Assembly (NCBI RefSeq): GCF_001194135.2
Contig: NC_068982.1
Span: forward strand, 178,513,539 to 178,552,453
DNA length: 38,915 nt
Direction of reading: 5' to 3'
DNA from: Octopus bimaculoides
Taxonomy: Eukaryota
Of the stretch, positions 1-38,915 are shown in pieces (the first letter of the stretch is position 1; each line of letters begins with the position of its first letter). Under the pieces are notes generated by a model that did not search any database, was not told where the DNA came from, and saw only the letters and a list, made by a program, of their open reading frames with translations. Both the position numbers and the translations under genes were made by a program.

Positions 1-1949
1 ATATATATGTACACATACGCATATATTACATTCAGTAACATCAAACACGAAGTTATAATCTCTGAAATGTATCAATTTAAATTAGAGTGTAGTTTTTTCC
101 CCTCTATCTTTCATTGATCTGCAGTTCCATTAAGGTAATATTTGAAATAAATATTTTCTCATGCTAATAAACAAAATTACGTACTGCATCTTTGAAACCT
201 TACAAGTAAAACAGTAATTCTTCTTCTGATTGTATTTGAATGAAAACGAGAACATAAAAACTTTACTATAAAATATATCTGACCTAAGTATAGAAGATCT
301 GTGCTGTAGTCTAACGAAATCTTCTGGTGTTGTTCTGAGAATAAATGAAATCTTACAAAAGTAGATATTTACAACGATTTCCCTATCTTTGAGTGTACTA
401 ATTATTTTCGTTATTTAGAAAACTCCGCAATTTTTGCATAAAAATGGAATTGAAGGTGTGACGTTCACTTTTTCCCAGAGGGCGTTAGCAAAAAAAAAAA
501 AAAGAAAAAATTGGGTCGCGGAATATCGATGTTGCCGTAAGTCATTTCGTGTCTCACACAGCTAGTAATTCTTTAAGAATGCTGATAATTTATTTTTTCA
601 TTACCTGATATATTTTGGTCATCATTATGTTGCTATATCAGGGTAGATTATTTATACATTGAAATAACTCACTGCATGTATGCGAATTCTGTGCTTAACT
701 TTATTAACCGGCAGATGTAACAGTTGATTTTCTTGTACGTTTATTTCTTCTAATCATTTATAAGTTTTCTTCTAACGTCGTGATTCACAGCAAAAATGAA
801 AAATAATAAATAAATAAATAAATAAATGAGTTCCTTTGGCATGATAAATTTACATAGTTTTGTGCTATTTTAAAATATGATAACATTTCAGAATATATAT
901 GTAATTGAACAAAATAGATCTAAAGATAACATGAGCATTACAAGAAATGCAATATTCTAAATATATTTAAATTAATGTTTAAAGCTTGTAGTTATGTAAA
1001 TTCTAAAGAGAATGCATATAACCTTATCATTCGATATATTCTATTTATGGATTGTATATCTTGAATATGCTTTAGTAAACACCTATCATTAAGAAACTAA
1101 AGGCTATTTTACTCACGAACACAAAATTAATGGTGACTTGATTGTTCTACAAGTGTACTGCACACCTTGTGCTTCCAAGGAGTAAGACGTTATCTGCGTT
1201 GCAGGGCCCTTTCGTTCTGCTGTTGTTTCAGCTAGATTTATGTTCACTAGATAATTTCGAAGTATATGTTATGCAGTTCATACATAATTATATAAGTTAT
1301 TTGACTTGAAACTAGGAATTTAATATTCAATTTATAGATAAGAAATATTATTAATATTATTACATGAAACAGAAGCATTATGTCGTGCACAGTTTTGATA
1401 AGGAAAGAAGATTATGACTCCTTGAGTGATTGTCTCTAAAGACATGAAAGGCATTGTATGAATTAGTATACAATAAGCCTTTTTGTGCTTGAGAGTTGTT
1501 TCAATACTTCAAATATACATCCAAAACATAAGAGATGTAAAGAGAATGGTGCGTGAAACAAAATGTTACAAGGTACGTCAGTGACATCATGGGACAGATT
1601 TGGTCTCCAAATAATTAGTGATTTTGGCAATTAAAACCTCGGGTCATATTTTCTGTTATAGCTATTGCAGACCACCATAAATTGGATTTTACCTCTTGTT
1701 GATGTAACATCAGTTGTTTATTACTTTAGAATAACCTCATAACCAAATATGACATGAATTTCTTTTAGATTTCTATAATGGTTCTGGTTACATCACACGT
1801 GCAATTCAATCAATATATTGATAATTTCTGTTACGAAAACATCGTAAAGTAATCTTCAAGAGGATACTCAGCCTGGTTTTCATTCAGTTTATGTGGAGTT
1901 CGTCTATCAAACTTATTTTCGTACAATTATTTGCTCATGAGGAAAGGAG

Positions 1950-2960
1950 AGTGGCCAGAATGATACGGTTTATATGTAGCTGAGATGTGAGGAGGAAGAA
2001 TGGCAAGGTCTGAGGGATGAAGACACAGAGTGAGCGAAAACTAGATGGTAGCTAGCTGGAAGTAGTTAGAAATTTGTTAGTTCAGATGAACAAAGCTCAT
2101 TATAGAAAGCAGAGACTGTAGGGTGTCGAAGAATGGATCAGTGGTGATCAGTTGAATGATTGCATTTTAGAAGAAATCTGAAAAGCTTTTAGTAGCAATA
2201 ACATCAGATGCCAGAGTAGTCTTTGGCATGAAGACTTAGCTAGGAAATGATTGTAGGGATGTCAGTAAAGATCATCAAATATTATAGGACTTGAATTTGT
2301 AGCAGTCTCAAGAGTTGTATCGGTTTCAAGGGTTAATTGCATGTTGGTCAAAACTAGAAAGTGCGAAATACAATATTGTTTTACTGGTAGCAAAAGTGAC
2401 TGTTTCTTTATGCTCTGCAAGAGACAAGGCATTCATGTTTTTATATGAGAAATTTTAGAGATCACCGTTAATGGAAGCTGAGTAAGTCTGGTGTGTGGTA
2501 TATAGATTGTATGTAGATAATGGCTGTGGGAAGAAGCTCAAGAAGAGGTTATCAGCTACATATGAATGACTTCCTAGCTAGTAGGTTGTTAACATACAGT
2601 AGGATGAGAGTGTGGTAAGCAGCCTAACTGAACTGAAGGGGGTACACCACATTTGACAGATTGGGGTTCCATTGGGCACCTTCGATGCACACTGTAATTG
2701 CGTGATGAAACGTCGAAACTTCCAATTCAGTGTCGAGAGGGTTGTCAGGATAGACAATATAAAAGACTTTGTTGATACTAAGTACAAGTTTTCAAGACTG
2801 AAGAACTTAATTTCTTAAGAATGAGGGACCACTAATGAGTAGCAAAAGAGCAGGTTTCTGCTATATTTGTCACTACAAAGCAGAAGGGGAAGGAATGAAA
2901 GCATAAGAAAGGCTGACTGTTGACAATTTGGTGTATGACTAGCATCTAAACACCATATTT
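1950..2960 (-). mobile_element. Decayed CR1/L2-like non-LTR retrotransposon, RT and 3' region
   Basis: Frameshifted minus-strand remnants occur in the expected order: LSINKSL (LDISKAFD-like, ~2770), KCGVPP (GVPQG-like, ~2650), SYVADN (YADD-like, ~2560) and LCSSEL (~2090). There are many stops. Confidence 0.6.
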
Positions 2961-3275
2961 ATTTATATCTAAAGAGCGCGGCTTATTTAGAGTTAAATGT
3001 CACTGGTATACACAGCCAGTAACTGGATACACAAACTGTTACAATGATGGCGAAGAAGTACAATAAGAAATCCACCAGCTATAATAGCGCGCATAGTGTT
3101 GGCATAATATGATATGATATATCAAAAACTCAGCTTACAAGAACCGGTCGACCTGGAAAAAGATATGACTATATATATATATATATATATAAATAAGCAA
3201 CACGGATTTCAAAGGTGATTGCAGTAGTACCATATTCAACCTTGAATCTATATATATATATATATATATATATAT

Positions 3276-3429
3276 NNNNNNNNNNNNNNNNNNNNNNNNN
3301 NNNNNNNNNNNNNNNNNNNNNNNNNNNNNNNNNNNNNNNNNNNNNNNNNNNNNNNNNNNNNNNNNNNNNNNNNNNNNNNNNNNNNNNNNNNNNNNNNNNN
3401 NNNNNNNNNNNNNNNNNNNNNNNNNNNNN
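3276..3429. other. Assembly gap (others: 7193-7725, 10656-10812, 20727-21087, 21501-21849, 36621-36642, 37503-37781)
   Basis: Runs of N, nearly all abutting (TA)n or (CA)n tracts. Confidence 0.99.
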
Positions 3430-6400
3430 ATATACATGTACGTGTGTGCGTTAGTGCGAGCGCTTGCGTGCATATCAAGTGCATATTCATTCTATAGTTG
3501 TATATAGTAAATGCTGTACATCTAGACTTTGGAATATTATTTTGTATTACATATTCACATTGACTTTATTTTTTTTAGTTTCGGATTATAATTAACAACG
3601 ATATATTGGAAAAATGCTAATATATTTTGGCTAAGGAAAGGAACCAAATTCTTTGATAATGACTTGAGTTTGTATACACTCCCTTACTCAGTTATTATAA
3701 ATGACACCTAAAAATATTTTCTGCAGCTTTGGTTATAAATTAGCCTAATCATTCCATGTTCGAATGTATTCACCAAAAAAAAAAAATCCCCAAAATGTAA
3801 TAAATAAGCACAATTTTTAATGAAATCAACCTATAAATTGTTTTCAATATTATATAATATTACGATGATGTCTACGAACTCAGAAAACGGAAAGAATCTT
3901 CCTATTGAATTTGTTTTCTTGCAAATCTACAAAAATGAATAGTTTTAGAAATCAATCTTCATCTTGTTCTAAATATCATAAAATATATCCTAGCATATGT
4001 TTTTGATTTTAGAAGTAAGAATGTGCCACTTAGTTAAAAATAAAAACAAATCTTTCTATCTCTAGAAACTCCATTTAAGTAGTTAAAATTGAAGTAATTT
4101 ACTTTCTTCATTTCATATCGAGAATTAATTTTGTAGAGTGGCTAATTGCGTCTTACTAAATTCTTAATTAATATATGTTTAAAGCAATTTTTACTTTGCT
4201 GGTAATAATACATTTCTTATTTTCCCCTTCAGTGAATTATTATTTCTGTTCTGTGAATATGCAAGTAAAGGAATTATTATGGAAATTATCATATTGAATA
4301 ATAATTTTCGGTTGCTTTAAATTAGCATTTATCTTACTTAATGACTATCTAATTAGCCAAGATATTGTTACCGTATTTTATGCGGTGGGCATTATAAAAA
4401 AAAATGAATATTATGCGGCGAGGAAAAGATTAGTCTATTTGTCTATGAACAATAGAACAACTAATTAATTTTTGGTAAATGAGAAGTAAATCAGAAATTC
4501 GATGATCGCCTTAATTGAATCTTTTCTAAATATACCTTGTGTTTATACAAGTAATCAATACTATCCATCAAAACTTGACACCCTGTAAAACTATCTAGGC
4601 TCTACTTACATATGTTATCGGTATTAAAAATTTGTCCTGAAATATCATTGGCCATGTAGAAAAGAATGCCAGATCTGCTTTTAGATGTTGCAGATTAAAC
4701 AACCTCGTTGAATTCATTTCCCATTAGTATCACTAATGTATTTTTCAATGTTTGTTTTCAAACGATTTAATTTTTGTTGTGACAACACTTATAATATTTA
4801 TGAATAGTCTGATGTGGAGAGGTAACGATATTGCATAAATATTTTCTGAAGTAAAAATGTATATAAAAGAAGAAAAAAATCTGTAATCATTCATATAATC
4901 GCCGACTCAAAGAAATCTGCCATTATCTTCACCATATCGGATGAATAAGTTTCTTATTTCAAGGAATTTTCTGTTGAACCTCTAGAAAGAAGAATGCTTT
5001 TGATCTATGAGCATCTTAGTAATTTGATTTTCAAACCGGCTACAAAGAAAGAAAAAAAAATCACATATGGCGAAATTAAATAGATTACTAAAATTATGTA
5101 GAATTATTGTGCGAAAGATATATGCATGTACACTCAGACGCCAATAGTACATAATAGAAAGAAATATATATTGACAAGTACGCATTTATATAAGGACCTA
5201 AATTATGAATTTTATATCTCTCACATAAAAATCACCACTTCAGTGATTTTATTGCTTAACATATTTCAATACATATATTTACACGCATAAACATGAACAT
5301 CAAAATATCAAACATTACAGGAAAAAGAAGAAAGAAAAAAAACAGAGTTAAGAGGAAAACAGCTATTAGGAGGAGGTAAAAAAGATTCGAAGATAAAAGC
5401 TCTTGATCCATTGCTGGATATTGCTCAAGTTTTCATTTTTTTTTACATTAAAACCTAATTGATTATGGTTGTAATAAAACGTCGAAAGATTTGTGAAGTA
5501 AATTACGCCATGAATACCACACATTAATGAAAAATAGTTTGATAAATTGGGCTCATAAATTTTTCTATTGAGACAGATTACTTAATGATGGGGCAAGAGA
5601 AAGTTAGTAAAGGAGGAAATATGATATATTAGCAAATATACTAAATGTTTGAGATGTCATCTAATTAGGAATTATGGAAAATATGTCACTATGTAAAATA
5701 TTTGACAAATTAATCAATTACGTAGAGGATAAAATACATGCAATGAAAATATTTAATATTTAGCATATGAAATACACATAGATAAATAGAAATTAAATAT
5801 ATTTGGAAAAACATAATAAAAATTGAAATGATGTACATATATTCATAAATACATACATATACACAGAGAGACATAAATACAAACATATACACAGAGAGGC
5901 ATGAATACATACATATATACAGATCACACAGGCAAACATTCACACACATATGCACACTTACACTAAAGACAGCTATAAACTTTAAGCCACACTCATTTAA
6001 CGGATTGAAGACAAGATTAGATCTCGAGAATATTATTATTATTATCGAACACATGTAAATGAATATCATTCGTTACAGATGACCTTATGTTCCTTTCTAT
6101 ACAAACTTTCCAAACGAATGTTGTATTGGGGTTATCTGTTGGTATTTATAGCAAAAAATTTAGGTGGCCTGTTTGAACACGTAGCTTTTCTACAGATAGA
6201 TAGAGAGGATAAACAGATTTTAGATTGAAGTAAAATAAAAAGGGGAATAGTGTATATCACTGGTAGAACACTTGTGGTTAGAATGATATAGATGAGTCTC
6301 TATGAAAATTCAAGAAATGATTATAATTAGATGCACAATAAAACAAAAAGGAAAAGAAAATTCGATAGAGAAAAAGAGAGAGAGAGAGAAAGAGAGAGAG

Positions 6401-7746
6401 TAACAACAAAAAGAAATAGTTTAGAGGATTGTAAAGGGAATGAAGGGATATGTGGGAGTAATAGGCAAACGTAGGTGGCGAAATTGTATGATTTTTAGAA
6501 GTATGAAAGGCCAAAGTAACCTATATATATCTTTCATTAAGAATATAGAATAAACATTCTAAATTCCCTTTATACTAATAGAAAATGATACGTGGCTGCT
6601 AGTTAGATGTTTGTGTTTTTAACCAGAACGTAGGTTAATTCATATAATTGAACGTGCCTTTAAAAAGTTTCAACTAATTTCTAATATATTCCTGTACAGT
6701 TAACATAGAGTAAGAATGTATCTTATTTTTATCAATTTAGCAATAAATTCTAAATTGTTCCGGTATCTTTGGGAGCCATATACATATAATATCTTGTCCG
6801 ACCAGATATAAGGTCAAACTAACCAGTATAAATCCTTCACAACTCTTCTCTACTCTGAACAAAGGGCTAGTCTCAGAGTACATAGAGTTGTCTTTTGATA
6901 TAATAAATATATATAATAAATATATCTATCCACTCTACCCAACTTATTAAGTTCTATATCAGATATTGCTTGCACTATGTAGACCCAATACGTTACATCT
7001 GTTACATTACTACATATATACACATACACATCTACAGGCGTGTGTATGTCTAAACAAGTATACATCAACCGTCTGGCAAAACACGTGATTGTCACTATTG
7101 ATATCGTAAACATATTTGTTTATCTATATTTATCTATGTTCTATGTTCTATATGTATATACACACACATCCATACAAGCCTAATATATATATNNNNNNNN
7201 NNNNNNNNNNNNNNNNNNNNNNNNNNNNNNNNNNNNNNNNNNNNNNNNNNNNNNNNNNNNNNNNNNNNNNNNNNNNNNNNNNNNNNNNNNNNNNNNNNNN
7301 NNNNNNNNNNNNNNNNNNNNNNNNNNNNNNNNNNNNNNNNNNNNNNNNNNNNNNNNNNNNNNNNNNNNNNNNNNNNNNNNNNNNNNNNNNNNNNNNNNNN
7401 NNNNNNNNNNNNNNNNNNNNNNNNNNNNNNNNNNNNNNNNNNNNNNNNNNNNNNNNNNNNNNNNNNNNNNNNNNNNNNNNNNNNNNNNNNNNNNNNNNNN
7501 NNNNNNNNNNNNNNNNNNNNNNNNNNNNNNNNNNNNNNNNNNNNNNNNNNNNNNNNNNNNNNNNNNNNNNNNNNNNNNNNNNNNNNNNNNNNNNNNNNNN
7601 NNNNNNNNNNNNNNNNNNNNNNNNNNNNNNNNNNNNNNNNNNNNNNNNNNNNNNNNNNNNNNNNNNNNNNNNNNNNNNNNNNNNNNNNNNNNNNNNNNNN
7701 NNNNNNNNNNNNNNNNNNNNNNNNNTGTATATATAAATGTACATGC

Positions 7747-7779
<33 letters not shown>

Positions 7780-7784
7780 TTATG

Positions 7785-7849
<65 letters not shown>

Positions 7850-8400
7850 ATGTGTGTGTGCGTGTATGTGTGTATCAAAATTGAGTCGAACAAAAGCTAT
7901 ATCGTTCTCTCCGGAAGAAACAAAATACTCTGTTAAAATGCATGGCTTTAATACATGTTGTAACAACCCTAATCCTTTGAGTCATTTATTTAAGTGATCA
8001 AATCGTATTTTCTGAACATTACTATATATATATAGTTCGCGACATATGTTCAAAACTCGCATATAACATACAAACACTCACAGTAAATGGTAAAGAGACA
8101 GGGAGGGGTGAGAGACGTACATGTGTGTTTCTGTGTGCGTGCTTGTGACGAATAAAAAATATTTTCTTTGTAAAACTATAAATATAAGTATGATTACTAA
8201 TAGAAAATAAATGCATACTCCCAGAAATTCTATTGTAAATAAAATGTTTCTATTATCATCACTATTTTTGTCATTCCTCATCACTGCCGCTTAAGGTGGC
8301 AGAAACGGTAAAGTTACGGATGAAATCTGTTGTCTTAGTTATTTATATTCTTATACGTCGTGTAATGATATCTAGGTCAACGGACTTGATACTGGATATA

Positions 8401-8896
8401 CAGTAATCACTCGCCATATTGCTGTTCACCTATCGCGCCCTCAGTACAACACAGATCTTTCTGGCTAATCTATATAAATTTATATCGCAGACTCCTCAGT
8501 ATATCGCAGGTTTCTGCGGCCTATAGGTTTTTATATTGTTTTAGATTTTAATTATTTCTGTGTTAAAATAAGCATTTTCACGCCTAAAAATTAATAGATT
8601 AATAAATAAAAAATACAATACAGTACTGCACTGTATAACACATTAATTAAATTATATTTAAAGAAAATACATTGTGTACTGTAGATGAGTAAACAAAGAA
8701 TCGCACATACTGTATGGAAAACGAAACTCGGATGGCGAGTGTGTTGTGCTGTTTTGCATTTATAATAAAATAAATGTACACAAATTATAAAAATAATAAA
8801 AAATATATACTGTACAGTACTGTTTCTATTTCGCAGATTTTCACTTATCGCGGAGGGTTTTGAAACGTAACACCCGCAACAGTCGAGGGATTATTG
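8401..8896. mobile_element. Tigger/pogo-like (Tc1/mariner superfamily) MITE
   Basis: The left end TA|CAGTAATCACTCG matches the reverse complement of the right end CGAGGGATTATTG (11/13). There are subterminal ATATCGCAG/TATCGCGG motifs and an AT-rich non-coding interior with TACAGTACTG palindromes. The TA target is present on the left; the right side reads TC. Confidence 0.75.
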
Positions 8897-10821
8897 TCTT
8901 TAATTCGATTACAAGTTTCCTTAAAATGTATGGTATCCTTTCTACAGATATTAAAAAATCGATGATTCTAAACAAAAACTTTTGTTTTAATTACTTAATT
9001 AGAGGAGGTACAGCGTGCATGATTCTTTTTAGAGATTTTTCTTAGAGAGAAAGTTATCCTAAAATGTACAGAAAGACGTTCTAACTGAACTATATTCCGA
9101 TTCTGCTATTTGAAACCAGGATACTTCACTTTCGCAACTAATTGTCAAGACTTCTCATGTTTCTATAGACGCTATAATTAAAAAAGAATAACTTTGAATA
9201 TTACAATTTAATTGAATGAGGTACCGAAATATTTCATTTGATCAAATATCAAAGATTTTATTACATATTGATACATGATTCCTCAATACATGTCACCATT
9301 TCAACGAGCACTTATATTTTAACTAGAAGTTTTAGCGAAAAATACGACGCATTTCAACATGTTTTTATAATTTTTCTTGTAGTAACTATTTTTTCATTTG
9401 CCTCGGCGGAATCTCTGGTTATCATCATTCAACGTGTTAATATTACGTGAATATGAATGGTATATACAGTTAAACTGATGGTGGATTTTCGAAAACCATC
9501 AGTGAAATGAGTGTGATTGAGAATTAAAACAAGTTGAATAATAGCCGACAAGTAAATGAGCAATGTGTAGAAGACAGGAATTAAACTTTTAACTTGTACA
9601 TCTAGAAAATAACTTTATAATATCTTCTGATGTTTTTTTGTTAACGAGTTAACATTTCATCTATCACATTTATCTTCAGCTTCATACATACACATACACA
9701 CATATTTTGCATACACGCACGCATGCACGAACGCATTCACGCACGCACGCACACACACATATACACACACACACACAAACACACACGCACGCACACACAC
9801 ACACATACACATACAGTGCATGGAGAGGGATGTACAGAAAATCTAACATGTTATATTGTAAAATATTGCTCATTGACTTTTGCTTGAAAATCAATATAAC
9901 GATAAATTCCAAAATATAAAGCACCATGTTTTACAACTGCTGCGTATTACTCCTGCAAACCCTCGATAAATTTCCCATCGATTCCACACTAGATACCTTC
10001 ACTAGTTTTTCTAACACTGAATTTCTATGATACTTTTCTTTGAACGATTTTTCTTTGAACGAGCATTAACCTGCTTGTGTTCAAGTTGGATTACAACTGA
10101 GATCGACACTACGTTTCCACATTCTGTTAACTACACACCAACCACTAAAATGTCATAAAAGGTGTACATTCTTTCTCCATTTCTAGAAAGACATTTCTAA
10201 TATCATTCAAATAAATTAAAAATTAAATTTTTTGAATGATTTCATAATTTAATTTCAGTTTATATAAATGCAATACGCAATGGATTTACACAATTTATCA
10301 GGATTTGTATTATTTATTAGATTCGTATTTTTATTGCTAGGGCTATTTTTATACATGCATATGATGTTATAGCAACAGTACAAGAAATAGTGAAACTTTG
10401 ATAATTACTGGTGCAAGCATTAGGAAGATTTTCGATGAAGTTTAAATCGCTTGTGTGTTTATCAAAGATATGGTATATCGTATATCGTATATCAAAGATA
10501 TCATACAGAGGAAAGTACTTTAATGTATGCTAAAAGCAAACTTTGCAAGAGTCATGACGCAATTTGAAAACAGTTACATATTAAAAACATGAAAATCCCA
10601 AATTTATAACGACTTTGAAACATTATACAGTCTCTATGAGTAAGCTGTATGCAGCNNNNNNNNNNNNNNNNNNNNNNNNNNNNNNNNNNNNNNNNNNNNN
10701 NNNNNNNNNNNNNNNNNNNNNNNNNNNNNNNNNNNNNNNNNNNNNNNNNNNNNNNNNNNNNNNNNNNNNNNNNNNNNNNNNNNNNNNNNNNNNNNNNNNN
10801 NNNNNNNNNNNNATATATATA

Positions 10822-11490
10822 CAAAATGGAATAAAATTTGTCCATACAAGAGAATACATCAGAGAATCTATTGAGTCTATCGAGTGACGAGGTGTTATGA
10901 TGGCGAAGAATAGCGAGGGGTTCGCTGCAACACAGCTTACAAGCACGGTGCTTAGTGTTGTATGCGGAAGCTCCAGAAGCTACGGACCAAGATAAGGTAT
11001 AGGGAATATTATGGGACTTGAAGTGATGTATGTATATAGCTAGAGAGGTAGAGAGTTCAGTGGCGCATTTGAGAAAGAATTCAGGTGATCCCCATAGCAG
11101 CGCTTAAAATCAACAGCACTGCTAATGTAGACTCTAGCCTGGTGGGAACGTTGGGTTATTACTCGGATACGTTCAACAGACTGTCGAACAGACAGTCGAC
11201 ACAAGCCCGTCAGTACAAGATTTATTAGAGAGAGAGAGAGAGAGAGTGGAATCAGGTGATGACATCCCTGGTAGTTGAGAGACCTGTCGATTACAGCTTT
11301 CCCTGCTAGTAGTGATTCATATGATCAGTTATCCTCGAGCTAGGACTGGAAGTGTTATCGTTCCTAGTATGGGGCTGGGAGAAGGTGTCACTTCTCTCAC
11401 ATGTATTAGGTTCACTTGTACAAGGGGCGATGATAACCAAATTATTCAGCCTCCGAGGTAGCCGGAATACCGGGCAAGTACTGGTCGTAG
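10822..11490 (-). mobile_element. Penelope-like element fragment, GIY-YIG endonuclease C-terminus
   Basis: Minus translation gives RVYISSAVDFKRCYGDHLNSFSN, then a frameshift, then STSLAIYIHHFKSHNIPYTLSWSVASGASAYNTKHRACKLCCSEPLAIL. This fits the PLE pattern YIG..FK.R...H..SF...STSL..YI......Y.L.WS....A..Y....C.LC..E. The part at 11210-11490 is less certain. Confidence 0.7.
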
Positions 11491-11661
11491 GGGAATTCAG
11501 TTAGAGAGTAATGGAATGTGGATGGGCTTAGATTCTGCACTAGGAAAGAGGAGAATGGGCTTTGTTTTTAATTTAGTATTGGGAATATATGAGATCTCGT
11601 GGAAGCTGTTATTCCGGAGTGTCTGTTTATTGTACTGCGAATGATTATTACACATGCATAA

Positions 11662-11877
11662 GGCGGTGAGCTGGCTGAATCATTAGCGCGCTCGACGAAG
11701 TGATTAGCCGTATTTCGCCCGTCGCTATATTCTGAGTTCAAATTCCGCCGAGTTCGACTTTACCTTTCATCCTTTCGGGTTCGATAAAATAAGTACCAGT
11801 TGAACACTGGGGTCGATGAAATCGACTCATCTCCTCACCAAAAATTGCTGCCATTGAGGCAAAATTTGAAACCATTA
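11662..11877 (+). mobile_element. tRNA-derived SINE (octopus OK-like family)
   Basis: GGCGGTGAGCTGGC head, B box GAGTTCAAATTCC, and conserved body CCTTTCATCCTTTCGGGTTCGATAAAATAAGTACCAG. Homologous copies occur at 24088, 24310, 27366 and 27910. Confidence 0.9.
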
Positions 11878-12102
11878 TCACAGATGTCCTCATTAGCTGA
11901 TTGGTTAGAAATCCTGATAGAAACACCAGTGATAATGCTATTATAGCAAATCTAGAGTGATTAGACAAGATATTGACATATTGTATTGATTGTTTCGGTT
12001 TATAGAAAGGGTAATATAGGTTCGTATCATGTCAAAGTTCACATCTAAGATGTTAGTTAATTTAGTGCTATTTTCGAATGAGATAATTTATAGATGGATT
12101 TC

Positions 12103-12197
12103 CGGATACGTTCAACAGACGGTCGAACAGATAGTCAACAGAAAACCGTCAGTACAAGTTTTATTAGAGAGAGAGTGGATTCAGGTGATGACATCCC
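12103..12197. repeat. Second copy of segment 11164-11268 (PLE-derived)
   Basis: Direct copy CGGATACGTTCAACAGAC...CAGGTGATGACATCCC with 8 substitutions and a 10-bp shorter (AG)n tract. Confidence 0.9.
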
Positions 12198-12229
12198 CAG
12201 TACAATTCCTAAGAGGAAGCTTAACTTTC

Positions 12230-12525
12230 CCCCTTCCATTTTCTCGACTTCATTGTTAGTTCTTCAACAACAAATACTGCCTTACAAGCTCCTTCAGCAA
12301 CGTCTGCGATATCAGTCGAACCGGTCACCGTTTAATGGATCAATTCACGGAACACCTCGAAATCCGCCTGTGAAACCAGGACACTAATGTCAACATATTA
12401 TCGCGTTTGCCTTGGCTTTAAACACGATGGATTGCTAACTCATGTCTTTATAGAGAGCTGGATTTTATTCCCACTCCAGACCCATACATCTATCAGTCTC
12501 AAATTACAGCTCATCTTCTCCTAAG
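12230..12525 (+). mobile_element. Penelope-like element fragment, GIY-YIG domain of a different subfamily
   Basis: Translation at ~12310-12370 reads ISRTGHRLMDQFTEHLEIRL, matching the PLE motif IG.TGR.L..RF.EH...IR. It is preceded by a decayed NNKYCL (.IYCI.C-like) segment. Confidence 0.6.
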
Positions 12526-13205
12526 ATCTCCTCAGGCACACAGACACACAGACCCACCCGTATACATAATTACTGCATGTCATACTCATAAGCCCTTCCC
12601 CTCCAAAAGAACCTGTCCATGCATCTTAGCAACTTCTTCGATAATCGCATACAAGTATATACACATAAACACATAGGTTACAATTTCACACTTTCTCATA
12701 TATGTACTTCAGCATAAACCACAACCTTAATAATCACACGCCTAAACAAACGCGTATGTAGAACTTAAATACACACGCACACACAAGCAAACATTGACTA
12801 TAAACACCATCACCTTTTTCTTATGAAATACGCGAACACAAATAAAAATATACAATGATACACATACCATCTATTACTCAACTAGTCTACTCCCATTAGA
12901 CAATAGACATCTTGTACACGAAAACGCATACATGATGATGCACTAACGATATTAATAAGTGACAAACATATTTTTGCCTCCACAGGCACATGTACACTCA
13001 CATGAAACATATATGGTATTAAGACGTACAACACAGCCACATGTCGTGAACATACGTACACACAAATATATAACATATTTCTACGTCCAACCCACGCAGT
13101 CATGTATATATAAATAACAGGCATACACAAATAGACACATGCAGTCAAACACACACAAAGAATCTCGCACATGCAGACACTACTTCTCCAATTCTGTCAC
13201 ATGCT

Positions 13206-13599
13206 TGTTGTTGTTGTTGTTGGCACTCCGTCGCTTACGACGACGAGGGTTCCAGTTGATCCGATCAACGGAACAGCCTGCTCGTGAAATTAACGTGCAA
13301 GTGGCTGAGCACTCCACAGACACGTGTACCCTTAACGTAATTCTCGGGGATATTCAGCGTGACACAGTGTGACAAGGCTGACCCTTTGAATTACAGGCAC
13401 AACAGAAACAGGAAGTAAGAGTGAGAGAAAGTTGTGGTAAAAGAGTACAGCAGGGTTCGCCACCATCCCCTGCTGGAACCTCGTGGAGCTTTAGGTGTTT
13501 TCGCTCAATAAACACTCACAACGCCCGGTCTGGGAATCGAAACCACGATCCTATGACCGCGAGTCCGCTACCCTAACCACTGGGCCATTGCGCCTCCAC
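13206..13599 (-). mobile_element. Full-length tRNA-derived SINE with (AAC)n tail
   Basis: Minus head GTGGAGGCGCAATGGCCCAGTGG (A box) and GGTTTCGATTCCC (B box); the 3' tail ends GACGGAGTGCCAACAACAAC. Confidence 0.9.
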
Positions 13600-13989
13600 T
13601 GTCACATACTTATACATACACTAACACGCACACAGACTCACGCCTGTCTTCGTATTTACTGGACTTTCTTAAAATATTCCACCATCCAACTTCCGGTGAG
13701 TCGACTGTCAGCATGAACCCCAACTCCACGTGACAGTTCTTTTTTTAAAATTTTTTTTACCCCTTTTGCTTTTCCAGTTTCTCCTCGTTTTGCAGCTTCT
13801 CCTTTTCCACTGTCCAAAGAACGACAATATCCGAAACTTTATACTAATTAACTCTTTCCGTTTCCTTAAGCGCCAAATTGATATTATCGATTGCTAACTT
13901 ATGTCGTAGTTTAAATTTTTCGCCATACATGTGTATACATATATGTATATATCTGGAAGTATATCAATGTGTTTTCTTTTATTTCTCTG

Positions 13990-13990
<1 letters not shown>

Positions 13991-14072
<82 letters not shown>
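13991..14072. repeat. (CA)n microsatellite
   Basis: About 41 perfect units. Confidence 0.98.
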
Positions 14073-14079
<7 letters not shown>

Positions 14080-14506
14080 GTATATATATATATATGTACA
14101 CGTATATGTGTATGCATATGCATGTGCACGCGTACACACACGTACGCACACAAAATATATAAAGGTAAGCGTGTCTGAATATTTTAAGCAGATTGTAGCC
14201 TTAATCCAGGCTCAATTCGCGTCTTCTGAGTGATATTCTATACTAGGCAGAAAGAAACAATTTGGAAGACCGTGAGATAGATTGTAACAGAATTTAAAAG
14301 TCAACTGATCTCTCTGACAATAACACACACACACACATACATACACACAATATGCATACGTGTGCGTGTATGTGCGCGCGCGCGCGAGTATATAGATTAC
14401 CAGTTGCAGGCTGAACATTGACCTTATAAAAGACCTGATTTTGTTAGTGCCCATGATTATTGCATATCGTTGGAAATTGCTAAGATGAATATAAATGCTG
14501 TTCTAC

Positions 14507-14641
14507 GAGAACTACGTTAAGGGTACGAGTGTCTGTGGAGTGCTCAGCCACTTGCACGTTAATTTCACGAGCAGGCTGTTCCGTTGGTCGGATCAACTGG
14601 AACCCTCGACGTCGTAAGCGACGGAGTGCCAACAACAACAA
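14507..14641 (+). mobile_element. 5'-truncated copy of the same SINE 3' tail
   Basis: Reverse complement of 13206-13345 with about 5 mismatches; ends in (AAC)n. Confidence 0.9.
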
Positions 14642-14659
14642 GACAACGTTCACAGGAGA

Positions 14660-15210
14660 AGCATAGGCAGGGAGGGAATTCTCGAGACTCTAACTTCTGG
14701 AGTAGAATGAATCTTTATAGTGGGTTATCGAATTTTGAAAGACAGCATGAAGAAAGGGAGAAGGAAACAAAGCTATTCCTGGTAAAAAACGAATAGGGGT
14801 GATATGTAAATAGAAAGTTCAGAGGAATAGAGGCTGTAATGTAAATATAAAACTGCGAGGCTGCTGTTGCAGTGCGTTGAAGATGAAAAGGCTTTGAGAG
14901 GCAAATTCCAGATCTCTGTAGTAACGTTACTCAACAGAGTGTGTAACTCGGAGATCACAGAGTCATTCCAGATCACATCGCTACTTCTCTGCATTGAAAG
15001 GTCACAGTTCCGGTTTGTGATTAGAATTTCACAGGAAAGAATCATAAGACGGCTCTCTCAAGCCGAGCCAATCGGCAGGATGCCTAAGGGTATACCAAGG
15101 ACACGATGGTAGGATAATATCCATAATCTCTGTTGGTCACATTTAGGAATGCAGCCTTAAAGTCTAATGGTAGCTATTTCTGATAGGACCATATGGAAGA
15201 GGTAACTAAG
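14660..15210 (+). mobile_element. Decayed RTE-clade LINE, 3' end of ORF
   Basis: ORF 14867-15112 contains LLNRVCNSEITESFQITSLLLCIERSQFRFVIRISQERIIRRLSQAEPIGRMPKGIPRTRW. This matches the RTE C-terminal pattern DRVRN.EIR......L...ERSQLRW.GHV.RM...R......P.G.RP.GRP..RW. Confidence 0.8.
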
Positions 15211-15814
15211 GACTCTAACCCCACGAATACCCCCCAAAAATTCTAACCCCACAAATACCGCCAGAAAAAAAAATCAAATATTGTATTTTGAGTGTTTCAG
15301 TAGCATATTGTCTAAGAATAGAGATAATGAGCAATCATTGTCTTTGTGCTGCAAAAACGAACCAGATTATTTCTCGATCGAAAACATTTTTGCATCGGGG
15401 TTTGTTGTGAGTTGCAAAGGTTTTATGTTGACGATATCTTTGTGTGAAAGGTTCACAGAGTTGTGCAAAATAATATTACAGGTTTAGGAGATAGCATTAT
15501 TAGTGTTTAAAGCAAAGAAGTTTCTAATGTGCAAGTGTAGATGTGTGAAGCATAACATGATTGACTGAGTTATATTACAGATTTCCCCGTCAGTGAACTC
15601 TGACAATGTAATCTTATTGGAACCTACCGATCCGGCCTATGAATGGCTACCATAGGTGGGCAGTTTAGTTCGGAGATTCAATATATAAACTCTTTGTCTG
15701 ACAATATTTTTATAGTACCAAGTTGTGTGATTTGCATATACAAGCAATAGTACTCAACGTGCTTAGTTGTCACCTGCTTTTATATGTCACTCACCGAAGA
15801 TGTAGAGCAGTTAA

Positions 15815-15946
15815 TATTATAATGGGGGAGGCCGGTTTATGTGGCTACCCTGGGTTTCTCGTCCATAAGGGGTTTGGCCTTACAGCGTATCGTCAGACCC
15901 TAACAGGTTTGGGTAACCCCATAAACCAGCCTCCATCATTATAATA
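15815..15946. repeat. 132-bp foldback element with 36-bp inverted arms
   Basis: 15815-15850 TATTATAATGGGGGAGGCCGGTTTATGTGGCTACCC is the reverse complement of 15911-15946 with 5 mismatches; the spacer is 60 bp. Confidence 0.85.
15843..15899 (-). ncRNA. Degenerate minimal type I hammerhead ribozyme motif
   Basis: Minus strand reads GGT CTGACGA TACGCTGTAAGG ccaaacc CCTTATGGACGA GAA ACCC a GGGT A / GCC. Core CUGACGA and GAAA are present; stem II has 12-nt arms with bulges and wobbles; stem III is ACCC/GGGU with a 1-nt loop (palindromic, dimer-type); the triplet is GUA. Stem I is only 3 bp. Confidence 0.5.
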
Positions 15947-15981
15947 TAGACATATATATATATATGCATAGATATATGTAA

Positions 15982-16033
<52 letters not shown>

Positions 16034-18689
16034 GTGCATGCATCAGTAAGAACATGGACGCACACATGATCTAATACAATAGTCTACCTATTAATTTCTT
16101 TACGTAGCTAAATACCAAAATGTTGATTTTAGGTTACTATATGAAAGCAACTTGAAGAATAATAGAATATATACCAATGGTGAGGCTCATTGCAAACGGT
16201 TGTGCCAGATTTATGAAATTCGTTTTGACTGTTCCCTTACATAGAAATTTCCCAAAACATCCCTACCCCCCACCAACAAAACACATGCATATATACACAC
16301 GCACATAGATTAGTATTGTTTGTATCTTACAAAACAAAAATGATACTAGATAATTAAACTCGCATAAGAACACCTAATTTTGTAAGTTTATGTTATTAGT
16401 GTTTTGTTAAGATTTTGCAGAAATAACAGAAAATCTATCAGCCCTACAAATAATTTTGAAACTTTATGACTTCTGTGAGTTTCTTAAGACCAAGCCTTGA
16501 AACCTATGCTGGTTTATGAACTAACAAATAGTTCTGTGCAGAGAGGTTTTCAGTTGGTTTTAATTTCCTTGATATTACTTGATTGAATATGATATTTTTA
16601 GGAGAGTTTTAAAGTTTATAATTTTTGTTTGTATTGAACCTCTCCTTCAATAAATGTTTTGTTGTGATTCTTAAACCTTCTTCAAACATGATTTCAAATG
16701 TTTTGCTATCTTGTGTCTCTGAAAATTATCATTGCATATAAATATCAAATATTAAGTTTTACATCTAAGTTAATCTTAATTGCCGTATGTGTTGCTGATT
16801 CATGGGAAATTGCCACGCTTCGTCGGCGTTGAGAAGTGACCCAATAAAATTGATATTATATTTCACAATGAATTCAAAGATAGAAAATCGTAATCGGCAA
16901 TCTGATAAAATACAACTACCAGATAAATGTAGAATGGTTTTGCTTTCCCGTAGCCCGCGAACTTTAACATATTATTATTACCATATCATGTTGTTAACTA
17001 TTAGAATGGTGTCAGTATCATATCCAATGAGAAACGAGTAGATATTTTATCGAACGATGCACATTGTTTATCCCAAAGACAAAGGGTAGTTGGTTTCTTC
17101 TTTAAAATGACAATAAAACACCATTATCAGTGCTTTTGGTTAGATAAATGTTAGGTTAATATGATATGTAAAAAGAAAAAAATAGAAATCAATGAAAAAA
17201 TATCATTGAAAGCAATTTTCTTGTCTATAAAGCAATCTTCATATTAACTTACGCTTTGTCTGCATAGCAGCATCTAGTCAAAAAATTCCCAAATGTATTT
17301 CGTTGAGTACCTTAAACCAAAATCAACATTAATTGGTCTAAAACCAATGACATATTCAGCAGATACTGCCGTCATAAAACCAACGATTATGACAACGATA
17401 TTAATATATCAGCAGAGCGCTAAATCAGAACAGATAAGAACAACTCATGGGAAATCATGAAATTAAGATATAGTAAAATCAGTTAAATCGATGCCAGTAG
17501 AAGGTTATGAATAAATCTAATACTTCTCCCCTAGGCTTCTGTTATCTCTCAACCGCACACATCAACTCACTTCGTTGCAAGTGACACATCTATGGATAGA
17601 ATACCATTTAGAGTGAGTATTTTAATAGTTTTCTTATTCATAAGCTCTATATTTGAGTTTATACAACTACTATTGAAGCATTGTTCAGTGTTTTTCTACT
17701 GTACAACTTTATGCAGTTGAAATGAGTAAATAGCGATTGGTAATTAAGATTAATGAGAGATAACGACTTTTTAACATCAAATCGAACAACAAGTTAATGG
17801 TCCCAACTTGATCGATTATCAAGATTAAATGCAAATAAAGTTTTCAGTTGCTTTATAACTGATTCACAGACCCGCAGATTTTTAAACACAGTTAATCAAT
17901 TTACCATATTAAAGCCCAACTTTTACTGCCAAGAACTGAATATATCCCACATGTTTGTAAAGTGTGTAATTAAAAATGGAAACAGATATAAATATGTAGA
18001 TTATATATGAATATGTTTTAAAGCCAATAAATATACTATAAGCTATGAAATCTAATGTGTTATAATAGTGATATTCTAACACACTTTTCTGTTTTATAGA
18101 AGATTACTCGTACAAAGTATACACATTATATTTAATGAATAAGTACACGCCTATGCATTGTGGGAACCGTCCACAAAGAAATTTTGCCTCATTTCAGAGG
18201 TAGTTTGTCAATGCTTTTATTTGGAGTTCAATCTTTGAATAGATTTCGAAACTATATGATTGTGAAGCAAACTTCGTAACTGCACAAACACTCATCTATA
18301 CTACATAAATATTAGTATTCTACATAACTACATTCGATGGCTGTATAATGTATTACGTTTTGCTTTTAAATATATTTTCATGTTTCATACCATCCTATAT
18401 AAATTAGGAAGTAATATAATAAACACATTGGAGTAATACTTACAGCAGAGTTAAATGCGAAAGAGAATCAACATTCTCGTTGTTCCTGTAGTAAGTGAAG
18501 TAGTTATACTATTCTCAGCTGAAGCTGAGTGATTTAACAAAACGAAGCCCCCACCAATAAGTACTTATGTAGAAAGATTATCCTTACTACATATAAGAGG
18601 AGGTACAGTTCCTTCTTCAAATAGACCGTTGTTATAAAGTATCTATTGCGTAACTACAATAATAAAAATTGTTTCTAAAAGATGAACAA

Positions 18690-19835
18690 AACAAAACACT
18701 GCCGCCTCTCTCCTGGAAAGCCAGCAAATATAATTCAAATACTGAGTCTGACACAATAGCAAGGAGAACGGAGAAACAAAGCAAGGACTATTTAAGAACT
18801 AAATAGTCTTTCTCTCTCTATGACCAGATCAGATATAAATAACGCTGACTGAGAACATACACAGCCTTGTTGAGAAGCGCAGTACTCAAATCTGTGACCT
18901 AAGATGTTTTGACTGCAGAGCAACATAATATATAATGAAGCAGAATTAAAAATGTAACTAGAAATATCTACAAGTTGGTGAAAAAACAATCAATTACAGT
19001 TTAGTGAATATAATGGAAATTATGGTGGCATTATGAAATACTGAAAGAAAAGAGATTGTGAAGACATACCACAAGAGATATCAAAAGGCTCATTCAATTA
19101 TTAAATTTATTTTTCAAGGAAATAATTGATAGTATCTTTGAAGTTTTATATGTGTCTGCTGTGTCGTTTACTATAGGGAAATATAATCAGGAAAAGAAAT
19201 GTCTCTTAACCGAAATATGTATTCTAACAGCAGAGAATATAATGGACAAAATATCTAAAGTGTGAGAAATATAAATATCCATATTGTTGGTTTCAAAAAC
19301 TTACACAATCCTCGAAATAATGTCTTGAGAATACGTCAAAAATTGCAGGAAAATAGATAACCATAATTCCTGACCTTATACACAGTGACGCAATTCACAT
19401 GACATAAAATTAATAATAACACACGTAAAGCGACCACATATTCTTAATCTGCTGTAGAAAAAGTTTTGCTAATAGGTATTTCAAATCATGATAGAAATAC
19501 ATCTATATAAAAATATTGGAGAAATTATCCAAATTACGACATGGAAATAGATATAGTCAGAATGATAGGATAAGAAGTATGGTGAACTGAGATAGTGAAT
19601 AAAATAACAGGTGCAATGCAAATGATAAAAAGGAACATAGATGTGAGAATTTATATCATAGAAAAAAAAGTTGCACTACTAGGTACTACACATATTTCAT
19701 GTAGAGAACATTCAATATAACAAATAACAGTAAACAATTTTTTTAAAAAAAGGAAGCAAAGCAAACAGCAACTGCCTGAGGCACTTGAACACTGTACTCA
19801 GTTAGACAGTGAAAACACGCACCAGTAATAAGAAT
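18690..19835 (+). mobile_element. Decayed R4/Dong-like (RLE) LINE, 3' part
   Basis: Remnants AVLKSVT (~18880) and KVALLGTTHISCREHSI* (~19670-19720) resemble the KIALLGTAHILRR terminus of RLE-endonuclease LINEs; a 3' UTR-like segment follows. Confidence 0.6.
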
Positions 19836-19842
19836 TGTATAC

Positions 19843-19845
<3 letters not shown>

Positions 19846-19894
<49 letters not shown>

Positions 19895-19906
19895 GAGAGA
19901 GAGAGA
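19846..19906. repeat. (GA)n microsatellite
   Basis: About 30 units with one substitution. Confidence 0.98.
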
Positions 19907-20660
19907 ATACTAAGTGGGGAAAAAGAGGATATAAAATAATTAAATAGCAAAAACCTATTTTTCTTTGTTTATTGATCTCTCCATTGTTACTATAGCATGG
20001 AAGGAAAAAATCAATATTTTCTGAGAATGTCTTTCAGAATAAATGGCCCTTAGGGAAAATAAAGTTATTGATATTTTTGATCGAATTTCTTTATGAAGAA
20101 CAGAGCGTCTGTTTTGGTTTGTATTAAAGGATTTTTTTTTATCCTTTACGAAGTTCCTAATTTCAAACTAGTTCAGCACATAATTTCATAGCTGAAAGAA
20201 TTTAGATTTCCTAATAGTTGAGACACCGGCAGATTAAAGTAATTTTATCCCCCAAAATAGAAATTCAGTTTTATTGGGGAAAACTTGTCTGAATAGTTTC
20301 ATAAAATTTTCTATGAGGGTTAAAAATATATGTAGGCTAATAAATTTTTCATTATTTATAATAATGTCTGGATCAAATGTAAGCACGTTATTTCGTCAAT
20401 GCACAATATGATTTAATGCGATACACAGGTGAGTAACCATATCCAATTATAGAAGAGAAAGACTGTTCTGGTTCTTTGAAAAACAAAGAAACTTTGTGGA
20501 AAATCAGAATCCAATATTGATTCTATGAAAAATACTTCTTGGTCAGAGTAAATTCTATTTTTCTCATAATATAACTAGCTATCCAAATATAAAAAAAATC
20601 AAAATTTATATATTTCCTATCACTAAATTATAATTCGTCATTATATCCATTTCTAATCTT

Positions 20661-20726
<66 letters not shown>

Positions 20727-21087
20727 NNNNNNNNNNNNNNNNNNNNNNNNNNNNNNNNNNNNNNNNNNNNNNNNNNNNNNNNNNNNNNNNNNNNNNNNNN
20801 NNNNNNNNNNNNNNNNNNNNNNNNNNNNNNNNNNNNNNNNNNNNNNNNNNNNNNNNNNNNNNNNNNNNNNNNNNNNNNNNNNNNNNNNNNNNNNNNNNNN
20901 NNNNNNNNNNNNNNNNNNNNNNNNNNNNNNNNNNNNNNNNNNNNNNNNNNNNNNNNNNNNNNNNNNNNNNNNNNNNNNNNNNNNNNNNNNNNNNNNNNNN
21001 NNNNNNNNNNNNNNNNNNNNNNNNNNNNNNNNNNNNNNNNNNNNNNNNNNNNNNNNNNNNNNNNNNNNNNNNNNNNNNNNNNNNNNN

Positions 21088-21121
<34 letters not shown>

Positions 21122-21147
21122 TGTGTGTGTGTGTGTGTGTGTAATAT

Positions 21148-21462
21148 GTGAAGGCGCATGACTCAGGGGTTAGAACGTCGAGCTTACGATTGTCAGGTTG
21201 TGAGTTCGAATCCCGGACTGGGCTGCGTGGTGTGTTCTTGAGCAAGACACTTTATTTCACATTGCTCCAGTTCATCCAGCTGCAGACGAGGTACGACGTC
21301 ACAGGTGCCAAGCTGTATCGGCCTTTACCTTTCTCTTGGCTAACATCGCTGGTATGCATGGGCGACTGCTCGTCTTCCATAAACGACCTTGCCCGGACTT
21401 GTGCCTCAGAGGGGAACTATCTAGGTGCAATCCCATGGTCAGTCATGACCGAAGGGGGTCTC
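21148..21462 (+). mobile_element. tRNA-derived SINE with CORE-like central domain
   Basis: Head GTGAAGGCGCATGACTCAGGGGTTAG, B box GAGTTCGAATCCC, and central GTGTTCTTGAGCAAGACACTTTATTTCACATTGCTCCAG. Confidence 0.85.
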
Positions 21463-21463
21463 A

Positions 21464-21500
<37 letters not shown>

Positions 21501-21887
21501 NNNNNNNNNNNNNNNNNNNNNNNNNNNNNNNNNNNNNNNNNNNNNNNNNNNNNNNNNNNNNNNNNNNNNNNNNNNNNNNNNNNNNNNNNNNNNNNNNNNN
21601 NNNNNNNNNNNNNNNNNNNNNNNNNNNNNNNNNNNNNNNNNNNNNNNNNNNNNNNNNNNNNNNNNNNNNNNNNNNNNNNNNNNNNNNNNNNNNNNNNNNN
21701 NNNNNNNNNNNNNNNNNNNNNNNNNNNNNNNNNNNNNNNNNNNNNNNNNNNNNNNNNNNNNNNNNNNNNNNNNNNNNNNNNNNNNNNNNNNNNNNNNNNN
21801 NNNNNNNNNNNNNNNNNNNNNNNNNNNNNNNNNNNNNNNNNNNNNNNNNGTGTGTGTGTATAGCACAGTGGAAGTCTCATCGTATTT

Positions 21888-22139
21888 TTTATCTTTTACT
21901 TGTTTCAGTCATTTGACTGCAGCCATGCTGGGACACCGGCTTTGAAGGGTTTTAGTCGAAAAATATCGACCTAGGATTTTTTAAAGCCTGGTACTTATTC
22001 TATCTTGTGCCGAACCGCTAAGTTACATGTACGTAAACGCATCAACACCGCTTGTCAAGCGGCGGTGAGCGAAAACACAGACACAACGACACACACACAT
22101 ACAGATATATACACATACATATACGACGTCTTTCTTTCA
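21888..22139 (-). mobile_element. 3' half of a tRNA-derived SINE (same family as 36395-36560)
   Basis: Its reverse complement begins GAAAGAAAGACGTCGTATATG, overlapping the end of the 36395-36560 head (GAAAAAAGCTCGTCGTATATA). The body contains GGTACTTATTCTATC and GCCGAACCGCTAAGTTAC. Confidence 0.75.
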
Positions 22140-22392
22140 ATCCTGTCCAGGATAAGACTTGTGAAAATTATTTGATATGGCACTGAGTTCATAATTTATT
22201 CTTACTGAAGCCTGCTACTGAAATATATAACACACCAATTCTTCAGATTTTCGTTTAACCTAATTCTAGAATACTTCTGAGATTAACCGGAAATTCGTTA
22301 TAGCACATTTCATTCAGCAAATTCTACTTCCAGCTTTATTTCCAGATCTATATGTTCTTCTATTTGAAAGACTCCAATTATCAAATTATAAG

Positions 22393-22426
22393 AGGACATC
22401 AGATAAACAAGGACATCAGATAAACA
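22393..22426. repeat. 17-bp tandem duplication (AGGACATCAGATAAACA) x2
   Basis: Two adjacent exact copies. Confidence 0.95.
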
Positions 22427-24087
22427 TTATGATCAAGGCTTTGAAGGATCTTCAAAAGCTAGAGATCTTTCTAATTCCATGATACAGTTAAATAATTCGT
22501 ACAGTTTCGTGAAAGGTTTCAAGTATTCTTCTTATTTTCAAAACAAATGCTATTCCGTGATTTTGTTTCATTGCTAGCGTCAGATTATCTTAGATGTATA
22601 ACAAGCACAGACACTGTTACTTTATTGCTTCAAGTTTCCTTTTCCTGTCGGATAAGATTCAAAGGATTCATGATCGCTTTCAAACTTAGAATAATTATCG
22701 TCAAATCAAACTGTTTGTTGACAGCTGTTATGTTTGAAACAAAACAGTATAAGAATGCTTCATTATTTGTAAAAGTTCTGATAAAGGAACCATAATTGAA
22801 AAGATGCTGCAAACAATACGACTATGTGTGAAATATGTTAAACAAATATTTGTGAAACATTTCAATTGTAGTGAGTCAATCAACCTTATTCCTCATAGCT
22901 GACAATGCTTATTTCGAATGGCTTTTGAGAATGAAACGTGGGTGATAAAAATAATTAATAAAATCGATATCACTAAACAAACCAATACATTATGTAATTG
23001 ACGAAGAAAACCTAACGATCTATGAAACAAGTTTCATTGCAGAGGAACCAGATAGTTTAAAAATCATGAATGCCGAGACAATTAATAATTATTTCGTATT
23101 CTATTGCTTAAAACAAAAGATTGTTGAGATATAAACAAACATAAAAGTGACAAGAAAAGCTTTAATACTAATGATTACTGCTAATGAAGATGATGATAAT
23201 TATGATGATGATGATAGTGATGATGATGATGGTGACTATAATCACGGTAATGAGATGACAACAACAATAACAATATAGACAACATCAAGAGGATAACAAA
23301 TCGTAGCATGACATCGATTGATTATAGAGAGGCAATCGATACTGGAGTCACTCTATATAAATAAAACAGTTCCAGTTCTAAAATTGTATATCGACTATAC
23401 CATTTCAAAATGAAAAGCAAGCCTTTTACTAGAAAGCAAAGAGAATAATGATTAAAACTAACTCAATATCTCAAAAGAGAAAGCTAGCCGGAGGGCTTCC
23501 TATTTTCTCTACACTTATTCAAACCCTATTAAGAAAATCATTAAACCAAAAATGTTTATAAATGTTGCAAAAATTCTAAAGCATTATCTTTATGATGTAT
23601 GCTTAAAACTTTTGACAAGGAACAATATTTGACTGGAAAATCTACTAAAATTTGCTTATGAATTCAGCCAGACATTGCTCTGTATTGAACTAGATTAATG
23701 GACCAAATCTTCTATAAAAGTAAACAAATTAACTAAACTGAGAACAGTAAATTAAATCCAGACACTGAAATGAAAATGCAACTTGAAAAGCTATATTTAA
23801 AGAAAGAATAGATAACAAACTAGGAGCTGATTACATAAGAAAAGTAATAGAATAAGTAAAATAGCAATAAACAAACGACTAAAAAATAAATGGAACTCCA
23901 GCATTTACTACAGAAACACTGGAGTGAAAAAATACTTCTTTGCAAGACTCTACAGAACTGCAATAAGTCAGCAATATATCCTACGAGGGAAAATTACTGA
24001 AATAAAAAGAAGAAACTGAATGTCTGACTTTAGTTGCACACGATGTGCAGAAATATTTAGCTCGTTTAATCCAAAAACAGAATATAC

Positions 24088-24299
24088 TAATAGTTTCAAA
24101 TTTTGGCACAAGGCCAGCAAATTTCGGTGAGGAAGTCGATTACATCGACTCTTGTGCTCAAACTGGTACATATTTTATCGACCTTGAAAGGATGAAAGGT
24201 ACAGTCGACCTAGGTGGAATTTGGGCTCAGAAGGTAAAGATGGACGAAATGCCTCTAAGCATTTTTCTCGGTGTGCTAATGATTCTGCCAGTCGCTTCC
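24088..24299 (-). mobile_element. OK-like SINE
   Basis: Reverse complement of the 11662-11877 family from head to tail. Confidence 0.85.
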
Positions 24300-24309
24300 T
24301 TAAAGCAGA

Positions 24310-24458
24310 TTAATAATCCTTTCTACTGGAGGCACAGGCCTTCAGATTTGTGGGGGAGGGAAGTAGTTGATTACATCGATCCCAGTGTTTCATTGGTACT
24401 TAATTTATCGACCCCGAAAGGATGAAAGCCGTGCTAACGGCTCTGCCAGATCGTCGCC
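24310..24458 (-). mobile_element. OK-like SINE with internal deletion and 10-bp target site duplication
   Basis: Flanked by TTAAAGCAGA at 24300-24309 and 24459-24468. It lacks about 70 bp containing the B box (junction GATGAAAG|CCGTGCTAACG). Confidence 0.8.
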
Positions 24459-25739
24459 TTAAAGCAGACTGTAATAGTAAAATATATTTTTTTACTGGAA
24501 TCAACACAAAGAAAACAATCGCTAGCATTATTTCTGATCGTCCAGTCCTTGCAAACTTATAATATATCCAGAACAAATACAGATATGGCCGAATAGGCAG
24601 CTTTGTATTTTGAGCAGTATCCTACCCCCAACAAGAAAAGTGGGAGGAGATGCTGCAAGAAGCATTGACCTGGATGCAATTATCGAAAACATGCTTTTCA
24701 AGAAAGACAAGGATATGTGAGTAAATTGAACAGTTGTAAGTGAAAATAGAAATAAAAGTCCTCGTATTCTGACAGATATTTCCTTCCATTTTAACATGAA
24801 AAGAACTCAAACATGTAACATGTATCAAACTAATGAGATCTTGAAATTAAAATAACAATATCGTATAAGAAAGGAAAATAGTTCCATTTAAAGTCACTTC
24901 TCCAAGCATAACAAAGAGCAACTGGAACATAAATCATAAAAGTTATACCGAAACTTTAAACTTAAACTATTTCCAAAGTTTTCCCAGTGAGGAATTCCTA
25001 CATACTATCAACCCACTTTAAAATTCAATAGCGTAAATCAAGCAATACACTTTATCAACAACTTAGATGACACTATTCTACGAAGTCACTATCTGCAAAA
25101 AGCATTGCCATCGTAATGAAAGAACAGCTGGAATTATTAAATCCTAGATATACTATGTCTGACAAAGAAATTGAACGTGTATTGCTTGAATACTTTCGAC
25201 CATTACTATACTTCATCAGGGTTGGTATGGGAATACGACAAAACAACAATAGCATTTCATAAATCAAGATTATATACTCTAAGTCAACCACAAAGCAAAT
25301 ATAGTATACAATAACCTCATCACCTTCTAATAGCACAACTCGCATAACACACGTTCTCTACACAATAACGACTCAGTAATATAACACAATTCATGCAGCA
25401 CTCACACACCAATGACGCAATAAAATAACAGCACATATTTTTACGTAATCGAAACCCGATAGCATAGAACAACACAAGACACCATCAACAACTTACAAAA
25501 AAAACAAAACTCGCATTCAAAATAGTTACCTCGCAATAATAAATCCCAAATCATACAACCTACAACACAAAGCTCAACACATTAACTAACGAATAACCAC
25601 AATCTAAAATAACACCCCACATCAAACAAATAAAGCCTTAACTTAACACTAGAATCAACTGAGAAAACGTCCACAACAAAACAAAGTTGAAGTGACACAC
25701 AAACACTTTTCCATACAATAAGCATCAACATTGCATACG

Positions 25740-26522
25740 GCTCAGAAATATGGCGTTGCAGGTCGTTGGGTAGCAGAAGCCCGTATGAAACTGTCGAAAG
25801 CACAAAGAAAAGGGAGGGGAAGTCGGCAATTACAGACCTATTACTTGTTACTCTGGAAGTTATTTACAGCAGATGAAATATATGATTTTCTGGAAAACAA
25901 GAATTTATTGTCAGAGGAACAAAAGTGTTTTAGAAAGAAGTCAAGGTGTAGTGGTGGTGGTGGTGTTGATAGCTGCTGGTTTGCTATAGATAGTAAGATA
26001 TAAAATGAGGGGGTCAATGTTGGCAGGATGGATTACAGGAAGGCTCACCGATGTTTTAACCTGCAGGGGTGCCTGAATACGCTCTGAGTCAATGAAAAGA
26101 TAAACAGCTTTTTGGAATAAGCAAGGAGAGCGTGCGAAGTAAAATACTGATGCAAAGGAAACTCCAGGAAATGTGAAAACACACAGGAGCATTTCCCAGG
26201 GAGACTTACTGCCTCTGCTATTCTTCGTCATTGCATTAGTCTCTCTGATAAGATTACTGAGAAAATTCAGGCCAGCTTTTGAGTTTACGAGAACCAAGAT
26301 GAGAATAAATCACTTTATATGGATGACATCAAACTATAAACAAACACCGAGAAAAACTTGGATTCTCTGGAATTCAAGTTTATGCAAAGAGATATTGGAA
26401 TACAGTTTAGGGTGAATAAATGCGCAGTGCTAATTATGAAGAAAGAAGGGAGTATAAACTGTGGAAGCATAAAATTACCACACGGTTAGAATGATGCGGA
26501 AAAGTGTTGGATACAAAGTATT
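25740..26522 (+). mobile_element. R4/Dong-like LINE reverse transcriptase fragment (pseudogenised)
   Basis: Motifs occur in order across frames: NYRPITC, LWKLFT..IYDFLENKNLLSEEQKCFRKKSR, WMDYRKA, SISQGDLLPLLFFVIAL, YMDDIKL, NKCAVLIMKK. Confidence 0.85.
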
Positions 26523-26527
26523 TAATT

Positions 26528-27126
26528 TATAGGTGAAAGTATGTCATCTTGGAAAATGCCACAGTTGATATTAATACTGTTTGAAGTCAGTACTCGATTA
26601 GAGTGGTATAGCTGGAAGTTCGTATTCCTGACTGACATGTGCTTCAGGAAGTTTGAAATTACTGGAGAAATTTTAAAGATGTCTAGCGATTTTAAGATCT
26701 ATGAATGCGGTATGCTGTCAAAGGCCTCTTTATAATCATTCTGTGCGGAACTCAAATTTATGCATTTGTTATGAGAGTTCTCAAGGATCATGCGATTAAT
26801 TAAGTGTTGATCTTTTTGATCAATGGGGAAAATATCGTTCTGATCCATAAATGGGTATGTTTTCTCCACGAGGAAGGATGTTAAAATTTTATACGTGGCA
26901 GATAGACAGGTTATGGGCCGATGGATTTGGGGAAATTTGGTTTCATTATTCTTTGGAAGTAGGTAAGAATAACCACTTGTTAACCACTTGTTAACCACTT
27001 GTTAACCAATTAGGTGTTTTCTTAGGATCTCTCATAATTTCATTGAATAGCTGAAATAACTTTTCGTGTGTGCATGGGAGCGATGCGAGTCGGATATTCG
27101 GCACCCTATCTTTACCAGGGGATTTT
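26528..27126 (-). mobile_element. Second R4/Dong-like LINE reverse transcriptase fragment (pseudogenised)
   Basis: KSPGKDRVPN...TPNWLT, then WLTSGYSYLLPKNNETKFPQIHRPITCLSATYKILTSFL...DYKEAFDSIPHS*ILKSLDIFKISPVISNFLK...NINCGIFQDDILSP. It carries one stop, a deletion and an 11-bp tandem expansion. Confidence 0.9.
26970..27008. repeat. 11-bp tandem repeat (TAACCACTTGT) x3.5
   Basis: Exact copies at 26970, 26981 and 26992, with a partial copy at 27003. Confidence 0.95.
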
Positions 27127-27148
27127 CAATTGTTTTATCTCTATTTTG

Positions 27149-27331
27149 TTTGACTCAGGTTCTGTCTTATTCCTGGTAGGATTTATGTGGGTAGCGGGTT
27201 ACTACTTATAAACCTTAGGTATCCACAAGTTTTCAGTAATCTTTCAAGTGTCTTAGAACCCTCCGGATAATTATTGCTGTCTCTAAGAGACAAAGTTTCT
27301 GTAGGAGGTCTACAGGGCATTCTATTCCAAC
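27149..27331 (-). mobile_element. 3' end of an R4/Dong-like LINE
   Basis: Minus translation LLQKLCLLETAIIIRRVLRH (LQK..LLGTA.I.RRVL terminus), followed by a short 3' UTR. Confidence 0.65.
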
Positions 27332-27365
27332 TTATTATTATTATTATTATTATTGTTGTTGTTTA

Positions 27366-27580
27366 GACAGCGAACTGGCAGAATCGTTAGCATGTCGGAC
27401 AAAAGGCTTAGTAGAATTTCTTCCTGTTATTTACGTTTTTTGTTCAAATGTCGACGTGTCAACTTTGCATTTCATCCTTTCAGGATTGACAAAACAAAGT
27501 ACCAATAAAGTACTGGAGTCGTTGAATTCGACTAACCACCTCCCACTAAAATTACTGGCATTGTGCTCAAATTAGAAAGA
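27366..27580 (+). mobile_element. Diverged OK-like SINE
   Basis: GAACTGGCAGAATCGTTAGCA head and CTTTGCATTTCATCCTTTCAGG body, homologous to 11662-11877. Confidence 0.8.
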
Positions 27581-27909
27581 GTAGGTATCGTCACAATCGT
27601 TATCATCGTCCCCGTCGTCGTCATCGTCATCATCATCATCATCATCACTGAGTGAGAGAGTAGCGCATGCCATCAAAGTGACACTGGGGTAAAATATATG
27701 AAACCTAATGAAAAATTAATCAAATATAGTGAAATCAAGTATAGTGAAAATGAAATAATCAGGATCTAGAATATAAAATTAAAGGTAGCATCAATGATAC
27801 TTAGAACACTAAATATGATAAAAATCATATCAAGGTTCATAACTTTACACACAGCCCAAAACATAGATCTTTTATGAATAACACATATCCTATGACGCGG
27901 TTGAATATC

Positions 27910-28087
27910 GGTTGCAAATTTTGACACAATGTCAGCAATCTCGAAAGAGAGGTAAGTCGATTACATCGACCCCAGTACTCAACTGGTACATATTTTATCG
28001 ACTCCGAAAAGACAAAAGGCAAAATCGACCGTGGCGGAATTTGAACTCATTTCGTCCGGTGTACTAACGATTCTGCCAGCAACCACC
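27910..28087 (-). mobile_element. OK-like SINE with internal deletion
   Basis: Reverse complement of the family; deletion junction GAACTCA|TTTCGTCCGG. Confidence 0.85.
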
Positions 28088-28096
28088 TTGATGCGG

Positions 28097-28825
28097 TGAT
28101 CGAATCAGCAGTTAAGTCTACTGGGATATCAGCGGAGAATACCCTTGATAATTATATCCTGATAGTTTCCTTTTGATCTGATCAATCTAGTATAAGTGCG
28201 CAGAGTATAAGTGGTTTGAGTTGTGTTCTTTCAACAGGAAGGTTTCGTATTGGGTAGCTGTTATTTGCAGAGAGTGTATTGTATGAGTTATGCTAATGAA
28301 CTAAAAGTGTCTTATAGAATGTGTTGTGCATAGAAGATCTATGACTTGGGATGTGTGTAAAGTTATGAAGATTGGTATGTTGTTTTATATTTTTATCATA
28401 TTTAGTGCTATCTTTAATTTTATATTATACGTCTTGTTTATTTCATTTTCACTATACATGGTTTCACTATATTTGATTCATTTTTCATGTCGTTCCGTGT
28501 CATGTCTTGGTCAGAAGAAATCGAGATGATATCTACTAGAGAGGCGACATTTTCGTTCCAGTCCTGAGTAATTATAAATATGATATAGTCTAATGTATGC
28601 AATTTAAGTAATATAACGGGTTGAAAAACTTCAATCAGCGGAGATTACCCTTGATAATTATATCTTGACAGTTTCCTTTTGATCTGATCAATCTAGACAG
28701 ACATGCTCCAGACAATTGCTATCACATAGTTGTCACGTATCTTATATAATTTATATCATTTCTTATTCGTTTTCACGTCGATGTGTTGCCACATATCCCA
28801 GTAGACTTAACTGCTGATTCGATCA
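28097..28825. repeat. 33-bp perfect inverted repeat enclosing a 63-bp direct repeat
   Basis: 28097-28129 is the exact reverse complement of 28793-28825; 28128-28190 matches 28634-28696 at 60/63. Confidence 0.95.
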
Positions 28826-30994
28826 TAGCTGTGAATATATTCGAAGTTGACAAGGACTGGGCAGTCGGAAATAAAATGCTAAACTTTCTTACTGTACTAA
28901 ATGCAAATTCTACGCTTGAAATTAGCTACGTTGTTTTTGTAATTATTTGTGGTTAAACATTACTTTATGCAGCCAAAATCAGACCTGCCCAGAACTTGTT
29001 AATCTTGTTAATGATTGTTGGGTTTATGAGGTAAATAGTTCACTAACATATAATAATAAGTACACGTATTTCAAATGAAGAAGCTTCATAAAACAAATGT
29101 GAAAGGGAAATTGAATGCTCAGTAATTAGCTTCCTGGATACTTTAGGTGAGATAAAGTCTCTGTTGTAAAGAATACCATTTTCTAAAGTTAACCCGTGTT
29201 CGTGTTCGGTATGTCTATAAGGCTTTTCAGCATTGAGACCTTTCATTTATATCTTTTTTATTCTGGAAAGTGTTTGGCTTTGTATCGGATAGACGTAATG
29301 TTTATAAAGTTATGCGGTCAAATTGCAACATGTCTCTTCTCACTCAGTGTATACAACGTATTATCAGCATTATCTCTGACCCACTGTGGTGTGGCCTAAT
29401 GCTAATGCTGGAAATCCATATTATGAGTGACATTAAGTCATGAATAATATTTAACTATTAACTATGAAACTTAAATATTTTCCATAATTAATGAGGTGAT
29501 AACATATCTCATGATTTAAGGAATTTGGTTGCAAAAAATTCAATGTGGAAGATTTAGCCTGTCTGTACGTATTCTCCAAGGAAAATGTTGCATTTCAAAC
29601 ATCTGAAGAAAATGTTACTTGTAGTCGTTATCACAAAACTTTCAAATACAATTATCCAAAGAACTAATCAACTGTAAAAATCAATACGAAAAAAAATGCT
29701 GGCTATTCCGATCCCGACCAATAAATCAATGGTAATGATCAAGGGAAATTAATCAGCCATAATAACATTGACGAAGTCAATAATCAAAACTAATGAAGAC
29801 AATGTTCAGTGCAGATTAGTAGCAGTTTTGTCTCGAATTTCCATAGGAAATAATCGATTCCAACAAACATATCCTCACCCTGAAAATCAGGTTTATTTTT
29901 CAACTACTATGTAAAACTGGAATCGGTTCAATTTAAAAGAAATATTATTGACAAGGAATTTCCAGCTTGAACTATTTTGGGTACTTGCTTCAAAATATAA
30001 CTAAAAGAACACTGGAATAGTACTAACATGTTCAATTCCTATTTAGGTGAATATTTAATTAATTTACAACTCAATTTCCACTAAGATGAAAATTAAATAA
30101 TAATTGGAAGTCTTAATGAAAATATAGATTCAACATAATAGTTTTATCACCGCCAGATATGGTGGTACCCTGTAGCATAACTGGTATATAAATATTTTAA
30201 TCTTTGTACATGTTATCCGTCTGATTAACGGGCGCATGTATATTCTAGAAAGTTAATAAATTTCATTATTAAACTTAAGAATTATTTGGAACCAATTCTT
30301 TAGTTTCTTTGTTTCGTGACTTCACTATTAATTGTCACTTTCTTCCATAGAACTATAGTTGATGTATTTTAGTGAATAACACATCTTATTTGCAACTCTG
30401 CATATAATTTACTAATAAGTTAATAAGTTAATAAATTATAGCTAATAAGGCAACCATAAGTAATGATGTTAGAAATGAGCTTTCACATTGAAAAGCGCAC
30501 TTAGCTGTCAATGGAATAAATTTGAATCCTCAGAAGCGAGATCCCGAGGCGTATACAGTCAGAATTAGTGAAATGAATTTTTAAAATAAGCTAGAGGAAT
30601 TTCAGATGTAATTATATCTTACATAAATGAGAATAAAGTTTCAAATATAGTTGTTTATTGAATCACGCAGCTTTGAGGAGATGACAGATCACTGTAGATT
30701 CATTATATTATGCTTAAAGCGTACACGCATTTCAAACTTATGAACATATTTATTATTTACAGAACTCAGAGAAAAACTGCGATCATCAGAATGGTAAACT
30801 TTATGAATACAATTATATACTTTAATCTTCATTAAAATAGCTTACAGGAAGGAGAAATATAAAAAGCCAACACCATATAAGCATTGTTTCAGGCCTACCG
30901 TGATTCCTTCTCTAGATATGCACAAGAATACTAAGTCAATTGAAATACCTGACCGTCAAAATTAGATGCTATCATGTATATACAAGGTGTCACA

Positions 30995-30995
<1 letters not shown>

Positions 30996-31066
<71 letters not shown>
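30996..31066. repeat. (TA)n microsatellite
   Basis: About 35 perfect units. Confidence 0.98.
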
Positions 31067-31068
<2 letters not shown>

Positions 31069-31712
31069 ATTTATATATATTTATTTACAGTTGACATAGT
31101 AAATGACTCCAGCGTATACTCACAAAGACCTTCCCCTAACCACCTTTAATGTTACCAATTTTTCCCCTACTCTTCACCCTCTCCTTTTCTGTACTGTGAT
31201 TCTCTTTCTTAACAACTTTAGATATTTTGCTGCACCCATATTTTATTTCTTCACAACTATGCTTTTTGTTTTTTGTTCTCTCACTCTGTGCTTTCCACTC
31301 ATTTTCGATCAAACTTCCTGATGTTAACCTGGAATCCCTTAATAACAGTATAAGCTTCATTTAACTAAGGTATCTTCGGCCTGATAAATAGCTAGTGGAG
31401 TACACCTCAAATAATTACTACTTCCGAGGTTCTGCTAGTTAGGAAACATATTTAACTTGGATTTTACTTGCTCCATTCCCTAAATTTTGATTTTTATTCA
31501 TATACATAGCAACCCCAATTACTAAACGTGAACTATAAATTAATTTTTTAGTTTATCGTACTTCGAGACGGGAAAAATCTATAACCTTCTACACCAATAA
31601 ATCTCAATTGTTCCAGAAAGTTGTTTTTTATACCTTCAACAGACTGCTCGAAGCTTACTAGCGTACTACATCTGGATCTTTGGATCTTACCTTAACATAT
31701 TATATATATATA

Positions 31713-31764
31713 GTACTACTGATGAGCTTTAATTTCAAGCGAAATTGACTTGCCAATTTAGTAC
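31713..31764 (+). ncRNA. Type I hammerhead ribozyme motif (complete catalytic core)
   Basis: Stem I GTACTA (31713-18) / TAGTAC (31759-64); core CTGATGA (31719-25); stem II GCTT/AAGC with loop TAATTTC; GAA (31741-43); stem III ATTG/CAAT with loop ACTTGC. The NUH triplet is AUU, with predicted cleavage after 31758. All conserved core positions and all three helices are present without mismatch. Confidence 0.85.
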
Positions 31765-31945
31765 CCTCGCTATCGAGCCGTTTACTCTTTCTCAGTACAT
31801 AGACTTGTGCTATGTTTGTGGCTATAAGAGTCTTTGACTCTTATTTCTAGCAATGTAGGTGCTACAATGCACCATCAGTCACTATTAGTGACAATTGAAT
31901 TCTTCGTTTTTGGTTTTATATTGCGTCTAACCACCTTTATTATTT

Positions 31946-33124
31946 ATATATTTTAATATCCTTCTATACGTTGGATATATAGATTTCACAATGACTCTCG
32001 TCACATCATCTCAACCTTTCAGATTTACTTCCTAGGGAAGTTTAATATTTCTTCCGTTTGTTTCCTCTTTCTTGTACTGCTACGCTTAGGTTCAACTTCT
32101 TGTGGTGCTTGAACATCAAAGGTGTAGTAGGGCATTCCATGAGTATCTTTTCTTTCTTGATTTTGGGTGATATGGCGTAGTAGGGATGTGTTCAATTGTG
32201 TACATATTGCAAAAATGTTAAAACTCCTCATACACTGCATACCGTTATCTGATACTACGGCGTCCGGGACACCATATCTTGCAAGACGTTCATGAAGAAA
32301 TTCTATTGTTACCTTTGAGGTTGGTTTCCTACATCTACATATTTCGGCCACTTAGTATAACTATCTACTACAATCAGGTAATACACACCATTTATTGGTC
32401 TAGCAAAATCTATATGAAGCATGTTCTATGGACTGTCGGTTTTAGGCCACGGTTGGAATTTTACCGGTGGTGACTTGTTTGGAGGGGCACAGCCTGTGCA
32501 GGAATTCACCGGCACTTCAATGTACGCCAATATATGTAACTTTAGTTCTCTTATTCATTAATGATTTCATTCTCGAAATCCTTTAATAAACACTGTTGTA
32601 GTACGACTGGCACTACGGCTCTTTGTGCATACATCAACACATTATCACACAGTGAGAAATGGTTCGCATTTGTGTTGCACATGTTTTTGTTTTCTTTAGT
32701 CTCCAGTGTTTATCGCTCTCCGATTTTGATTTTATGTCTGGTAACGTAACTAGCAGTTCACGCACAAAATATTTTATATTTAATTTTCCGCTCGCAAAAC
32801 GGCAATCACAGTATCTTCGAATGGTTCCGCATTTTTTGAAATCGGTCTTGATAGACAACCCGCATGACTTAATTTTTTTATATTCTTCTATACGTTGCAT
32901 ATCCAGATTTCACGAAACGAGGATAAACACAACTGCCTTCACACGACGCGACGTACTTTAAATTACTCCACTAGACACACTTCAATAAATAGGCTACTTC
33001 AATAAATGCAAATTCTCAACGAACTCAACGTCTTCTCTCATCTCAACCCATACGCTACTTTCTATAAGAGTTCAGCTAGTCCATTTCTCCCAATCCCACA
33101 GGGGTGTCAATGACTCTCGCCATA
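31946..33124 (-). mobile_element. Internally deleted Ty3/Gypsy LTR retrotransposon with LTR remnants
   Basis: Pol remnants: LSHAGCLSRPI (GHAD.LSR-like), VRELLVTLPDIK, LCDNVLMYAQRAVVP, SRMKSLM, and integrase core EFLHERLARYGVPDAVVSDNG. LTR-like direct matches: 31989-32005 vs 33108-33124 (15/17) and 31961-31989 vs 32885-32913 (26/29). Confidence 0.8.
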
Positions 33125-33225
<101 letters not shown>

Positions 33226-33869
33226 TATATAGAACGCGTATTTATGCATATATACATACGTATGCATACATTTAACTCTACATAAATTAGCGATATACAT
33301 CGGTACACGATGATTATGTATTATCCCTACACCCATACCTATGATATGTGTTTGTCTGTTTGTCTATCCGTCTATATTTATTGATATACTAGAAGCTACG
33401 TTATTTCCTTATTGCCAGTGACGAATGGCCCATGCGCTTGGTTACGTTGGTAAATATCTAAACCCTTATCCGTTTAGAGTTTTCTGTTACATGCATATTA
33501 CAAGCTACCACGCATTTTCCAACTAAAATATGTACGTGGAACAGTAAAAGTATACGACAAATCTGAAGTTCCACATATTACTCTGCACTGTGCTTTTTCC
33601 GTTATCTAAATTCTAGCATCGTAATTTTGTTTCTCTAGTTTCTTCTTCATAGGGATACATAAATACTTTGAAATGATAATATGAATAAATAATGATGGTG
33701 CTGTCAAGTGCAGGCAAGCAAGCATTGATAACAACTAAAGATGTGGTTTTGGCGAGAGTTTCATGTTCAATTATTCGAAGCTGAAGTAGTTTAGATGCGT
33801 AACTGGCTTTGTTCTGTTATGAATAGGAACACGTTTTACCCACAACTAAGCGTTATTTAGACCATTGAA

Positions 33870-35100
33870 TACAAAATACATGGTAATAACATGGAATTTC
33901 ATTTTGATGACCCCCAGTGACAATGATAACCACACCGATACATATTTCAGGCTCAACAGAAGTGTCATACACCAGCAGGAAGACTTTAAAAGTATTCTAC
34001 ATAGAATTTACATTATGGTCTATTCAGTTAGCTATCAGAAATGATTAAAAAATTATTGGGAACACACACACCATGTTTTAAACTACCCCGTCAAACAGCA
34101 TTGACTAAATGAATATAATGTTCTTTGAACAATGTCTATTACGTACAGCAATTATTGCCCTAGGATCCTATGATGCGGGTCAATTTGCAAAATATATCAT
34201 AAAACTAAGTAAAAGTTGCCACAGAAGATAATGGCACCGTCATCCTTATCATAGGATGAAGAATCTATATGATGGTTTGAACTGCTAGAGATAACAGCTG
34301 AACCACTCGAAAATAGTATTGTATCGTTTTAAGATGAAAATGACATGTTAGATAATGTAGTCATAGATAACAAAATGTTCTTATTAGCAAAATACAGTTG
34401 ACAAAACAATACTTTATTTACAGTGTTCTTCAAAGGAAAATATTGATGGTCAAGTTTAGAACATATCCGAGCGCAAATATACTCAGTCAGCGTATACATG
34501 AGACTTTAGAATAGCAACAGTTCTTCATATATATGCTTCTATATAAAACTAGAGATTACTTTAAAATACATACAAATTGACACGATTTAAATTCGCAGTG
34601 TTAGAAAAATCATTTCAATTTCCATAGCTATCGTCGGCAAAGAGACTATTTTTTTATGAGAGTAAGAAAAGTATAACTATGGACATGATAAAAGCTCTTG
34701 ACAATATCAGAGTACAATATATGAAAACGTGATAACATGTCGGAGAACCAGTGTTTCCCCGTATAAGCTTGCTATCACGCTAAGAAAAGTGTTTGCATAT
34801 CAACATAATCAGTCTAGCCGGGTAAGAAAACTAAAACATTTCAAGAGCCTGCAACGCCGCAAAATCGACATATGCATACCGTCACTATATATAATGTGAA
34901 CGACAAATTCATAACACGCCAACTACATTGCATGGAGAGATCTGAATAAAATGTATGGAGATTCTACACTTCATACTCTCGAGGGGAAATTAATAATTTC
35001 AAAGCATGAAAAACTCCATTATCAGAAAATACTACTTCAATGAGCCAGTATTAATCACAAGTTTGCTACCAAGCTACAGGCTGTACACCGGAAGATGAAA
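33870..35100 (-). mobile_element. Possible highly decayed Helitron PIF1-type helicase remnant
   Basis: Only short motif-like words in the expected order on the minus strand: SSSGV (~35090), HALKL (~35000), ALQALE (~34850), RAIIAVRN (~34150) and IVTG (~33920). There is no continuous frame. Confidence 0.3.
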
Positions 35101-35653
35101 GGAATCAATGTCTCTGTAAAAGCGCGTTTTCTTAAGAAGATTTTAAAACATTTTCTTTTAAGATCTGAAATGAAAAGACGGATTTCAATTATGACGCATC
35201 ATAGTTGAATATAATCGAGAAGGAACATTGCACCAATATGAACCATCATGTTTACACCAACCATCAAGTCTCGACAAGCATTATAGTTAATATAGTGAAG
35301 AAGCAATTTTGTACTAATATCAATAGTAAAACATACATCATACACTTAGCCTGAATTTATGGAAAAGCTACAAAATGGTAAGGTAGCAAAAAGATATTTA
35401 GTTGGATACTGGTATATAATTGTTTGCGGTCTATAGAGAGGCACTTACGTGTATATCTAAGAGGACCCCGGAAAGTAAAATTGATGGAAGTGAAAGGTTG
35501 TTTTTTTCTTATGGGTGTGATCTAATTTTCTGCTCTTGGCAAGAACAAGAAATGCAACGATATCAGTGGTTTTAGGACAAATATAGTATATGTGAGTGTT
35601 GTGTGTATTGATGTATGCATATCTTAGTGTCTGCGTTTAGACGTTTATACTGG

Positions 35654-35749
35654 TTTATACTTGCTATACGTTTATACTTGCTATACGTTTATACTTGCTA
35701 TACGTTTATACTTGCTATACGTTTATACTTGCTATACGTTTATACTTGC
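35654..35749. repeat. 17-bp minisatellite (TTTATACTTGCTATACG) x5.6
   Basis: Five exact units plus an 11-bp partial unit. Confidence 0.97.
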
Positions 35750-36171
35750 GCGTGTGTGTTTGCATGTGTGTATGTGTCTGTGAGCAAGTGCGCGTGCATG
35801 TACATGTGTGTGTGTGTGTGCGCGTGTATGAAAGCGTACATGTGTGTGTCTGTAAATGTACATGTGTACGTGTAAGTGTTGAAAGGGGAAATATTTGAAG
35901 GAGGGGGATATACTAAGGGTGTCTTAAATGCCCTTAGTAGTTATAATGTTCGTTAGGGTTGAGGTCCGGTTTCATGCTTTTCAGAAAGTAGTATTAAGGA
36001 TTAAAAGAGGGAGAAAGAAAGTGATTCTGTTTTGTTAGTTCCTATATCGAGTTAAAATATGGCAGTGATGTTGTGGCAGATATTGTATATGCGTAACGCG
36101 TCCCGTGTATGCGTGCATTCTGTGCGTGTGCATGTGATTGGGTGTGTTTGTGTGTGCGTGTGTGCGTGCGC

Positions 36172-36221
<50 letters not shown>

Positions 36222-36394
36222 CGGTACCGATTATTGCTTGTGCTTCTATGTCTATGTCCAATTGAGTAGGTATTGGTTTATGAACGTCAATGACTGGAGT
36301 ATGCTTGTTTTTTTTTGTGGAACACACACACAGAAACACACAAATATAAACGCATACATAAATATGTACGTATATATGCATGTATATACATACA

Positions 36395-36560
36395 TAGGCG
36401 TGGCTGTGTGGTAAGAAGCTTGTTTCCTAACTACATGGTTCCGGGTTCAGTCCTACTGCGTGGGACCTTGCGCAGGTGTCTTCTACTATAGCCTCGGGCC
36501 GAGCAATACCTTTGTGAGTGGATTTGATAGACGGAAACTGAAAAAAGCTCGTCGTATATA
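36395..36560 (+). mobile_element. 5' half of a tRNA-derived SINE ending in (TA)n
   Basis: A box TGGCTGTGTGG, B box GGTTCAGTCC, and CORE-like ACCTTGCGCAGGTGTCTTCTACTATAGCC. Confidence 0.85.
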
Positions 36561-36573
36561 TGTATACATATAT

Positions 36574-36620
<47 letters not shown>

Positions 36621-36929
36621 NNNNNNNNNNNNNNNNNNNNNNATATGTATATATGTATTTATGTGTGAATACATATATTCACACATAGAATAGGTACTGG
36701 GCTTATATATATATATATATATATATATACAACGTGCGTAATGAAGCTGTCAAAATACCTTTACCTTGTTTTTTTGTGTGTTTATTTCAACATTATGTAA
36801 CTCCTGTTACCCCGCAGTATCATATCTGTATCTATTCTATTTTTTATAACACGCATTATACGTGTACGAAAGTTTAACTTGCATGATTTGACAAAATACT
36901 GACCATATGTTTCTATATCTATATGTATA

Positions 36930-36932
<3 letters not shown>

Positions 36933-36991
<59 letters not shown>
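36933..36991. repeat. (TC)n microsatellite
   Basis: About 29 units grading into (TATC)n. Confidence 0.98.
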
Positions 36992-37001
<10 letters not shown>

Positions 37002-38759
37002 TTATCTATCGATCTATCTATACACACACGCGTATAAAAAGAAGCTTTAACATGTACATTTACCAAACACAAATGATAATGCTAACAGAATATTTTAATA
37101 AGGGACGAGAACACCTGATAAAATGCATAGCTGACACTTCTCAGAGTGACTTTAAAAATAGTTAATAATTTAGAGGTATCTTATCTCTTCTAGACAATCT
37201 ATCTATCCATTTCAATAAATTGATTAAATTTAAGATTTTTAATTAATAAACTTCTGTATTAGACGAGTGGTGTCTGAGACAAATGTACTTAAACTGATTC
37301 CACCATTCCAACTTTTTCCATTATCTATAGATAAGTTTCATGAAAGTATTTATAAGTGCTTCTTGTTCGTTAAATAACGATATTTATTAAGAATTTCAAC
37401 TGTTTTTCATACATTATGTTTATTTCATTTCAGTTATATGTCTAAATATACTGTTTTTATATACACACATATATGTATATATATATGTATATGTATATAT
37501 ATNNNNNNNNNNNNNNNNNNNNNNNNNNNNNNNNNNNNNNNNNNNNNNNNNNNNNNNNNNNNNNNNNNNNNNNNNNNNNNNNNNNNNNNNNNNNNNNNNN
37601 NNNNNNNNNNNNNNNNNNNNNNNNNNNNNNNNNNNNNNNNNNNNNNNNNNNNNNNNNNNNNNNNNNNNNNNNNNNNNNNNNNNNNNNNNNNNNNNNNNNN
37701 NNNNNNNNNNNNNNNNNNNNNNNNNNNNNNNNNNNNNNNNNNNNNNNNNNNNNNNNNNNNNNNNNNNNNNNNNNNNNNNNNATATATATAACTATATATA
37801 TATATATATACATACCCAAGTGTTATTAGCCTCTCCAGTTCAGAGTTAGGATATAGTATAAGTAATTTCGTATTAATATGTTGTTAGCTTTTGATCTCGA
37901 CATTAATGTTCTGTGTGGCTGATAACTGTAAGAAATTTCTATCACAAAATTAAATCTTTCATTGGATATAAGAGGAGAATGTATCAGAGGTAATAAATAA
38001 TTTTCTCAACATATACATACGCACAGATATATGCATGCATCACACCGATTCAAATACATACATACGCGCACCCTCATGCACACATACTTGTACTTTTGCT
38101 TGTAACTTGTGTTTGATTCACTTTAAGTTAAAGAGATCACCTTGAGTCAAGTTAATGCATTTATTGTTTAAGTTTTCTATAATTCCTAATACTTCTCTGT
38201 ATACTTGGTGGTTGATAAAAATCACGAGTGGAATTGCTTCTAGCAGTCTAAATAACGTATTTCCATATTATCAGAGGTATATAAATAACTAATTGTTAAA
38301 CGAAAAATAATAAAAATTGTGAAAATGCCAATGTCTGTTCTGTTAGCTTCTAGAAGGCTTGTAACACAATGAAGTTCGTAGTGTTTGTTGAAAAAAAAAT
38401 CAACAACAAAAACTATTATGTATGTTTTTATAAAGTTTGAATTAGCGCACAAATTGAATTTCTAAACTTGCGAAGACTTAACTAGATAGAACAGAACAAT
38501 TCGGAAACACTCATCAATCACAGAAACACTCTTGAAGCTCTGTAATCATTCAAAGAGATATAATTTGCTTTTTTTAAAGACATTTCTATATATTTTGATT
38601 AAATTTCCAAATATTTCTAGAAGAAATCACTAAAATGTGTGAAATAAAATAGTTTCTTAAATATAAAGTTAACATAAAGTCACCAACAGTGCACACAACC
38701 TCTGCTTGTAGAGAGTTGGACCCAGCTCTGAGATGTTGGTTCTACGTTCTTCCGTCACT

Positions 38760-38760
<1 letters not shown>

Positions 38761-38813
<53 letters not shown>

Positions 38814-38861
38814 GTCTGTCTGTCTGTCTATCTACCTATATCTCTATCTATCTATATTTGG

Positions 38862-38915
<54 letters not shown>
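38761..38915. repeat. Compound microsatellite (TATC)n-(TGTC)n ... (TG)n
   Basis: Directly visible; it runs off the end of the window. Confidence 0.97.

Follow-up and report, generated by a model that had tools for sequence, protein, structure and literature searches.

The window analysed here is a stretch of 38,915 nt from the genome of Octopus bimaculoides (contig NC_068982.1), with 32% GC and dozens of microsatellites. It contains a type I hammerhead motif of 52 nt at 31713-31764 on the plus strand, which was located by our own descriptor scan of the window. The descriptor looks for the CUGAUGA core and the GAAA box, each followed by a hairpin, the second of these closed by A15.1-U16.1, then for any residue but G at position 17, and finally for a helix I that closes the motif. 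The motif opens a short interspersed repeat, which is preceded by a (TA)n tract and followed by retroelement remains. The features of the locus are given below in window coordinates; the paralogue referred to is a second copy of the repeat in O. bimaculoides.

31697 to 31712, no strand assigned: (TA)n tract, (TA)8, directly 5' of the repeat unit, read from the sequence
31713 to 31950, plus strand: ~240-nt interspersed repeat unit with the hammerhead motif at its 5' end and the 3' end ...CCACCUUUAUUAUUUAUAUA, recognised from blastn paralogues
31713 to 31718, plus strand: 5' strand of helix I (GUACUA), which is also the 5' limit of paralogue homology
31719 to 31725, plus strand: core box C3-U4-G5-A6-U7-G8-A9 (CUGAUGA), which is CCAAUGA in the paralogue
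31726 to 31740, plus strand: helix II, GCUU/AAGC, with the closing pair G10.1-C11.1, from the descriptor scan
31730 to 31736, plus strand: 7-nt loop of helix II, UAAUUUC, identical in both copies
31741 to 31743, plus strand: core G12-A13-A14 (GAA), with G12 replaced by A in the paralogue
31744 to 31757, plus strand: helix III, AUUG/CAAU, with the 6-nt loop ACUUGC; A15.1 is 31744 and U16.1 is 31757
31758, plus strand: H17, a U, giving the cleavage triplet AUU; C in the paralogue, giving AUC
31759 to 31764, plus strand: 3' strand of helix I (UAGUAC), with three compensated pairs relative to the paralogue (GCAUCA/UGAUGC)
31951 to 32003, minus strand: fragment of a ~270-nt repeat, 'repA', abutting the 3' end of the unit; a fuller copy lies at 32873-33126
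32157 to 32878, minus strand: decayed remains of a Gypsy/BEL-like pol with frameshifts, covering the zinc finger and core of the integrase, from protein and DNA homology

Divided into its segments, the motif reads GTACTA-CTGATGA-GCTT-TAATTTC-AAGC-GAA-ATTG-ACTTGC-CAAT-T-TAGTAC. Helices I, II and III comprise 6, 4 and 4 bp, all Watson-Crick, including the pairs A31744-U31757 and G31726-C31740, with U31758 at position 17. The hammerhead core (C3 U4 G5 A6 N7 G8 A9 ... G12 A13 A14) is complete. As both free ends lie in helix I, the motif is of type I, and since H17 is U31758, the predicted scissile bond is 31758|31759. A preliminary description of this DNA had reported a complete hammerhead at these positions and predicted a cut after 31758. 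The independent descriptor scan reproduced the motif to the base, and the predicted cut agrees with the position of H17 read from the sequence. The same description called the ribozyme intact, a word that holds for the match to the consensus and for nothing beyond it. No second hammerhead was found on either strand of the window at strict or very lax descriptor settings. The window also holds no dimeric or circle-forming pair of hammerhead sites, and a dimeric reading was rejected for want of a second copy.

The repeat unit headed by the motif is 238 nt long and AT-rich (35.7% GC). In the aligned copies its 5' end lies at most 3 nt from helix I, and its 3' end reads ...CCACCTTNATTATTT(T)ATA. 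Two copies were found by blastn at another O. bimaculoides locus, L003. Window positions 31722-31951 match L003 15828-15595 at 76% identity (E=5e-39), and 31842-31950 also match L003 16045-15938, a 5'-truncated copy comprising only the last ~105 nt. The truncated copy shares the orientation of the full copy and lies shortly upstream of it, at an offset of 343 nt, and the two together carry one hammerhead-like domain in total. (TA)n flanks are common to all copies: TA-rich sequence also stands 3' of the unit in the window, and the full L003 copy ends in (TA)n. The (TA)n tract is likely to be the insertion target of the unit. The preliminary description placed the motif alone in intergenic DNA; this has to be revised, as a ~240-nt repeat begins with the motif and lies beside a decayed integrase.

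Searches for additional copies covered the window, other octopus loci, and wider collections. Within the window, neither blastn nor a repeat search detected another copy of the unit, and there is no tandem array. Octopus loci L001 and L004 contain no copy, nor do the short Logan contigs L005-L010, while L002, L011 and L012 have no repeats in common with the window and probably come from outside octopus; no further copies were present in ~65 kb of other octopus DNA. Two family-specific exact patterns gave 0 matches against metagenome and viral contigs, and a covariance model of the two copies, run over 175 kb, detected no additional member. With respect to coding capacity, neither a 5.8-billion-cluster search nor an exhaustive representative search found an ORF with homologues in the unit.

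Two minor features of the copies may be recorded here. The 87-nt spacer between the truncated and full copies (L003 15851-15937) is without counterpart in the window, and might be a 'tail' extension of the type seen in Penelope-like elements (PLEs) or simply unrelated sequence. In the window, CTAACCACCTTTA at 31136 was considered as a second copy and rejected, being a short match only.

The motif would be exceedingly rare in random sequence. There were 0 strict matches in 20 Mb of first-order Markov sequence of the composition of the window, and 6 at the laxest setting. A factorised estimate from 30 Mb of Markov sequence puts the expected number of matches per window, on both strands, between 4e-8 (loops <=10 nt) and 8e-7 (loops <=40 nt); the same estimate gives 0.003-0.06 per 2.7-Gb genome. 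When a lax descriptor was run over both strands of the ~175 kb of DNA examined, no match appeared besides 31713-31764. We therefore take a random match to be excluded, on these statistics and on the existence of a paralogue with the same fold.

The Rfam models, proposed earlier as a check on the motif, returned it below threshold. No hammerhead was reported for the whole window at gathering thresholds, nor at E<=10 on 301 nt. When only the 72 nt around the motif were searched, the best covariance-model match was Hammerhead_HH9 (RF02275) at 15.2 bits and E=0.12 against a cut-off of 52, with the motif aligned in the expected register. HH9 is a type I hammerhead of amniote introns, with which the core, helix II (GCUU in the octopus, GCUC in HH9) and the register align. 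However, HH9 is conserved in amniotes as a single-copy element of introns, whereas the octopus motif belongs to a cephalopod repeat and scores far below the cut-off. Identity with HH9 was rejected, this being merely the best-scoring model. As the motif falls short of the Rfam thresholds, the sole curated test of membership, we call it 'hammerhead-like' by consensus and descent, and a candidate rather than a validated ribozyme.

The motif could instead be a pure chance match in non-repetitive DNA, or a self-cleaving site domesticated by the host within a gene transcript; we regard this pair of readings as very improbable. Reviews caution that matches to minimal motifs are often false positives (PMC6155905), and the Rfam score is sub-threshold. 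Against chance stand an expected rate of no more than 1e-6 per window and the location of the site inside a repeat whose paralogue has the same fold. As for domestication, no exon or gene is recognisable around the motif, and nothing suggests that it is conserved as a single-copy locus. The earlier suggestion of a retained self-cleavage site in a host transcript is unsupported, and a host function of the motif is unlikely.

The arrangement of the copies is informative about the strand from which the element was copied. Copies made by reverse transcription typically keep a constant 3' end and are truncated on the 5' side. The L003 pair would accordingly identify the hammerhead-sense strand as the template RNA, on the strength of one example. 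It is also conceivable that the minus strand provides the functional RNA. The junction would then form a stem-loop domain at the 3' terminus with a (TA)n tail behind it, by analogy with the 3' ends of LINEs and SINEs that are recognised by their reverse transcriptase, and the hammerhead would be incidental. Watson-Crick covariation of the kind described below is strand-symmetric and would fit either strand. The unit is more structured than its dinucleotide shuffles on the plus strand (z -3.5) and also on the minus strand (z -2.6 to -3.0). The domain is indeed followed by a (TA)n run on the minus strand, and a LINE-type reverse transcriptase remnant is present in the window. Nevertheless, no TA tail follows the domain on the minus strand of the paralogue, and the truncated copy keeps the plus-strand 3' end without the 5' part, as a plus-strand template would predict. 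A minus-strand RNA would also leave the match to the core on the plus strand as an unexplained coincidence, and we hold it to be quite improbable.

Further evidence on the family comes from the domain in the full L003 copy (L003:15786-15837, minus strand; hereafter L003a). Its 52-mer aligns with that of the window without gaps and reads GCAUCA-CCAAUGA-GCAU-UAAUUUC-AUGC-AAA-AUUG-GCCUGC-CUAU-C-UGAUGC. Between these two copies (n=2), four pairs are changed on both sides, three in helix I and one in helix II, where the paralogue has GCAU/AUGC, and both copies stay perfectly paired there; in helix III, one pair is broken in the paralogue. When the pairing partners were slid by 1-3 columns as a control, 0-1 compensated pairs remained. 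The helix II change is a swap of U-A for A-U at positions that are unpaired in a competing hairpin predicted for the window copy, and G12A disrupts that hairpin. The covariation therefore backs a hammerhead-type junction and not the minimum free energy (MFE) fold.

Conservation of the core is another matter. L003a has undergone the changes U4C, G5A and G12A, and retains C3, A6, U7, G8, A9, A13, A14, the pairs G10.1-C11.1 and A15.1-U16.1, and a non-G at position 17, amounting to 10 of the 13 diagnostic positions and 8 of the 11 core bases. Lacking U4, G5 and G12, it cannot be a ribozyme. The comparison with homologues that was initially suggested therefore gave a divided answer, with compensated pairs in helices I and II but a core that is not conserved in the one paralogue compared (n=1). 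As far as two full copies can indicate, the hammerhead-shaped fold appears to be conserved in the family and the catalytic core appears not to be universal. That three losses fell in the core and none in the 20 positions of helices I and II is somewhat surprising if the family is hammerhead-bearing.

Such a pattern raises the question of convergence. The family may carry a conserved three-way-junction domain with a non-catalytic role, such as marking the RNA for the enzyme by which the element is copied, and the window copy may have reached the hammerhead core by a few transitions, partly through CpG decay. In favour of this reading, the paralogue retains the helices without the core. The reading also fits the greater divergence of the hammerhead part, which is 71% identical between the copies in a global alignment, compared with 83% for the remaining unit, and the far greater stability of the competing fold. 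At U4-G5, the window has TG and L003a has CA, a difference typically left by the decay of an ancestral CpG; the ancestor would then have read CCGAUGA, with C at position 4, and would not have had a hammerhead core. The same difference could be explained either by such decay from a C4 ancestor or by two transitions in L003a. On the side of descent, two of the three core losses of L003a, and possibly all three, are at CpG sites. CpG depletion in the window is moderate (observed/expected 0.80, with TpG and CpA at ~1.18-1.20). At position 12, the CpG is kept in the window and appears as CpA in L003a, indicating that G12 is ancestral, which counts against convergence. It is also very improbable that both copies of an unrelated junction would agree with the hammerhead in at least 8-10 of 11 core bases and in the exact 7/3/1-nt geometry, and G10.1-C11.1, A15.1-U16.1 and the non-G at 17 are kept even in the paralogue. 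Type I hammerheads are common in animal repeats, which also gives descent a much higher prior; convergence we consider rather unlikely.

A further possibility is that compensatory evolution maintains the junction fold even where the catalytic core has gone. The fold may then do a second job that is separable from cleavage, such as recognition by reverse transcriptase, RNA stability or ligation, with the window copy still being catalytic. We find this improbable. If true, it would provide the first described hammerhead-bearing retroelement family of cephalopods, and a ribozyme fold that outlives its chemistry. Should a fold without core conservation prove to be genome-wide, it would bear on the other roles of the hammerhead fold in retrozyme-like elements.

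Folding predictions moderate the expectation of activity. In the MFE fold of the 52-mer, helix I is retained, while the GAAA box and both other helices, II and III, give way to an 8-bp hairpin.

31729 to 31748, plus strand: competing hairpin UUAAUUUC/GAAAUUGA, from the MFE fold; it sequesters loop 2, G12-A14 and helix III

The MFE is -11.6 kcal/mol compared with -5.0 for the hammerhead fold, so that the competitor is favoured by ~6.6 kcal/mol; in a nearest-neighbour model limited to secondary structure, the hammerhead-constrained ensemble represents ~3e-5 of molecules. Longer flanks leave this preference unchanged. Helix II is transcribed ahead of its competitor hairpin. A stable competitor lowers the expected activity, yet activity is still possible, since tertiary and co-transcriptional effects lie outside the model. 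Helix I ends at the element boundary and is without an internal loop that could contact loop 2, while to loop 2 (UAAUUUC), invariant in both copies, no known contact pattern could be assigned. AUU is among the slower and rarer cleavage triplets under the NUH rule, and this triplet, like helix III with its 4 bp and non-palindromic 6-nt loop, is atypical for animal type I motifs. Because of the AUU triplet, the lack of recognisable loop-loop contacts and the far more stable competing hairpin, the cleavage activity of the window copy is predicted to be weak; it is perhaps weakly cleavage-competent. The case is a cautionary one, in that a motif perfect by consensus may still be a poor ribozyme candidate.

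The surroundings of the unit are dominated by decayed mobile elements, and no tRNA or long ORF is present in the window. A frameshifted integrase of retroviral type runs on the minus strand from 32575 to 32157. Its hand-joined translation matches 'K02A2.6-like' proteins of both O. bimaculoides and O. sinensis at E values as low as 1e-35 and contains the Pfam domain rve, and the DNA of the remnant is 80% identical to L003 (O. bimaculoides) and 73-79% identical to L004 (O. sinensis). The hammerhead motif lies ~400 nt from this Gypsy/BEL-like pol, on the opposite strand. The pol remnant is context and lies outside the ribozyme element. A Pfam search of X-masked six-frame translations of 31-36 kb gave no match, because the frames are too broken.

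Copies of repA are found at 32873-33126 and 31951-32003 of the window, at L003 9681-9949 and 10961-11233, and at L004 15134-15351. They form direct repeats on both sides of the integrase remnant in the window and in O. bimaculoides L003. In O. sinensis, a full repA follows the integrase and just a 27-nt match precedes it. The downstream copy in the window has an internal deletion of ~200 nt. This arrangement suggests that repA and the integrase may together be what extensive deletion has left of an LTR-like or composite element, which was itself copied.

Of 111 non-trivial ORFs from 20-39 kb submitted to Pfam, one matched RVT_1, and none was a GIY-YIG or Penelope-like ORF. The match is a decayed LINE-type reverse transcriptase at 26525-27125 on the minus strand, the sole reverse transcriptase in the window, with SPG.D...L and KAFDSIPH-like motifs. 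Its best relative is a protein from an ENA contig at 44% identity, and it is not Penelope-like; used as a query, the fragment gave three matches, all of them non-octopus. The earlier observation that no PLE ORF adjoins the motif was therefore upheld, the only RVT_1 match among these ORFs being of LINE type.

On balance, we consider it probable that the hammerhead domain was inherited by descent as the 5' end of a ~240-nt non-coding retroposed repeat of octopus. This reading is based on the motif statistics, the membership in a repeat, the compensated junction fold, and the insertion in TA-rich sequence. By analogy with described elements, the window copy is best read as a solo copy of a non-autonomous element resembling retrozymes or Sm-alpha, and the motif is most likely an ordinary relic of ribozyme-carrying retroelements. 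The suggestion of a non-autonomous ribozyme-bearing element in the preliminary description was right in direction, the motif being part of a short non-coding repeat with paralogues, but the full paralogue does not have the ribozyme core. In corals, mussels, flukes and amphibians, type I hammerheads within short repeats number in the thousands. They are common in short AT-rich animal repeats, molluscs included (PMC7229834), and one more copy in so well-documented a class would be unsurprising. Hammerhead repeats of cephalopods were not described in any paper that our literature search retrieved; a survey of PLEs reports only ancient Naiad remnants there, without canonical hammerheads (PMC8557442).

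The mechanism that we propose follows these analogies. A sense transcript from a source locus or from an array would fold the hammerhead and be cut after H17, yielding unit-length RNAs with 5'-OH and 2',3'-cyclic phosphate ends. The RNA of the element would be the hammerhead-sense strand, as the 5'-truncated paralogue with its retained 3' end suggests. In retrozymes, unit RNAs are circularised by the host tRNA ligase and copied to DNA by a retroelement enzyme acting in trans (PMC7229834; bioRxiv 10.64898/2026.07.22.740005), and the octopus copies may likewise have been inserted by a retroelement enzyme supplied in trans. Within a longer RNA, the window copy would permit at most one cut, at 31758|31759, and this would probably be inefficient. 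Having a single site and no neighbouring unit, it can neither free a unit RNA nor close one into a circle by itself.

The closest kinds, judged by analogy, are the non-LTR retrozymes and the Sm-alpha type repeats of Schistosoma, since they share with the octopus unit the ribozyme type, the sizes of helices I and II, the unit size, the GC content and the non-coding nature. In metazoan non-LTR retrozymes, helix I is likewise 6 bp long and helix II 4 bp (Cervera & de la Pena 2020, PMC7229834), an architecture described as 'canonical' for metazoan type I hammerheads (PMC4209133). Their non-coding units of 170-400 nt with low GC (PMC7229834) include the octopus unit in their range (~240 nt, 36%). 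They occur in molluscs, and the mussel hammerheads are also without the classic loop-loop nucleotides (PMC7229834). The differences are that retrozymes are defined by head-to-tail tandem repeats and circular RNAs, whereas the window holds a solo unit and L003 a truncated and a full copy, and that helix III of the octopus motif has 4 bp with a 6-nt loop instead of the usual 1-2 bp.

Sm-alpha, in the account of Ferbeyre et al. 1998 as cited in PMC6155905, is a short non-autonomous retroposon, interspersed or in tandem, with a type I hammerhead on the sense strand. Sm-alpha hammerheads have well-defined tertiary contacts and cleave very fast; no such contacts are recognisable in the octopus motif. 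Unlike Sm-alpha, the octopus unit has no convincing Pol III A and B boxes. The Sj-alpha repeat is another SINE-like hammerhead repeat of Schistosoma comparable to the octopus unit.

Derivation from known Pol III SINE heads was also considered and rejected. For a tRNA-derived SINE, ARAGORN reported nothing and the A/B box look-alikes have two mismatches and wrong positions; T5 and T4 runs inside the unit would stop Pol III. A tRNA- or 5S-derived head is at odds with the lack of a tRNA call and with the size and number of arms.

The hammerheads of PLE pLTRs offer a more distant comparison. They are likewise of type I, linked to retroelement termini, and have a conserved G10.1-C11.1 (PMC4209133; PMC8557442). 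The hammerheads associated with PLEs are reported to vary greatly in sequence and to contain many compensatory changes (Cervera & de la Pena 2014, PMC4209133), and PLEs show a (TA)n insertion bias and partial tandems of truncated and full copies (Craig et al. 2021, PMC8557442). These partial tandems and this bias recall the arrangement at L003 and the (TA)n flanks. In contrast, the 'min-HHRs' of PLEs have almost no helix III, a helix II of 7-8 bp, and a bulge after position 9, none of which is found in the octopus motif. A Penelope pLTR in situ was rejected, given that no reverse transcriptase or GIY-YIG ORF adjoins the motif and that the architecture is unlike that of a min-HHR.

Several other observations were made in the window. 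Positions 31827-31883 on the minus strand weakly resemble SNORD34, a C/D-box snoRNA (16.1 bits against 38, E=2.2); the segment is conserved in all three copies of the unit and holds two short hairpins, and the resemblance is probably a chance match. A repeat of ~200-340 nt has four copies in the window (11657-11878, 24085-24428, 27337-27578 and 27901-28049) and occurs at least 5 times in 20 kb of L003 at 70-83% identity; it is probably one of the abundant SINE-like families of octopus. Seven N gaps are present (3276-3429, 7193-7725, 10656-10812, 20727-21087, 21501-21849, 36621-36642 and 37503-37781). Most are bordered by dinucleotide microsatellites and therefore look like assembly breaks at simple repeats, and the long 'ORFs' that span them are artefacts. 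Finally, a perfect 17-nt tandem repeat, GTTTATACTTGCTATAC x 5.7, occupies 35653-35749 at 100% identity and is unusually clean amid the surrounding decay.
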